The notes under the pieces are model-generated. The model was given only the letters and a program-made list of their open reading frames with translations. It did no database searches and had not been told where the DNA came from. Of a stretch of 58,009 bases of DNA, positions 1-58,009 are shown one piece after another. Positions within the stretch are counted from its first letter, which is position 1, and every line of letters starts with the position of its first letter. Origin of the DNA: Planctomycetota bacterium (GTDB lineage: Bacteria > Planctomycetota > Planctomycetia > JALXBF01); contig JALSID010000227.1 of the NCBI GenBank assembly GCA_026981825.1, forward strand, positions 1-58,009. The letters run 5' to 3'. The position numbers were made by a program, and so were the translations under genes.

Positions 1-239
1 AAACTCATAATAGGCCCCCCTCGCGGCGCCCATTGCTCCCAAAACCGTCTTCGCTCCAACCGGAGGCACAAGCTGCCCTGGAACATAATCGCCATCCCTG
101 CTTTTCTTCGCCCCCGGCCTGTCGAACATGTCCGCAACTCGAAACGAACCCGACAAGCGTTCGGGCGGTCGCGACGGAACCGTCGGCAAGTACCGCCTTA
201 CGCCGCTGAAAACCGGAAGCATTCACCTGGCTTGGCTCC

Positions 240-509
240 TTAGCCCCGACCGGACGCACCGGGCGGGATGGCACCCGTCTTGTGGCTCGGTCGAGCCCCG
301 AGCGCCTGCTTGGTCTGCTTGTGTGCCTTGTGCGCCGCTCCCCTCCAGCGCTTTCGCTCCTCGTTGAGAAAGCTGCTGTCGAACGTGATTGAGCCCACCT
401 TTCTCCCGCCGGATTCCACCTCGATTTCGTCGGTGTCCTTCAAGAGGTCGCGGAACAATTCAAGCATCTCTTGATTGAGGTCTTCCCAGCGGAGCTTCTT
501 GCGAGCCAT
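240..509 (-). CDS. Small hypothetical protein (89 aa) with a basic C-terminal tail
   Basis: ATG at 509 preceded by GGAGG (cggaggataagcgATG); starts 42 nt after the galK stop on the same strand. Confidence 0.6.
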   Translation of the reverse strand: MARKKLRWEDLNQEMLELFRDLLKDTDEIEVESGGRKVGSITFDSSFLNEERKRWRGAAHKAHKQTKQALGARPSHKTGAIPPGASGRG

Positions 510-550
510 CGCTTATCCTCCGAAACGTTCTTCCTGTGAGTGGTTCGTCG

Positions 551-1726
551 CTACAGATGCGGGGCAGCGATGAGCGTTGCCCCACCGCTCGGCCGCACCC
601 GCTCGACACGAATCTCGCGGCCGAGTTGCTGCTTTGCGTCCCGCTGCACGGTTGCGATCAAGTCGCCTACCTGGGCAGCAGGCACGAGTGCGATCGCGGA
701 GCCACCGAACCCGCCCCCGGTGAGTCGGGCACCCAGAGCACCGCCGCCCAGGGCACTATCCACCAGCAAATCCAGTTCCTCGCAACTCACCTCGTAATCA
801 CCCGCCAGCGAGGACTGGCTCTCCACCATCAACTGGCCCAGCAGCTCGTAATCCCCACTGACCAGAGCCGCCGCTGCCGTCGCTGTCCTGTGGTTCTCGG
901 TCACCACATGCCGTGCACGACGCAGCAGCCGCTCGCCAAGCTGATCCCGGTGCTCTTCAAGCATGGTGATCGTAACGTCGCGCAACGTCCAGACGTGCGG
1001 ATGAGAACGCGACAGAATAGCCGCCGCCTCCTGACAATCCTGACGCCGAGCCGCATATTCGCCCTGAGCCAGCTCGTGACGAACGCCACTGTCCATCACG
1101 ACAATCGCGTACCGCTGCGTGTCGAAAGGAACCGGACGAAACCGATTGGTACGGCAGTCGATCAGCACCGCGCAATCCGCTTCGCCCACGACCGCCGTCA
1201 ACTGATCCATCAGCCCACAGGGCACCCCGGCATACTGATGCTCGGCCCATTGACAGGCAAGTGCCTTCTGCACCGGATCAAGCCGTTGACCGGTGAGCCC
1301 TTCCAGCGCGGTGGCGATCGCCACCTCAAGTGCGGCACTGCTGCTTAGGCCCCCTCCCACGGGAACATTAGACGTTAAAGCTACGGCCGCACCAGGAAGC
1401 TCACCACGCTGTCTCAGCCACCATACCAAGACCCCCTGGATGTACCGTGACCATTGCGGACCCTGTGGATCACAGCTTGCCTCCAGCGGGATCTCGACCA
1501 CCTCGCCAGGGTAAGCATCCGAGACCACCCTCCAGACCCGATCGGTGCTCGGGCGTACGGCCGCCACGGTCCAGCGGTCAATCGCGCACGGCAGCACGTA
1601 GCCCTCGTTGTAATCGGTATGCTCGCCGATGAGATTGACCCGTCCTGGGGCTGCGGAAACGACCTGCGGTCCATTGCCGAATGTTTGGCCGAGCAGATCC
1701 GAAGCGCGACGGACAAGTTGCTCCAC
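551..1726 (-). CDS. galK: Galactokinase (GHMP kinase family)
   Basis: APGRVNLIGEHTDYN, PVGGGLSSSAA, CGLMDQ and GARLTGGGFGG motifs; start reset to GTG 1726 (GGAGG 5 nt upstream). Confidence 0.95.
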   Translation of the reverse strand: MEQLVRRASDLLGQTFGNGPQVVSAAPGRVNLIGEHTDYNEGYVLPCAIDRWTVAAVRPSTDRVWRVVSDAYPGEVVEIPLEASCDPQGPQWSRYIQGVLVWWLRQRGELPGAAVALTSNVPVGGGLSSSAALEVAIATALEGLTGQRLDPVQKALACQWAEHQYAGVPCGLMDQLTAVVGEADCAVLIDCRTNRFRPVPFDTQRYAIVVMDSGVRHELAQGEYAARRQDCQEAAAILSRSHPHVWTLRDVTITMLEEHRDQLGERLLRRARHVVTENHRTATAAAALVSGDYELLGQLMVESQSSLAGDYEVSCEELDLLVDSALGGGALGARLTGGGFGGSAIALVPAAQVGDLIATVQRDAKQQLGREIRVERVRPSGGATLIAAPHL

Positions 1727-1889
1727 ACCGACCTCCAATGCAGTGGTTCCGTTTCCATTATCGCAACCTGGCCGCCCTGGTGTCGGTCTGGCGCCGCTCA
1801 GCCACCGTCGGGCTGGCGCGCCTTCCGTACCGCACGGGCAAGACCTACCATGACGTAAGTGCAGAGCGGGCTTGATCCGGAAGAGCACC

Positions 1890-2456
1890 ATGCAACGCTC
1901 AAAGATTTACACGCGACGTGGCGATGACGGCTCGACAGCGCTGATCGGTTCGGAGCGTGTCTCCAAGGCCGACCCGAGGATCGAAGCGTACGGCACCGTC
2001 GATGAGCTGAACTCGTTCCTCGGCCTTGCCGGGGCGTTTATCGATCGGTCCGCACCTGCGGAGATCGCGGAGATCCTCTCATCAGTCCAGGCCGATCTGT
2101 TCACAATCGGCGCCGTGCTGGCATGTCCCGACGACGACCAACGGTATGCGAACGCCATTACGAAACAGCATGTCGACCGACTCGAGCAGTGGATCGACCG
2201 GATGGACGCCGACATGCCCCCGTTGAAAACGTTCATCCTCCCCGGCGGAACCCCCCTCGCTGCTCTTCTACACGTTGCTCGCTCCGTATGCAGGCGAGCG
2301 GAACGACACGTCGCGGAACTTGCGAAGTCCGCCACCGTCCCTCAGGCCGTGCTCGCTTACCTCAATCGCCTGAGCGACCTGCTCTTCGTGCTCGCCCGCT
2401 ACGCCAACCACGCGGCCGGGCGCAGCGAACACGAGTGGCCCGGCATCGAACGCTAG
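1890..2456 (+). CDS. pduO: PduO-type ATP:cob(I)alamin adenosyltransferase
   Basis: KIYTRRGDDGST, RIEAYGTVDELNS, FILPGG, VCRRAER and YLNRLSDLLFVLAR motifs. Confidence 0.93.
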   Translation: MQRSKIYTRRGDDGSTALIGSERVSKADPRIEAYGTVDELNSFLGLAGAFIDRSAPAEIAEILSSVQADLFTIGAVLACPDDDQRYANAITKQHVDRLEQWIDRMDADMPPLKTFILPGGTPLAALLHVARSVCRRAERHVAELAKSATVPQAVLAYLNRLSDLLFVLARYANHAAGRSEHEWPGIER

Positions 2457-2876
2457 CTAGAGCAGCCTCAGTGCCGTGCCTGTGCGTACGTCGGTCGGAG
2501 ATCCCGGTCACGGGCAATTAAGAGCCGCCCCAGCAGATAAGCCGCGCAGGGCTGCATCGCGCTGGGGGGAACCGACAATGAACCAGCATTTGCGATTGAT
2601 TCTCCTTTTGGCTGTGCCAGCCCTCTCGGTACGCCCCTCTGGAGTATGCCAGGCGCAGGGATTCGAGGATCGCTTCGTCTGGCTGTTGCGATCGATTCCC
2701 GGAGCAGTCCGTCCGGAAAGCGATCGAGCCCCGTTTCGCCGTATCATGCTGGATGCGGGACGCTCGGCGCGGCGCCGCGTGCGGCTCGGGCCGAGCGGGC
2801 CGGTCTGGACGAGCGGAAGCTGCGCTCAGCCGAACGGTACCGAGCCTGTGTGGGATAGACGCCAAGGGAGCCTAAC

Positions 2877-3719
2877 ATGCGAGGTCTGTACGAGCGAATC
2901 CACGAGGCGGTAGAGGACATTCGAGCTCGCTACTCCGCCAGACCGCGCGTTGGAATCATCCTGGGCACGGGGTTGGGGGGCTTCGGCAAGGAAATCGAAG
3001 CACAAACCGTGATACCGTACGAAGAGATCCGGCATTTCCCACGAACCACCGTGATGACCCACGCAGGGCAACTCATCTGCGGCCAGCTTTGCAATGTGCC
3101 GGTTGTGGCCATGGAGGGGCGGTTCCACTACTACGAAGGCTATTCGATGCAGGAGGTAACGTTCCCGGTGCGTGTCATGAAAGCCCTCGGTATCGAAATC
3201 CTCGTGCTCTCCAGCGCGTGCGGCGGAATGAATCCCCACTTTGACAAAGGCGACATCATCATCCTCGAAGACCACATCAACCTGATGCCAGAGAACCCAC
3301 TGCGGGGCTGGAACGACGATCAGCTTGGCCCCCGGTTCCCGGACATGTGTTGGCCGTACGATCGGGAACTTCTGCAGATCGCAGAAGAAGTAGCTCTCCA
3401 CAACCGAATCCGCGCGCACCGCGGCGTCTATGTGGCCGTGCCCGGTCCGAATCTGGAAACGCGGGCCGAGTACCGCTTCCTCCGCGGCATCGGCGCGGAT
3501 GTGGTAGGGATGAGCACGGTTCCGGAGGTCATCGTCGCCGTGCACGCCGGCTTGCGTGTCCTTGCTCTCTCCGTAGTTACGGATCTCTGCTTCCCTGATG
3601 CGCTCCAACCTGCGGATATCGAGGACATCATCCGAACGGCGAACGAGGCGGAACCGAAACTGCGCTGCATCGTGCGGGGGGTGTTAGAACGGATCCGGGA
3701 GTCCCTCTCCCCCGCGTGA
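2877..3719 (+). CDS. punA: Purine-nucleoside phosphorylase (trimeric PNP family)
   Basis: GIILGTGLG, EGRFHYYEGY, GPNLETRAE and GADVVGMSTVPEV motifs. Confidence 0.95.
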   Translation: MRGLYERIHEAVEDIRARYSARPRVGIILGTGLGGFGKEIEAQTVIPYEEIRHFPRTTVMTHAGQLICGQLCNVPVVAMEGRFHYYEGYSMQEVTFPVRVMKALGIEILVLSSACGGMNPHFDKGDIIILEDHINLMPENPLRGWNDDQLGPRFPDMCWPYDRELLQIAEEVALHNRIRAHRGVYVAVPGPNLETRAEYRFLRGIGADVVGMSTVPEVIVAVHAGLRVLALSVVTDLCFPDALQPADIEDIIRTANEAEPKLRCIVRGVLERIRESLSPA

Positions 3720-3805
3720 GACCAACCTCCAGACGCCTGCCTGTGGGCCTGCACGCCGACGTCCGCCAGCACAGGACCTGGTAACGAAGGGACGCCCAAG
3801 GGGGA

Positions 3806-6307
3806 TTACTGATCCGCCACATACGCGTGGCCGGAGCGCAGGGCGTTGCACAGCGCCTCGAGAATCCGCCGAGCCGCGTGCTTGTCGGGTATCGCGATCG
3901 GTGCGGCCAGGTCCGGATCGACATGCATCCCGATTCGACGGCCGACCCCCACGCAACTCGGGCAGCCCTCTTCACAGGGGCAGTCCTTGACCAGATCGCG
4001 CGCGAGGCGGAATAGATCGGCCAGCCGGGCATACGCCTTTTCGCAGTACCCGAGCCCGCCGGGGTAGCGGTCGTACAGGAAGATGCTGGGGGCGCCCAGG
4101 TTCGAGGAGTCCAGCGTACCTCCGATATCGTGTGGATCGCTCATAGCAAGCAGGGGCATCACCTGAAGAAACAGGTTCAGCATGCCCGCAAGCGCTTCAG
4201 AAGGATGGTGGTTCGGCTGACACGCCGAGCGGAGGAGATCGGCCGAAGGCGTCAACCAGAGTCCCGTAGTGCTAAGGGTGCGCTCGGGCAGATTCACCGG
4301 TCCCAGCCCCAGGTTTTCGTGCGTCTTGAACCGCAACTTCTTGAAAGCAACCGTGCGCCAGGTGACGTCAAGATCACCGAACCCGACCCGCACCATCTGT
4401 TCGGTCGCCCCTGTGTTCGCGGCCCTGGGCAGGTTAAACGCTTCTCGCACAATCGTTCGAAACATATCCGACTCTGCCGGCACATCGGAGCGAGTCGGCT
4501 CCAGGGCTTCCTCTAGCCGGATCTCACGCTGCCTTTCTTCCCGCGTGATCTTCACCCGCGTTTCCACAATGGCCTGGGTGTAGTAGCCAGTCTCACGCCG
4601 CTCGACATAGGCGATCCGTTGTTGGAGGTCATAGTCACGAACGATGTAGGTGTCGCCATCATGGAGGTAGACAGCTTGTGGGTAGACGAGTTGGTCGGCA
4701 CTCAGCTCGTCGACGGTCGCGATGGTCTCGGTGGTCCCATCATCGTGGCGCACAGCGATTGTCACCGTGTTGTCGCTCATATTGCGCAAGTTGATCCTGG
4801 CCGCCGGTGAGGTCCCGCCAGTGGCTCTGTACCGCTTGCCGTCCGAAAAAAGGAGGCGCTCTTGAACCATTGCCTGAGCCAACGGAGCGAAGCGTTCGCC
4901 GAAGAGGGCAGAATCCTCGGCCGGCGAAAGGGGCAACTCGAAGGCAGCACACAGCATGTGGCGGGCAAGGACGTGCGGATTGGACGGATCCGCTACGGCA
5001 TGTTCCGGTGACCGCCCGAAGAAGTAGTCCGGGTGGCGGACCAAGAACTGGTCGATTGGATCGTCGCGAGCGATCAAGACCGCCAGGCTGTCCCGGTTCG
5101 AGCGACCGGCTCGGCCAGCCTGTTGCCACGTGCTGGCAATTGTCCCGGGGTACCCGACGAGGATCGCGACATCCATACTCCCCACGTCGATGCCCAACTC
5201 CAGCGCGTTCGTACTAATCACCGCGCGAAGACGTCCGTTGAACAGGTCCCGTTCGATCTGCCGACGTTCCAGCGGCAAGTATCCGCCTCGATAAGCCCTC
5301 ACCGCTTTGGCCAGCTCGGGTACCCTCCTGGCGAGCACGTCCCTCACTTCTCGGTACAGCAACTCGACGCCCGTGCGGGACAGAGCGAAGGCGATCACCT
5401 GGGCGCCGTGGGCAACCAGACTAGCAATAATCGCCGTCGCGTCCCTGCGCGGGCTACGTCGCCCCCCTCGGTCCACCGGAATCTCTGGGGGGTTCCAGAA
5501 GCAGAACCACTTTCGGCCACGAGGGGAACCATCGTCATCGATCACCGTGAACCGCTCGCCCGTCAGTTGCTCCGCCAGCTCGGCCGGGTTGCCAATCGTG
5601 GCGCTCGTAGCAAGAAACTGGGGGCTGGAACCGTAGTGGGCACAAATCCGCTTCAGACGACGGAGCACACACGCGACATTTGCCCCGAACACCCCCCGGT
5701 ACGTGTGGAGTTCATCCAGCACCACAAACCGAAGCGTCTCGAAGAAGCGCGCCCACTTGGAGTGGTGCGGGAGAATCGCCCGGTGAAGCATGTCCGGGTT
5801 GGACAAAACGAGGTTTCCTTCCGAACGCAGCCGCCTCCGTTCGGGAACCGGTGTATCACCGTCGTAGATCCCGCTACGCACGCATGCGTCCAGACGGGGA
5901 ACGGATCGGACGAGGTCTAGAAGGTTCCCGTGCTGGTCCTGGCAGAGGGCCTTGGTGGGGAACAGATAGAGGGCCGATCCCGTGCCCTGCTCCTGAAGGA
6001 GTCGCTCCAATACCGGCAAGTTGTAGCAGAGGCTCTTACCGCTGGCGGTACCCGTGACCACGACCACATTCTTCCCCTCTCTGGCTGCAGAGACGGCCTC
6101 CGCCTGATGCACGTAAAGCTGCCGGATACCGATGCGCTCCAGGCCACGCACAAGCGGTTCGGGAAGGGGGTCGGATAGGCAACCGTATCGAGCCTCGCGC
6201 GGCGGGATCTCCTGGATCCACACGAGGCACTGTCTGGACTCCCTGGCACTCTGCAGAACGTCCACCCACCGTTCGCGCGGTCCGTCGGCCCAGTGCATTG
6301 TCTCCAT
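3806..6307 (-). CDS. SF2 DEAD/DEAH helicase with C-terminal DUF1998 zinc-binding domain (YprA/MrfA/SftH-like)
   Basis: TGTASGKS (Walker A), DELH (motif II), LELGIDVG, QQAGRAGR; C-terminal CPCEEGCPSC; start uncertain (6307 or 6298). Confidence 0.9.
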   Translation of the reverse strand: METMHWADGPRERWVDVLQSARESRQCLVWIQEIPPREARYGCLSDPLPEPLVRGLERIGIRQLYVHQAEAVSAAREGKNVVVVTGTASGKSLCYNLPVLERLLQEQGTGSALYLFPTKALCQDQHGNLLDLVRSVPRLDACVRSGIYDGDTPVPERRRLRSEGNLVLSNPDMLHRAILPHHSKWARFFETLRFVVLDELHTYRGVFGANVACVLRRLKRICAHYGSSPQFLATSATIGNPAELAEQLTGERFTVIDDDGSPRGRKWFCFWNPPEIPVDRGGRRSPRRDATAIIASLVAHGAQVIAFALSRTGVELLYREVRDVLARRVPELAKAVRAYRGGYLPLERRQIERDLFNGRLRAVISTNALELGIDVGSMDVAILVGYPGTIASTWQQAGRAGRSNRDSLAVLIARDDPIDQFLVRHPDYFFGRSPEHAVADPSNPHVLARHMLCAAFELPLSPAEDSALFGERFAPLAQAMVQERLLFSDGKRYRATGGTSPAARINLRNMSDNTVTIAVRHDDGTTETIATVDELSADQLVYPQAVYLHDGDTYIVRDYDLQQRIAYVERRETGYYTQAIVETRVKITREERQREIRLEEALEPTRSDVPAESDMFRTIVREAFNLPRAANTGATEQMVRVGFGDLDVTWRTVAFKKLRFKTHENLGLGPVNLPERTLSTTGLWLTPSADLLRSACQPNHHPSEALAGMLNLFLQVMPLLAMSDPHDIGGTLDSSNLGAPSIFLYDRYPGGLGYCEKAYARLADLFRLARDLVKDCPCEEGCPSCVGVGRRIGMHVDPDLAAPIAIPDKHAARRILEALCNALRSGHAYVADQ

Positions 6308-6466
6308 CCCTATGTCCGATCCGTGCCTTTTCGTTCCCGTCCGGGGGCAAAAGGCAAACCCTGGTGTGAACCATCTCTTGCCAGTATTCTTCTCAGCAGT
6401 TGGCGCAGCGAGTGGGCCCCTGGCAGCCCTCATCAATGCTGCTCTCGCAGCCGCCAGGCGAACCGG

Positions 6467-7219
6467 TCAGGAATCCGCCCGATCGGAGCGCTCCCTACGA
6501 AGCCGTTCTGCGAGCGCCCGGATCCTCGCCTGCATCTCTGCCCGCGCCCGCCGATATCCTTCCACCGTTACCCTGCCGCTCCGCGCATACTCGATAACCA
6601 TGCTCTCGGCTTCCATGAACTCACGGCACGCCCGCGCCACCGCCGGCGCGATCTCCAGCGGGATTGTGGTCACTCCGTTCGCGTCCCCGTGGAGAAGATC
6701 TCCAGGGTGCACCGTGACCCCGCCGACGCGGACAGGCACGTTGCACTGGGGGAAGTGACAATAGCCGTGAGAGCAGATCGCTCCCGAACAAAAGGCGGGG
6801 AAACCAAGAGCGCGAACCTGGGGAAGATCGCGGCCGGCTCCGGACGTGACGATACCGACGGCGCCGAACGCCTTGTACGTCGTGCACATGACCTCGCCGA
6901 AAACAGCAGCCGCCGGGGGGTCGTCCAGGTCCTGGATAACCACAACGGCGGGTGCGTCCAGCCGCTGGATCGCTTCGAGCTGTTCCTCAAAGCCGCTGTA
7001 GCTATAGCCCGCCGCCGGTGGCGCCGCAGAACGGAATGTCGCCGTAACCGCGAAACCGACCATGGGGGGCAACTCGGGAAAACACGCGCGAATCCGGCCG
7101 TCCATGTAACCCGCGTTCCGTGGCCGCATGTCGAAGAGCTCGATCACGTTGCAGATCGTCGGTGTGTCGAACTGGCGGAGCAGTTCGATATCCTCTGGCG
7201 CAATTACCCTGGCCGACAT
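6467..7219 (-). CDS. RraA-family / HMG-CHA aldolase-like protein
   Basis: DTPTICN, GFAVTA, FGEVM, GAGRDLPQV and VHPGDLLHGDANGV motifs. Confidence 0.85.
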   Translation of the reverse strand: MSARVIAPEDIELLRQFDTPTICNVIELFDMRPRNAGYMDGRIRACFPELPPMVGFAVTATFRSAAPPAAGYSYSGFEEQLEAIQRLDAPAVVVIQDLDDPPAAAVFGEVMCTTYKAFGAVGIVTSGAGRDLPQVRALGFPAFCSGAICSHGYCHFPQCNVPVRVGGVTVHPGDLLHGDANGVTTIPLEIAPAVARACREFMEAESMVIEYARSGRVTVEGYRRARAEMQARIRALAERLRRERSDRADS

Positions 7220-7380
7220 ATCAGCTCCTCACGATGCCGGTCTGCCCTTTGCGTCCCGCACATCGGCCGGCAGTGAAACAGCCAGCACGGATTGATCCTA
7301 CCATATGCCGCAAGGCACGGGGCCGTCCAGCTCAAGACCAGGGCGAACAGGCAAGCGAACCGAGCGTGGGGAACCAAGCA

Positions 7381-8742
7381 ATGGACGATCTGAGCCACCT
7401 TCAACACAGGCTGGAAAGGATCCTGTCTGCCAAAAACAACGGTTCCGAGCTGAGACGCACCCTGACTGGAGCCAATCCGGCGGACCTGGCGGTAGTCCTG
7501 GTGCGGATGCGCCCGGAGGAGCGGCTCGCTTTGTTCCGTCAGTTGCCCGCGTCGGAGGCGGCGGCCCTGCTGCAGACGCTGCCAGACCACGCCGTGGCGG
7601 ACATCGTCGCCGGCTTGCCCATCGACCTGGCGGCGGACCTCCTGGAAAAAATGCCCGGCGATGATCAGGCGGACATCCTGGCGCGCTTGACCCAGTCGAA
7701 AGAAGAGGAAATCCTCCGTGCGATGAGCCCCGAGGATGCGGCGGAGGTGGAACGGCTGCTGAGTTTTCCACCGGACAGCGCCGGTGGTTTGATGGTCACG
7801 GAGTTCCTCGCGTACCCGGAAGACTGGACGGTCGACGATGTGATCGAAGACCTGCGTAGCCACGCGGACGAGTACGCTCGCTACGAGGTGCAATACGTCT
7901 ACACGATTGACCCAGATGGCCGGTTGGTGGGTGTGTTACGGCTACGCGACCTCTTGATGGCCCCTCGAGGGACACAGATCGCCGCTCTGGCAATCCGTCC
8001 TCCCCTTGCGGTCCCGACCTCGGCAACGATCCAACAGCTTCGCCAGACTTTTCAACAGCGCCCCCTCTTTGGCCTTCCGGTGGTGGACGAACAAGGACGG
8101 TTGCTGGGTGTCGTGCGGCGGACGGACGTGGAGCAAGCGGCGTCGGAGGAGACCGGGCGGACCTTCCTGCGGCTGGTTGGCATCCTTACGGGCGAAGAAC
8201 TTCGCACTGACCCCCTGAACAAGCGGTTACTGGGCCGTTCCGTCTGGCTCGTAACCAACCTGACCCTGGATCTCCTGGCGGCCTCCGTGATCGCCATGTA
8301 CCAGGACGTCCTGACGGCAGTGATCAGCCTGGCTGTTTTCCTGCCGATCATATCCGACATGGGGGGTAATGCTGGAATGCAATCGGTGGCGGTAACCGTA
8401 CGGGAACTGGCGATGGGATTGATCCGCACCGGCGATGCGCGGTTTGTGATCATGCGTGAGCTTCCGCTAGGTGTGGCAGCCGGTGCCGTGCTGGCCTTTT
8501 TCGGCGCAGGCGTCGCGTACATCTGGACAGGGGAACTCGGTGTCGGCTTCGTGTTCGCCACCGCCCTTCTTCTCAACACGATCTGGTCCGTTCTCGTAGG
8601 GGCAACGCTCCCCCTGTTCCTGTCTCGCGTCGGTCTTGATCCGGCTCTGGTCAGCGGCCCTGTACTGACCACGCTGACCGACATCTTTGGCTTCTTTGTC
8701 GCTCTCGAACTGGCCCGACAGGTTTTTGTCGCCTCCGCGTAA
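7381..8742 (+). CDS. mgtE: Magnesium transporter MgtE (N-domain, two CBS domains, transmembrane domain)
   Basis: DSAGGLM, CBS pair, FLPIISDMGGNAGMQ and GPVLTTLTDIFG; start reset to ATG 7381. Confidence 0.93.
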   Translation: MDDLSHLQHRLERILSAKNNGSELRRTLTGANPADLAVVLVRMRPEERLALFRQLPASEAAALLQTLPDHAVADIVAGLPIDLAADLLEKMPGDDQADILARLTQSKEEEILRAMSPEDAAEVERLLSFPPDSAGGLMVTEFLAYPEDWTVDDVIEDLRSHADEYARYEVQYVYTIDPDGRLVGVLRLRDLLMAPRGTQIAALAIRPPLAVPTSATIQQLRQTFQQRPLFGLPVVDEQGRLLGVVRRTDVEQAASEETGRTFLRLVGILTGEELRTDPLNKRLLGRSVWLVTNLTLDLLAASVIAMYQDVLTAVISLAVFLPIISDMGGNAGMQSVAVTVRELAMGLIRTGDARFVIMRELPLGVAAGAVLAFFGAGVAYIWTGELGVGFVFATALLLNTIWSVLVGATLPLFLSRVGLDPALVSGPVLTTLTDIFGFFVALELARQVFVASA

Positions 8743-8898
8743 GGTTGCCGCTGCGTCGGGCCTTTCTGGCTTCGGCCCGACTGCGATAGTTGCTTCACTG
8801 CCCCCGCCCGTGGCGGCGCGCGGGGTGAGGTTGCTTAGTATTGATTGTTGGAGCTATGGGACAGGATCGGCCCAATCGATCGGCGACGGGAGCTACCG

Positions 8899-10068
8899 AT
8901 GACCGAGACGCTTGCCCATCCGTCGGAACTGCAAAGTGTACGCATTGAGCAAGTGAAGGCGACCACCCTTGCCTTGCCCGCCATCGGCACGTTCCATCTT
9001 GCAGGGGGTGTATTCTCTGAAGAGGGGACGCCGACGCTCCGAGTCCTCGTAGAGGTGCGAGGATCGAACGGAATCCGGGGATTTGCCGAGGTAACTCCCT
9101 GCCCGAATTGGTGCTACGAAACGGTAGAGTCGATCACGACCACGATCCGCTATCACCTAGGCCCCGCCATACTGGGAAAGCCGGCATGGGACCTGGATGG
9201 CCTGCACCGGATTATGGATCGCGTCGTGCATCCCGGCGTAAGCACAGGTCAACCCCTGGCTAAGAGCGGCATCGATGTGGCGGTGCACGATCTACTCGCG
9301 CGCACCCTTGGAGTCCCCCTCTACGTGTTGCTCGGGGGAAAACGCGTGGACAGAATCCGGTTGAGCTTTCTGGTTTCGGCCGTTGAACCGGACGAAGCCA
9401 CGGAACTGACCAGAACTGGGTTGAAGCTGGGGTACACGGCTTTCAAGGTCAAGATCGGGATCCGCGGCGAACAGGATGACCTCAGAATTGTCCATGCGGT
9501 ACGGGACACAGCCGGGCAGGACGCGTTCCTCTGGGTAGATGCGAACCAGGGCTATAGCCTCGATGTGGCAATGCGGGTAGCCAGAAAGCTGGCGGACCTG
9601 GGCGTTGCGGCATTCGAGCAGCCTCTTCGGGGGAACTCGCCCAGCCAATTCCGGCGGCTCGTGCAACTCGGCGCCGTGCCCATCGCCATCGACGAGTCCA
9701 TCGTTTCCGTTTCCGATCTGCTCGAATACATCCGGCACGACGCCATCGACATCGCGGTCGCGAAGGTGCAACGCTCTGCCGGGCTCTGGTACGCCCGCCA
9801 GCAGTGCGCTCTGGCAGAGGCGGCCGGCATCCAGCTCTTCGGCTCTGGACTGTGCGAGACCGACCTCGGGATGGCCGTGGGGGCACACCTGTTTGCCGCC
9901 TTCGGCATCACGACCCCCTGCGACCTTAACGGACGCCAGTTCGTGGGCAGTGCGTACCTGAAAAAGCGTACTCACGTGGAGAACGGATGGTTGATCGTTC
10001 CTGATGGCCCAGGAACGGGGGTCGAAGTTTCCGATGAGCTGGTGGCGAAGCACAATGCCCACATCTGA
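8899..10068 (+). CDS. Enolase-superfamily enzyme (muconate cycloisomerase / dipeptide epimerase subgroup)
   Basis: FKVKIG (KxK), metal ligands in WVDANQG, FEQP and IDES; GGGAG RBS before ATG 8899. Confidence 0.88.
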   Translation: MTETLAHPSELQSVRIEQVKATTLALPAIGTFHLAGGVFSEEGTPTLRVLVEVRGSNGIRGFAEVTPCPNWCYETVESITTTIRYHLGPAILGKPAWDLDGLHRIMDRVVHPGVSTGQPLAKSGIDVAVHDLLARTLGVPLYVLLGGKRVDRIRLSFLVSAVEPDEATELTRTGLKLGYTAFKVKIGIRGEQDDLRIVHAVRDTAGQDAFLWVDANQGYSLDVAMRVARKLADLGVAAFEQPLRGNSPSQFRRLVQLGAVPIAIDESIVSVSDLLEYIRHDAIDIAVAKVQRSAGLWYARQQCALAEAAGIQLFGSGLCETDLGMAVGAHLFAAFGITTPCDLNGRQFVGSAYLKKRTHVENGWLIVPDGPGTGVEVSDELVAKHNAHI

Positions 10069-10455
10069 ACCGTGGCCCGTTGGAGGAGGCAGGACACGAG
10101 CACCCAGGCAATCATTCGCGGCGCGGGTCGCTTCGATTTGGCGAACGCCCTTGACAGAAGTGCAGACGATCTCCCCGCCTGTCCGCGAAGTAACGCGAGT
10201 GCTTCCACCTTGGCCCCATAGCCGCGACCCAGACAGCCCCGGCCTAACCGGACAATGTGGGGCAGCTCGCACGTCAAGGCGGGATTCTCCCTGACGCGGC
10301 CGGTACCCGATCCCTGCGGCCAGCGTGGGGAAACCGGGCGTGCAGCCGAATGGCAAGTGGTGGTCAGACCAACAGGCCATGTGCCGACACAGGTTGTTCT
10401 ACCCCAAAGAACGAGGACAACCTGGGCGCTCGCAGCCCCCGTCTGCCTGGGTCCC

Positions 10456-11697
10456 CTAGTTGGCAGGACGGAATCTGACGGTCGGCGCTATGCATATCCC
10501 CCCCCAGGCGGGAAACACGACGTTCGCCTCGGCGTTGCGGTTCGGAAGCCGCACCTTGCGCTGTTTGACGGCCACCAGGCCCGGCATGGTGCGGGGTGCA
10601 GCAACCGCCTGGGGCGAATACCGAGTCAGGAGGTAATCCATGCTCCAGTTGATCCGCTCGGCCAGCGCATACTCCCGGATCAGCCGCGCCAGCACGACGA
10701 GGCGGAACAGGTTGTGGAGATCATGGAAAATAGGAAACCGCTGCTCGAGAACGTCCAAGGCTTCAGTGAACGACCGGGCGAACTGCTGGGCCGCAGGTGT
10801 TGTCGGAGTGACCCGTCGGTCGCCCGTTTGGAGCCGGTAATAGCTTTCGGTCACGAGCTTCAGCAACCGCTTGGGCAGCTCAAAGGCGGTAAACGCTTCG
10901 TCCGCCTGAAGGGGCGTGTCGTTTGCGACAAACCAGAAGCGGCTTCCGGTGGCCGGGAGTGGCACCGCCCCACCTTTTCGGCGCACTTGCCGGACGTGTT
11001 GCTCAAACTCCAGCTCCACGTACGGTTTCAACCCCGGAATCTCGACCTTCCGGAGAGCGAGCGAATACCGCTTCATTTCCCAGTCGGCGTACGCCATAAC
11101 AAGGGCAAAGCGGGTCCGACGCGGCACACCGACCAGGACGGCGTCCTGCTCCCCCCAGACCGACTGTATCCGCCGTTCGAGCCTCTGGAGCTCCTCCCTG
11201 GTGTGTGGGGTGCGCGTGCTGCGAAGCACCTCTGCGACGGCACGCAACGCCGCAGGGCGAGGCTCCAGCGACAGCGTGGGGGGCTCGGGCGTGAAGTACG
11301 CATTGCGTAGGGCGACCACAAGATCATCCAGAGTAACCAGCGGAAGACCGGTGCGTCGGTCGAGCGCCGTATGCCCCTGAAACACCTGCCAATTCTCCGC
11401 TTTGGGGCCTTCAAGCACAATGTCCTCCTTGACGAGAAACACGCGCTCGATGCGGAGCAGCCCGGCAAGAAAGCGCTGACGATCACGGAGGGGACGGCCA
11501 GCTTCGCGATCACGCTGCACCGATCGCTCGAGCCGCCGGAGCCAGACGCGTACCAGACCGTGGCGCTGATCCGGGCGGACGTGAGCCTGACCGGCTCGCG
11601 CCGCCATCATCCCGGAAAGCATCGCCCCCAAGAACGTCCTTCTGCTTGGGTAATGTCGCGGCCCGCCCATGCCACCAGGACCGAGGATAGCGTCCAT
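10456..11697 (-). CDS. DUF1598-like exported protein with Tat-type signal
   Basis: LAGLLRIERVFL..DIVLEGP, LDDLVVALR, FALVMAYADWEMKR and FHDLHNLF recalled as DUF1598 blocks; SRRTFL twin-arginine; GGAGG RBS before ATG 11697. Confidence 0.75.
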   Translation of the reverse strand: MDAILGPGGMGGPRHYPSRRTFLGAMLSGMMAARAGQAHVRPDQRHGLVRVWLRRLERSVQRDREAGRPLRDRQRFLAGLLRIERVFLVKEDIVLEGPKAENWQVFQGHTALDRRTGLPLVTLDDLVVALRNAYFTPEPPTLSLEPRPAALRAVAEVLRSTRTPHTREELQRLERRIQSVWGEQDAVLVGVPRRTRFALVMAYADWEMKRYSLALRKVEIPGLKPYVELEFEQHVRQVRRKGGAVPLPATGSRFWFVANDTPLQADEAFTAFELPKRLLKLVTESYYRLQTGDRRVTPTTPAAQQFARSFTEALDVLEQRFPIFHDLHNLFRLVVLARLIREYALAERINWSMDYLLTRYSPQAVAAPRTMPGLVAVKQRKVRLPNRNAEANVVFPAWGGICIAPTVRFRPAN

Positions 11698-11799
11698 GTC
11701 ATCCCTCCAGCGGGAAGCGGACATAAAAGACGCGGGGAGCCCAAAGCGACTCCCCGCGGGGCTAGGTGCTCGTAATTCCCTGTGCAGGTGTTTCGATAG

Positions 11800-12267
11800 C
11801 TAGTCGCTTGTGGCGAAGTCGCCCTCTCCTGGCTGCTCGCTCGAAACGGTCTGCTTTGCTCGGCTCAGTGTGCCGGTCGTGTCCGTCTTCGCGTCAACGG
11901 TCGGATCGATCTTTACACCACCGCCAGCTCCACCGAAGCCGCCTCCGCCATAGCCCCCTCCCATGCCACCGCCGAGGCCACCCATGCCACCACCAAAGCC
12001 GCCCATGCCGCCACCAAAGCCCCCGCCAAACTGAGCAAGCGTACGGTCACGGTCCGCCGGAGCTTCCTTCTGAGCACGCGTGGCCTGCTCGCCGACGGCG
12101 GCACTGGCTTGCGGTTCGGCCGGCGCCGTCAGAGCAGATGTCTTCTCGCCCTCTCCCTGACCACCCCCGCCGCTATCGGAACCGCTCTTGCACCCACAGG
12201 CAAACCAGAGCAGCGACGCCGGTAGGACCGCGAACAGAACAGCGGACCGCCACATCCAACTACGCAT
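11800..12267 (-). CDS. Gly/Met-rich putative lipoprotein, hypothetical
   Basis: Hydrophobic signal ending in FACGC; low-complexity GGFGGGMGGFGGGMGGLGGGMGG tract; GGAG RBS. Confidence 0.6.
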   Translation of the reverse strand: MRSWMWRSAVLFAVLPASLLWFACGCKSGSDSGGGGQGEGEKTSALTAPAEPQASAAVGEQATRAQKEAPADRDRTLAQFGGGFGGGMGGFGGGMGGLGGGMGGGYGGGGFGGAGGGVKIDPTVDAKTDTTGTLSRAKQTVSSEQPGEGDFATSD

Positions 12268-12671
12268 TGCAGAAATCTCCGCGTGTGTCGATGGGGACAC
12301 CTAATTAAGTATCGGACATCGCCCGAGTTCTGTCAACAACGCGAATCAACGGGCGAGATCCACCCTTATAGTCGTGCCCCGGCCGTGCGGGTTCACGACC
12401 GAGCCCCGAATCACCGCGTTCTCTTAGTCCGCGCAACGTGCACGACGTGACCCGCAAGAGCAGTCCTTGGCCACCGCGCTTCGCCACCCGTCCAACGCGA
12501 ACGGGAAGCGCCGCCCGAGAGCTGTCGCCACCACGACGTCCTCAGATCGCTTCTAGGACAGCGTGCCGTCGAACGGAGAACCTAGCGACATTCTGGACTG
12601 GTCAGTAACCACCGTTAGTGGTAGATAGCGTTCAGCAGCGAACGCGGGCTGTTGGCAAGGAGCGTGCACGG

Positions 12672-15600
12672 ATGCACCGGTATAAGGTTCGATGGAGCAT
12701 AGTGCTGGCGGCATTCCTTGTAGTCCAACCGCCCGCCCTGCGCGCCGGGGAAGAGCGATCCTCGTCCTCGCTGCCGCCGGTCACCCTAGTACTGAGCTGG
12801 CAGCTCGAGCACGATGCTGCGCCCGAGATCAGCGTCGATGTTCAAGACGGCCGGATTGTAGCGGTTGAGCCGACCGCCTCCCCGAGTACCCCCCCGTTCA
12901 CGCTCGTGGCCGACCAACAGGGACGCCAGCGGATCCGGTGGCAGCGGCCCTCGACTAGGGGGCAGGTCGGTTTGCTGGTGGCCGCGAAGCCGAGTTCATC
13001 CATTGAAGTCGGGTACGACGGGAAGGTCTTGCGCACCTCTCTCCTGGAACTCACCGAAAGTCCCGCCTCGATCCGCTGGAACGCGGGGGAATTGCGCGTC
13101 GAACGTCCTGCCTCGGATATCGTACGGGTACGAACGGACCATCCCAATCTGATTCTGAAGCCACACGAGGAACTGAACATCCAGTTCGCGTTCTACCTTT
13201 TGTCGCCCTCCGACCGTGCCGTCCCCGTACAGATCCGCCTCGGCCTCGCCCAGAGTGGTCGGCGTCCGCTGGAGTACCCGATCGACGGTCGTTACCGGGT
13301 GGTGACCAACGAGCCGGAACGAGCCAAATTCAATCTGAGGATGCGTGCACCTGGAGAATCCGGAGTGTACGAGATCGTCCTACAGGTTCGGCGCGAAACC
13401 GGCCCGGGGTGGCACCGCCGGGTGCCCTTTGTGGTCGTTTCCCCTGACCCACCCCCTCCGTCCCGAGCCCTCACCCTGGAACAGTGGTGGGCAGAAGGCA
13501 AACTTCTCGCTTCGGCGGAGGCGGTAGACGGTGAGTGGCACCTATCACGGCCCTGGTGGGGATGGCTGGACGGTCTTCGCTCGCTGATGAGGCGGTCCGG
13601 GCCGCAGGTAGCGTCGGCGGAGGAGGGAGGGAACGGCTGGGTGCTGAACCTACAAAGCGACGACGCCATGTACGTCCTCGAGCTCAGAGCTGAAGGGGAC
13701 GCGGAACCGGTCTTACAAGCCACTCTAGAACCTGTGGATGGCGAAGGACCATCGCGACTTGTACCGGCGCTCAGTGCCCCCATCAACCTTGTGCTCCAAC
13801 CCCCTTCGGTTGCGGGAATTGGGCGATCCGTTACGAGGACACGCCTGTTGCTTCCCGGTTCGAACACCACGCTCACCCTCCGCTGTCTGCCACTGCTGAG
13901 CGGCGGTGGCAACGCGGAGTGGCGGATCTACCAGGTGCCGCCCATCCGTGAGCTGGTCCAAACGTTTCCGTCGCGCTTGCCTGACCTGGACAGGGGGCGT
14001 ATCCGGGCCGCCTACCTGGCCGACCTCCGGCACCTCTTCCTCTACGGTGGCGTACGCACACCGAGCCAGTGGGAGGATGAGCCCGCGTCGAGTTGGACAG
14101 CTCTCTATCGGGCAGCAGACGGCCTCGCCTGTTACGCGCGTGTCCTGGGTGCCGACGCCGTCTTTCTGCCCGTCACGCTACACGGGAAGTCGATGTGGCC
14201 GGCCAAGCCGCCGGCCCATACCGCGACCTGGGATCCCGACCGCGCAACTTCTTCACTGGGAAGACTACCGCCAAAGGATGCGCCCGAGCTCTTCTTTCGC
14301 GTGCTCGCTCGCTACCGACTGCACTGCATTCCCGTGTTCGAATTTGGAACGCGACACCAGTTCAACCCTCTCGACAAGCGCTCCACCGCTCGGGCGCTTG
14401 CCATCGTGGCCGATTTCGTAGCACATTACCAGCACAACACGAACTTCCCCGCGTTGGCCGTTCGTCTATCCCCCCTAGCCGGAACCTGCTTAGCCGATCT
14501 TTACGATGGTCTGAATGACGAGGTACTGGGACAATTTGCGAGCGAGACAGGGCTGAAAATGCCCCCTCTAACGGGCGATGCGCTTCGGAACTGGGTGGTG
14601 GCCAATGCCCGGGACCGTCTGATCCAGTGGCGGTGCGCCCGGATCGCCCAATTCATCCAGCAGTTGTTGCACACGGCTCGATCCGCTCAACCACAGCGCA
14701 AACTGATCGTGATCCTGGACCTGAGTGACCCGAAATGGACCCGGAAGTTACGGAGCGCCGTACACCGGGGGAGCGATTTCACCTCCGCTCTCCAGGAATG
14801 TGGGATTTCCTTCGCTCACTGGCCTACCGGCGAAGACTTGATCCTATGCCGACCGTTTGTAGACGCCGAGCAAACGGTCAACTCGCTCTGGTTGAACCGC
14901 GCCGAGTCCCTGAACGACCTGTTCCGTGACTGGGCAGTTCTTGGGGGGATTCGTGGCCCCGAGCGAACAAACGGCGGGGAGGGCAGGAACGCTGTCCTGG
15001 GACCGGACCATGACGAATTGGGGCTGGGCGGGATTCGCATGCTCGCCCAGCTCGACGCCCAGTGGGTCATCGACGAGGTGAGTGTCCCGCTCGTTCCCAA
15101 CGAACTTCTCGACCGGGAGCTCGAGCGGTTGATCCGAACGTTGCCGCGGGGTAAGGGGGTTACCCGGACGCGGGGCCCGGTGATCGTCCGGCAGTGGACC
15201 GAGAGCCAGGTCCGGCGTTGGCTGGTGGTCAACCGCGCGCCCTATCCCGTTGTGGGCAAACTCACCTTCGCTGGCCCGGGCCAGGTGCGGCAGGAGGTGG
15301 TACGGCGTGGAATGACGACGGAAATCGTGAACGGCAGCGAGGTGACGATCCGATTCGACGGCGAAACCTTCGTCCTGCTTGCGGCGCCGGCGAGCACCGA
15401 GTTGGAAAGACTGCATGTCGAGCTCCCCCCCGCCTCGCGCAACTACTTGCACAAGCGATTCCGCGAACTGATGAATGCGGTGTCGATCCTGCGTGACGAG
15501 ATGCAAGTGGCAACGCCGGCCCTTGTACCCGACGGGGGGTTCGAGCAGAGTGCCGGTATGGCACCGAAGTGGGAATTCACCCCGGCAAGTGCTGCTACGG

Positions 15601-16124
15601 TCACCAGGGAAGCAGCCCACACCGGCGAGGCCGGGCTTCGCGTAACGGCGCCGCAACCGAACCATGCGGCCTATGTGTTGAGCTGGCCGTTCACCATACC
15701 CCCTGGCGCGGAGGTGCTTGTTCGCTTCCACGCACGGGCCGTCAGCGGTCCAGCCAAGTTGTCTGCCTGGCTGGTCGCCGCCGACGCTCCGAAGCGCGGC
15801 GCTGTGGCCTACACGAAAGAACTGGCCACGGAATGGAAAGAACACGAGATCCGCATCCATGACTTGGCCGAAGGTCAATGGTCCTGGCGGCTCGTGTTTG
15901 AAATTCACAACGGAACGGTGGACATTGACGATGTTGAGGTGCGGGCACGCACGATCACGCCTGAGGAACGGAACGTTATGATCAAGAGTCTCGCTCCGGC
16001 GGTGAAGGCCTGGTACGAGAAGCGGTGGAACGATTTCTCGTCCATTACCTCCGGCTACTGGCCCCAGTACCTGCTCAGACGGTTTCGCACCGGGCAGGTG
16101 GACCGATCCGATTCCACACCATGA
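12672..16124 (+). CDS. Large exported protein with GHL10 (DUF187)-like TIM barrel and C-terminal CBM4/9-like domain
   Basis: Signal peptide; LGADAVFLPV..GKSMWP..ELFFRVLARYRLHCIPVFEF; LVPDGGFEQ...AHTGEAGLRV...IDDVEV; AAGGAG RBS. Confidence 0.65.
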   Translation: MHRYKVRWSIVLAAFLVVQPPALRAGEERSSSSLPPVTLVLSWQLEHDAAPEISVDVQDGRIVAVEPTASPSTPPFTLVADQQGRQRIRWQRPSTRGQVGLLVAAKPSSSIEVGYDGKVLRTSLLELTESPASIRWNAGELRVERPASDIVRVRTDHPNLILKPHEELNIQFAFYLLSPSDRAVPVQIRLGLAQSGRRPLEYPIDGRYRVVTNEPERAKFNLRMRAPGESGVYEIVLQVRRETGPGWHRRVPFVVVSPDPPPPSRALTLEQWWAEGKLLASAEAVDGEWHLSRPWWGWLDGLRSLMRRSGPQVASAEEGGNGWVLNLQSDDAMYVLELRAEGDAEPVLQATLEPVDGEGPSRLVPALSAPINLVLQPPSVAGIGRSVTRTRLLLPGSNTTLTLRCLPLLSGGGNAEWRIYQVPPIRELVQTFPSRLPDLDRGRIRAAYLADLRHLFLYGGVRTPSQWEDEPASSWTALYRAADGLACYARVLGADAVFLPVTLHGKSMWPAKPPAHTATWDPDRATSSLGRLPPKDAPELFFRVLARYRLHCIPVFEFGTRHQFNPLDKRSTARALAIVADFVAHYQHNTNFPALAVRLSPLAGTCLADLYDGLNDEVLGQFASETGLKMPPLTGDALRNWVVANARDRLIQWRCARIAQFIQQLLHTARSAQPQRKLIVILDLSDPKWTRKLRSAVHRGSDFTSALQECGISFAHWPTGEDLILCRPFVDAEQTVNSLWLNRAESLNDLFRDWAVLGGIRGPERTNGGEGRNAVLGPDHDELGLGGIRMLAQLDAQWVIDEVSVPLVPNELLDRELERLIRTLPRGKGVTRTRGPVIVRQWTESQVRRWLVVNRAPYPVVGKLTFAGPGQVRQEVVRRGMTTEIVNGSEVTIRFDGETFVLLAAPASTELERLHVELPPASRNYLHKRFRELMNAVSILRDEMQVATPALVPDGGFEQSAGMAPKWEFTPASAATVTREAAHTGEAGLRVTAPQPNHAAYVLSWPFTIPPGAEVLVRFHARAVSGPAKLSAWLVAADAPKRGAVAYTKELATEWKEHEIRIHDLAEGQWSWRLVFEIHNGTVDIDDVEVRARTITPEERNVMIKSLAPAVKAWYEKRWNDFSSITSGYWPQYLLRRFRTGQVDRSDSTP

Positions 16125-16284
16125 CGCCGGTCCCCTCGATCTGCAGCTCCGCAACAGGAAACGGGTCTACTCGGTGCGGCAAATCAGGAACGCTCCCCCC
16201 ATAGCTCCGGGCACGCCGGTGCAGCTACCCGCTGCACCAGCAGTTGGCGGAGCGGACCGGGCAGCTCTAGCGGGAGAGCCCCGT

Positions 16285-17706
16285 TCAGCGTTTCCTCTGG
16301 GGACGCCGTCCCCACCGATGTGCCCGCTCGGGGTCGTAATCGGGGTTAGCGGTGGGTAAGCGAGCCCCGACCTCGGTGAGCCACATCTGGAGCATCTTCT
16401 TGAGTGCCGCCGCCTTTTCCGGCTCAGCCTGTGCAAGATTCGTCTGTTCGGACAGATCGTTCGCCAGGTTATATAGCTCGCTTCGCCCGTCCTCGTAGAA
16501 GTAGATCAGCTTCCAGCTCCCACTGCGAATGGCACTGGCCGGGGTTGCATGGTGATAATGGGGGTAATGCCAGTAGAGCGTTTGTCGCTCCACTGCCGCC
16601 GATCCGGTCAAAGCTGGGAGCAGACTTACGCCGTCGACGTGCCATTCCTCCGGGATCGCCTGTCCTACCGCCTCGGCGACGGTGGGAAAGATGTCGATAC
16701 TGCAGGCCAGGTCGTGGCGCACGGCCCCTGCCCTGGCGACGTTCGGCCAACGGACAATCATGGGCACGCGTATGCCACCTTCGTACAGGGTGCCCTTCTC
16801 GCCACGCAGAGGTTCCAGACTGCTGACGATCGGTCCCTGTCCGTCGAACCGCTGTCGTAGGCCGCCATTGTCGGAAGTGAAGATCACCAGGGTCCTGTCC
16901 TCGAGGCCGAGTTCTTCGAGCAACCGCAGGATTTTGCCCACGCTCTCGTCCACATGCTCGACCATTGCCGCATAGACCGGGTTGTACACACCCGGGCCTG
17001 GACGCGGCTTACGTCGGTACTTTTCGATGGTGGATTCCTTGGCCTCAAGAGGAATGTGAACGGCGTAATGGGCCAGAAATAGGAGGAACCTCTCCTGACG
17101 GTGCTTCCGGATGAAGTGCAACGCCTTGTCCGTCAGGTAGTCCGCCAGGTATGTGCCATCGGGCACGGACTCAGGGGGGATCGTTCGAAACCGAGGCGCG
17201 AAATGTCGTCCCGATGTGACCACCCATTCGTCGAATCCCTGGCGGTCCGGAAAGAAGGCACGTCCGCCGAGATGCCACTTTCCAAAGTATCCCGTTACAT
17301 AACCGGCCGGCTTGACCAGCTCTGCAAGGGTGACCTCCTCAAGGGGTAGGTGGTTCAGGATCGGCGGTGGCACCAGTTTCGCCCAGGGTCTCCAGTGACC
17401 GGGAATAAAGTCGGTGATGCCCACTCGTGCTGGGTACTTGCCGGTCATGACGGCTGCACGGGTGGGGGAACAGACCGGTGCAGCAGCGTAAGCATCGGTG
17501 AATCGCACCCCTTCAGCGGCAAGCCGATCGATGTTTGGGGTATCGTGGAATTGGTTTCCATAGCAGCCCAGGTCGCGCCAGCCCATGTCGTCGATCAAGA
17601 TCACGACGATGTTGGGCGGACGCTCCTGGCTGCCCCATGCACCGGTCGAAACAACGGCAGCGACGACCAACGCAAGCAGTGCCAAGTTCCTCGTGGTCGA
17701 AGTCAT
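16285..17706 (-). CDS. Exported sulfatase (formylglycine-dependent family S1)
   Basis: PNIVVILIDDMG, CSPTRAAVMTG (CxPxR), GKWHLG, FTSDNGG and GEKGTLYEGGIRVP. Confidence 0.95.
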   Translation of the reverse strand: MTSTTRNLALLALVVAAVVSTGAWGSQERPPNIVVILIDDMGWRDLGCYGNQFHDTPNIDRLAAEGVRFTDAYAAAPVCSPTRAAVMTGKYPARVGITDFIPGHWRPWAKLVPPPILNHLPLEEVTLAELVKPAGYVTGYFGKWHLGGRAFFPDRQGFDEWVVTSGRHFAPRFRTIPPESVPDGTYLADYLTDKALHFIRKHRQERFLLFLAHYAVHIPLEAKESTIEKYRRKPRPGPGVYNPVYAAMVEHVDESVGKILRLLEELGLEDRTLVIFTSDNGGLRQRFDGQGPIVSSLEPLRGEKGTLYEGGIRVPMIVRWPNVARAGAVRHDLACSIDIFPTVAEAVGQAIPEEWHVDGVSLLPALTGSAAVERQTLYWHYPHYHHATPASAIRSGSWKLIYFYEDGRSELYNLANDLSEQTNLAQAEPEKAAALKKMLQMWLTEVGARLPTANPDYDPERAHRWGRRPQRKR

Positions 17707-17790
17707 GGCAGATCCCACGGCAAGGGTGAGCAGGCGCGCGTAGGAGTCTAGCACGATTGTAACCGGCGGAGGAGGCTTTCCCACCAGGAG

Positions 17791-17812
17791 GATCGGCCCG
17801 GGCGGGCCGATC
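17791..17812. terminator. Perfect 10-bp GC hairpin downstream of the fabF-like gene
   Basis: GATCGGCCCG-GG-CGGGCCGATC; no U-tract, so terminator function is uncertain. Confidence 0.35.
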
Positions 17813-17839
17813 GGAGGGGTAAGGCGGATCTATCCGATC

Positions 17840-19060
17840 TTACGCAGCGGCGCGCACCGCCGGCGCGTAGCAAGCCGGATGACGAAGGATAGCCGCTCCG
17901 AAATGGCCCCCGAAAGCGATCGACAGCTTCAGGGCGGTCTCAATCGGCTTTTGCACACCATGGAGCGGTGTACAGTCAATGGCGCACTCGGGATCGGGAT
18001 CGAAGAGATTCGCCGTTGGGGGAATATAACCGTCGCGGACCGCCAGAGCCGTCACAGCAAGCTCGACCCCCCCAGCAGCACAAATCAAGTGGCCAATCAT
18101 CGACTTCGTCGCACTCACTTTAACCCGCTCCGTGTGACGCCCGAACGCGAGGCGGATCGCCTGTGCCTCGGTCAAATCGTTCACCTTCGTGGCTGTCCCA
18201 TGTGCGTTGATGTAGTCCACCTCCGTCGCGCTCAGGCGGTTCTTCCAGAGGCAGCGCCGGATCAGGGCAGCCACCCCGGACGGATCCGGATTCAAACCGG
18301 TGATGTGGTAGGCGTCACTACCGATGATACCGCCCACGAGCACGGCATAGATGGACGCACCTCGCCGGATCGCCTGGCTCATCCGTTCCATCACGAACAC
18401 CGCAGCCCCCTCCCCCACGACAAAGCCACACCTCTGTCGGTCAAAGGGACGGCAGGCATGTTCGGCCGGTGCGGATCGGGGGGCAAGCACCCGCAGCCGC
18501 TCGAATCCGCTCACCGTGAAGATATCCAGCGAAGCGTCGGCCGACCCGGCCAGGACGAGGTCGCAGTAGTCGTCTTCGAGACACTGAGCCGCACGAAGAA
18601 CGGCAAAAAGTCCGGTGGCACACGCCGCGGCCGGGCTGAGCACAGGGCCCTTCAATCCATACTCGCGTGCAACAATCGCTGCGGTACTGCTCGGATACGC
18701 CGCCTCGAACGCCTGGGGATCCCCCTGACGCACGCCGATCAGGGTGGCGGCGGCAGGGCAACCCGTGGCACCAAGCACGCAGCCAATCCGCGCACGATCC
18801 ATGCAGCGGAGCTGGACACGAGCGTCGGCAAGGGCTTCGGAGGTGGCCCAAAGGGCCATCTTCGTGGCCCGGTTGAACGGTCGCGGGTCAGCGTCCAACT
18901 CGGCAAACGGAGACGGCCCGCCAAGGACTTCCTCGCCGGTGATGAGGCGGATCCTCCTCGTCCCCGTGCGTCCCGCTTTGATGAGCGTCCAGCTCGCGTC
19001 TCTGCCGATCGCAAGGGGCGTAATCAGCCCGATGCCCGTTATCACCACGGGATCCTGCAC
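17840..19060 (-). CDS. fabF: Beta-ketoacyl-ACP synthase, FabF-like
   Basis: VVITGIG, catalytic AACATG (Cys), YINAHGTAT (His), KSMIGH (His), GFVVGEGAA; GTG start at 19060, 11 nt after the upstream stop. Confidence 0.85.
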   Translation of the reverse strand: MQDPVVITGIGLITPLAIGRDASWTLIKAGRTGTRRIRLITGEEVLGGPSPFAELDADPRPFNRATKMALWATSEALADARVQLRCMDRARIGCVLGATGCPAAATLIGVRQGDPQAFEAAYPSSTAAIVAREYGLKGPVLSPAAACATGLFAVLRAAQCLEDDYCDLVLAGSADASLDIFTVSGFERLRVLAPRSAPAEHACRPFDRQRCGFVVGEGAAVFVMERMSQAIRRGASIYAVLVGGIIGSDAYHITGLNPDPSGVAALIRRCLWKNRLSATEVDYINAHGTATKVNDLTEAQAIRLAFGRHTERVKVSATKSMIGHLICAAGGVELAVTALAVRDGYIPPTANLFDPDPECAIDCTPLHGVQKPIETALKLSIAFGGHFGAAILRHPACYAPAVRAAA

Positions 19061-19071
19061 TGTCCTTCCCC

Positions 19072-19764
19072 CTACGCAGCGTTTGCCACTGCGTCCCTTC
19101 TGCCTCCGTCGGCCGGAATTGTCCGCGGCCTGCCTGCTGCGATTTGCTCTGCCTCCTCTTGCACACGATCCATCGCGTGCTGCAACAAACGACGGGCGTA
19201 GCCGAGATTCATCTGTCTCGTGATCTGAATCGGCGCCGACGCCCTGACGATGATCGTTGCGCCCGGCCGAGGCAACACGAAACGATCCCAACTGCGAACC
19301 CGCCAGCACGCACTGTAGGCAAACCCCACAGCCACCACCGGCATGCCCGTTACCTGAGCCAGGAACGCCACCCCCTCCTTCAAGACGCGCCGCGGCCCAC
19401 GCGGGCCATCGGGCGTGATCGCAATATGCCACTGTCGCGCCACGCGGACCAGTTCGCGCAAAGCTCGCCCGCCCCCCCGAGTCGTCGAGCCCCGCACAGG
19501 CCGGAAGCCAAAGCGACTCACGATCCTTGCAATGTACTCACCATCCCGGTGCTCACTGATCAAAGCCGCAATACGACTGTGCGCAAACACATAGACCGGC
19601 GTCAGAATGTTCTCGTGCCAGATCGAATAGATGAACGGTCGAGCCGCCCGCCTGGGCTTTACCCAGTCCGGTGCCAGCACCACCGGCCGGGTCGTGCGCA
19701 TCCACCCCCTGAGCCAGCTCGCACCAAGCCACTCGACCATCCATGCCGCTGACTTCACCTTCAC
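19072..19764 (-). CDS. DUF374 / lysophospholipid acyltransferase-family protein
   Basis: IWHENI, ISEHRDGEYIA, VRGSTTRGG and ITPDGPRGP motifs; GTG 19764 with GGAG RBS. Confidence 0.88.
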   Translation of the reverse strand: MKVKSAAWMVEWLGASWLRGWMRTTRPVVLAPDWVKPRRAARPFIYSIWHENILTPVYVFAHSRIAALISEHRDGEYIARIVSRFGFRPVRGSTTRGGGRALRELVRVARQWHIAITPDGPRGPRRVLKEGVAFLAQVTGMPVVAVGFAYSACWRVRSWDRFVLPRPGATIIVRASAPIQITRQMNLGYARRLLQHAMDRVQEEAEQIAAGRPRTIPADGGRRDAVANAA

Positions 19765-19976
19765 GCTCGACTCCGAGCTCCCAATTCCTGTGCGCCGCAC
19801 GCTATCGGGTTCGACCAGGGCTGTCAACGCGGGTCAAGCACACACCAGCACCGCCGTCAAACACTCGGGCATCGGCGCCGAAACAACTACCCCTCACAAT
19901 GGCTCAGCCCCACGCGAAGCCCAAAACAGCTCCCATCCCCCAGACAGCCATCTCGCACCAACCGAACACGCCGGGC

Positions 19977-22007
19977 TTATTCAGGACGGGGTGATACCGC
20001 CGTATCAGGCCGTTCCAGCTCAGCGAGCCGTTCGATCACACGGGGACAGTCCGGCAAGGAGTCGAGGAAGAGGCGACCGTAGGCGCGCGAGAGCACACGC
20101 GGATCGAGGAGCACGATGATGCCCCGGTCCGTGCTCGTGCGGATCAGCCGACCAAACCCCTGCTTAAACCGCAGAATCGCTTCGGGAACCTGGTAGTCGA
20201 GAAACGCGTTCCCACCGAGCTCCTGAATTCGCTCCACACGCGCCTGGATGAGCGGATGGTCGGGCACCCGAAAAGGCAGACGGGTAATGATCACGTTCTG
20301 CAAAGCGGCCCCCGGCACGTCGATCCCCTGCCAAAAGCTTTCCGTGCCGAAGAGAACAGCATTGGGCCGCGACTTGAACGCTTCCAGCAACTTCCACCGC
20401 GGCATGTTCTCGCCCTGCACCAGTAGCGTCATCTCCTGCTTCTTCATCCAGGAACGTACCCGCCGCGCCACACTCTGCATCGTCCTGTAGCTGGTAAACA
20501 GCACAAGAGCACGCCCCTGGGTTCTCTTCAGGTACACCTTGAGCGCCCGCGCCAGGGCAGGCTCGAACTCCTCCTGGTCGTTCGGGTCCGGCATGTCCTC
20601 CACGATGTAGATCACCACCTGCTCCGAGTAGCGGAACGGGCTGCCGAGCTGTAGCGATCTGCAGCGCGGGTGGTCGTTTAACCCCAGGCGGTCCTTAATG
20701 AAACTGAAGTCCCCCTTGCCCACGCACAACGTGGCACTCGTCATGATTGCGGAAGGAACTTCGTCAAAGAGCAAACTGCGCAACACTCGGCCGGTCTCGA
20801 TGGGGGCCGAACAAAGCCGAATCCGTCGGCCCCGCACTCGATCCTCCTGTTCCACCCAGTACACATGGTCCTCGTCGGACTGCTTCAACCAGGCTCGCAG
20901 GCCATTCGCCAGAGCAACCAGGCGGTCCGCCGTGGCCTCGATCTCCTGCGCCTCCTCTTCGGCCACCGAACTCCCCGCACCTTCCAGTGCGTCGCGGATT
21001 TTCGCCGCAAGCACGACGAGCTCGCTGGGCACCGCTGTGTCGATGGAAGGAGGCCGTCGCACCCGCCCATTCGGCTCCGCGCGCTCCCTGAGCCACTCCT
21101 CCAGCTCCGCCAGGAAAACCTGAAACGCGCTGTGCACCCGCCCGATTTCGTGTTTAAGCTGCTCTGCAGAAGCTGGGGGCAGCAGTTTGACCAGGCCCCT
21201 TTCGCCCCGAGGGTTGTACAGCCGGCGCAGGTTGTATTCGAACTGTCCCGCCGTGATCTCCGCACCAAAATGCCTCGCCGCCACCTCCTCGACCGTGTGG
21301 GCTTCATCCAACACGACGGCCCGGTAGGAGGGGAGCACAGCACCACCCGATTGCCGCAAGGCGAGGTCCACGAAGAAGAGCGCATGATTCACGATGACGA
21401 TGTTGGCGTTGGCAAGACGTCGCCGAGCCTGGAAGTAAAAACAGGAGTTGTAGAAGGGACACTTCTTCCCCATGCAGTTGTCCGATTCGCTCCGCACTTC
21501 AGACCAGACCTGAGGTAAGGGGGTAAACGACAGGTCGCTCAGCGACCCGTCCTCTGTCTTGCTCGCCCAGTTGCGGATCTCCTCCAACTGCTCCAGCTCT
21601 TGAGGCGTGCGCAGAAGCTCGTGCCGCTTCCGGTACGCCACCTCCATGCGACGCAGACTGATGTAGTTGCTCCGTCCCTTGGCAAGGACAGCGGTGAACT
21701 CGACCGGCAACGCGGCCTGAAGAGTGGGGATGTCCTTGTGAACGAGCTGTTCCTGCAGGTTGATCGTGTGCGTGGAGACGACCACGCGCTTGCGGTCCTC
21801 TCCCGCGGCCGATGCCAGGATCGCCGGTACCAGATAGGCAAAACTCTTCCCGACGCCCGTACCAGCCTCGACCAGTAGATGCTGCCCGTCGCGCAACGCC
21901 TCGTGTACGGCTTCGGCCATGCGAAGCTGCTGCGGACGGAGCTCATAGCCAGGCAATTTTCGTGCAACAAAACCACCTGGCCCCAGTATCTCCCGGGGAT
22001 CGTACAT
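19977..22007 (-). CDS. dinG: ATP-dependent DNA helicase, DinG/YoaA family
   Basis: EAGTGVGKS, VVSTHTINLQEQL, DEAH, SATL, GTESFWQGIDVPG and QGFGRLIR. Confidence 0.93.
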   Translation of the reverse strand: MYDPREILGPGGFVARKLPGYELRPQQLRMAEAVHEALRDGQHLLVEAGTGVGKSFAYLVPAILASAAGEDRKRVVVSTHTINLQEQLVHKDIPTLQAALPVEFTAVLAKGRSNYISLRRMEVAYRKRHELLRTPQELEQLEEIRNWASKTEDGSLSDLSFTPLPQVWSEVRSESDNCMGKKCPFYNSCFYFQARRRLANANIVIVNHALFFVDLALRQSGGAVLPSYRAVVLDEAHTVEEVAARHFGAEITAGQFEYNLRRLYNPRGERGLVKLLPPASAEQLKHEIGRVHSAFQVFLAELEEWLRERAEPNGRVRRPPSIDTAVPSELVVLAAKIRDALEGAGSSVAEEEAQEIEATADRLVALANGLRAWLKQSDEDHVYWVEQEDRVRGRRIRLCSAPIETGRVLRSLLFDEVPSAIMTSATLCVGKGDFSFIKDRLGLNDHPRCRSLQLGSPFRYSEQVVIYIVEDMPDPNDQEEFEPALARALKVYLKRTQGRALVLFTSYRTMQSVARRVRSWMKKQEMTLLVQGENMPRWKLLEAFKSRPNAVLFGTESFWQGIDVPGAALQNVIITRLPFRVPDHPLIQARVERIQELGGNAFLDYQVPEAILRFKQGFGRLIRTSTDRGIIVLLDPRVLSRAYGRLFLDSLPDCPRVIERLAELERPDTAVSPRPE

Positions 22008-22036
22008 GCCCGGCCTTCCACCTGCTCAGGAAATCC

Positions 22037-23143
22037 CTAGCGACGAGTTGCGACCGCGCCCGGCAATCCCTCCAGGGGACTCGAAGCGGAAGCATACAAC
22101 TTCCGCGGAATCCGTCCCGCCCGATAGGCAAGCCGTCCCGCATCACAGGCCAGCCGCATCGCGTGCGCCATGCGAATCGGATCCTTCGCCTGCGCGATAC
22201 CCGTGTTCAGCAGAACCCCATCACAGCCCAGCTCCATCGAAACCGTCACGTCACTCGCCGTCCCTACCCCGGCATCGATGATCACCGGATACTCGGGATC
22301 GTCGTCCTTCAAGTACTCCAGAATAATCCGGATGTTGTACGGATTCAGTACCCCCTGGCCGCTGCCAATCGGGCTGCCCGCCGGCATCACACTCGTCGCA
22401 CCGGCCTCCTTGAGGCGTTTGGCCACGATCGGGTCATCGGACGTGTACACCAGGACCATGAACCCTTCGGCAACCAGCTTCTCTGTGGCGTGCAGAGTGG
22501 CTACAGGATCCGGCAGGAGGGTCTTGGGATCACCAAGCACTTCCAATTTCACCCAATTCGCTCCCGGATTGTCCAGGTTGGAGAGGATTTCGCGAGCCAA
22601 CAGCGCGTGACGGACCGCATCCTCGGCCGTGTAGCAACCCGCCGTGTTCGGCAGGATCGTGTAGCGGGAAAGGTCAAGATAGTCCAAGAGGCTCCGCCCC
22701 TTCTCGTCGTAAAGACGCTCCCGCCGAACCGCCACCGTCACGACTTCGCAGCCGCTGGCGGCAAGGGCACGCTGCATGGTCTCGTAGTCCGCGTACTTGC
22801 CGGTGCCAACAAAAAGGCGACTGCGAAACGTGAAGGGGCCGATACGAAGCGGATCGTCCGCGAGGGGATCTTCGTGCACGGGAGCAGCCCCCCCGCCAAC
22901 CAGGGTCACGACCTCGACCTGGTCCCCCTCCTGGAGCCGTGTCGTGTTGTGGAGCCGTCTGGGTACGATGCCGCCGTTCACCTCCACAGCGACCGTGTCC
23001 GCCCTGACGTTCATCCTGCGCAGTAGCTCCGCCACCGTCGTGCCGGGCGGCAGAACCTCCGGCTTTCCATTCACGATCACCCGGATACCGGTCTGCTCGG
23101 GACCGGACCTGGCCAAACTCGATTGCTGGCTGTGACCGCTCAC
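22037..23143 (-). CDS. thiG: ThiS-ThiG fusion: sulfur-carrier domain fused to thiazole synthase
   Basis: N-terminal VIVNG...[10 protein letters not shown]...[14 protein letters not shown] (ThiS) in frame with [37 protein letters not shown] and DAGVG (ThiG); GGAGGAG RBS before GTG 23143. Confidence 0.93.
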
Positions 23144-23522
23144 GCTCCGTTCTCCTCCGTTCTGGCCCGTCGAATGACCAGCACCACCCGGTCGCTGACA
23201 CTCGTCCGGCCTGTCCAACGAATTGGCGTCCGCGCGTCCGCCGCCGTTCTCAATCCCACCGCATCGCGCCCAACAAACCCCTCGTCCTTACCAAATCCTA
23301 CGGGGGCGGCTGGCTTGCACCAAGCCACCGATCCGTCCGGCCCGCGAGTTCCTGCACAGGCCCGCTGGGACGATCGACCGCTCGGAACGGTGCGTCCGCT
23401 TCGTGCAGGCGGGCGTCGACAGAGGGCGGTTCGAGACATGACCGGCTAGAGCAACCGAAAGCGGCGGTCGGGAGGTGAGGCAGGTAGCCGGATGAGGGTG
23501 TTCGGTGTACCATTAACCCGAA

Positions 23523-23536
23523 TTAGGAGTGTCTAA
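23523..23536 (+). promoter_or_regulatory. Putative DtxR/MntR-family operator
   Basis: TTAG-GAGTGT-CTAA dyad, same length as the SirR/MntR-type TTAGGNNNNCCTAA box; 14 nt before the repressor ATG and about 10 nt after a TACCAT -10 candidate (23508-23513). Confidence 0.6.
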
Positions 23537-23550
23537 CAGCGGAGTTTGTC

Positions 23551-24240
23551 ATGACGGCACTCCAGGACGTAGGTCCGGCCATCCAGGACTACCTCAAAGC
23601 GATTTACCGGCTCTCGCAGCAGCGGACGCCGGTGCGCACGGGCATGCTAGCTCGCACCCTGGCTGTTCGGCCGGCCAGCGTAACGGGGATGCTGAAAAAG
23701 CTGCACGCGCGAGGCCTTGTTCGATACAGCCCCCGGCGTGGCGTGGAATTGACGCCGGGGGGGTCACGGATCGCCAAGGAGGTCCTGCGTCACCATCGGC
23801 TGCTTGAGGCTTTCCTGGTCCAAGAGCTTGGCATGACGTGGGAAGAAGCGCACCACGAAGCGGAAACGCTCGAGCACTACATCTCCGAGCGGTTCGAGGA
23901 AAAGCTGGCTCAGAAGCTGGGCGATCCCGAGTGGGATCCCCAGGGGGCTCCTATACCTCGCCCCGACGGAACGGTTCCGGCCAGCTCGTGGCCGTCGCTG
24001 CTGGAAGTAGGACCGGGGCGGTATGCGGTTCGCCAGGTGCGGGCCGACTCGCCGGAGCTTGCCCAACACCTCTATTCGCTCGGGTTGGTACCCGGTGCCG
24101 ATCTGGTCTTTGAAGAACTCGCCCCCTTCGATGGCCCCGGTCGCTTGGTGGTCGGAAGCAAGACGCTTCACCTTGGCCGACGTGCTCTCCGCGCCTTGCG
24201 AGTGGAGCAGGTGAAGGATCAGGAAGAGAGGCAACGATGA
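23551..24240 (+). CDS. mntR: DtxR/MntR-family metal-dependent repressor with FeoA-like C-terminal domain
   Basis: QDYLKAIY, ASVTGMLKKL, RHHRLLEAFL, EAETLEH and PEWDPQGAPIP. Confidence 0.92.
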   Translation: MTALQDVGPAIQDYLKAIYRLSQQRTPVRTGMLARTLAVRPASVTGMLKKLHARGLVRYSPRRGVELTPGGSRIAKEVLRHHRLLEAFLVQELGMTWEEAHHEAETLEHYISERFEEKLAQKLGDPEWDPQGAPIPRPDGTVPASSWPSLLEVGPGRYAVRQVRADSPELAQHLYSLGLVPGADLVFEELAPFDGPGRLVVGSKTLHLGRRALRALRVEQVKDQEERQR

Positions 24241-25145
24241 GTACCGGCCGTTGGGGTCCCGTTCTGAGCTGTTTGTTGGTCCTCTTGCTGAACGGCTGCG
24301 TTGTATCGCGCGGCACCGCACCGGACGTGCTTTGCACGACCAGCATCGTCGCCGACACGGTAGCGAACGTAGTAGGACCAGAGCTGTCCGTGGAGCGGTT
24401 GATGGGGCCGGGCGTTGACCCCCACACTTTTGCCCCCACACAGAGGACGATTATCGATCTGGCCCGGGCGCGCACGGTGGTGTTCCATGGCCTGCATCTG
24501 GAGGGCCAGATGGCCAAAGTACTCAACGCACTCGCGGAAGTACGCTCCGTGTACGCGATCACCGAAGCCCTCCCTCGGGACGAGTTGCTACCCGCTGGCC
24601 AGTACGCGTATGACCCGCATGTCTGGTTCGACGTCCGTCTCTGGGCACGCACGCCGGAGTGGGTGGCGGAACAACTGGGCATGGTCTTCCCCGAGTACCG
24701 CTCGACGATGCGGGAGCGAGCAGCAGCGTATCGGAAGCAGTTGGAGGAGCTCGATCGGTGGGTCGAGGGGCAAATCCATACGATCCCGCCGAGGCAACGG
24801 GTGCTGGTCACGGCCCATGATGCCTTCCGCTATTTCGGGCGTCGCTACGGCATCGAGGTGGTCGGACTACAGGGGATCAGTACGGCGTCGGAAGCGGGTC
24901 TTGCGGACATGCACCGACTCGTCGAACTGATCGTGTCACGACAGATCAAGGCGATCTTTGTGGAGTCCAGTGTGCCACGACGTGCGGTTGAGGCGTTGCA
25001 GCTTGCCTGCCGGGTGAGGGGGCATCGTGTTCAGATCGGCGGCGTACTGTACTCCGATGCACTGGGGCCGCCTGGCTCAGGTGCAGACACGTACGTGGGC
25101 ATGGTCAAGCACAACGTGCGCACGATCGTGCGGGCGTTGCGCTAG
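24237..25145 (+). CDS. troA: Mn/Zn ABC transporter substrate-binding lipoprotein (TroA-like)
   Basis: Lipobox LNGC; [30 protein letters not shown] and LYSDALG. Confidence 0.92.
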
Positions 25146-25156
25146 GGAGGACAGGC

Positions 25157-25993
25157 ATGAACGAGGCTACCCGGACGCCGGCAATCGAAGTCCACGACCT
25201 GACCGTCGCCTACGGCACGACCCCCGTGCTCTGGGACATCGATGTGCGCATCCCGGACGGCAAGATGGTCGCGATTGTGGGCCCGAACGGAGCGGGCAAG
25301 AGCACCCTGCTGAAGGTGATCGTTGGTCTGCTGGAGCCGATGAGCGGCTGGGTGCAGATCTACGGTGCACCGTTTGATCAGAGGCGCGCGTGGGTTGCGT
25401 ACGTGCCTCAGCGCGAGACCGTCGACTGGGATTTCCCCACCGATGCTTTGGACGTCGTTTTAATGGGGCTGTACGGCCAGATCGGTTGGTTTCGTCGCCC
25501 CAGACGCCATCATCGCGAGCGAGCGTTGGAATGCCTTGAGCGTGTGGGGATCCGCCACCTGGCGCACCGCCAGATCTCGCAGCTCTCTGGAGGCCAGCAG
25601 CAGCGTGTCTTCCTGGCGCGAGCATTGGCCCAGGATGCCCGGCTGTACCTGCTCGACGAACCCCTCGCGGGGGTAGACGCCGCGACCGAACAGGTGATTC
25701 TGCAAATCCTGCGTGAGCTGCGTGACCAGGGCCGCACCATTGTTGTTGTTCACCACGACCTGCAAACGGTGGCCGACTACTTCGACTACGTCGTGCTCTT
25801 GAACCTGCGTCTGGTTGCGGCCGGTCCGGTGGAAGAGGTGTTCACCGCTACTAACCTGCAGCGCACCTACGGCGGACGGCTCACGCCTCTGGCCTATGCC
25901 AGCGAAGCGCTGCTCCGGCAGCGCCAGGGTAGCCAGGTAGCCCCCGTGCTTGCGGAGCAAAAGACCGAGTATGGCCGACAGACAGACCAGTAG
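25157..25993 (+). CDS. troB: Mn/Zn ABC transporter ATP-binding protein
   Basis: [35 protein letters not shown] and LLDEP. Confidence 0.95.
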
Positions 25994-26110
25994 GAGGCCT
26001 TGGATGGTGCTGGTCCCCCATACTCCCCCCGGAACTGGGGGGTGCATTCGGCCTGAGGTTCGCCCTCGGCCGATACAACTCACCGTGTCGGCAAGCGGGA
26101 GGGTTTCCCC

Positions 26111-27388
26111 ATGACGGGCACGGTTGATTTCACCGTGCTGCTGGTTGCGAGCGGGGCGGTTGTGTTAGGAGCGGTTGCCGGGGCGGTAGGGGTGTTTGCC
26201 GTCCTGAGGCGGGAAAGTCTGCTCGGTGATGTGCTTGCCCACGCCACACTGCCGGGCATCTGCATTGGTTATCTGATCGCTCAGGACAAGAGCCTCCTCG
26301 CCCTTCTGGCTGGTGGCCTGGCGACGGCCCTGGTAGCAGGCCTACTGCACCGTCTGATTACGCGAGTTACCCCCTTGAAGGAAGACACCAGCCTTGGGAT
26401 CACCCTTTCGCTCTTCTACGGGTTAGGCATTGTCTTGCTCACCCGCATCCAGGGGCTGAGCTATGGCACCCAGGCAGGGTTGAAAACCTTTCTGTTCGGT
26501 TCGGCGGTCACGATGCTCCCCGAGGACGTAGCTGCGATCGGCACCCTCGGGATCATCGCCGCTATCCTCCTCAGCCTGATCTACAAGGAACTGAAACTCC
26601 TCCTCTTTGACGCCCAATTTGCCAGCACGTTGGGCTATCCCACCCGTTTCCTGGACTTCACCCTGACTATGCTTCTGGGGCTTGTGATCGTGACAGGTCT
26701 AAGGTTGGCGGGCATCGTCCTGATGGTGGCTGCAGTGATCATACCGGCCGTGGCAGCGCGACAGTGGTCCGATCGGCTGAACCGGGTAATCCTCCTTGCC
26801 GCCACAATTGGGGCCGTGTCCGGGGTAACGGGCAGCGTCGTTTCTGCAGCCGTGCCCTGGATGAAGACCGGCCCCTCGATCGTGATCGTGGCCTCGCTGG
26901 TCTTCCTCGCGTCGTTCGCCTTCTCGCCTCGCCGTGGCGTTGTCGCCCTGTGGCTTCGCAAGAGACGGATGCAACGGGCGATCGAAGAAGACCACCTTCT
27001 GCGTGACCTGTACCTGGTGGCGGAATCGAAGCGGGCCATCGCTGTGGACGCGAGTTTTGTCGAGCTGCTCGGACGTCGAGGAATGAGTCCTGGGCAGTTG
27101 CGTCGGGTAATCAGGAGATTGACAGCGCGCGGGCTGATTGTTGAGTCGCCATTCGGCGTGCGGCTCACTGAAGCTGGCATGGAACGAGCACGCCGCATCG
27201 TTGCACGACACCGGCTGTGGGAGACCTACCTGAGTCGGGAACTGGGCCTCCCGGAAGACCACCTCCATCGCGACGCGGAGGAGATGGAACACGCGATGGA
27301 CGAGCAGCTTACCGAGCTGCTCAAACATGAACTCGGCCATCCGGAACGCGACCCCCACGGCAAAATCATTCCGGGGGAACCGCAATGA
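26111..27388 (+). CDS. troC: Mn/Zn ABC permease fused to a C-terminal DtxR-like repressor module
   Basis: SLLGDVLAHATLPG (ABC-3 permease), followed after the last TM helix by EEDHLLRDLY..wHTH..RHRLWETYL..HRDAEEMEH..PERDPHGKIIP. Confidence 0.9.
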   Translation: MTGTVDFTVLLVASGAVVLGAVAGAVGVFAVLRRESLLGDVLAHATLPGICIGYLIAQDKSLLALLAGGLATALVAGLLHRLITRVTPLKEDTSLGITLSLFYGLGIVLLTRIQGLSYGTQAGLKTFLFGSAVTMLPEDVAAIGTLGIIAAILLSLIYKELKLLLFDAQFASTLGYPTRFLDFTLTMLLGLVIVTGLRLAGIVLMVAAVIIPAVAARQWSDRLNRVILLAATIGAVSGVTGSVVSAAVPWMKTGPSIVIVASLVFLASFAFSPRRGVVALWLRKRRMQRAIEEDHLLRDLYLVAESKRAIAVDASFVELLGRRGMSPGQLRRVIRRLTARGLIVESPFGVRLTEAGMERARRIVARHRLWETYLSRELGLPEDHLHRDAEEMEHAMDEQLTELLKHELGHPERDPHGKIIPGEPQ

Positions 27389-28494
27389 TCGTAGAAGAGT
27401 TCTACTTGATCGCGATCGCGGCAGTCGTCGCAGCGGAATGCGCGTTGATCGGCACCGTCCTTTGTTTGCGAAAGATGGTCTTGCTGGGCGATGCGATTAG
27501 TCACGCCATTCTCCCCGGCGTCGTGTTCGCTTTCGCCGTCACGGGGGCGATCGTCTCACCGCTCACGCTGCTTGGCGCGATGGCGTTCGCCGTGCTCACG
27601 GTGGCACTGATCGAACGGCTTTCGGTAACCCGACGCATCGAGGAACAAGCAGCCACCGGTGTGGTATTTACCTTTCTCTTCGCCATTGGCGTGCTCGGGG
27701 TGAGCTACTACCGATCCGCTGACCTAGACCTGGACTGCGTGCTCTTCGGGAACCTCGAACTGGCCCCCTTTGACCTGATCCGAGTCGGTTCCACCAATCT
27801 TGGTCCACGGGCCCTCTGGACGAACGGTCTCCTGCTCGTGGCAAACGCCGCGGTGGTTGCCCTGCTCTTCAAGGAGCTCAAGATCTCCGCTTTCGACCCG
27901 GAATACGCCCAAACGCAAGGATTTCGCCCCCGGGTGTTGTTCTACGTCTCGGCCGTCCTGGCAGCTCTGACCTGCGTTGCGGCCTTCGAAGCGGTCGGCG
28001 TCATTCTGGTGGTGGCGATGTTGGCCGTCCCAGCGGGAGCAGCATTGTTGTGGTGCTCGCACATGCACAGTGCCCTGTTTGTGGCGGTGCTGCATGGTGT
28101 GATAAGTGGCGTGGTCGCCTACCCCCTGGCTTACACAGTTGACTGTTCTGTGGCAGGTGCGGCTGCGCTGATCGCTGGGGCACTGTTCCTCGTCGCTTTT
28201 CTTTTCGCGCCACAGCGCGGTGTGTTCGCCCGCTGGCTTGCCGCACGCCATCGCCGACTGCACCTCCAGGCGTTGCTCGTTCTCATGCACCTGCCGGAGC
28301 CCGGCAAAGGAATGGAGCGCAGCACACTCTGCAGACTACTCAACCTCGCCGAAACAGAGATCGAACCGGTGATCGAATTCCTCGCCACCCATGGCTACGT
28401 GCGCCTGGACGGCACTCAGATCGTGCTCACCCACGAAGGCCGGCGCTGGTGCCACTCCGCAGGCACGGACAGCAACGGCGACGTCCCATCCTGA
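27385..28494 (+). CDS. troD: Mn/Zn ABC permease with short C-terminal winged-helix extension
   Basis: LGDAISHAILPG, DLDLDCVLFG, AFEAVGVILVVAML; tail LCRLLNL..IEPVIEFLATHGYV..IVLTHEG. Confidence 0.88.
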   Translation: MIVEEFYLIAIAAVVAAECALIGTVLCLRKMVLLGDAISHAILPGVVFAFAVTGAIVSPLTLLGAMAFAVLTVALIERLSVTRRIEEQAATGVVFTFLFAIGVLGVSYYRSADLDLDCVLFGNLELAPFDLIRVGSTNLGPRALWTNGLLLVANAAVVALLFKELKISAFDPEYAQTQGFRPRVLFYVSAVLAALTCVAAFEAVGVILVVAMLAVPAGAALLWCSHMHSALFVAVLHGVISGVVAYPLAYTVDCSVAGAAALIAGALFLVAFLFAPQRGVFARWLAARHRRLHLQALLVLMHLPEPGKGMERSTLCRLLNLAETEIEPVIEFLATHGYVRLDGTQIVLTHEGRRWCHSAGTDSNGDVPS

Positions 28495-28727
28495 CCACAA
28501 AGCCCACCCCAACCAGCCCCCCAGCCCGCCTTCGGCTGCAAGGCAACCGTGATATGCATGGGGATCATCGTGGGCCTCAGTCTCATCGCCCGGGGGGCCC
28601 CTGGCCGTTCCCGAACAGCACAGCGCTTGGAAGCTCGACGCCTTCAAACCTCCCGCAAAAGAAGCAGGCCCCCCTGGTAACGCCCTCGAGAAACCTCAGC
28701 GCCATGTTGGCGTCAGCGGCGAGCCAA

Positions 28728-29240
28728 TCACCGGCGGATGATGGGCGCACCATAGGCAACGCCGTCCACCGGCACGATCTGCAGCGTCACACCGGCTGCC
28801 GCGGCGTATCCAGTAAACGGCGTGGTGTAAGCACGAATCTGACCGCTGTTCACCTCCACCACGTACAACAGATGCCGAACAGGAAAACGGGTTTGCCCGG
28901 TGAGTGCCGCTCGACCACCCACCATCGCGAATTTCGGTTTTCCGGCACGCGGATTGAGTTGGAAGTCGCCGCGGATGTCCCGAGCGGCCACTCCAAGAAA
29001 CCGACCCGTGATCGGATTCACCGCAGTCACAACCAGACGAGCCCGGTTCAGATCCAGGACGTAGACCGCTTCGACGGTCTCCTGCTCATCCCACGGAGCA
29101 GTGGCCACAATCGCGTTGTCCGTGCGGTCGGTACTGAGCGCCAGCCCCGGCTCCTCACGGAAAAACCACATGACCGAGACACCGAGGGCAAAGCCCACGA
29201 CGAGCCAGCTCGCCGGGTGCTTGCCAGATCTGGTATTCAT
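28728..29240 (-). CDS. Hypothetical exported or membrane-anchored protein
   Basis: CAGGAGGT RBS before ATG 29240; single N-terminal hydrophobic helix then a beta-rich domain (EAVYVLD..VNPITGRF). Confidence 0.7.
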   Translation of the reverse strand: MNTRSGKHPASWLVVGFALGVSVMWFFREEPGLALSTDRTDNAIVATAPWDEQETVEAVYVLDLNRARLVVTAVNPITGRFLGVAARDIRGDFQLNPRAGKPKFAMVGGRAALTGQTRFPVRHLLYVVEVNSGQIRAYTTPFTGYAAAAGVTLQIVPVDGVAYGAPIIRR

Positions 29241-29451
29241 GATCGACCTCCTGAGCATTCGACCTGAAGCCAGCCAAGCCGACGGTGCCACGCAGCACCG
29301 TCCATAGCTGCCGGTCCCCAGCACTACCCCCCCGGGCGTACGTCGCCAGATCCAGCGCTACCAGCCGTGCACCCCTAGTATAGCCAAAAGGCACGGGACT
29401 CCGGAATAGCACCCCAGAGCCCCGCGCGCGTCGGAAAGATGGGTGTGTTTC

Positions 29452-30621
29452 CTAGACTTCGGGAACTTCCTCCCACTGACGCGTCTGCGCTGCTTTGGAA
29501 ATCGCTTCCAGCACCGCCTGGTTCTTGACACCATCATCGAAGGATGGACACGGCATCTGGTCCTTCCCGATCGCATCGAGAAGGTCCGCCACCTGGTGGA
29601 TGTGCGTATGCTCCCAACCGATGATGTGCCCCTCTGGCCACCAGTGCCCAACATAGGGATGCGCCTGGCCATTGGTCACCAGGATGGTTCGGTACCCCTG
29701 TGTCCCAGGCTCATCCTCGCGCGAAAAGAACTCCAGCTCGTTCATACGCTCCAGATTGAAGACGATCGATCCCTTCGAGCCGTTGATCTCGAACCGGTTA
29801 TGGTTCTTGCGCCCATTCGCAAACCGGGTGGCCTCGAACGTACCCAGTGCACCGTTTTTGAACACCGCACACGCGACGAAGGCGTCGTCAACGGTGACCG
29901 GAGCCTTCTTCACCGCCGCCTCGGCCGCGGCCGAAAGCCCCGCCGCCTCCTGAGCCACGGGGCGCTCCTTGATGAAGGTTGCGGTAGCGGCACACACGGC
30001 TTTGATCTCGCCCACTAGGTAGTAAGCAAGATCCAGAATGTGGGCACCGAGATCACCCAGCGCGCCCGAGCCGGCCGTGCTTGCATCGAGCCGCCAAACC
30101 ACCGGGAAAGTGGGATCGAGGATCCAATCCTGCAGATAGACCGCCCGCATGTGATAGATCTCGCCCAGCTTCCCGCTGTCAATCAGTTGCTTCGCGTAGG
30201 CCACCGCAGGCACACGGCGATAGTTGAACGCGATCATGTGTTTGACGCCGTTCTCCCGCGCCGCATCCCGCATCTCGATCGCCTGCGACAGGGTAAGCGC
30301 CATGGGCTTCTCGCAGAAAACATGCTTCTTGTTCTCTGCTGCTGCAATGGAGATCTCCGCATGGGTGTTGTTCGGCGTGCTCACGTCAACCAGATCGACG
30401 TCCTCGGCCGCAACCACCTTCTTCCAATCGGTCTCGTACCGGTTCCATCCGTACTGAGCGGCCGCCTGGCGGACTTTCTCCTCGTTGCGGCCGCAAATCA
30501 CCTGCATCACGGGTCGAGCGGCAATCTCCGGGAAGAAGACCGGCGCCTTGATGTAGGCGTTGCTGTGCGCCTTGCCCATGAACGCGTAGCCAATCAGACC
30601 GACACGAATCTCTTTTGCCAT
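29452..30621 (-). CDS. Gfo/Idh/MocA-family oxidoreductase (cytoplasmic)
   Basis: IRVGLIGYAFMG, HVFCEKPMA, FNYRRVPA and GALGDLGAHILD. Confidence 0.92.
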   Translation of the reverse strand: MAKEIRVGLIGYAFMGKAHSNAYIKAPVFFPEIAARPVMQVICGRNEEKVRQAAAQYGWNRYETDWKKVVAAEDVDLVDVSTPNNTHAEISIAAAENKKHVFCEKPMALTLSQAIEMRDAARENGVKHMIAFNYRRVPAVAYAKQLIDSGKLGEIYHMRAVYLQDWILDPTFPVVWRLDASTAGSGALGDLGAHILDLAYYLVGEIKAVCAATATFIKERPVAQEAAGLSAAAEAAVKKAPVTVDDAFVACAVFKNGALGTFEATRFANGRKNHNRFEINGSKGSIVFNLERMNELEFFSREDEPGTQGYRTILVTNGQAHPYVGHWWPEGHIIGWEHTHIHQVADLLDAIGKDQMPCPSFDDGVKNQAVLEAISKAAQTRQWEEVPEV

Positions 30622-30951
30622 GCGTTATCCCCCGTTACTAGCCACGAATACCGGCACTCGCCAGCCTACCAAGCATGCGATCAGATCGCCTCTTGGACTC
30701 AAGTATTACCAGATGCGCGCGACAAACTCAACCGTCTCCGTCCGCTCGCCTCCCCGCCACCTGCGCAAGAACACTCCGCTCAGCAAAGCGGCCGAGAGAG
30801 ACACCGGTCCTTGCCCCGGACCATCCAAGGAGATTCCTCCGTTTCCGCCCCGTCGCGGCAGAACGATCCCGCGTACCGCCCCCCCTGGAAATGCAATCGG
30901 GGCAGTAGGTGACCTACTGCCCCTCGTGCCGCACTGTGCCCATAAGACCGC

Positions 30952-31377
30952 TTACTGGTCCTGCCCGCCTTCCTCGGGCTTCTCCTCTTTTTTCTCTTCT
31001 TTTGACTCGGGAGCTGCTTCCCCCTCAGCCTTGGGTTGCTCACCGCCCTCAGCCTTGGGCTGCTCGCCACCTTCGGCCTTGGGTTGTTCGCCACCTTCGG
31101 CCTTGGGTTGTTCGCCACCTTCGGCCTTGGGTTGTTCGCCGCCTTCGGTAGCTGCGGCGGGCTGTGCTTCCGATTGACCTCCGGCCTGTTCAGCAGCCGG
31201 TTGCTGCTCCTGCTGCCCAGCCGACTCGCCTTCAGCCGCCTGAGGCTGCTGCTCTGTCGCGGGGGTCTGTTCGCCGGCCGGCCCGGTCGTAGTCCCGGTC
31301 TCGGTTCCACCGCCACACCCCAGACCCAAGAGGGCCAGACTGAGTCCGGCTAGTCCTGCAATAAGAAATCGCTTCAT
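30952..31377 (-). CDS. Acidic low-complexity putative lipoprotein with (KAEGGEQP)-type repeats
   Basis: MKRFLIAGLAGLSLALLGLGC signal and lipobox; GGAGGT RBS; E/Q/A/P/G-rich body. Confidence 0.75.
   Translation of the reverse strand: MKRFLIAGLAGLSLALLGLGCGGGTETGTTTGPAGEQTPATEQQPQAAEGESAGQQEQQPAAEQAGGQSEAQPAAATEGGEQPKAEGGEQPKAEGGEQPKAEGGEQPKAEGGEQPKAEGEAAPESKEEKKEEKPEEGGQDQ
31029..31148. repeat. Coding tandem repeat, five 24-bp units
   Basis: Units of CCTTGGGYTGYTCRCCRCCYTCRG abut without spacers; two units are identical. Confidence 0.95.
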
Positions 31378-31620
31378 CGCTCGACCTCCACCAACGTTGA
31401 GCCTCCACCGACGAGCTCTGCCACTGCGGCGAGCTCTTTCTCAATCCAAGTAGATGCACGGGGCGGTCCGCTTATTCCCGGAACCCGGACCGATCGGTGG
31501 AACGGGTTCTGAGTGCCCACGCCAGATACAGGAGCTTGGGTGCGGTGCAAGATGAGGCCGGGGGCGGAGTCGCGTACGCGGCCCGTTCGGTAGCGGTGCT
31601 CGCCGCCGCTCCCTCTGCGA

Positions 31621-33345
31621 CTACCGCAGGCCAAAACGGTCGAGCAGACTGTACAGCTTGGCCCGGGTGATCCGCAACCGACGGGCCGCTTCGGACTTGT
31701 TGCCACCGGTCGCCGCCAACGTCGTCTCGATCTGGTGGCGCTGCAGCTCTTCGTGGCTGAGCAAACTGAGCGGCACGGCCCGCCCCATGGTCTTCCCAAG
31801 AAGCCGGAGGTCAGCGGCTTCGATGGTTGCACCTCGACACCGCAGGACTGCAGCTTCGATCATGGCCCGCAATTCCCGCACGTTTCCAGGCCAGTGGTAG
31901 GCAAGGAGCTTAGCCATAGCTGCAGCGGAGAAGGTGAGGTCCGGTTTGCCGTAGCGCTGACCGATCTCCTGAGCGAACCGGCGGGCAAGCAAGGCGATAT
32001 CATCACCCCGCTCCCGCAATGGAGGTAGCTCCACCGTGAGAACACTCAGCCGAAAAAACAGGTCCTCTCGGAACCGCTGGCGGCGGACCTGAGCGACCAG
32101 ATTGCGGTTCGTCGCTGCCAGGATGCGTGCGTCTGTGTGCAGCAGTTCCTCGCCCCCCACTCGCGTGAACGTGCCGGTTTCGAGCACGCGGAGAAGTCGA
32201 CACTGGGCGGCCGGAGACATTTCAGCGATCTCGTCCAGGAACAGGGTACCGGCCCTGCTCCGCTCGAAAACTCCACGATGCGTCGCAATGGCTCCCGTAA
32301 ATGCCCCCTTCTCATGTCCGAACAACTCACTCTCCAGGAGCGATTCACTCAACGCGCCGCAGTTCACCGAAACGAACGGGTTCGCGGACCGCGGGCTTAG
32401 CTCGTGAATCGCCTGGGCCACCAGCTCCTTGCCCGTGCCCGTTTCCCCCGTGATGAGCACCGGACACAGGGACTGGGCGGCGAGCCGTATAAACTGGCGG
32501 ACGGGATCGAGAGCAGCACCGCCGATGAGCTTCGCCAACGGGTCTTCGGCCCCCTGTCTGAACAACCGGGTGCTCGCCAGAAGCTTGTCGATCCGGTTAG
32601 CGACAGCGCGGAGCCGGTTGGTTACCGCCTGACTCATCGCTCTTCGACCACGTCGTTCGATGTACAGAAGGATCGCACTGCGCGGCCGTTTGACCACGGT
32701 AACGGACCGCTCTTCCCCGGTCGGAAGGACAATCCGCCCCCTGGCCAAACCGCTGCGGCTGTCTGTCACAGCCCGTAGGATCCCCAGGGCCTGCTCTCCA
32801 GGTCGCCAGTTCGGATCCGGAAACGCCACCACAACGCTCGGATCCCCCCTATGGCCAGCGCCGCCGAGGACAACGGCAGCACAATCGAGCTCCAATTCGT
32901 ACGTGAGCTGCGCGAGGTACTCGATGAGATCCGTGTCCCTAATCTGGCTCTGGCCAACGCCGTCGGCTGCACTCCCGATCGCACGGTGGGCGGTCAGGCG
33001 CCAGGTAGTGGCGGTGCTGTCCAGCCGACAGTTTCGCCCCCCTCTACCGTCGGATAACGCCACCAGCTCCACCTCTCCAACCCGAAAGCTTGTACCGATG
33101 CGGATGACGGTCTCCTCCACCCGCACTCCCCCACACCAGGTACCGTTGGAACTGTTCAGATCACGAACACGTACCCGACGCGGGGCGAAAAGTTCGATTT
33201 CACAGTGCTGGCGCGACACGGATGGATGGCAAAGGACGATGTCCGCCTGAGAGGACCGGCCGATGATCTGGGGCACCCGGAGCTCAAGATCTGCGAGGGG
33301 GCGTCTACCCGTAAGAGTTGAATACAACGCGACCCGACCGCTCAT
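31621..33345 (-). CDS. FHA-domain sigma54-dependent enhancer-binding protein (FHA - AAA+ - Fis HTH)
   Basis: IIGRSS..VSRQHC..DLNSSNGT (FHA); GETGTGKE and ESELFGHEKGAFTGA; WPGNVREL; GNKSEAARRLRI; GAGGAGG RBS before ATG 33345. Confidence 0.93.
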   Translation of the reverse strand: MSGRVALYSTLTGRRPLADLELRVPQIIGRSSQADIVLCHPSVSRQHCEIELFAPRRVRVRDLNSSNGTWCGGVRVEETVIRIGTSFRVGEVELVALSDGRGGRNCRLDSTATTWRLTAHRAIGSAADGVGQSQIRDTDLIEYLAQLTYELELDCAAVVLGGAGHRGDPSVVVAFPDPNWRPGEQALGILRAVTDSRSGLARGRIVLPTGEERSVTVVKRPRSAILLYIERRGRRAMSQAVTNRLRAVANRIDKLLASTRLFRQGAEDPLAKLIGGAALDPVRQFIRLAAQSLCPVLITGETGTGKELVAQAIHELSPRSANPFVSVNCGALSESLLESELFGHEKGAFTGAIATHRGVFERSRAGTLFLDEIAEMSPAAQCRLLRVLETGTFTRVGGEELLHTDARILAATNRNLVAQVRRQRFREDLFFRLSVLTVELPPLRERGDDIALLARRFAQEIGQRYGKPDLTFSAAAMAKLLAYHWPGNVRELRAMIEAAVLRCRGATIEAADLRLLGKTMGRAVPLSLLSHEELQRHQIETTLAATGGNKSEAARRLRITRAKLYSLLDRFGLR

Positions 33346-33672
33346 GACGGCCTCCTCGTTGCGTACGACCGACATCGCGTCGGGTCTGCATTATTTTCTA
33401 CCCCTGTTGATCGAGCAGGTCAATCCTTGCATCCAAGCACCTGCGCGCCCAAGGAAACCGTTTCCCCTTGATGAAGCCGCGTGGGCTCCTTCGGTTCGTT
33501 TTTTCGCGTTCCCCCCAAGCCCCCATACGGTCGAAGCGCCAGGACGGGTGACAACAGCGCTGTATTTCCGGCGCCAAGTTCCCCGCCGCACCATCGCCGG
33601 CAAGGAAGCCAAGGACACATAAGCCATTGAAAGAAAGCCAGTTGCGCGGAACACTGTCGCGCCGTCGGCTTC

Positions 33673-33688
33673 TGGCACGGAATGTGCT
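33673..33688 (+). promoter_or_regulatory. Sigma54 (-24/-12) promoter
   Basis: TGGCACGGAATGTGCT versus consensus TGGCACGNNNNTTGCW: one mismatch, exact GG-N10-GC spacing; divergent from the sigma54 activator gene. Confidence 0.7.
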
Positions 33689-33699
33689 TGTATCGCCAG

Positions 33700-34020
33700 G
33701 CGAGCACGGCTGGAGGGGATGGGCAAAGCCAGATGGACGTTGGAAGCACTCGCCTCGGTGAAGCCCATCCCCTTTTCTGGAAAAGACGCGTAAGGGGATC
33801 CTCCGGTTCTTGTGACCACCGAGGGGGATGCAGCGGATCCGCCCCACAGAAAGGAACGGCAGCCGGGGGCGTAAGCGATGTCTCCGTTCGTGCGCGGGAG
33901 CGATCGCACCGGCTGCCGTTCTTTCTCAGTATAGCGGAAGCCGGCTGCGGGGTTCAGGGATGCCCTAAGCTACACGACGCCGGTGCGCATTGCCGCCATA
34001 CGGCGGAATAACCGCTTTTT
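33700..34020 (+). ncRNA. Candidate structured small RNA downstream of the sigma54 promoter
   Basis: Inverted repeats AGGGGATGGGC/GCCCATCCCCT and an 18-bp stem with one bulge (33848-33866 with 33909-33926); ends at a hairpin plus T5; no credible long ORF. Confidence 0.4.
34003..34020 (+). terminator. Possible weak intrinsic terminator
   Basis: GCGG-AATAA-CCGC-TTTTT, overlapping an alternative CCGCC-ATAC-GGCGG hairpin. Confidence 0.4.
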
Positions 34021-34521
34021 ACCGCCGCGATGGGCCAGTGTCGAGCTACCGCGTTGCTTCGGGTGACGGCGAGGAACTTTCCTGGGAGGGCCGGACAATC
34101 GGAGGGTGTCTCCTGTGGCATTTGAGCCCCCTCATTCCCCCATTGCCCTCGAACCACCCCTGCAAGCGGTCGGCAGCGGCTGGGGCACTCACCGGGACGC
34201 CACCTCCAGGGGCGGTCAGGCCGGTACGGAATCGGACGAACCGTGGCCGATTGCGAAGTGCTCTCCGGCAAGGCCCCCCGCCGGCATGCCAAGGGGGCTG
34301 GTACCGCTTCGAACCGGCTCAACAGCGCGGCGGTGGTTCGTATCGTCTGTCCGCCGCGGAACAGGCAGACTCAGACTTCCCGGCCTGGCGGCTGCAACCC
34401 GAGCCGTACCGGCAAGATCGTTGCAGTATCCCACGCGTAAGAAAGGCGCCGGACCGGCCGTACCGCTAGAATAGGGAACGGTGAAGCCGTGCCACAGCAC
34501 TACTCGGAGAGAAACGGGCCG

Positions 34522-34857
34522 ATGGACGCGCCGCAAGCCGTAAGGGCTCGGCAACAGGAGCGGTACCTGGAGATCGATTGGGGGGAGGGACACGTTTCGG
34601 TCTATCCCTACGGGTACCTTCGAGAACACTGCGAATGTGCTGTGTGTCGCGACGAGTGGACCGGCGAGCGACGGGGTAGCGGGGCCGTTACAGGCCAGGA
34701 TCTGACCATCACAAGCGTGGAACTCGTGGGCAACTACGCTATCCGCATCCGATGGAGCGATGGGCATGACACCGGCCTGTACACGTGGGAGCACCTGCGT
34801 TCCCTGTGCCGGTGCACTCGGTGCGCGCCTATCGGGAAGTCGGATGAGACCGAATGA
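34522..34857 (+). CDS. DUF971 / GBBH-like N-terminal domain protein
   Basis: LREHCECAVC, VGNYAIRIRWSDGHDTGLYTWEHL; GGAGAG RBS. Confidence 0.9.
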   Translation: MDAPQAVRARQQERYLEIDWGEGHVSVYPYGYLREHCECAVCRDEWTGERRGSGAVTGQDLTITSVELVGNYAIRIRWSDGHDTGLYTWEHLRSLCRCTRCAPIGKSDETE

Positions 34858-34960
34858 GGTTCCGGAGCGAAACCTCGAACTAACGGAAGCAAGACGAAGA
34901 ACAGAAGAATCCGAGAAGTAGGGAATACTCGACGAGGGCGGTGCATCCGTACTACGGGGG

Positions 34961-35488
34961 GTGGAGGTGCCTCGTTCGGGCAAGTTCATCGAGCAGCTTG
35001 TAGACCGGCACTATGAGGCCGTGTATCGGTTTGCATACCGGCTGACGGGGAACGTGCAGGATGCGGCGGAGCTGACGCAAGAGGCGTTTTGTGTGGCCCA
35101 GGAACGGCTGCGGCAGCTTCGCGACCCGAGCAGGGCCCGCGCATGGCTGTACAAGATCGCAAGGAATCTCTATCTCCAGAACCAACGCCGCCTGCAGCAG
35201 ATCCCCATGGGTGACGGGGACCTCCAACTCGCTGCTCCGCCACCACAGCACATAAGTGCGGAAGAGGTGGATGAAGAGCAGTTGCAGCGTGCGTTGAACC
35301 AATTGCCTGAAGAGTTCCGGACGCCGCTGGTTCTCTACTACTTCGGCGAACACTCGTACCGCGAGATCGCCGATATCCTCGGCATTCCGATTGGGACGGT
35401 AATGAGCCGCATCGCTCGGGCAAAGGAGAAACTGCGGGTTCTCCTCGGCCTTGGGGTCGACTCCCTCAGTGGCCCCTCGGCAACATGA
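34961..35488 (+). CDS. ECF RNA polymerase sigma factor
   Basis: VYRFAYRLTG..DAAELTQEAF, AWLYKIARN, ALNQLPEEFR..SYREIADILGIPIGTVMSRIARA. Confidence 0.93.
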   Translation: MEVPRSGKFIEQLVDRHYEAVYRFAYRLTGNVQDAAELTQEAFCVAQERLRQLRDPSRARAWLYKIARNLYLQNQRRLQQIPMGDGDLQLAAPPPQHISAEEVDEEQLQRALNQLPEEFRTPLVLYYFGEHSYREIADILGIPIGTVMSRIARAKEKLRVLLGLGVDSLSGPSAT

Positions 35489-35549
35489 AGCAGCAGTGGT
35501 GGAACACTGAGCCAGACCATTAAAAACGAACGGTCAGGAGTGCTCCTGG

Positions 35550-36386
35550 ATGTTGTGTGAAGAAGTACGACGCTATCTCGAGGTCATGGACGGTGACGGT
35601 GCGTCGGCTTTCTTGAGCGAAGACGATCGGCGGGCGGTTGTTCAGCACCTGGCCGGCTGCGTGAATTGTCAACACTTCGCCGAATGGTTGCGAAGCCAGG
35701 ATCAGGCAATCGGCCGGGCCATCCGCAACGTAAGCGTCCCTGCCGGGTTGCGCGAAAGAATCCTGGACCACCTCGGCCGCATGGAACCGGCTCGGTCCCT
35801 TAGCCGCCGTGTACGGCGTCTGGCGGTCGTTGCTGCCGCTGCCGCCGTTCTGGTGGGGGGCGCTTTGCTGTTGCTGTGGCTGGGGCGGCAGGGCCACCCG
35901 GAGGTCACCCACCTCGACGACAACCATCTGGTGCGGCTCGCCATTGCCTGGGAATTCGAGCCCCTCACCCCTCCCGCCGAAACGCGTCGGGACTGGCGTT
36001 CGTTGCAGGCGTGGTACCGACGTGAGACGAAGATCGAGTTGTTCTGGCCCAATGGGGTGCGAAGAGCTGCCATTCGCGGGGTGGGACGTGTTCGGGTGCA
36101 GGGAACGTATGTTGCTGCGTTGGAACTCGTCCCCTCTCACGCGCCCCGGTCTTCCTTCCTCGTCGCCATCTTGCCTCGCTCCCGCTTCGAACTTGATGGC
36201 TCGCCCACCGGTAGCGTGCGTGTGTTGCGGGACTCCCATAGCGTCTCCGTGGGAACCTGGTCCTATGGTGACGCACATTTTGTTGTCGTCTACCGGGGTC
36301 CGTTCGACGACATCCGGCCGTGCTTCCGGGGGCTGGGGACGGCAACGGCAAGTTTAACACCGCGCAGGCGGGCTCTGGAGGGCTGA
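35550..36386 (+). CDS. Membrane anti-sigma factor with zinc-binding (ZAS) motif
   Basis: HLAGCVNC (HxxxCxxC), one TM helix, extracytoplasmic domain; directly downstream of the ECF sigma gene. Confidence 0.8.
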   Translation: MLCEEVRRYLEVMDGDGASAFLSEDDRRAVVQHLAGCVNCQHFAEWLRSQDQAIGRAIRNVSVPAGLRERILDHLGRMEPARSLSRRVRRLAVVAAAAAVLVGGALLLLWLGRQGHPEVTHLDDNHLVRLAIAWEFEPLTPPAETRRDWRSLQAWYRRETKIELFWPNGVRRAAIRGVGRVRVQGTYVAALELVPSHAPRSSFLVAILPRSRFELDGSPTGSVRVLRDSHSVSVGTWSYGDAHFVVVYRGPFDDIRPCFRGLGTATASLTPRRRALEG

Positions 36387-36609
36387 GGGTCCTGCTGGCT
36401 TGGGCCGGTTAACTGGCCTGGCTGGCCGTCGATGCGGGTCCGCGGATTGAACCCGATCGGCGCGAGGAACGCACCGGCTGCTGCCACCGGGCAGGGCGGC
36501 TTCGCCCCGCACATGTTCCAATCGGTCGGGCCACCGTGGGAGACACTCCGTCGGGTTGGGATTAGTCCCCCCTTGGGTCCATCGTCATGAACGCCATCCT
36601 CCGCGCGGC

Positions 36610-37707
36610 CTACCGCTCTGTAGAGCGCTGCAACCGTTGCAGGACACGTCGCGAGCGGCAGAGAAGTCGATCGAAAGCAGGCGAGCGGAGGACGGCATAA
36701 CGTCCGTCCTGTTCCGCCACGACCTGTGCGGCAAGATCGTGTTTCCTGGCGAAAGCGAGCGCATCCTGGGGACCAAACACGGATAGGGCAGTCGCCAGGG
36801 CATCGGCAGTCATCGCCCGGGAATGGACGACGGAAACCTGGCGTGGCCCCTTGACCGCGATCCCTGTACGCGGATCGACGATGTGGGAGTAGCGAACACC
36901 GTTCAGCACAACGAACCGCTCTGCGTCGCCGGAGGTAGCAACTGCAGTATGCGCAAGGACGAGGTAGGTCGGCTCTGTGCTCGCAGGCATCGGCACGGCG
37001 ATGATCCAACCAGCCCGCCCAGGGGGCGGAGCGGAAACGGCGATGTCGCCGCCGCCGTCGACCAGAGCCGATTCAATGCCCCGGTTCTTCAGCACCTCGA
37101 TCGCCTGATCCAGAGCATATCCCTTCCCGATCCCGCCCAGGTCGATCTGCATGCCGGGCTGTCTCAGTTGCACCGCCCGTTTTTCGGGATAGAGAACGAT
37201 CTTGTCGTACCCGACCAGCTTACGTGCTGCCCGCAACCGGTTGGGATCGGGGAACCGCTTTTGCCGCCGAGCTCGCCGCCATAATCGGACCACAGGCCGT
37301 ACCGTGACGTCGAACGCCCCGCCGCTGATCCGAGCCACGCGCACGCTCTCTTCCAGCACGCGATAGAGATGCTCACTCACGACAACCGGTCCGCGGCCCG
37401 CCTGAGCACACAGACGGTTCAGCTCGCTGTCGGGGTTGTAGTCGCTGAGGATGCGGTCCAGTTCGGCCACCCGTGCAAACGCGGCCCGGAATGCGGATCG
37501 AGCGGCCTCCTCACTCGGTGCATATAGAATGATGGTGAAGTATGTTCCCATGTGGGATTCTGTCTGCTGGTAGCGCTTCAGCGGTCTTACCGCTCGGCCA
37601 CGCTCAACCGCTTCAGCTAGTCCGCCACCGAGCGCAACGAGCAGGCAGATCCCCAGCAAGGCCCACCGGACAGTGCATAACCTCGACCGTTCCAAGAGAG
37701 GGCTCAT
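36610..37707 (-). CDS. apbE: FAD:protein FMN transferase (ApbE)
   Basis: [60 protein letters not shown] and ADALATA. Confidence 0.93.
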
Positions 37708-38815
37708 GACCGTGTCTGTTCGAAACTTCTGTCGTGTTGTCCTGCCTGGTCTTGCGGTGCTTGCGGGCTGGGGCTTCGTCTTCGTTCCCCTGCTCGCACA
37801 AGTGCAGTATACGGTCGACGAGAAACGAGGCGTGGTCGTTGTGCCTGACGCCGAAGCTCGGACCGAAGCCGAAATGAAGCCCTACACCGAAGTCATCACC
37901 GGCACGGATGTCACGTTCGATATGGTCCCCATTCCGGGGGGAACCTTTACGATGGGTAGCCCGCCCGACGAATGGGGGCGGAATGAGGACGAAGGGCCCC
38001 AACATCTGGTCACCGTGGAACCGTTCTGGATGGGCAAGTACGAGGTGACGTGGGACGAGTATGAGATCTGGATGTTCAGCCTCGACATCGCTCGCCGCAA
38101 ACTCACCGGGCAACCCCCAACGCCGCTGGACAAATTAGCGGATGCGGTGACGCGGCCGACCAAGCCTTACACGGACATGACCTTTGGCATGGGCAAGAAG
38201 CGCTGCCCGGCGATCTGTATGACCCAGTTGGCTGCCAAGGTGTACTGCCAGTGGTTGAGCGCCAAGACGGGCCGCTACTATCGGCTGCCCACCGAGGCGG
38301 AGTGGGAATACGCGTGCCGTGCCGGCACGAAGACCGCGTACTACTTTGGGGACGATCCGGAAGTGCTGGACGAGTACGCCTGGTACTTCGACAACAGCGA
38401 CGACCGCTACCATCCCGTGGGTCAGAAGAAGCCGAACCCGTGGGGGCTGTATGACATGCACGGCAACGTCGCCGAATGGTGCCTGGACCAGTACATACCC
38501 GACTTCTACAAGCGGTTCGACCCGAAGGTTCCGGTGAAGAACCCCTATGCCAAACCGACCAAGCTCTATCCACGCGTGGTTCGAGGTGGCTCGTGGGACG
38601 ATGACCCCGAAATGTGCCGCAGCGCCGCACGTCGGGGGTCGGATCCGGAGTGGAAAATCCAGGATCCGCAACTTCCCCAAAGCATGTGGTACCACACGGA
38701 TGCCATCTTCGTTGGTTTCCGTGTGGTTCGGCCCCTTCGCGAACCGACCGAACAAGAGAAGAAGCTCTATGGACCCGACCCATACCAGGTCTGGGAGGAT
38801 AGCCGCCAGAACTAG
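37706..38815 (+). CDS. FGE/SUMF1-fold (FGE-sulfatase domain) exported protein, probably not a formylglycine generator
   Basis: [53 protein letters not shown] and VGFRVVR; only one Cys in the C-terminal region; signal peptide. Confidence 0.88.
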
Positions 38816-38845
38816 ATGCGTCGACCTGCTGCCGTTCGAAGGCCA

Positions 38846-38870
38846 AGCCCCCCTCGTGGGGGCTCTTTTT
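38846..38870 (+). terminator. Intrinsic terminator after the FGE-fold gene
   Basis: AGCCCCC-CTCGT-GGGGGCT followed by CTTTTT. Confidence 0.75.
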
Positions 38871-39114
38871 GATCGACCGTGGCGGTTCGGAACCAAAGGG
38901 AGCTAAGCTATCGGCCCAGGAACAGTGCCCCCCTGACTGGCTAGCTGTTGGACCTTACCGACCGCCCTGCCCCCCAGAAAGAAGGTCGAGCGAGCAATGA
39001 ACCGGTTCCGCTTCGTTCGTCACTGGCCCTTGTGACATGATGCGAGTTGTGCCACAATAGAGGTCTGGTGAGTTTGGCCGCACGCCTAGTCCGAGCAGCT
39101 TTTGGAGGTTCAGC

Positions 39115-40443
39115 ATGAGCGAGCAGAAGGAGAAGAGACGCGGTACGTCGCGGCGCGAATTCCTCAAGAAGGGATCGGTAGCGGCCACAGCAGCCGCAAC
39201 TCTCGCAGGGCTTTCCATCGAACGAGCTGCCCACGCGGCTGGTAGCGACGTGATCAAGATCGGTCTGATCGGTTGCGGTGGGCGCGGCACCGGAGCGGTC
39301 CGCGATGCAATCAACAGCGGGCATCCGGTGAAGCTGGTCGCCATGGCAGATGCGTTCGACTTCCAGCTCCAGAAGAGCCTGGAACGCCTGATGGGGGACG
39401 AGAAGCTCCGCAAGCACATCGATGTGCCCCCCGATCGCCAGTTCGCCGGCCTCGATGCCTACAAGCATGTCTGCCAATCGGACGTCGATGTTGTGATCCT
39501 CGCCACTCCTCCCGGCTTCCGGCCGGTTCAGTTTGCCGAGGCGATCAAGAACGGCAAGCACGTGTTTGCGGAAAAGCCGATCGCCACAGACGCTCCTGGA
39601 GTCCGCCTGTTCCTGGCGGCAAACGAAGAAGCCAAGAAGAAGGGGCTCGCCGTGGGTATCGGCCTGCAACGCCACCATCAGGCGGTCTACATCGAGACCA
39701 TGAAGAGGCTCAAGGACGGGGCGATCGGCGACATCAACTTTATGCGCGCCTACTGGAACGGTGCCGGTGTTTGGGTACGCGACCGTTTGCCCGGCATGAA
39801 CGAGATGCAGTACCAGGTGTGGAACTGGTACTACTTCGTTTGGACGTGTGGGGACCACATTGTGGAACAGCACATCCACAACATCGACGTGATTAACTGG
39901 TTGAAGGGAACCCATCCGATCAAAGCCCAGGGTCAGGGTGGCCGACAGGTACGGGTCGGCAAGAAGTACGGCCAGATCTACGACCACCACTTCGTTGAGT
40001 TCACGTACCCGGACGGATCGGTCATGCTCAGCCAGTGCCGCCATATCCCCGGCTGCTGGAACAGCGTCTCCGAGCACGCACACGGCAGCAACGGCTATTG
40101 CCACATTGGGCGAGGCATCATCTACGACAAGAAAGGGAACGTTGTCTGGCGCTACCGCGGCCGGGCACGGAGCCCGTACGTGCAGGAGCACTACGACCTC
40201 TACAGTGCCATCCTGGCTGGGGAACCCTACAACGAGGGGGACTACGGTGCGTACAGCACCATGACCGCCATCATGGGGCGCATGGCCACCTACTCCGGCA
40301 AAGAAGTCACCTGGGAAACCGCGATTAACTCGAACTTGAGCCTGCAACCGACCGAGTACAGTTGGGATGCTGAACCGCCCGTCAAACCGGACAAAGACGG
40401 CTACTATCCGGTAGCAAAGCCGGGTGTCACGATTCCCTGGTAG
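39115..40443 (+). CDS. Tat-exported Gfo/Idh/MocA-family oxidoreductase
   Basis: SRREFLK twin-arginine signal; IGLIGCGGRGTGA, HVFAEKP and GDHIVEQHIHNIDV. Confidence 0.92.
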   Translation: MSEQKEKRRGTSRREFLKKGSVAATAAATLAGLSIERAAHAAGSDVIKIGLIGCGGRGTGAVRDAINSGHPVKLVAMADAFDFQLQKSLERLMGDEKLRKHIDVPPDRQFAGLDAYKHVCQSDVDVVILATPPGFRPVQFAEAIKNGKHVFAEKPIATDAPGVRLFLAANEEAKKKGLAVGIGLQRHHQAVYIETMKRLKDGAIGDINFMRAYWNGAGVWVRDRLPGMNEMQYQVWNWYYFVWTCGDHIVEQHIHNIDVINWLKGTHPIKAQGQGGRQVRVGKKYGQIYDHHFVEFTYPDGSVMLSQCRHIPGCWNSVSEHAHGSNGYCHIGRGIIYDKKGNVVWRYRGRARSPYVQEHYDLYSAILAGEPYNEGDYGAYSTMTAIMGRMATYSGKEVTWETAINSNLSLQPTEYSWDAEPPVKPDKDGYYPVAKPGVTIPW

Positions 40444-40725
40444 GTGCAAGTTCCCGGATTCCTGTGCGTACAGGGGGATGGGTAACCATCCCCCTTGCGA
40501 TTGTTTTGCCCGCCCGTCTTCCGGTGGTTCGCAGTGCGGATCTCGGCTCTGGCCCGGGGAAGCTGCGCGCCCAGTGGTGCCCCTGGAGGGCGCGCCCCAC
40601 GGAAGACCTCGTCCGAACGTGAGGACGAAGTCCACCGGTGGCTCTGGATCGCGACCGTGCGGTTCCGAGCTGTTCGCGAGAATGCACGGGAAGAAACGGA
40701 ATTAGCGTTAGGTTGGAGAGTGCTG

Positions 40726-42183
40726 ATGGTGAACTGGGCGTTCGCTCATCCAGTTGCTGGCCTGATCCTCGTGCTTCTCCTGACCAGCCCCGGTGCTTCC
40801 CAGAGCTCTCAACCGCTGCGTCTGCATCCCGATAACCCCCATTACTTCCTGTGGCGCGGCCGAACGACAGTGCTGGTTACTTCAGGCGAACACTACGGGG
40901 CGCTGCTCAACCTCGACTTCGACTACCGCCGCTACTTCGCCGAGCTCTCCAGGCACGGACTGAACCACACGCGGCTTTTCTCCGGGGTCTATCGTGAAGT
41001 GCCAAGTTCGTTCGGTATCACCGACAACACGCTTGCACCTCGACCAGGCCGCTACCTCTGCCCATGGGCGAGAAGCGACCGGCCCGGCTATTACGACGGG
41101 GGCAACAAGTTCGACCTGACTCGGTACGACCCGGCCTACTTCCGTCGGCTGCACGATCTCATGTCTGAGGCATCCCGCCACGGAATCGTGGTGGAGTTCA
41201 ACCTGTTCTGCCCCCTGTACCATGAAAACCTCTGGAAAGCGTCGCCCATGAACGCCGCGAATAACGTGAACGGCATCGGCGATTGTCCCCGTACCGAGGT
41301 CTATACCCTGAAGCACCCAGAACTTCTCCGCGTGCAACTTGATTTCGTACGCAAGGTCGTGCGTGAACTTGCGCCGTACGACAACCTGTACTATGAGGTT
41401 TGCAACGAGCCCTATTTCGGAGGGGTCACGCAGGAGTGGCAGGAGAAGGTGATCGAGACCATCGTCGAAACCGAACGCTCTCTCCCAACGCGGCACTTGA
41501 TCTCGCTGAACATCGCCAATGGCAGGAAGAAGGTGGAGAACGTCCATCCGAACGTCTCGATCCTCAACTTCCATTACTGCGTGCCACCGGACACGGTGGA
41601 GTTGAACTACGCGCTCAATCGCGTGATCGGCGAGAATGAAACCGGTTTCCGGGGCCGTGACGACATCCTGTACCGGACCGAAGGCTGGGACTTCATCCTG
41701 GCCGGCGGTGCACTGTATAGCAACCTCGACTACAGCTTCACGCCGAAACATCCTGACGGGAGCTTTCGAGAGTACCGGTCGCCAGGAGGCGGCAGCCCGG
41801 AGTTGCGCGCCCAGCTCGGCGTTCTCAAGCGTTTCATCGAGTCGTTTGATTTAGTCCACATGAGGCCATGTCGAGAAATCATCCGAGAATTGTCCCCCTC
41901 ACTGACGGCCTACGCCCTTGGCAACCCGGGCCGTGAGTACGCGATCTACATGCACGTCCCCTTACCCTGGAAGCCAAAGCGGCTGGCCGACCATTTGCGC
42001 ACGGACATCGAGGTCAACCTAGCGCTAGCCATACCGGATGGCAGATACGTCGCCGAGTGGATAAGTCCCATCACGGGCGAACCCCTCGCGAAGCAGACCG
42101 TACGCAGCAACAACGGCATCCTGCACCTTCGCTCGCCCAGGTTCGATAACGACGTGGCCCTGGCAGTCCGCGCAGCGAAATAA
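40726..42183 (+). CDS. Exported clan GH-A-like glycoside hydrolase with C-terminal beta-sandwich
   Basis: Signal peptide; HPDNPHYF, EVCNEP (candidate acid/base) and IGENETGF (candidate nucleophile); C-terminal YAIYM..YVAEWISPITGE. Confidence 0.65.
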   Translation: MVNWAFAHPVAGLILVLLLTSPGASQSSQPLRLHPDNPHYFLWRGRTTVLVTSGEHYGALLNLDFDYRRYFAELSRHGLNHTRLFSGVYREVPSSFGITDNTLAPRPGRYLCPWARSDRPGYYDGGNKFDLTRYDPAYFRRLHDLMSEASRHGIVVEFNLFCPLYHENLWKASPMNAANNVNGIGDCPRTEVYTLKHPELLRVQLDFVRKVVRELAPYDNLYYEVCNEPYFGGVTQEWQEKVIETIVETERSLPTRHLISLNIANGRKKVENVHPNVSILNFHYCVPPDTVELNYALNRVIGENETGFRGRDDILYRTEGWDFILAGGALYSNLDYSFTPKHPDGSFREYRSPGGGSPELRAQLGVLKRFIESFDLVHMRPCREIIRELSPSLTAYALGNPGREYAIYMHVPLPWKPKRLADHLRTDIEVNLALAIPDGRYVAEWISPITGEPLAKQTVRSNNGILHLRSPRFDNDVALAVRAAK

Positions 42184-42416
42184 CACTGCGTGGCGCACGT
42201 TCTCCGCCCCCAGCGGCCGGTCATTAGTCCGGCGTCGTCCCGTGTTCGCTCAGCCTGCCCTTACCCACCCGGGGCGTCGCACGAAAGTGCCTGTGCTCTG
42301 ACCCCGCGTTGACAGCGGTTCCAACCCGGGATCGAGATTGAGCCCCCCGCCGCGTGTACGGAGCGGTTCTTTCCGCGTTCCGCGCTCGTTGGCCGGCTCA
42401 GTAGCGCATGCAACCT

Positions 42417-43067
42417 CTACCACCGGCATTCGGGTGCAGCATCTTCTGGCGGCTTGTCTGGTGCAGGTTCGCTCGAAGCTGTCGCCCCACGCTCGGCCCG
42501 CAAGCGTTCGACTTCTCGCCAGCCGGCATCCGTTAGCTCCCAACGGCCCCGCGGGGAATCGTCACGGAGTAGACCTTCGCGGACCAGGGTAACGCGGCAC
42601 CATGCAACGGTGTTCCTCCACCTCGGGTTGTTCGGCATCGAGCCCACGGGGAGCAGATCGTACTCATTCAGCTCGTCCCGCATGCGTTCCCCGACACGAT
42701 CCGTCACTTCTTTCGCGGTACCGCTGCCCCCAAGCTCGGCCAGAACCTCCAGCAAGGGGCCACGAAACCTCTCCTCGGGCGTCCTCAAACCGCGTTTCAA
42801 TCGTGTGGGACGGCCCTCGCGCCACAGGTACGGAGCCAAAACCGTCTTACGCAGTTCCTCCCACTCCGCCTGCATCTGGCGCAACCGTTGGCGAAAGTCA
42901 GCGAGCCTTTCGCCGGTTGCCATGACCAGCCGCGCGGTATCGTACTCGCCCTGCTTCAGGGCATCTGCCCCCTTTTCGTTGATCGCATCAATGATATCTT
43001 CGACTTCTTCCAGCAGCGACTCAAACGCGACACGAACGTCAAATTCTTCTTGACGCAGCTCGCTCAT
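42417..43067 (-). CDS. Helical N-domain plus Mrr N-terminal-like winged helix; no nuclease domain
   Basis: FRGPLLEVLAELGGSG..RWRNTVAWCRVTLVREGLL..SPRGRWELTDAG matches Mrr_N by eye; GGGGGAGAG RBS before ATG 43067. Confidence 0.8.
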   Translation of the reverse strand: MSELRQEEFDVRVAFESLLEEVEDIIDAINEKGADALKQGEYDTARLVMATGERLADFRQRLRQMQAEWEELRKTVLAPYLWREGRPTRLKRGLRTPEERFRGPLLEVLAELGGSGTAKEVTDRVGERMRDELNEYDLLPVGSMPNNPRWRNTVAWCRVTLVREGLLRDDSPRGRWELTDAGWREVERLRAERGATASSEPAPDKPPEDAAPECRW

Positions 43068-43513
43068 AGGTCTCTCCCCCCACGGGTTCCAGGAACCAGC
43101 TCGCACCAAACACTATTTTGCCCGATCCGGCACCCGCCGACCAGACCCGGGCAATCTGCTCTCAGCCTCTGGCGCCTGACCACCCGACCAACCCGCCGCA
43201 AGAGAACGGGGAACAGTCGCGACCCGGTCTTCGCGCAGAGCCCCCCGGAGTCGTTAGAACGACGCAGCAGGGTTCAAGCGTACGGGCTAGGCCGGCCTTG
43301 CTCGGAGCCTGGCACAACCTGCCCGCTGTTTTCCCCTTAGGAATAGACCCGTACGTAAGGGAGTGCCCCCTGGATGCCGTCAGTCGGTACGATGGGTACT
43401 GGTCCGGTTGCCTGGTGCTGGCTTGCGTAGCGGAACGTCAGATTCTTGTCCGCCAAACGTAGTGCTAATGAAGACCGAAAGACCGGGAGGTGGTCACGAC
43501 GGAGAGTGAGGCT

Positions 43514-45295
43514 ATGTCCGAGAGGAACCATTATCTGCTTACGGCGCTGGGCACGAAGCTCACCCCGACTGAGTACGAGCTAGGTTCGCAACGTGTCCAG
43601 TCGCCCGCTGCACCGCTTGCGCTACTGCAGCTCTTGACCGGGTCCGCCCGTCCGAATCGGGTCGTGGTCGTCCTTACCCCCGGAGCAAAGGCCAAAACGT
43701 GGGATCAGTTCCGGAACGAGTTCGCGCAGCGTCTCGAAGGCAGCGACATCGTGCTGGAGCCTCCGGTGGAGGTACCCGACGGTCGATCGACAGAAGAGAT
43801 TCGCGAGATTCTCCAGAAAGTGGCAGATCGTTTTCGAACTCCCTGTAGGCTTACCATCGACGTAACCCATGGGTTCCGCCACTTCCCCTTCATCGTCTAT
43901 CCGCTCATGCTCTACCTCAGTTCCCTTCGTAACGTGACCATTGAAGGTGCTTACTACGGCATGATCGGTTCACCGGCCGAGGCTGGTCCATGGCCAATCA
44001 TCAGTCTTGAACCACTGGTCCGCCTGCCCGAGTGGTTCTACGGCGTGCGGACTTTCCGTGAATATGGTGTGACCGATGGACTGGGCACCCGGCTAAGCGA
44101 GTTGTTTGACGAGCGCCGCGCCGAGCTCCAGCGGCAAGGTCAGGGAGACCGTATCAGCGAAGAAGCTGCTCCTCTGAGGGAGGCTGCGGGCGCGCTCGGC
44201 TACTTCGGGTCTTTCTATGGCCTGGGGCTCCCACTGGAGCTAGGTCGCGCCGTGCGGCGTGTGCAACTCCGTTCGGAGCAGATCAGGAATTGTCTCGGCG
44301 ATCACGTTCCGCTGGGCGAAGAACTGTTCGAGTTGATCGCAGATTCGCTCACACGGTTTGCGTTCGACCAGGCTCGCGTGCCCAGCTTTAGTGGGGAGTG
44401 GAAGAGAACGGTGCCGCTGGACGGGGAAGAGCTCGAGAGGCAGGCCCGGCTTATCGAGCAGTATCTGAACCGCAGGCAGTTCGCCCAGGGCTTGGCGCTG
44501 TTGCGCGAATGGGTTATTTCCTGGGTGATTTGGCAACGGAGCGAGGAAGCCCACTGGCTGGAGCGAGAGGTTCGGCAGCAAGCGGAACGGTACCTTGGGG
44601 CTGCCGACCGACTGGTGAGGAATGGCGACTCATCTCTTCCCGAAGACTTGCGCGTCCTGGGTGACTTCTGGAACCAACTCACCCAGCTTCGTAACCAGGT
44701 GGCACACAACGGAATGGGACCTGCTGCGGTTGAGATCGATGAGGAGACCATTGCCCCTATAACCGAGCGCTGGAACGAACTGCGGCGAGCGGGCCGGATC
44801 GAGCTGCCCGCGGTCGGTGGCGGCGGCGGCACGGTACTGGTGACGCCGCAAGGCCAGCGGAAGGGGGTTGTGTTCTCCGCGCTAAGAACCGCCGACAAAC
44901 TGGGCCGTGAGGTGAGTCGATGCCTTGTCGTGTGTTCCGAACAGTCGAAGAGCACGCTGAATGAAGCCGCCGAGGCCGCAGGGTTCACCGGCGAGATCAT
45001 CCCCCTTGTCCTCTCCGACCCATTCGCTGGTTTCGACGAACTGGCGCGGATCAGCAAAGAAACGGAGGAGATCGTTCGCGCCGCCGACGAGCTTCTCGCC
45101 AACCTAACCGGGGGCACGACATTGATGGGCATTGCCATCCAAAGGATCGTCGAACAGGCGCAGAGGTGGGCGCGGCCCACCCTACGATTCGCCCTCGTGG
45201 ACCGTAGGCCCGTGGACGAACAATCAGCAGCCCCCTTTGTCGAGAGTGAGTACTACCTTCTCGACGAACAAACGGACGCCACGGAGACGTCGTGA
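43514..45295 (+). CDS. csx1: Csx1-like (DxTHG / TM1812-type) CARF-HEPN ribonuclease with an additional C-terminal CARF-like domain
   Basis: DVTHG at 43859-43873; HEPN R-x4-H motif RNQVAH at 44690-44707; GGGGG linker, then a Rossmann-like domain with NLTGGT at 45101-45118. Confidence 0.8.
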   Translation: MSERNHYLLTALGTKLTPTEYELGSQRVQSPAAPLALLQLLTGSARPNRVVVVLTPGAKAKTWDQFRNEFAQRLEGSDIVLEPPVEVPDGRSTEEIREILQKVADRFRTPCRLTIDVTHGFRHFPFIVYPLMLYLSSLRNVTIEGAYYGMIGSPAEAGPWPIISLEPLVRLPEWFYGVRTFREYGVTDGLGTRLSELFDERRAELQRQGQGDRISEEAAPLREAAGALGYFGSFYGLGLPLELGRAVRRVQLRSEQIRNCLGDHVPLGEELFELIADSLTRFAFDQARVPSFSGEWKRTVPLDGEELERQARLIEQYLNRRQFAQGLALLREWVISWVIWQRSEEAHWLEREVRQQAERYLGAADRLVRNGDSSLPEDLRVLGDFWNQLTQLRNQVAHNGMGPAAVEIDEETIAPITERWNELRRAGRIELPAVGGGGGTVLVTPQGQRKGVVFSALRTADKLGREVSRCLVVCSEQSKSTLNEAAEAAGFTGEIIPLVLSDPFAGFDELARISKETEEIVRAADELLANLTGGTTLMGIAIQRIVEQAQRWARPTLRFALVDRRPVDEQSAAPFVESEYYLLDEQTDATETS

Positions 45296-45466
45296 TCGCG
45301 GCAGTCCACAGAGGCGGTCGAAGCACCGGATGTTCTGGCGTAGGGACCGGCCGCCGTTGACGGCTCTCCCACAGGCCCCGGAAGCGCCCGCCTACACGCA
45401 GCCAAACCAAAGGCCAGCAGCTCAGCGACGTGCTGCAGGGGTGGCGAGGACAACACGGCGCACATG

Positions 45467-45495
45467 AAAAGGGGCTGGTTTCCAAACCAGCCCCT
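45467..45495 (-). terminator. Strong intrinsic terminator of the giant gene
   Basis: AGGGGCTGGTTT-CC-AAACCAGCCCCT perfect 12-bp dyad; read on the minus strand the stem is followed by a T4 run. Confidence 0.85.
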
Positions 45496-45535
45496 ACGGT
45501 CCGACAGTTGACTCGGCGAAGGATGAACGGAGGGC

Positions 45536-48500
45536 CTAGCCACGGGCCCGCCGCACAATGTCCCGTTCCACTGCACGCGAGTCCTTCAGGATCCTGTTCA
45601 ATGTATCGTCGAGGATCAGGTTGTCGATGGCGAGGTCCACGTAGAGGATGTCTCGGCCCTTGCCGTCCTGGATCGTGTCCCGACCGGCACCACCGGTGAT
45701 GATGTCCTTGGCTACACCACCGGAGATCAGGTCGTTACCGGCGCCGCCCGACAGCTCGTCCTTGCCGCCTTCGCCATAGATCTCGTCGTTACCGCCCTGT
45801 CCGGCGACGATGTCGTTACCGCGTCCTGCGAAGATCACGTCGTCGCCGGGGCCACCCAGGATGCGGTCGTGGCCGAAGCCGGTGGGCAACAATTCGTGAT
45901 CGCCGTAGATCAGGTCATCACCGCCCTGACCGCGGAGGCGGTCGTCGCCGTTGTTCCCGATCAGGGTATCGTTGCCGCTCCCGGCGTTGATCGTGTCGTT
46001 CCCCTCACCACCGACCAGGTAGTCTTTCCCTGCCGCTCCGACCAGGACGTCGTTCCCGTCGCGGCCATCGACGTAGTCATCCCCCTGCTCACCGCGGAGG
46101 ATATCGCGACCGGCGCCGCCAAGCAGGCGGTCGTTACCGTAGCCGCCGAAGCTCACCACCCGCTGCGGAACGGCTTCACCGGCTTCGAGCTCGTCGTCAC
46201 CGTCACCGCCGAAGATCATTACTCGCGTCAGCGGTCCCGAACCAAGCACCGCGTCGACCAGCTCGGCGGTGTACGGTGTATCGATGTCCAACCCGCCGCC
46301 GCGGATCAGGATGTCCCGCGGATCGCCGGTGTCAACGCCCGTGCGGATCAGATCGTCGAGGTCGGTGCCGGTGATTTCGAGCCGGCTATTGACACGGTTG
46401 ACCATCTGGGTGATAGCGAGGTCGTAGAGTCCGATGTCGTCCGTACCGCTGGCCGCCGTCACGTGGATCAGGAACTCCTCGCCTTGAGCGGCGAAGAAAT
46501 CGACGCGGTCCGGAGGACAGGCAGCGATCGGACAAGGCAACGGAGTAGTCAGATCGGAGGCACGGAAGACCTCCACGTCCAGGTCGCCGCTGATGGTCGG
46601 ATCGGTGGTGAGCTGGACGGTGACGATCCCGTTCGTGGGGGCAACAAACCGGTACCAGTCGTCGTCGCCGAAGGTTCGGGTCATGAGTTCCACGGCGCCG
46701 CGCACCGACCGCCGGTTGCGGATGACGTAGACGGGCAGAGTCGGTGTCGCAGCCGTGGCCGGAGTATCGTCGCGGGTCGGAGTGCTGTCGAACACATCGT
46801 GGTTGGTGATGCGGAGGCTGTAGGGGCTGGGCCCGGTGAGCGTGGTAATCCGTGCGAAGAACTGTTCGCCGGCGGCATTCACCGGCACAGTAACGCTCCG
46901 CACGCTGCCGCCCCCGGAGGCGGACCCGATAACGACTCCCGAGCTGTTCAGCACCTCAAGCTGCAGATCGGCACGCGCCGGATTCGCCACAGTTATGGTG
47001 AACTGGAACGTTCCCGGTGCTGCCGCGGTGACGCGGAACACGTCCACGTCCACCTGCGGACGGGTCGGGATCGTCAAATCGTCCAAGATCACGTCCACAA
47101 CCCGGCCGTGATCGGTGGCGGTGTCCAGGGTGTCGTTGGGTTCAAACCGATCGGGCACGACCACGTCAAAGACGGCGACGAAGTCGCCACCCGGCACACC
47201 GTCACCACTCGGGAACACTCCGGAGAACTCACCGTCAATCCGGTTGTCCGCAAGATCCTCCAGGCTGGTGTCACCCTCGATCGTGAACGTATAGCTGTCG
47301 TTCGGCAGCGGTGACACAAGCGGGATGACCAGGGTGTTGCCGCTCAAGTTCGACGGGTCGATGATCATCAGGTTCGAGACGTCGCCGCTCAACGCCCCGA
47401 CCAGGCTGAAGTTGGCCGGGATGATAGTCGCCGGGTCGATGTCGTCCGAATCGAAGGTGACAACGATCTGCGTCGGGTTGACGTTCACCTCGGGGTACGG
47501 ATCGAGGTTCGTGACCCGCGGACCGGTAACGTCGACGGTGAACTCCAGCGGGCTAGAGATCGCCACGTTGCCGGCCTTGTCGGTAACCCGCACGCGAGCC
47601 ACATAGTCCCCCTCGGGCAGGGTCGTGTTCACGGTAACCAGGAACGCGCCGTTGGCGTCGGTGAGCACCGTTCCTTCGGTGAAGTCGCCGCCTACCCCCT
47701 CGATGTCCAGCTCCACCGTTAGACCGGTCACGTCCGCCAGGGAATCGAACGGAGCGATATCGCGGACGAGACCGATGAACGTGGGGGTCGTGTCGTTAGT
47801 TCGCCGCACCGGCCGCGGCGTTCCGTCATCTTCGGCCAACTGCAGCGTGACCGTTGGTGCGCTGGTATCCACCTCGATGGTCAGCGCCGGAGGCGGCGCG
47901 AACGCTTCGTTGCCGGCCAGATCCACAACACGGACCTGGACGTCGTAAATGCCGTCCGCCAGCGGCGGATCGACCAGCACGCTCGCAAAACCGCTGGCGT
48001 CCGTGGCGCCGAAACCGTCGTCGAATAGGCCATCGCCGTCCAGTTCGAGGTAGACCAGGTTACCGGCAAGCTGACCCGGGAAGTTGTCGTTCACAGTCAC
48101 GTTTATGTGGGGCTGATCCAGGTTCGTGCGATTGTCGCCGAAGACGCCCGTGTCATCGGTGGGTTCGAGCTCGACGCTGAGGATCGTGGGCGGCTCTGCC
48201 TCGTACACGAACGGCCGCACAAAGTTGCCACCGGGCACTCCGTCACCGCTCGGCAGCGGATTGGCTAGACCGCCCGGCCCCGGGAACTCACCATCCAGCG
48301 CCAGGAAGACCGTGTCCTGCAGCCCGGCACCGCCATAGGGGGACGCGCCGGCGTAGACCGTGAGCTGATACAGGTCGAACACGGTCAGGGTATCGAACTG
48401 GAGTTCGACCTGGCTGCGTGGCTCGAGGCCTCCGCTTGCCGGCAAGATCGTGTGGGTGATGCCGGTAAGCGGAATGATCACATCGTCGGCGGTGTTCAGC

Positions 48501-58009: not shown

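What the first reader, a model, noticed from the sequence alone, without database searches (positions are those of the whole stretch)
33673..34020. Candidate sigma54-driven, GGA-rich structured small RNA (CsrB/Rsm-like sponge?)
The sigma54 promoter points into about 820 nt with no credible gene. The first ~320 nt hold two long stems, end at a hairpin plus T5, and contain 13 GGA triplets by my count (roughly 6 expected at about 65% GC, a rough estimate), several as ANGGA. Length and GGA density recall CsrA-sequestering sRNAs. A kinase-FHA-sigma54-sRNA-CsrA circuit is not something I know to be described in planctomycetes. An alternative product is a 24-aa peptide (MGKARWTLEALASVKPIPFSGKDA, 33719-33793), but its RBS spacing is poor.
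Basis: partly seen in the sequence, partly recalled or inferred. Interest (0 to 1): 0.68.

Follow-up and report, generated by a model that had tools for sequence, protein, structure and literature searches.

The report
Sigma-54 promoter feeding a REP-capped RNA
Next to a phospho-threonine-sensing activator gene, an uncultured planctomycete has a good sigma-54 promoter that probably makes a roughly 235-base non-coding RNA ending in a hairpin descended from a repeated palindromic element, and nothing supports the idea that it soaks up CsrA.

Summary
The sequence features are real. TGGCACGgaatGTGCT (33673-33688) is a well-spaced -24/-12 promoter. No gene follows for about 800 nt. There are two long stems and 13 GGA triplets.

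The CsrB/Rsm-like reading fails. The GGA excess is marginal (8.3±2.0 expected, p≈0.02) and only 2-3 GGAs are predicted unpaired. The one syntenic relative (G001) has only 5 GGAs in the equivalent stretch.

G001 conserves three things:
- the promoter;
- an orthologous FHA-type sigma-54 activator nearby;
- one 77-nt hairpin (33849-33925), with 6 compensatory pairs across three genomes.

That hairpin is a decayed, single-copy relative of a REP-like palindromic repeat. The repeat has about 95 copies in another planctomycete, and in one genome two copies flank a Y1 transposase gene.

Above-random folding is confined to 33660-33939. The DUF971-ECF sigma operon downstream occurs in other organisms without activator, promoter or hairpin, and has a conserved -10-like box of its own.

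Best reading (0.42): an activator-dependent sigma-54 transcript of about 235 nt, terminated or protected by the REP-derived hairpin, target unknown. Main rival (0.28): a long leader of the DUF971 operon.

No expression data could be obtained. In passing I found a much cleaner five-copy sigma-54 sRNA family elsewhere in this genome.

The parts
31621..33375 (-). FHA-domain sigma-54 activator (bEBP): FHA + AAA+ Sigma54_activat + HTH_8. It is transcribed divergently from the promoter.
   Evidence: Pfam. The ortholog in G001 has the same domains, with 40% identity in FHA and 51% in AAA+.
33554..33563 (.). Perfect palindrome ACAGCGCTGT about 110 bp upstream of the -24 element. It is a candidate activator-binding site and is unverified.
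Evidence: Read. No equivalent was established in G001.
33673..33688 (+). Sigma-54 promoter TGGCACGgaatGTGCT, with -24 GG at 33674-5 and -12 GC at 33686-7. The inferred start is near 33699.
   Evidence: G001 has cGGCACGcaaaaTGCg in the same register, preceded by the same GTCGGC. rpoN is present.
33715..33772 (+). 5' stem-loop: 10-bp GGGGAUGGGC/GCCCAUCCCC enclosing 38 nt.
   Evidence: z=-3.0. G001 has an analogous 11-bp GCCGUGGGGGC/GCCCCCACGGC stem right after its promoter, with no sequence similarity.
33794..33830 (+). Middle hairpin containing CCUCC. It is not conserved.
   Evidence: No counterpart in the alignment with G001.
33849..33925 (+). Conserved 77-nt hairpin. It has a 16-bp outer stem (33851-33866/33909-33924), an 8-nt 5' internal loop GGGCGUAA, an inner helix GCGAU/AUCGC (33875-33879/33903-33907), and a 23-nt apical loop with CGCGGGA. 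A U-rich tail UUCUUUCUC follows. The 5' arm 33862-33878 matches the REP-like repeat arm.
   Evidence: 100% pairing, 6 compensatory pairs. REP relation.
33992..34020 (+). It is weak and not conserved.
34467..34472 (+). TAGAAT, a -10-like box 50 nt before the DUF971 ATG. It is the likely own promoter of the downstream operon (inference).
   Evidence: TAGAAT/TAGAGT/TAGAAT/TAGGAT lies 23-54 nt before the ATG in the window, G001, L047 and L050.
34489..35488 (+). DUF971 (GBBH-like_N; likely start ATG 34522) followed by an ECF sigma factor. This operon is downstream of the candidate RNA.
   Evidence: Pfam. The database protein starts at 34522. The operon is conserved in L047, L048, L050 and L052.

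Best explanation
The FHA-type enhancer-binding protein encoded next door activates the sigma-54 promoter at 33673-33688. This is inferred from adjacency and co-occurrence. Transcription starts near 33699.

The product is a non-coding RNA whose structured part is 33699 to about 33935. It has a GC-rich 5' stem-loop, a variable middle hairpin, and a long 3' hairpin with a U-rich tail.

That 3' hairpin is a decayed, single-copy descendant of a REP-like palindromic repeat family of Planctomycetota. It has been kept as a hairpin since the two genera split. It most likely acts as terminator and/or 3'-end protector, giving a discrete sRNA of about 235 nt (about 195 nt in G001). Some read-through is possible.

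Its target is unknown. It is not a multi-site CsrA sponge.

What is shown:
- the promoter motif and its conservation;
- linkage to the activator;
- absence of coding signal;
- hairpin covariation;
- the relationship to the REP-like repeat.

What is inferred:
- the transcription itself;
- the 3' end;
- trans-acting function.
For: Promoter
- A site of this quality occurs 40 times in 10.5 Mb of both strands. That gives about 0.01 expected in this 1.1-kb spacer.
- The -12 variant TGTGCT recurs at other gene-proximal and sRNA-proximal sigma-54 sites of this genome.
- G001 has GGCACG-N4-aTGC in the same register and place.
- rpoN is present.

Linkage
- FHA-bEBP orthologs sit beside the promoter in both genomes.
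- Two relatives whose DUF971-ECF operon lacks the bEBP within the sequence recovered (L048, L050) also lack the promoter and hairpin. L047 lacks promoter and hairpin too, but its contig is too short to show whether a bEBP lies upstream.

Non-coding
- There is no codon-position GC signal and no Pfam hit.
- Six-frame comparison with G001 finds only the hairpin, in all frames.

Structure
- Better-than-shuffle folding occurs only at 33660-33779 and 33820-33939, and at the equivalent two places in G001. The remaining 500 nt folds like or worse than shuffles.
- The hairpin shows 100% pairing and 6 compensatory pairs in 3 sequences; 1 of 500 shuffles reaches this.

Terminator role
- The homologous hairpin in G003 sits 40 nt after a gene's stop and is followed by T8.
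- A related hairpin follows groES in G189, and another follows a stop codon in G770.
- Genuine terminators in this window are also long GC stems with short U tails.

Precedent in this organism
- A five-copy family of about 85-nt RNAs, of which four copies have a sigma-54 promoter identified here, exists in the same genome.

Separate promoter for DUF971
- A conserved TAGAAT-like box lies upstream of DUF971.
Against:
- Only one syntenic relative exists. The closest DUF971 relative (L047, 72% identity) lacks the module within 1.2 kb.
- Nothing between promoter and hairpin is conserved in sequence, so no seed region can be named.
- The U tail after the hairpin (UUCUUUCUC; UUUACCAUUCUC in G001) is poorer than the T7-T9 tails of the clean sigma-54 sRNAs in this genome. 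Termination may therefore be partial.
- The hairpin is nearly strand-symmetric. Only one G·U per sequence favours the + strand, and G003's copy works as a terminator on the opposite strand.
- The distance from promoter to the DUF971 ATG is similar in both genomes (about 820 and 785 nt), which a stand-alone sRNA does not explain.
Confidence: 0.42

Rival explanations
1. Long regulatory leader. The sigma-54 promoter is the activator-dependent promoter of the DUF971-ECF sigma-anti-sigma operon. The roughly 800 nt are its 5' UTR, and the REP-derived hairpin acts as an attenuator, a processing site or a mere passenger.
For: - There is no other gene for the promoter to serve.
- The order promoter-hairpin-DUF971-ECF is kept in both genomes, with similar spacing of about 820 and 785 nt.
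- The hairpin's U tail is weak, so read-through is plausible.
- Putting an ECF sigma under a kinase/FHA-bEBP input would make regulatory sense (inference).
Against: - Other sigma-54 sites in this genome lie mostly 20-130 nt from their genes.
- The DUF971 operon exists without promoter or hairpin elsewhere, and without the bEBP where enough flanking sequence is available (L048, L050).
- It has a conserved -10-like box of its own.
- The 500 nt after the hairpin are neither conserved nor structured.
Confidence: 0.28
2. No dedicated RNA. The hairpin is only a relic REP-like element or insulating terminator, possibly acting on the minus strand ahead of the bEBP or lipoprotein gene. The sigma-54 site is weak, cryptic or serves something not recognised.
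For: - The 5' arm is 15/17 identical to a repeat with about 95 copies in G229, and two copies flank a Y1 transposase gene in G189.
- G003's copy is non-syntenic and terminates a minus-strand gene.
- The minus-strand tails (UUCCUUUCU; CCUUUUCC in G001) are as good as the plus-strand ones.
Against: - Promoter conservation at the same register and place in G001, next to the same activator, is hard to explain by chance.
- No minus-strand gene or conserved ORF lies upstream of the hairpin that it could terminate.
- The stem is kept by compensatory changes although G001 has no Y1 transposase hit.
Confidence: 0.2
3. CsrB/Rsm-like sponge. A roughly 320-nt RNA presents many GGA motifs and titrates CsrA.
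For: - There are 13 GGA in 321 nt, in the top 2% for this contig.
- The genome has two csrA genes and no FliW, so the CsrA antagonist is unknown.
- One GGA (CGCGGGA) lies in the conserved apical loop of the hairpin and is predicted unpaired in G001, though paired in the window.
Against: - Density is 1 per 25 nt. From memory, CsrB and RsmZ have about 1 per 16-17 nt.
- Only 3 of the 13 are ANGGA, and only 2-3 are predicted unpaired.
- G001 has 3 GGA in its 197-nt RNA and 5 in 327 nt, which is about chance.
- The 3' third of the proposed RNA is neither conserved nor structured.
- There is no Rfam hit to any Csr/Rsm family, even at E≤10.
Confidence: 0.04
4. Small-protein gene: the 24-aa ORF at 33719-33793, or another short ORF, is the product.
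For: The ORF exists, and GGAGG lies just upstream.
Against: - The spacing between GGAGG and the ATG is 2 nt, and both lie inside stem 1.
- There is no counterpart in G001.
- There is no coding periodicity.
Confidence: 0.02

Closest known systems
Pxr sRNA next to the sigma-54 activator gene nla19 in Myxococcus (PMC5568312); also Qrr sRNAs activated by LuxO at sigma-54 promoters in Vibrio (PMC10162802)
   Same: A non-coding RNA gene with its own -24/-12 promoter lies directly beside the gene of a sigma-54 enhancer-binding protein. The predicted fold has several stem-loops and ends in a 3' hairpin. In G001 the order activator → promoter → RNA is like nla19 → pxr.
   Different: - The activator here has an FHA (phospho-threonine-reading) input instead of a receiver domain.
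- The RNA is longer (about 235 nt against about 100).
- It has no conserved seed, and no expression or target is known.
- There is no sequence or Rfam relationship.
REP / BIME elements and their RAYT (Y1, IS200/IS605-like) transposases, as known from enterobacteria and pseudomonads (established knowledge, from memory)
   Same: - The 5' arm GCCGGGGGCGTAAGCGA is 15/17 identical to the arm of a palindromic repeat present in tens to about 100 copies in other Planctomycetota.
- In G189 two such hairpins flank a Y1 transposase ORF.
- Like REPs, copies sit after stop codons and look like terminators or 3' protectors.
   Different: - In this genome and in G003 the element is single-copy. G001 has a copy by the covariance model, but the arm pattern does not match it.
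- Its 3' arm lacks 8 nt, leaving an asymmetric internal loop.
- It sits downstream of a sigma-54 promoter rather than after a protein gene.
- No RAYT is adjacent.
CsrB/CsrC/RsmX/Y/Z CsrA-sequestering RNAs
   Same: Length of a few hundred nt, several stem-loops, and more GGA than average in this one genome.
   Different: GGA motifs are mostly paired, rarely ANGGA, and not conserved in the ortholog. The promoter is sigma-54/bEBP-type rather than GacA/UvrY-type. No covariance-model match.
The five-copy family of about 85-nt RNAs in the same genome, four copies with a sigma-54 promoter identified here (contigs C151 ×2, C182, C158, C43)
   Same: Same organism, same promoter type (one copy even has the same TGTGCT -12 box), and no ORF.
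   Different: Those are short and multi-copy, about 83-95% identical to the first copy, and the two copies read in full end in canonical T7-T9 terminators. The present candidate is single-copy and longer, with a REP-derived 3' hairpin and a weak U tail.

Membership tests
Sigma-54-dependent promoter | GG and GC dinucleotides in the -24/-12 register (TGGCAC-N5-TTGCW) | tested here: met
   TGGCACGgaatGTGCT matches with one mismatch (G for T at -14). The same variant occurs at other sigma-54 sites of this genome.
Sigma-54-dependent promoter | rpoN and a cognate enhancer-binding protein in the genome | tested here: met
   Sigma54_DBD hit of 203 bits. An FHA-AAA+-HTH_8 bEBP is adjacent.
Sigma-54-dependent promoter | Transcription start 12 nt downstream that depends on rpoN and the bEBP | not testable with these tools
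CsrB/Rsm-type CsrA sponge | Many (about 7-22) GGA/ANGGA motifs, mostly in hairpin loops or single-stranded linkers | tested here: not met
   There are 13 GGA, but only 3 are ANGGA and 2-3 are predicted unpaired.
CsrB/Rsm-type CsrA sponge | GGA array conserved in orthologs | tested here: not met
   G001 has 3 GGA in 197 nt and 5 in 327 nt.
CsrB/Rsm-type CsrA sponge | CsrA present in the genome | tested here: met
   Two CsrA hits of 92 and 83 bits. FliW is absent.
CsrB/Rsm-type CsrA sponge | Match to an Rfam Csr/Rsm covariance model | tested here: not met
   No hit at gathering score or at E≤10.
CsrB/Rsm-type CsrA sponge | High-affinity binding of several CsrA dimers | not testable with these tools
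   Needs a gel-shift or pull-down experiment.
REP-like palindromic repeat (RAYT-associated) | Arm sequence matching the family consensus GCCGGAAGCGTAAGCGA | tested here: met
   33862-33878 is GCCGGGGGCGTAAGCGA, 15/17 identical. The covariance model of the window hairpin finds G229 and G189 copies.
REP-like palindromic repeat (RAYT-associated) | Complete inverted copy of the arm (TCGCTTACGCTTCCGGC) | tested here: not met
   The 3' arm is ATCGC-A-CCGGC, with 8 nt missing. G001 has the same truncation and G003 a similar one.
REP-like palindromic repeat (RAYT-associated) | Many copies per genome | tested here: not met
   There is one true copy in G000 and one pattern match in G003. G001's copy is found by the covariance model but not by the pattern. 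Counts of arms are 191 in G229 and 29 in G189.
REP-like palindromic repeat (RAYT-associated) | Y1 transposase flanked by the repeats somewhere in the lineage | tested here: met
   In G189 contig C125, the order is hairpin, a 170-aa Y1_Tnp ORF, hairpin. G000 has only one weak, unlinked Y1_Tnp hit.
Intrinsic terminator | GC-rich hairpin immediately followed by a U run | tested here: inconclusive
   The 16-bp stem is followed by UUCUUUCUC, partly inside the stem. The scan did not call it because the loop exceeds 8 nt. The G003 homolog has T8 on the other strand.

The most novel reading that the evidence does not exclude
A Ser/Thr-kinase → FHA-bEBP → sigma-54 → small-RNA circuit in Planctomycetota. 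Its RNA gene would have been assembled by capturing a REP-like palindrome as its terminator and stabiliser. The retained asymmetric loop (GGGCGUAA, CGCGGGA), identical across two families, would serve as a protein- or RNA-binding module.
Probability: 0.25. Interest if true: 0.55.

Novelty: new member of a known kind. Interest (0 to 1): 0.3.

Why it matters
Regulatory RNAs of Planctomycetota are almost unexplored. I know of no sigma-54-dependent sRNA controlled by an FHA-input activator. If the transcript is confirmed, it would link phospho-threonine signalling to riboregulation in this phylum.

It would also show a REP-type repeat recruited as the 3' end of an RNA gene.

As it stands the case is indirect: one syntenic relative, no expression data and no target. 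The specific CsrA-sponge claim, which gave the finding its score, does not hold.

The by-products may be more useful. One is a five-copy sigma-54 sRNA family. The other is a phylum-wide REP/RAYT-like repeat.

Tried and rejected
1. Rfam at gathering score and at E≤10 gave only chance miRNA-like hits on the hairpin.
2. A pattern scan of 185,000 genomes found only G001 plus chance hits, none of which the covariance model accepted.
3. A pattern scan of metagenome contigs gave one hit, inside what looks like a coding region with no flanking stem.
4. I fetched contigs of the closest DUF971 proteins (72-62% identity). Only the G001-type locus carries the hairpin.
5. A search for orthologs of the activator's FHA/linker half in 5.8 billion proteins found none except the protein itself.
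6. Covariance-model searches of 400 class-level and 400 phylum-level genomes found G003 and members of the REP-like family, with no further syntenic loci.
7. Target hunting by complementarity to the conserved loops gave only chance-level hits. One striking site in a 5' UTR on contig C153 (CTTACGCCC + GCGATCGCTCCCGCG) has the two halves in the wrong order for a duplex. Its loose version is expected 0.4 times by chance, and G001 has no equivalent.
8. Six-frame comparison and codon-position GC found no hidden gene.
9. MAFFT alignment of the DUF971 upstream regions was uninformative, so I read the -10-like box by eye.

Full report
**Locus**

The finding lies in a 1.1-kb spacer (33376-34488). On the left, on the minus strand, is a 584-aa protein with FHA, Sigma54_activat, AAA_lid and HTH_8 domains. 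This is an FHA-input sigma-54 enhancer-binding protein (bEBP). On the right, on the plus strand, are a DUF971/GBBH-like_N gene, an ECF sigma factor and a DUF3379-like putative anti-sigma.

No phase of the spacer shows the low second-position GC that marks the flanking genes. None of its ORFs hits Pfam.

**Observation**

TGGCACGGAATGTGCT at 33673-33688 has GG and GC in the canonical register.

- Genome-wide, TGGCACG-N4-NTGC occurs 40 times against about 21 expected from composition. One in this spacer by chance has a probability of about 0.01.
- Many of the genomic sites are obviously real, such as TTGGCACG-N4-TTGCW a few tens of nt before long ORFs. Several use the same TGTGCT -12 box.
- rpoN is present.

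The two long stems are real.

The GGA count of 13 is exact, but the excess is marginal. Dinucleotide shuffles give 8.3±2.0, and 2.3% of them reach 13. Windows of 321 nt from the same contig give 6.4±2.6, and 1.7% reach 13. Only three GGAs are ANGGA, and only two or three are predicted mainly unpaired.

The 'hairpin plus T5' near 34000-34020 is a short stem. The terminator scan did not call it.

**Comparative evidence**

Only one other species of the same family is available (G001, a Planctomycetota MAG, JALXBF010000065). Its locus is syntenic:

- a Gfo/Idh/MocA gene;
- an acidic lipoprotein;
- an FHA-bEBP (40% identity in FHA, 51% in AAA+);
- then DUF971, ECF sigma and anti-sigma.

The bEBP is inverted relative to the window. 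Even so, a sigma-54 site cGGCACGcaaaaTGCg sits in the same register, preceded by the same GTCGGC, about 785 nt before DUF971.

Alignment of the two spacers shows a single conserved block, window 33849-33925. It hits in all reading frames, so this is nucleotide conservation and not protein conservation.

The block is a long hairpin: a 16-bp outer stem, an 8-nt 5' internal loop GGGCGUAA, an inner GCGAU/AUCGC helix, and a 23-nt apical loop with CGCGGGA. A covariance model built from the two copies found a third copy in G003, in the same order but a different family (43 bits, E≈1e-7). Over the three sequences every cell pairs and six pairs carry compensatory changes. One of 500 column shuffles reaches this.

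**What the hairpin is**

The G003 copy is not syntenic. It lies between queC and a methyltransferase-like gene, 40 nt after the latter's stop, and is followed on that strand by T8. That makes it a textbook terminator.

Weaker model hits in other families shared the arm AGCCGGAAGCGTAAGCGAC and sat after genes such as groES. Counting the arm pattern gave the following.

| Genome | Arms found |
|---|---|
| G229 | 191 (about 95 hairpins) |
| G189 | 29 |
| G770 | 11 |
| G758 | 5 |
| G003 | 1 |
| Own genome | 1 true copy |
| G001 | 0 by this pattern (its arm differs at one fixed position; the covariance model finds it) |

Aligned copies show a stereotyped palindrome: ACGA-GCCGGAAGCGTAAGCGA-CGG…CCG-TCGCTTACGCTTCCGGC-TCGT.

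In G189 two such hairpins flank a 170-aa ORF that matches Y1_Tnp and has a His-hydrophobic-His motif. This is the arrangement known for REP elements and their RAYT transposases, which I cite from general knowledge.

The window hairpin is therefore a diverged, single-copy member of a REP-like family. Its 5' arm matches 15/17, and its 3' arm has lost TTACGCTT, which creates the 'conserved internal loop'. The truncation is shared with G001 and is similar in G003. The loop segment UUCGUGCGCGGGA is identical in the window and G003.

**Extent of the RNA**

Sliding-window folding against shuffles marks only 33660-33779 (z=-3.0) and 33820-33939 (z=-2.8 on plus, -3.8 on minus). The equivalent two places in G001 are also marked. 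From 33980 to 34450 the z-scores are near zero or positive.

Both genomes thus share the same architecture: promoter, a GC-rich 10-11-bp stem enclosing a variable domain, then the REP-derived hairpin with a pyrimidine/U-rich tail. The lengths are about 235 nt and 195 nt.

**Independent RNA or leader?**

Three points favour independence.

- The DUF971-ECF operon occurs without promoter or hairpin in three other organisms (L047, L048, L050), and in L048 and L050 no bEBP lies in the recovered sequence. In the two genomes that have the bEBP, the promoter and hairpin are present too.
- A TAGAAT-like box sits 23-54 nt before the DUF971 ATG in four loci.
- This genome demonstrably uses sigma-54 promoters for short ORF-less RNAs. 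The five-copy family below is the example.

Three points favour a leader.

- The promoter has no other gene to serve.
- The hairpin's U tail is poor compared with the T7-T9 tails of those sRNAs.
- The promoter-to-ATG distance is similar in both genomes.

I put the stand-alone RNA at 0.42 and the leader at 0.28.

**CsrA sponge**

csrA is present twice and FliW is absent, so an RNA antagonist is not excluded in principle. This RNA does not look like one, however.

- GGA density is modest and mostly paired.
- The ortholog has chance-level GGA: 3 in 197 nt and 5 in 327 nt.
- No Csr/Rsm model matches.

I give it 0.04.

**Strand**

The hairpin is almost symmetric. One G·U pair in the window and one in G001 favour the plus strand. 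The promoter also points that way, and there is no minus-strand gene upstream that it could terminate. The G003 copy acts on the opposite strand, as expected for a palindromic repeat.

**Closest known systems**

In kind, this resembles bEBP-adjacent sigma-54 sRNA genes such as pxr beside nla19 (PMC5568312) and qrr genes activated by LuxO (PMC10162802). It differs in having an FHA input, a longer RNA, a REP-derived 3' end and no known target.

**Limits**

- There is one syntenic relative.
- No target was found. A complementarity search gave only chance-level hits.

**Verdict**

The promoter and its link to the FHA-bEBP are credible. A non-coding transcript of about 235 nt capped by a REP-derived hairpin is the most likely product. 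The CsrB-like interpretation is not supported. Interest is modest.

Noticed in passing
Own genome, outside the window: contig C151:2585-2690 and 3007-3110 (locus L059, +), C182:16530-16641 (-), C158:8505-8611 (-), C43:30672-30765 (-); G001 C103:5387-5455 and C113:2104-2171: This is a five-copy family of about 85-nt ORF-less RNAs. Four copies have a sigma-54 promoter identified here (e.g. TTTGGCACGGGATGTGCTGCT); none was looked for at the C43 copy. The body is GCGGAACCCAGCGACAGCGACCCCGUCGCUCCGGGCCGG…, with a CCCCCUCC loop in the terminator; the two C151 copies, read in full, end in T7-T9. Two copies sit in tandem on C151, and two copies exist in G001. The arrangement resembles the Qrr sRNAs. 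Rfam gives only a sub-threshold tfoR hit (33 bits against a cut-off of 70). It is a much cleaner sigma-54 sRNA candidate than the finding itself.
   Followed up: partly
G229 (e.g. L060-L071), G189 (L072-L075, L080), G770, G758; window 33862-33878: This is a REP-like palindromic repeat family of Planctomycetota with arm GCCGGAAGCGTAAGCGA. It has about 95 hairpins in G229, often with flanks …GACAAAAGT…ACGA/TCGT…ACTTTTGTC…. In G189 contig C125 two copies flank a 170-aa Y1 (RAYT-like) transposase ORF. I did not check whether this family has been described.
   Followed up: partly
Window 34467-34472; L026 ~4346-4351; L047 ~1194-1199; L050 ~784-789: A conserved TAGAAT/TAGAGT/TAGGAT box lies 23-54 nt upstream of the DUF971 start in four organisms. 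It is a likely -10 element of the DUF971-ECF sigma operon.
   Followed up: no
Own genome C28:2058-2210 and C294:664-819: The genome has two csrA genes but no FliW (94.9% complete), so whatever antagonises CsrA in this planctomycete is unknown.
   Followed up: partly
Window 30952-31377 (-) and L026 2959-3381 (-): A small acidic, Glu/Pro/Lys-rich lipoprotein (MKR…LGCGG signal) accompanies the FHA-bEBP in both genomes. The gene pair is rearranged between them, and the bEBP is inverted in G001.
   Followed up: no
Own genome C153:2546-2569 (+): The 5' UTR of a gene starting MRDKRRKRVGLLRLEQLERR… contains CTTACGCCC directly followed by GCGATCGCTCCCGCG. These are complements of the two conserved unpaired segments of the hairpin, but in the wrong order for a simple duplex. 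I judged it chance, and G001 has no counterpart.
   Followed up: yes

Follow-up and report, generated by a model that had tools for sequence, protein, structure and literature searches.

An FGE-fold, PvdO-like protein family as predicted substrates of a dedicated ApbE flavin transferase lineage in Planctomycetota

Introduction

What does an ApbE flavin transferase act on when none of the proteins encoded beside it carries a canonical flavinylation motif? The extracytosolic proteins known to be flavinylated by ApbE include the FMN_bind domains of NqrC, RnfG, NosR and PplA, as well as NqrB/RnfD, DUF2271 and DUF3570 proteins (Meheust et al. 2021, PMC8238504). In the same survey, ApbE fusions were among the evidence for DUF2271 as a substrate, 4% of genomes were found to contain an orphan apbE, and further substrates were predicted (PMC8238504).

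The question is raised by a contig of a Planctomycetota bacterium (GenBank assembly GCA_026981825.1, contig JALSID010000227.1), of which a stretch of 58,009 nucleotides (hereafter the window) was analysed. A first-pass annotation of this DNA had noticed the heptapeptide DAVTRPT, resembling the canonical D-x-x-[ST]-G-A-[ST] with R-P in place of G-A, in a predicted exported FGE-fold protein encoded next to apbE, and had suggested that this protein may be a covalently flavinylated redox protein. No publication linking ApbE to FGE-fold or FGE-sulfatase proteins was found in our literature search. Here we propose that the 380-aa protein belongs to a large undescribed extracytoplasmic FGE-fold (PvdO-like) family of predicted ApbE substrates.

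Results

Genomic context of the apbE locus

The apbE and FGE-like genes are divergently oriented, and a gene for a Gfo/Idh/MocA (GFO) oxidoreductase lies downstream of the FGE-like gene (Table 1). The FGE-like protein more probably starts at the ATG at 37706 than at the listed beginning of its open reading frame. In the palindrome CATG at 37705-37708, the start codon of apbE (37707-37705 on the minus strand) overlaps the first ATG available to the FGE-like gene (37706-37708); if both are used, the divergent pair has no intergenic region.

Table 1. Features of the apbE/FGE-like/GFO locus (positions in the window)
Feature	Position	Strand	Details
ApbE-family FAD:protein FMN transferase	36610..37707	-	Pfam ApbE 5.8e-81, 272 bits; N-terminal hydrophobic export/anchor segment
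Predicted exported PvdO-like FGE-fold protein, 380 aa as listed	37673..38815	+	Pfam FGE-sulfatase 2.7e-48; predicted ApbE substrate/flavin carrier
Diverged ApbE motif D157-A-V-T-R-P-T163	38141..38161	+	Same MAFFT alignment columns as canonical motifs of relatives
Codon ACC for T163, predicted FMN-accepting threonine	38159..38161	+	Aligns with the canonical acceptor position
Family-specific C-terminal segment W327..Y340 of the FGE-like protein	38651..38692	+	Invariant residues in G-A and x-P clades
Gfo/Idh/MocA (GFO) oxidoreductase, predicted Tat-exported	39115..40443	+	Twin-arginine leader RREFLKKG; Pfam GFO_IDH_MocA 7.9e-10 and C-terminal domains

A hydrophobic N-terminal segment is present in the FGE-like protein (read by eye), and its partner GFO protein bears a Tat leader. 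The latter gives weak scores against the NCBIfam models for inositol 2-dehydrogenase and BT_2158 glycoside 3-dehydrogenase, and its PDB relatives are inositol and aldose dehydrogenases; it is predicted to act in the periplasm as a dehydrogenase of sugars or polyols, to contain NAD(P) and to reduce the flavoprotein. The window contains no ORF with a CxxCH motif, and neither a cytochrome c nor another obvious electron acceptor is encoded in it.

Two other regions of the window were also annotated. Upstream of apbE (34489-36386, plus strand) are genes for a GBBH-like N-terminal domain protein, an ECF sigma factor and a zf-HC2 anti-sigma factor; because this order is kept only in the closest relative (L001), these genes probably lie outside the conserved unit. 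On the minus strand, a giant ORF of more than 4100 aa (45536-58009) runs off the end of the window, and its Big_13 and Big_5 Ig-like domains, Laminin_G_3 domain and RTX calcium-binding repeats indicate that it is probably a secreted adhesin-like protein.

Sequence family and predicted structure of the FGE-like protein

FGE-sulfatase is the only Pfam family matched by the window protein, which does not belong to FMN_bind, NqrB/RnfD, DUF2271 or DUF3570. Like FGE (SUMF1), it has the FGE-sulfatase fold with the blocks DMxGNVxEW and RGGSW and one further conserved block. In FGE, the copper-binding catalytic Cys pair follows the RGGS motif. In contrast, the window protein has a single Cys after RGGSW, where the family consensus has Leu, and the catalytic pair is therefore absent, as had been recognized at first pass. 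A further difference from FGE is that no sulfatase is found among the conserved neighbours, the partners being ApbE and a Gfo/Idh/MocA dehydrogenase.

The closest structure is that of PvdO (PDB 5hha; PDB match E 8e-31, Foldseek 1.7e-18), the dihydropyoverdine dehydrogenase of fluorescent pseudomonads, and the closest curated NCBIfam model is again PvdO (NF051459), with 135 bits against a cut-off of 500 bits. Foldseek also matches human and bacterial FGE at about E 1e-15. The window protein resembles PvdO, a periplasmic protein implicated in oxidation, in having the FGE fold without the catalytic Cys pair and in the KLAD..TRP start of the loop in which DAVTRPT lies. PvdO differs in having Gly at the acceptor position, where the window protein has T163, in the end of its aligned sequence, which stops before the C-terminal W..DPQ.P.S.W segment of the window protein with only about 15 residues left, and in its pvd operon, as the neighbours of the window gene encode ApbE and GFO proteins rather than Pvd proteins. 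PvdO has been purified without a cofactor, in an inactive state (PMC6206403). That PvdO shares AD..TRP with the window protein though it has no recognized flavinylation counts against the flavinylation reading.

More than 8000 homologues of the FGE-like protein were scored, the best 120 of which are 62-90% identical to it and come mostly from Planctomycetota; the motif-loop segment is nearly invariant among these 120. The search of representative proteins was dominated by multi-domain FGE repeat proteins, and single-domain matches were used. Within its own genome, the window protein is the sole member of the family. In five family members (P0182, P0191, P0199, P0219 and P0248), Ser occupies the acceptor position (DAVTRPS, DAVTHPS) and the FGE-like domain lies behind a region of about 400 aa resembling FG-GAP/VCBS; one of the five genes is located beside a GH106 gene, and no ApbE linkage was seen on the short contig.

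In the AF2 model (pTM 0.80), residues D157-V159 stand at the end of a helix (151-159) and T163 follows just after it in an unstructured loop with pLDDT below 50. An invariant loop modelled with such low confidence is as would be expected of a cofactor or partner site. A second invariant segment of low confidence (pLDDT below 50 at residues 330-339) is found in the C-terminal part, beyond the match to Pfam FGE-sulfatase (up to residue 330). Residues P165, Y166, G174 and P179 and, in the C-terminal segment, W327, D331, P332, P335, S337 and W339 are common to both motif types of the family (see below), and the segment W327..Y340 may be part of a flavin pocket or a partner interface.

The DAVTRPT motif and canonical motifs in homologous proteins

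The motif is encoded by GAT GCG GTG ACG CGG CCG ACC, exactly where it had been reported, and we likewise found D-x-x-[ST]-G-A-[ST] to be missing from the FGE-like protein, the ApbE and the GFO protein. The first-pass description of an insertion in the FGE fold is overstated: the segment is a family-specific loop and no large insertion, and its first half (KLAD..TRP) is common to PvdO. Since the loose pattern D..[ST]..[ST] is present in 17% of ORFs of similar size, a match to it, taken alone, is weak. This frequency, together with the residues shared with PvdO, would fit a reading in which DAVTRPT is a conserved structural loop of the PvdO-like fold and both its likeness to an ApbE site and its proximity to apbE are meaningless. 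On the other hand, a protein of 380 aa is expected to contain only 0.005 matches to the tighter pattern D[AG][VIL][ST]..[ST], in which positions 1-4 and 7 agree with the canonical consensus. The family form of the motif is D-[AG]-[VIL]-[ST]-x-P-[ST] (hereafter the x-P type, as distinct from the canonical G-A type).

A metagenome scan for DNA encoding D-A-[VI]-x-G-A-T-x-P-Y yielded at least 80 loci, and 77 of the 80 matches listed map to the corresponding loop of FGE-like homologues that share 38-61% identity with the window protein. In one such homologue (L133), for instance, the loop reads VDAVSGATQPYTEMSFGMGIEGYPAI and is aligned with the window loop that holds DAVTRPT. In the MAFFT alignment, DAVSGAT, DAISGAT and DAVTGAT of relatives share the columns of DAVTRPT, and T163 thus aligns with the FMN-accepting Thr. 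Because homologues have the exact canonical motif in these columns, DAVTRPT is predicted to be a diverged form of a genuine flavinylation site with T163 as the acceptor. The concentration of canonical motifs in this one family and at this one position also argues against a coincidental loop, as do the adjacency to apbE and the gene fusion described below, so that we strongly disfavour the structural-loop reading.

The last motif position is Thr or Ser in all 183 aligned family members and Gly in PvdO. At position 6, proteins of the G-A type have Ala, and Pro is found in 112 of 115 x-P members; T, S, A and V all occur at position 4, and position 5 is unconstrained. In a tree of 184 domains from which the motif columns had been removed, the G-A type forms two clades, one deep and the other nested among x-P clades. 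The nested clade consists of Flavobacteriaceae, as judged from source names, with [ST]GAT in 119 of 120 homologues, and its sister is an x-P protein (P0211). When the G-A DNA pattern was sought in 251 Verrucomicrobiota genomes, it was not found.

With x-P in place of G-A, the part of the ApbE motif that is best conserved is altered, which counts against flavinylation of x-P sites; the published data are for milder core changes only, about 50% flavinylation being left after either G to A or A to V (PMC12052999). It might be that the ancestor was flavinylated and that the Planctomycetota x-P site no longer takes FMN, the protein now acting as a scaffold, binding sugars or carrying a non-covalent cofactor, with ApbE in another role, such as FAD/FMN trafficking. 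Such a relic would explain the departure from a G-A core that is invariant in all verified motifs. However, a dead site would not be expected to keep its acceptor, which is Thr or Ser in 115/115 x-P members with T-to-S exchanges only. Further evidence on this alternative comes from the distribution of apbE and from the enzyme itself.

Linkage to ApbE and GFO genes and natural gene fusions

Co-occurrence of the motif with an adjacent apbE across genomes had been suggested as a check on the first-pass proposal, and it is borne out: an ApbE gene, identified by HMM, is adjacent to the FGE-like gene in 70 of 80 species-representative x-P genome loci (Planctomycetota-type), almost always in divergent orientation. 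Gemmataceae-type members with DAITGPT or DAVTRPT show ApbE linkage too. The gene that immediately follows the FGE-like gene encodes a GFO homologue in 65 of 81 x-P loci and, among the matches listed, in 50 of 77 G-A loci. Beyond ApbE, FGE-like and GFO genes, no further conserved neighbours (cytochromes, membrane subunits) were found across the 81 loci. The pairing of ApbE and FGE-like genes persists in loci without a GFO gene (e.g., L029-L039, L042 and L044). Other gene orders include FGE-like, GFO, ApbE (P0211) and, at L217:4214-11198 (P0188), 3-keto-disaccharide hydrolase, a PSCyt1 plus FGE-like protein (DVVSSPT), ApbE, GFO and GFO; the presence of the 3-keto-disaccharide hydrolase in the latter operon hints that some such systems may oxidise glycosides at C3.

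Gene fusions were also observed. In a metagenomic protein (P0174), an N-terminal ApbE and a C-terminal FGE-like domain form a single chain of 730 aa, and the FGE-like domain has the x-P motif DAITRPT, an association that is difficult to reconcile with a dead x-P site. In other relatives, cytochrome c modules, either PSCyt1 or NapC/NirT tetrahaem, are fused to the FGE-like domain. The sampled member of the deep G-A clade (metagenome, L117:5974-7494) is a protein of 506 aa with a TM helix, a NapC/NirT domain (PF03264, 3e-26) and then an FGE-like domain with DAISGAT, and its gene is followed by a GFO gene; the arrangement resembles a quinone-linked form of the FGE-like/GFO system. The ApbE/FGE-like fusion, the cytochrome c fusions and the lack of known substrate families in the genome (see below) all point to a redox role of a covalent flavoprotein on an FGE scaffold.

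Among the matches listed, none of the 77 G-A loci has an ApbE gene by tblastn and HMM; these loci were retrieved with a motif-requiring pattern from metagenome contigs with shorter flanks, and 41 of them have at least 1.5 kb upstream. When absence was counted only in loci of at least 6 kb, ApbE was adjacent in 76 x-P loci and absent in 9, and the corresponding numbers for G-A loci, among the matches listed, were 0 and 39. Similarly, the x-P protein P0211 has an operon ApbE and its 29 G-A sister sequences lack one. Adjacency of ApbE appears to have been gained precisely where the motif is non-canonical, which is not expected if x-P sites were relics. Since the tree provides only two phylogenetically independent G-A/x-P contrasts, both in the expected direction, the covariation is unable to reach significance.

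A Pirellulaceae-type x-P subclade (L048, L055, L056 and L060) with D-G-[ILV]-[ST]-[RK]-P-T, e.g., DGITRPT, lacks ApbE to a distance of 10 kb, and all ApbE paralogues sampled from it are outside the ApbE clade described in the next section; retention of x-P in this subclade would agree with a relic. The first-pass annotation had regarded conservation of the motif in genomes lacking apbE as evidence against flavinylation. In all 10 genomes without adjacency, 1-5 ApbE genes are still encoded elsewhere, so that this comparison is unable to refute the proposal.

A dedicated ApbE lineage and a search for other substrates

The adjacent ApbEs, together with the window copy and the fused copy, form one clade of 73 members (SH-aLRT 99), distinct from the further ApbE paralogues encoded in these genomes, among them the second copy in the window's genome. 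Some ApbE/Ftp proteins are FAD pyrophosphatases and not transferases, which would leave room for a role of ApbE other than flavinylation; at the FAD-stacking position, Tyr marks the FMN transferase class and Asn the FAD pyrophosphatase class (PMC4767422). Alignment of the window ApbE with T. pallidum Ftp and its N55Y variant places Tyr at this position (SDYNPDS), and the conserved His (..SHI.DP.TG) as well as the TSGD, GKGY and ADALATA motifs are kept. By these residues, the window ApbE is of the FAD-binding FMN transferase class, and not of the pyrophosphatase class that the relic reading could invoke. Considering the retained acceptor, the gain of adjacency, the x-P fusion and these residues on one side and the altered core and the Pirellulaceae-type subclade on the other, we regard loss of flavinylation at the x-P site as rather unlikely.

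Two ApbE genes are present in the window's genome, which is 95% complete. Neither FMN_bind, NqrB/RnfD nor DUF2271 proteins were detected in it, and the same is true of the genomes of L001 and L058; the empty result for DUF3570 is uninformative, as the control for this search had no match anywhere. As candidates for a hidden canonical substrate, a D..[ST]GA[ST] scan of the whole genome, which covered the window's genome only, returned just GltB, LarC, GspF and non-coding frames, and these were rejected. The second ApbE (C323:26135-30107) has a Tat-like leader (RRSFLTGRA) and is followed by genes for a 353-aa membrane protein and a Tat-type GFO protein. Because it belongs to a different clade and neither an FGE-like gene nor a canonical flavinylation motif is found at its locus, it is, by sequence criteria, a second orphan ApbE.

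The location of this second ApbE next to a gene for a Tat-exported GFO protein and away from any FGE-like gene, and the frequent presence of GFO in the cluster, would be in line with the idea that the real ApbE target is the Tat-exported GFO protein or a protein encoded elsewhere, and that the FGE-like protein, as a flavin-free PvdO-like oxidoreductase or maturation factor, is no more than a neighbour in the operon. However, neither a [ST]GA[ST]-like nor a D..[ST]..[ST] site is present in the GFO protein, ApbE and FGE-like genes stay paired in loci devoid of GFO, the natural fusion joins ApbE to an FGE-like domain and not to GFO, and the canonical motif of relatives is located in the FGE-like protein. 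A target other than the FGE-like protein thus appears quite improbable.

Discussion

Considering that the window protein has a diverged ApbE site and its own apbE gene beside it, it is probably an unrecognized covalent flavoprotein, which would take electrons from the neighbouring periplasmic sugar-type dehydrogenase. We give the explanation as a whole, namely an FGE-fold family of ApbE substrates with a dedicated ApbE and a GFO redox partner, a probability of roughly two in three. Most likely, the dedicated ApbE flavinylates T163 and the resulting flavoprotein re-oxidises the GFO dehydrogenase. The first-pass idea of a covalently flavinylated redox protein on an FGE scaffold is backed by the motifs of homologues, the linkage and the fusions; for the x-P variant, we infer the flavin as well as an altered specificity of the adjacent ApbE, and the motif is also kept in one subclade that has no ApbE adjacent.

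In the proposed mechanism, FMN would be joined by a phosphoester to the last Thr/Ser of the loop motif. The canonical form D-A-[VI]-[ST]-G-A-T would have been kept in Flavobacteriaceae and in the deep clade fused to NapC/NirT cytochromes, and in Planctomycetota and allied lineages the motif would have shifted to D-A-[VI]-[ST]-x-P-[ST], of which DAVTRPT is the window form. The changed site would be served by the dedicated ApbE lineage, normally encoded divergently next door, and this enzyme would move FMN from FAD onto T163. The Tat-exported GFO enzyme might then oxidise a sugar-type substrate with its bound NAD(P), and the covalent FMN could take the hydride from the bound NAD(P)H and thereby re-oxidise the GFO cofactor. 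From the flavin, electrons may pass to haem c, as in relatives with a fused cytochrome c module, or to another acceptor; both this direction of electron flow and the partners are what we infer.

Several features of the FGE-like family resemble those of known ApbE substrates. The window protein is predicted to be exported and is linked to apbE, including an ApbE fusion in the family (compare DUF2271), its predicted acceptor ends a heptapeptide of the form D-x-x-[ST]-x-x-[ST], the canonical motif is present unchanged in relatives, and a redox context is provided by cytochrome c fusions and a dehydrogenase partner. In contrast, the FGE/C-type-lectin-like fold is unrelated to all four known substrate families, R-P in the window site takes the place of the G-A present at all verified sites, and the changed site is accompanied by a separate ApbE lineage; flavinylation is in this case predicted from sequence. 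Compared with known ApbE-dependent extracytosolic flavoproteins, the fold, the form of the motif and the co-travelling transferase lineage would all be new.

The GFO partner is similar to two Tat-exported enzymes that bind NAD(P) tightly, GFOR of Z. mobilis and the glycoside 3-dehydrogenase BT2158 of B. thetaiotaomicron, in its twin-arginine leader and GFO fold, and the 3-keto-disaccharide hydrolase of one related operon adds to this likeness. Exported GFO enzymes of these types either pass their electrons to a second sugar substrate, or their electron sink is an acknowledged gap (PMC8121099). The difference is that a dedicated flavoprotein partner is proposed for the window GFO. It is possible, though we would put it at somewhat less than an even chance, that all these observations reflect a class of periplasmic respiratory dehydrogenases wired via an FGE-fold covalent flavoprotein, which would give Tat-exported GFO enzymes with bound NAD(P) their missing electron outlet and would be widespread in Planctomycetota and Flavobacteriaceae and occur also in some Verrucomicrobiota and in the deep NapC/NirT-fused clade. 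In this joint scenario, the Planctomycetota ApbE lineage would read [ST]-x-P-[ST] instead of [ST]-G-A-[ST], forming an orthogonal pair with a second natural flavin-tag specificity.

If the main explanation is true, FGE-like proteins would represent a fifth, structurally unrelated family of ApbE substrates, every x-P member of which would escape motif-based surveys, and would explain part of the 'orphan apbE' genomes of Meheust et al. 2021. It would also mean that even the most conserved core of the motif recognized by ApbE is open to change in company with a dedicated transferase, which would be directly useful for orthogonal flavin-tagging. Moreover, a cofactor-based function would be provided for a large PvdO-like branch of the FGE fold, and the question of how Tat-exported NAD(P)-bound Gfo/Idh/MocA dehydrogenases, including those of the glycoside 3-dehydrogenase type, dispose of electrons in the periplasm would have a testable answer.

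Follow-up and report, generated by a model that had tools for sequence, protein, structure and literature searches.

A predicted cOA-gated RNase of the Csx1 family with a second, C-terminal CARF domain, encoded apart from the type III CRISPR loci of a planctomycete genome

The window considered here is an entire contig of 58,009 nucleotides (C227, 58 kb) from a planctomycete genome, and it carries a gene, called csx1-CARF below, whose product is predicted to be an RNase gated by cyclic oligoadenylate (cOA). The locus raises the question of where such a signal would come from, as an earlier note on this DNA had described the gene as an orphan, and of what the second CARF domain at the tail of the protein does, which the same note had likened to a Crn1-type ring nuclease.

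Gene and domain layout

The csx1-CARF gene (43514..45295, + strand) is an uninterrupted open reading frame of 593 codons plus a stop, read from an ATG at 43514; an alternative GTG start at 43490 would give a 601-aa product. The motifs named earlier, DVTHG, RNQVAH, GGGGG, and NLTGGTT, are all found in the translation at checked positions. The proposed layout, in which an N-terminal CARF is followed by a helical region, a HEPN domain, a Gly5 linker, and a C-terminal CARF, is likewise borne out. PADLOC model PDLC01840, "CARF2--CARF_HEPN_CARF", matches the protein end to end (aa 4-586 against profile positions 3-546/547, E 3.1e-127), and an AlphaFold2 (AF2) model of the whole protein (mean pLDDT 89.6, pTM 0.79) places two Rossmann-like β/α domains either side of the helical HEPN region. 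Judged by its sequence, the protein is a further member of this catalogued family and architecturally nothing new. We take the PADLOC names (PDLC01838-01840) to be based on the CARF classification that Makarova et al. published in 2020. A literature search found no biochemical or structural study of the family.

The N-terminal CARF, the presumed cOA sensor (43514..44083, + strand, ∼aa 1-190), is delimited by the strand/helix pattern of the AF2 model and by the TIGR02549 DxTHG domain, which passes at 24.1 bits (cutoff 21). Its motif II, DVTHG (43859..43873, + strand, aa 116-120), is followed by R122, and the family alignment of 61 homologues shows no exception at D116, T118, G120, or R122, the consensus being D-V-T-Q/H-G-F-R. 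A conserved Ser/Thr motif I is absent from this domain, as the homologue alignment has a variable M/T and then R/Q/K after G13. The NCBIfam equivalog TIGR02221 reaches 67.7 bits, under its cutoff of 76.25 and confined to aa 95-185, and by its strong matches to the PADLOC Csx1 models (E 2.5e-61 and 7.4e-50) the protein falls into the broader Csx1 clade, outside the TIGR02221 equivalog.

A helical insertion (44084..44413, + strand, ∼aa 190-300) leads from the CARF to the HEPN RNase domain (44414..44803, + strand, ∼aa 300-430). Both are all-helical in the AF2 model, and the HEPN domain is supported by the PADLOC Csx1/Csm6 "CARF+HEPN" model (E 2.5e-61 across aa 6-423). The catalytic motif R393-N-Q-V-A-H398 (44690..44707, + strand, aa 393-398) has R393, N394, and H398 invariant in all 61 aligned homologues, so that the R-x4-6-H feature is present. 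Because each chain has one HEPN, a homodimer would still be required. The Gly5 tether to the tail (44816..44830, + strand, aa 435-439) is read from the translation; G439 is invariant in the homologues, and the family consensus is LPxLGGGGG.

Among solved structures, the best match is Marinitoga Csx1-Crn2 (8y6z; sequence E 1.8e-12, fold E 1.5e-15). A fold search with the whole chain gives E ∼2e-15 for 8y6z and 8y7g over ∼550-630 aligned columns at 13-14% identity, and it also returns the CARF-HTH fragment of the same protein (8y75, E 1.4e-9, ∼300 columns). Both proteins are built on the CARF-HTH-HEPN scaffold of Csx1 and carry one more domain at the C terminus, which handles cOA in Marinitoga and is predicted to do so in our case. 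The Marinitoga tail is Crn2/DUF1874, which has an unrelated fold and is proven to cleave cA4, whereas the csx1-CARF tail is a CARF. Fusion of an effector to a ring nuclease does have the precedent that had been claimed for it, as C-terminal signal quenchers are joined to Csx1 in Csx1-Crn2 (PMC7293037, PMC11317161) and in Csx1-Csx15 (bioRxiv 10.64898/2026.10.26.761840). In Csx1-Csx15, a Csx1 CARF without a ring-nuclease motif is paired with the quencher, the same logic as the N-terminal CARF without motif I seen here. The catalogued Csx1-Csx3, Csx1-Csx16, and Csx1-Csx20 fusions likewise join a C-terminal quencher to a Csx1 whose CARF has no ring-nuclease motif. The tails of all four kinds of fusion differ from ours in fold and family. 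PADLOC models of the last three (PDLC01842-01844) match far less well than PDLC01840 does, with E values from 1.6e-10 to 3e-36, mainly over the Csx1 part; the Csx20-fusion model extends to aa 527. We conclude that the product is likely a Csx1-family RNase, cOA-gated by prediction, with a genuine second CARF at its tail, which agrees with the role suggested earlier, in which cOA gates the RNase and a further module binds a nucleotide.

The C-terminal CARF domain

The tail (44831..45268, + strand, ∼aa 440-585) is confidently predicted as an isolated domain (pLDDT 89.8, pTM 0.86). A PDB fold search with it gives 29 matches at E ≤ 1e-3, 28 of which are CARF domains, the sole exception being a hydrogenase Rossmann domain (3lyu). 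The matches include TtCsm6, Cam1, Sso2081, Sis0455, Can2, and Card1. TtCsm6 (TTHB152; 5fsh, 8jbb, 8jbc) ranks first (E 1.6e-5, TMq 0.59), followed by Cam1 (E 7e-5) and then by the Crn1 enzymes Sso2081 (7ygl, E 1.6e-4, TMq 0.53) and Sis0455 (7z55, E 3.3e-4). The fold similarity to Crn1 is thus unspecific, because TtCsm6, Cam1, and Can2 score as well or better. Profile searches match the Can2, Can1, CARF4, CARF1, and CARF-2TM models, with Can2 8bao found among PDB chains at E 4e-4, and strong PADLOC matches of the tail alone are confined to the CARF2--CARF_HEPN_CARF models (E 2.7e-35). No match to Crn1/CARF7, Sso2081, Sis0455, Csx16, Csx20, or Csx3 appeared in the profile searches of the PDB (E ≤ 10) and PADLOC (E ≤ 1), so the comparison of the residues behind the Gly linker with Crn1, Csx16, and Csx20, which the earlier note had recommended, gave nothing at the profile level. 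Profile and fold searches also returned no match to the Crn2, Csx3, Csx16, or Csx20 families. A duplication of the N-terminal CARF was considered as the origin of the tail and rejected (hhalign probability 0.3%). We note, as a point against an attenuating tail, that its nearest relatives by sequence, among them Can2 and Can1, are sensor CARFs that do not degrade the signal.

Conservation in the tail was counted over 105 fused representatives (50%-identity clusters) and 11 short representatives. Motif I, V-T444-P-Q-G447 (44840..44854, + strand), follows strand β-1 and has the family form [S/T]-P-x-G. Of the 105 fused representatives, 102 have S, T, or C at position 444 (S 65, T 22, C 15); G447 is kept in 103 and G451 in all 105. 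A Ser/Thr after strand β-1 is common to the tail and to Crn1 (Sso2081, Sis0455), whose small CARF fold is similar (TM ∼0.5), but the hydroxyl stands in a different sequence context, G-T-S in Crn1 versus T444-P-Q-G447 here. The Ser/Thr-Pro pair presumably resembles the G-T-S-P-G of Crn1. Motif II, N530-L-T-G-G-T535-T536 (45101..45121, + strand, aa 530-536), is strongly conserved in the alignment (N 95, T 102, G 105, G 105, T 99, and T 96 of 105) and is devoid of lysine; neither K nor R occurs at 535 or 536 in any of the 105 fused or 11 short representatives. The functional motif II of Crn1 is G104-R105-K106, in which R105 serves binding and K106 the transition state, both being required for function (PMC10018336). 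The equivalent residues of the tail are G534-T535-T536. N-x-T-G-G-T is a generic CARF motif-II region and no Crn1 signature, and the Crn1-type assignment of the tail is not upheld, given a motif II without K/R, the missing Crn1 profile match, and TtCsm6 and Cam1 ranking above Sso2081 by fold.

A further block, D563-R564-R565...Q570 (45200..45226, + strand), after which come P574 and an aromatic 575, emerges from the family alignment, with D563 and R565 found in 105, P574 in 104, and Q570 in 103 of the 105 fused representatives. Judged by sequence, these residues are candidates for contacts with phosphate or base and may stand in for the absent motif-II lysine. The near-invariant loop residues over the 105 clusters are G447, G451, S475, D502-P, T-G-G-T-T, D563, R565, Q570, and P574. 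Such conservation in surface loops is typical of a pocket, unlike a scaffold or a decaying domain. The tail is a real, strongly constrained CARF with no specific likeness to Crn1, and by fold sensor CARFs are as close to it as ring nucleases are.

Free-standing homologues of the tail, 144-165 aa long, were also found in a search of representatives. They lack the Gly tether and begin at strand β-1. One is encoded directly after cmr5-cmr6, and another is a split gene that overlaps the end of a 418-aa Csx1. Their occurrence inside type III operons favors a trans-acting regulator of the signal. Crn1 enzymes are of similar size and also lie within type III loci (PMC10018336, PMC9638899); they additionally have a C-terminal helical insert with Tyr133. 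Two other matches to the tail only (L054, L055) were rejected as stand-alone genes, being ∼90-aa remnants without the first half of the domain.

The arrangement of the two CARF domains sets csx1-CARF apart from TtCsm6, Can1, and Csm6-2. In TtCsm6, one CARF does both the sensing and the degradation of cA4 (PMC10897365), whereas csx1-CARF has two CARFs that are unrelated by the hhalign comparison, which suggests that sensing and degrading may be divided between them. Can1 (6sce) and Csm6-2 (9w3u) also have two CARFs per polypeptide, but there the two pair with each other to form one pseudo-symmetric site per monomer; in csx1-CARF they are parted by the HEPN domain and the Gly5 tether.

Type III systems in the genome and around the homologues

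Within the window, the absence of cas10 and of an array that had been reported agrees with the genome-wide searches, as searches for Cas10 and Cas1 and a repeat-array scan gave nothing on this contig. Genes at 29 to 42 kb are of a housekeeping type, and no mobile-element borders, repeats, or composition shift were found around csx1-CARF. The neighbor with an Mrr_N domain (42417-43109, - strand) was rejected as a conserved partner, since it is present at 0 of 43 related loci and nowhere else in the genome. Downstream, between the convergent csx1 and giant-protein genes, there is a G+C-rich, terminator-like hairpin (45470..45495) with an 11-pair stem and a T-rich tail on the - strand, which is a consensus match only. 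As the assembly is fragmented, the gene is unlinked in the sense that 12.5 kb or more on one side and 43 kb or more on the other separate it from the contig ends.

The remainder of the genome (5.25 Mb, 446 contigs) tells a different story. Four Cas10 genes are present, all four with GGDD, and each belongs to a type III effector module, two of subtype III-B and two of subtype III-D. The module on contig C280 has cmr1-6 and a Cas10 that reads VYAGGDDVLAF; in that on C78, cmr3, cmr5, and a cmr6-cmr1 fusion are recognized; the C110 and C132 modules have III-D Cas5/Cas7 genes. The repeat-array scan found at least six CRISPR arrays on six contigs, and there are two cas1 genes. Also encoded are Can2-like CARF nucleases and a Csx3-like gene, members of cA4-linked families, the latter a candidate ring nuclease at the C280 locus. 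These cas contigs agree with the rest of the genome in GC and tetranucleotide composition. The csx1-CARF gene is therefore an orphan within its 58-kb contig, as had been stated, but not genome-wide, and it only looks orphaned because the type III systems lie on other contigs. A complete type III locus elsewhere was the very finding that, according to the earlier note, would lessen its orphan status. A search of the genome for SMODS/CD-NTase (CBASS-type) cyclases found none; a SAVED-domain search also gave no match, but as it gave none in the control genomes either, it carries no information. The recommended search for cas10 and other cyclases thus yielded four GGDD Cas10 genes and no SMODS, which speaks against the other signal source that had been offered as an alternative. 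A 5'-open reading frame at the start of C280, upstream of cmr1, was rejected as a csx1-CARF remnant, its translation being of low complexity and without similarity.

We recovered 212 homologues of the csx1-CARF protein, mostly from Poribacteria, Latescibacterota, and Planctomycetota; among the 120 listed, nearly all are ∼590 aa long with 95-99% query coverage. The tail domain itself is carried by 506 clusters at 50% identity. Among 43 homologue loci, ∼9/10 of those with full flanks have cas10 and RAMP genes within 10 kb, the full-flank loci L018 and L033 having no cas10 in that range. In the planctomycete relatives L052 and G012/L065, the homologue directly precedes cmr1-cas10; the L052 module and the C280 module of the present genome are close relatives (Cas10 E 1e-122). 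One of 30 related genomes has the csx1-CARF gene, there beside cmr1-cas10. The present copy shares the same three domains end to end with its family but is unusual in lying away from a cas locus, beside which the family is typically found.

A proposed route from signal to RNase and the role of the tail

We propose, at slightly better than an even chance, that csx1-CARF is a Csx1-family RNase gated by cOA that is unlinked from its type III partners, acts in trans, and carries an attenuating tail. One or more of the four GGDD Cas10 complexes would make cOA on target RNA, probably cA4, the activator of Csx1 enzymes (PMC11229360). The N-terminal CARF pair of a presumed Csx1 homodimer would then bind the cOA, whose identity we infer, and binding would open the composite HEPN site (R393/H398) for non-specific cleavage of ssRNA. 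These steps, taken alone, are in our judgment quite probable. Finally, the Gly5-tethered pair of tail CARFs would form another pocket for a nucleotide and dampen the signal, either by cleaving cOA as a built-in ring nuclease of non-Crn1 chemistry or by sequestering it, and so provide both a threshold and an off-switch. We rate the chance that the tail attenuates the signal in any way as about even, and it may plausibly degrade cOA. Both degrading and non-degrading CARFs use the Lys/Arg of motif II for cOA binding or catalysis (PMC10018336); without it, the ligand of the tail may not be cA4, or there may be no cleavage. We further note that a second off-switch is not obviously needed where a Csx3-like candidate ring nuclease is already in place at C280.

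The tail could instead be a second allosteric sensor that binds the same or a different nucleotide (another ring size, for example, or a linear form like A2>P) and tunes or licenses the HEPN domain without degrading the signal. We regard this as rather unlikely. Sensor CARFs are indeed nearest by sequence (Can2 8bao, E 4e-4; Can1, CARF4, and CARF-2TM in PADLOC), the lysine-less motif II with its invariant D-R-R...Q...P block suggests a non-standard ligand, and four Cas10 proteins of two subtypes could emit different signals. However, a pure sensor would have no output in the stand-alone homologues, which have no effector domain, and every known C-terminal fusion to Csx1 adds a quencher (Crn2 and Csx15, and the catalogued Csx3, Csx16, and Csx20). 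An actual ring nuclease of the Crn1 type (CARF7) at the tail is very unlikely: neither of the residues equivalent to R105-K106, both required in Crn1 (PMC10018336), is K or R, no Crn1/CARF7 profile matches, and TtCsm6 and Cam1 outrank Crn1 by fold. In its favor are the structural similarity to Sso2081 (7ygl, E 1.6e-4) and to Sis0455 (E 3.3e-4) and the Ser/Thr-Pro that most members have after strand β-1.

The missing canonical lysine would also fit a ligand-free structural or oligomerization module, or a decayed CARF, but the near-invariance of the loop residues across the 105 clusters, which share no more than 50% identity, and the retention of stand-alone versions in cas operons make this very improbable. 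Lastly, the gene might be CRISPR-independent and respond to a signal that Cas10 does not make, for instance a CBASS-like one, as its 58-kb contig has no cas gene and L018 and L033 also lack cas10 within 10 kb. With four Cas10 cyclases and no SMODS/CD-NTase in the genome, and with ∼9/10 of the full-flank homologues embedded in type III loci, we consider this very improbable too.

Type III CRISPR signaling must be shut off to spare the host, and the highly conserved, lysine-less pocket, together with free-standing versions in cmr operons, makes the tail a good candidate for a further ring-nuclease or regulator family. We suggest tentatively that the tail and its stand-alone relatives of 144-165 aa may form an uncharacterized CARF clade, and with it a family of regulators new to type III signaling. 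Its signature would be [S/T]-P-x-G, C/T-S, D-P-x-x-G, N-x-T-G-G-T-T (no lysine), and D-R-R-x4-Q-x3-P-[YWF]. If this is true, the clade would be either a non-Crn1 ring nuclease, in which arginines of the β-5/β-6 region replace the motif-II lysine, or else a domain that soaks up or senses some nucleotide other than cA4. Fused to Csx1 the domain would work in cis, and as a free protein in trans. As for the present copy, a cOA effector kept intact far from cas loci in a genome with four Cas10 genes fits the trans sharing of effectors among type III modules, which has also been raised elsewhere (PMC11229360). The csx1-CARF locus by itself would not surprise a specialist. The CARF-HEPN-CARF family is common in sponge-symbiont and planctomycete genomes.

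Architecture of the csx1-CARF protein

The csx1-CARF open reading frame runs uninterrupted on the (+) strand to a stop at 45295, with possible starts at GTG 43490 or ATG 43514; the latter, which yields a protein of 593 aa, is reasonable because homologues align from about residue 3-6. An earlier note had described a CARF, a helical region, HEPN, a glycine linker and a Rossmann domain, and its motifs lie where it placed them: DVTHG (aa 116-120) in the N-terminal CARF (N-CARF), RNQVAH (aa 393-398) in HEPN, the glycine run GGGGG (aa 435-439), and NLTGGTT (aa 530-536) in the C-terminal domain, hereafter the tail. The reading frame and motifs confirm this layout together with the PADLOC model PDLC01840 "CARF2--CARF_HEPN_CARF", which pairs aa 4-586 with profile positions 3-546 of 547 (E 3.1e-127), and an AlphaFold2 model from 61 homologues (pLDDT 89.6, pTM 0.79), in which two beta/alpha domains, the second past the glycine run, flank a long helical region. 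Two sister PADLOC models also match end to end, and in NCBIfam the DxTHG domain scores over cut-off, with TIGR02221 (TM1812/Csx1) just under it.

Among solved structures, the best sequence-profile match is the Marinitoga Csx1-Crn2 fusion (E 1.8e-12), which is also the best fold match (8y6z, 8y7g; E about 2e-15 over 550-630 columns), followed by the Csm6/Csx1 enzymes TtCsm6, ToCsm6 and Sso1389. Across 61 aligned full-length homologues, R393, N394 and H398 of HEPN and D116, T118, G120 and R122 of the N-CARF are invariant; sensor and RNase residues are thus intact, and the gene is predicted to encode an intact Csx1-type CARF-HEPN RNase. The homologue alignment has no conserved Ser/Thr after G13 of the N-CARF. 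The architecture is already catalogued by PADLOC, so that the locus adds a member to a known family, its one local peculiarity being separation from all four type III modules of its genome. Our literature search turned up no paper on the biochemistry or structure of CARF2--CARF_HEPN_CARF; the string "CARF-HEPN-CARF" matched only Csm6-2, which differs in being CARF-HEPN-CARF-HEPN.

Fold and pocket of the tail

Folded alone from an 18-sequence alignment, the tail adopts a six-stranded Rossmann-like topology (pLDDT 89.8). At E <= 1e-3 it has 29 fold matches in the PDB, which apart from one (3lyu, a hydrogenase Rossmann domain) are CARF domains, among them TtCsm6 (E 1.6e-5), Cam1 (7e-5), Crn1/Sso2081 (1.6e-4), Sis0455 (3.3e-4), Can2 (3.9e-4) and Card1 (1e-3). 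The tail sequence profile reached only Can2 (8bao, E 4e-4) among solved structures and, in PADLOC, only its own family and weak Can1, CARF4, CARF1 and CARF-2TM models. Because of these fold and profile matches, the tail is a genuine CARF. It is not detectable as a duplicate of the N-CARF (hhalign probability 0.3%).

The earlier note had taken NLTGGT as a sign of a Crn1-type ring nuclease. This label is unsupported, because N-x-T-G-G-T is the region after strand beta-4 common to most CARFs, and the profile searches against solved structures and PADLOC returned no Crn1/CARF7, Csx16, Csx20 or Csx3 match. In Crn1/Sso2081, motif I is G9-T10-S11, with S11 required to position the attacking 2'-OH, and motif II is G104-R105-K106, with R105 required for binding and K106 for intermediate stabilisation; in Can2 and Card1, which do not degrade the ligand, the lysine is present and "GTS" is not (PMC10018336). 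We aligned the best 149 tail-family representatives to the profile and scored conservation among 105 fused and 11 short ones. The equivalents of R105 and K106 are T in 99 and 96 of the 105 fused representatives, and never K or R in either group; strand beta-1 is followed by S, T or C in 102 of 105. Essentially fixed in the loops are G447, G451, S475, D502-P503, G506, E509, N530 and T532-G-G, as well as D563, R565, Q570, P574 and an aromatic at 575. The pocket residues are therefore intact in the csx1-CARF protein, and this conservation speaks for a constrained pocket, judged from sequence to be atypical and lysine-less, rather than for a domain that is decaying or purely structural.

When the tail profile was run with HMMER against all 1.84 billion representatives, 506 clusters matched, 440 of them at E <= 1e-10; the majority of the 506 are fusions of 560-610 aa. 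Real stand-alone tails of 144-165 aa also exist, with the initial Met directly at strand beta-1, and autonomous homologues of this kind occur in cas operons. P0255 follows cmr5-cmr6 directly and precedes cas6. P0188 shares 10 bp with the end of a 418-aa Csx1, which has 34% identity to residues 3-425 of the csx1-CARF protein; the pair is the fusion in split form. The 400 bp upstream of P0230 are non-Csx1 sequence. An effector-less CARF kept inside cas operons has the look of ring nucleases and other signal regulators; by analogy, such tails favour a module that regulates and can act in trans. In one type III-B locus, a HicA/HicB toxin-antitoxin pair (L058:2672-3339, (-)) lies between the stand-alone tail gene and cas6.

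Type III linkage and proposed role

A word-indexed search found 212 homologues of the whole protein; nearly all of the 120 listed are about 590 aa, with query coverage of 95-99%. Among 185,579 species genomes scanned, 43 loci were recovered, mostly from Candidatus Poribacteria, Latescibacterota and Planctomycetota, with single ones from Acidobacteriota, Caldilineaceae, a deltaproteobacterium and Peptococcaceae. These were annotated by phmmer seeded with the Cmr proteins of our genome and with the Cas10 and RAMP genes from the locus of one homologue. Linkage to cas10 is family-wide: of the loci whose 10-kb flanks are complete, nearly all contain cas10 and RAMP genes, of III-B or Csx19-containing III-D type, and only two (L018 and L033) lack them. 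In two planctomycete relatives, L052 and G012/L065, the homologue is immediately upstream of cmr1-cas10, and the L052 proteins are close relatives of those in our genome (Cmr1 E 3e-93, Cas10 E 1e-122, Cmr3 E 7e-59). In a gammaproteobacterial and a Latescibacterota MAG (L054:1370-1651 and L055:9944-10216), the position directly upstream of cmr1/cas10 is occupied by truncated tail remnants, about 90 aa long, with different accessory genes alongside, as if the effector in this slot had been replaced.

The window is contig C227 in its entirety (58 kb), from a planctomycete assembly of 446 contigs and 5.25 Mb, 94.9% complete. The gene had been called an orphan, and C227 indeed carries no cas10, cas1 or CRISPR array; the search of the genome for cas10 or other cyclases, however, found a complete type III locus elsewhere four times and no SMODS/CD-NTase. 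It follows that the gene is unlinked rather than an orphan. The four modules (two III-B, two III-D; L008 and L061-L063) each have a Cas10 that retains GGDD and is predicted to be cyclase-competent. On C280, a 575-aa Cas10 without HD domain (VYAGGDDVLAF) belongs to a cmr1-cas10-cmr3-cmr4-cmr5-cmr6 operon followed by a Csx3-like/AAA gene; on C78, an 876-aa Cas10 accompanies cmr3, cmr5 and a cmr6-cmr1 fusion (11873-13909); on C110 and C132, Cas10d-like proteins accompany III-D type Csx10/Cas5 and Cas7 genes, with very large fused Cas5/Cas7 proteins (765-804 aa) on C132. CRISPR arrays of 5-32 repeats occur on six contigs and cas1 on two, and neither in GC nor in tetranucleotide composition do the cas contigs stand apart from the genome. 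The Can2/Card1-type CARF-PD-DExK model matches CARF-nuclease candidates at C132:2287-3288 (-) just beyond the III-D operon, C306:390-1391 (-) and C67:3584-4564 (+), and also C140:19142-19492 (-); these matches indicate several putative dispersed cOA effectors.

We think it likely that the csx1-CARF protein is a cOA-gated Csx1 RNase serving these distant systems; a CRISPR-independent role, for which one could point to the bare contig and the two loci lacking cas10, is the least credible reading beside the linkage of the family. The protein would dimerise like other Csx1 enzymes, its N-CARF pair binding Cas10-made cOA and thereby activating the composite HEPN site. For the signal, cA4 is the probable identity, given that Csx1, Can2 and Csx3 are cA4-linked families (PMC11229360, PMC12409355). 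The glycine-tethered tail pair may form a second pocket that attenuates the signal, by cleaving or sequestering it, a division of labour that fits the N-CARF without conserved Ser/Thr and the same pattern in Csx1-Csx15 fusions (preprint 10.64898/2026.10.26.761840).

For the tail as an attenuator of any kind the chances seem about even, and true cOA cleavage, counted within that reading, is a tentative proposal. A second allosteric sensor, which would suit the profile match to Can2 and would leave the stand-alone tails without an effector to control, is unlikely. A Crn1-type enzyme in the strict sense would suit the fold and not the T-T in place of the motif II R-K pair, and is very improbable; a ligand-free module would suit the missing lysine and sit poorly with the fixed loops, and is no more credible.

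Genomic surroundings

Around the gene we found no repeat border or composition shift in the window. Its neighbours on C227 encode oxidoreductases, ApbE, an FGE-sulfatase-like protein, a sigma-54 activator, a glycosidase-like protein and a convergent 4114-aa adhesin with RTX-like C-terminal repeats (45536-57880, (-)). Divergent from the csx1-CARF gene, a 230-aa protein (42417-43109, (-)) combines a coiled-coil N-terminal half with an Mrr_N winged helix (E 3.6e-15) and no nuclease domain; none of the related loci contains it, and the genome holds no paralogue. Directly after cmr6 on C280, a 533-aa protein (7117-8715, (+)) with weak Csx3 and Csx3-AAA matches (E 1e-7 to 2e-4) and an apparent P-loop region is a candidate Crn3-AAA-type ring nuclease for that III-B locus. 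A decayed HEPN-region remnant (about 135 aa) of a second Csx1-like gene, its R-N motif now R-E and with one in-frame TAA, sits between unrelated genes on the 6.1-kb contig C35 (3189-3676, (-); L010, L011), where the frame at 4685-5710, read by eye, encodes a transposase-like helix-turn-helix protein.
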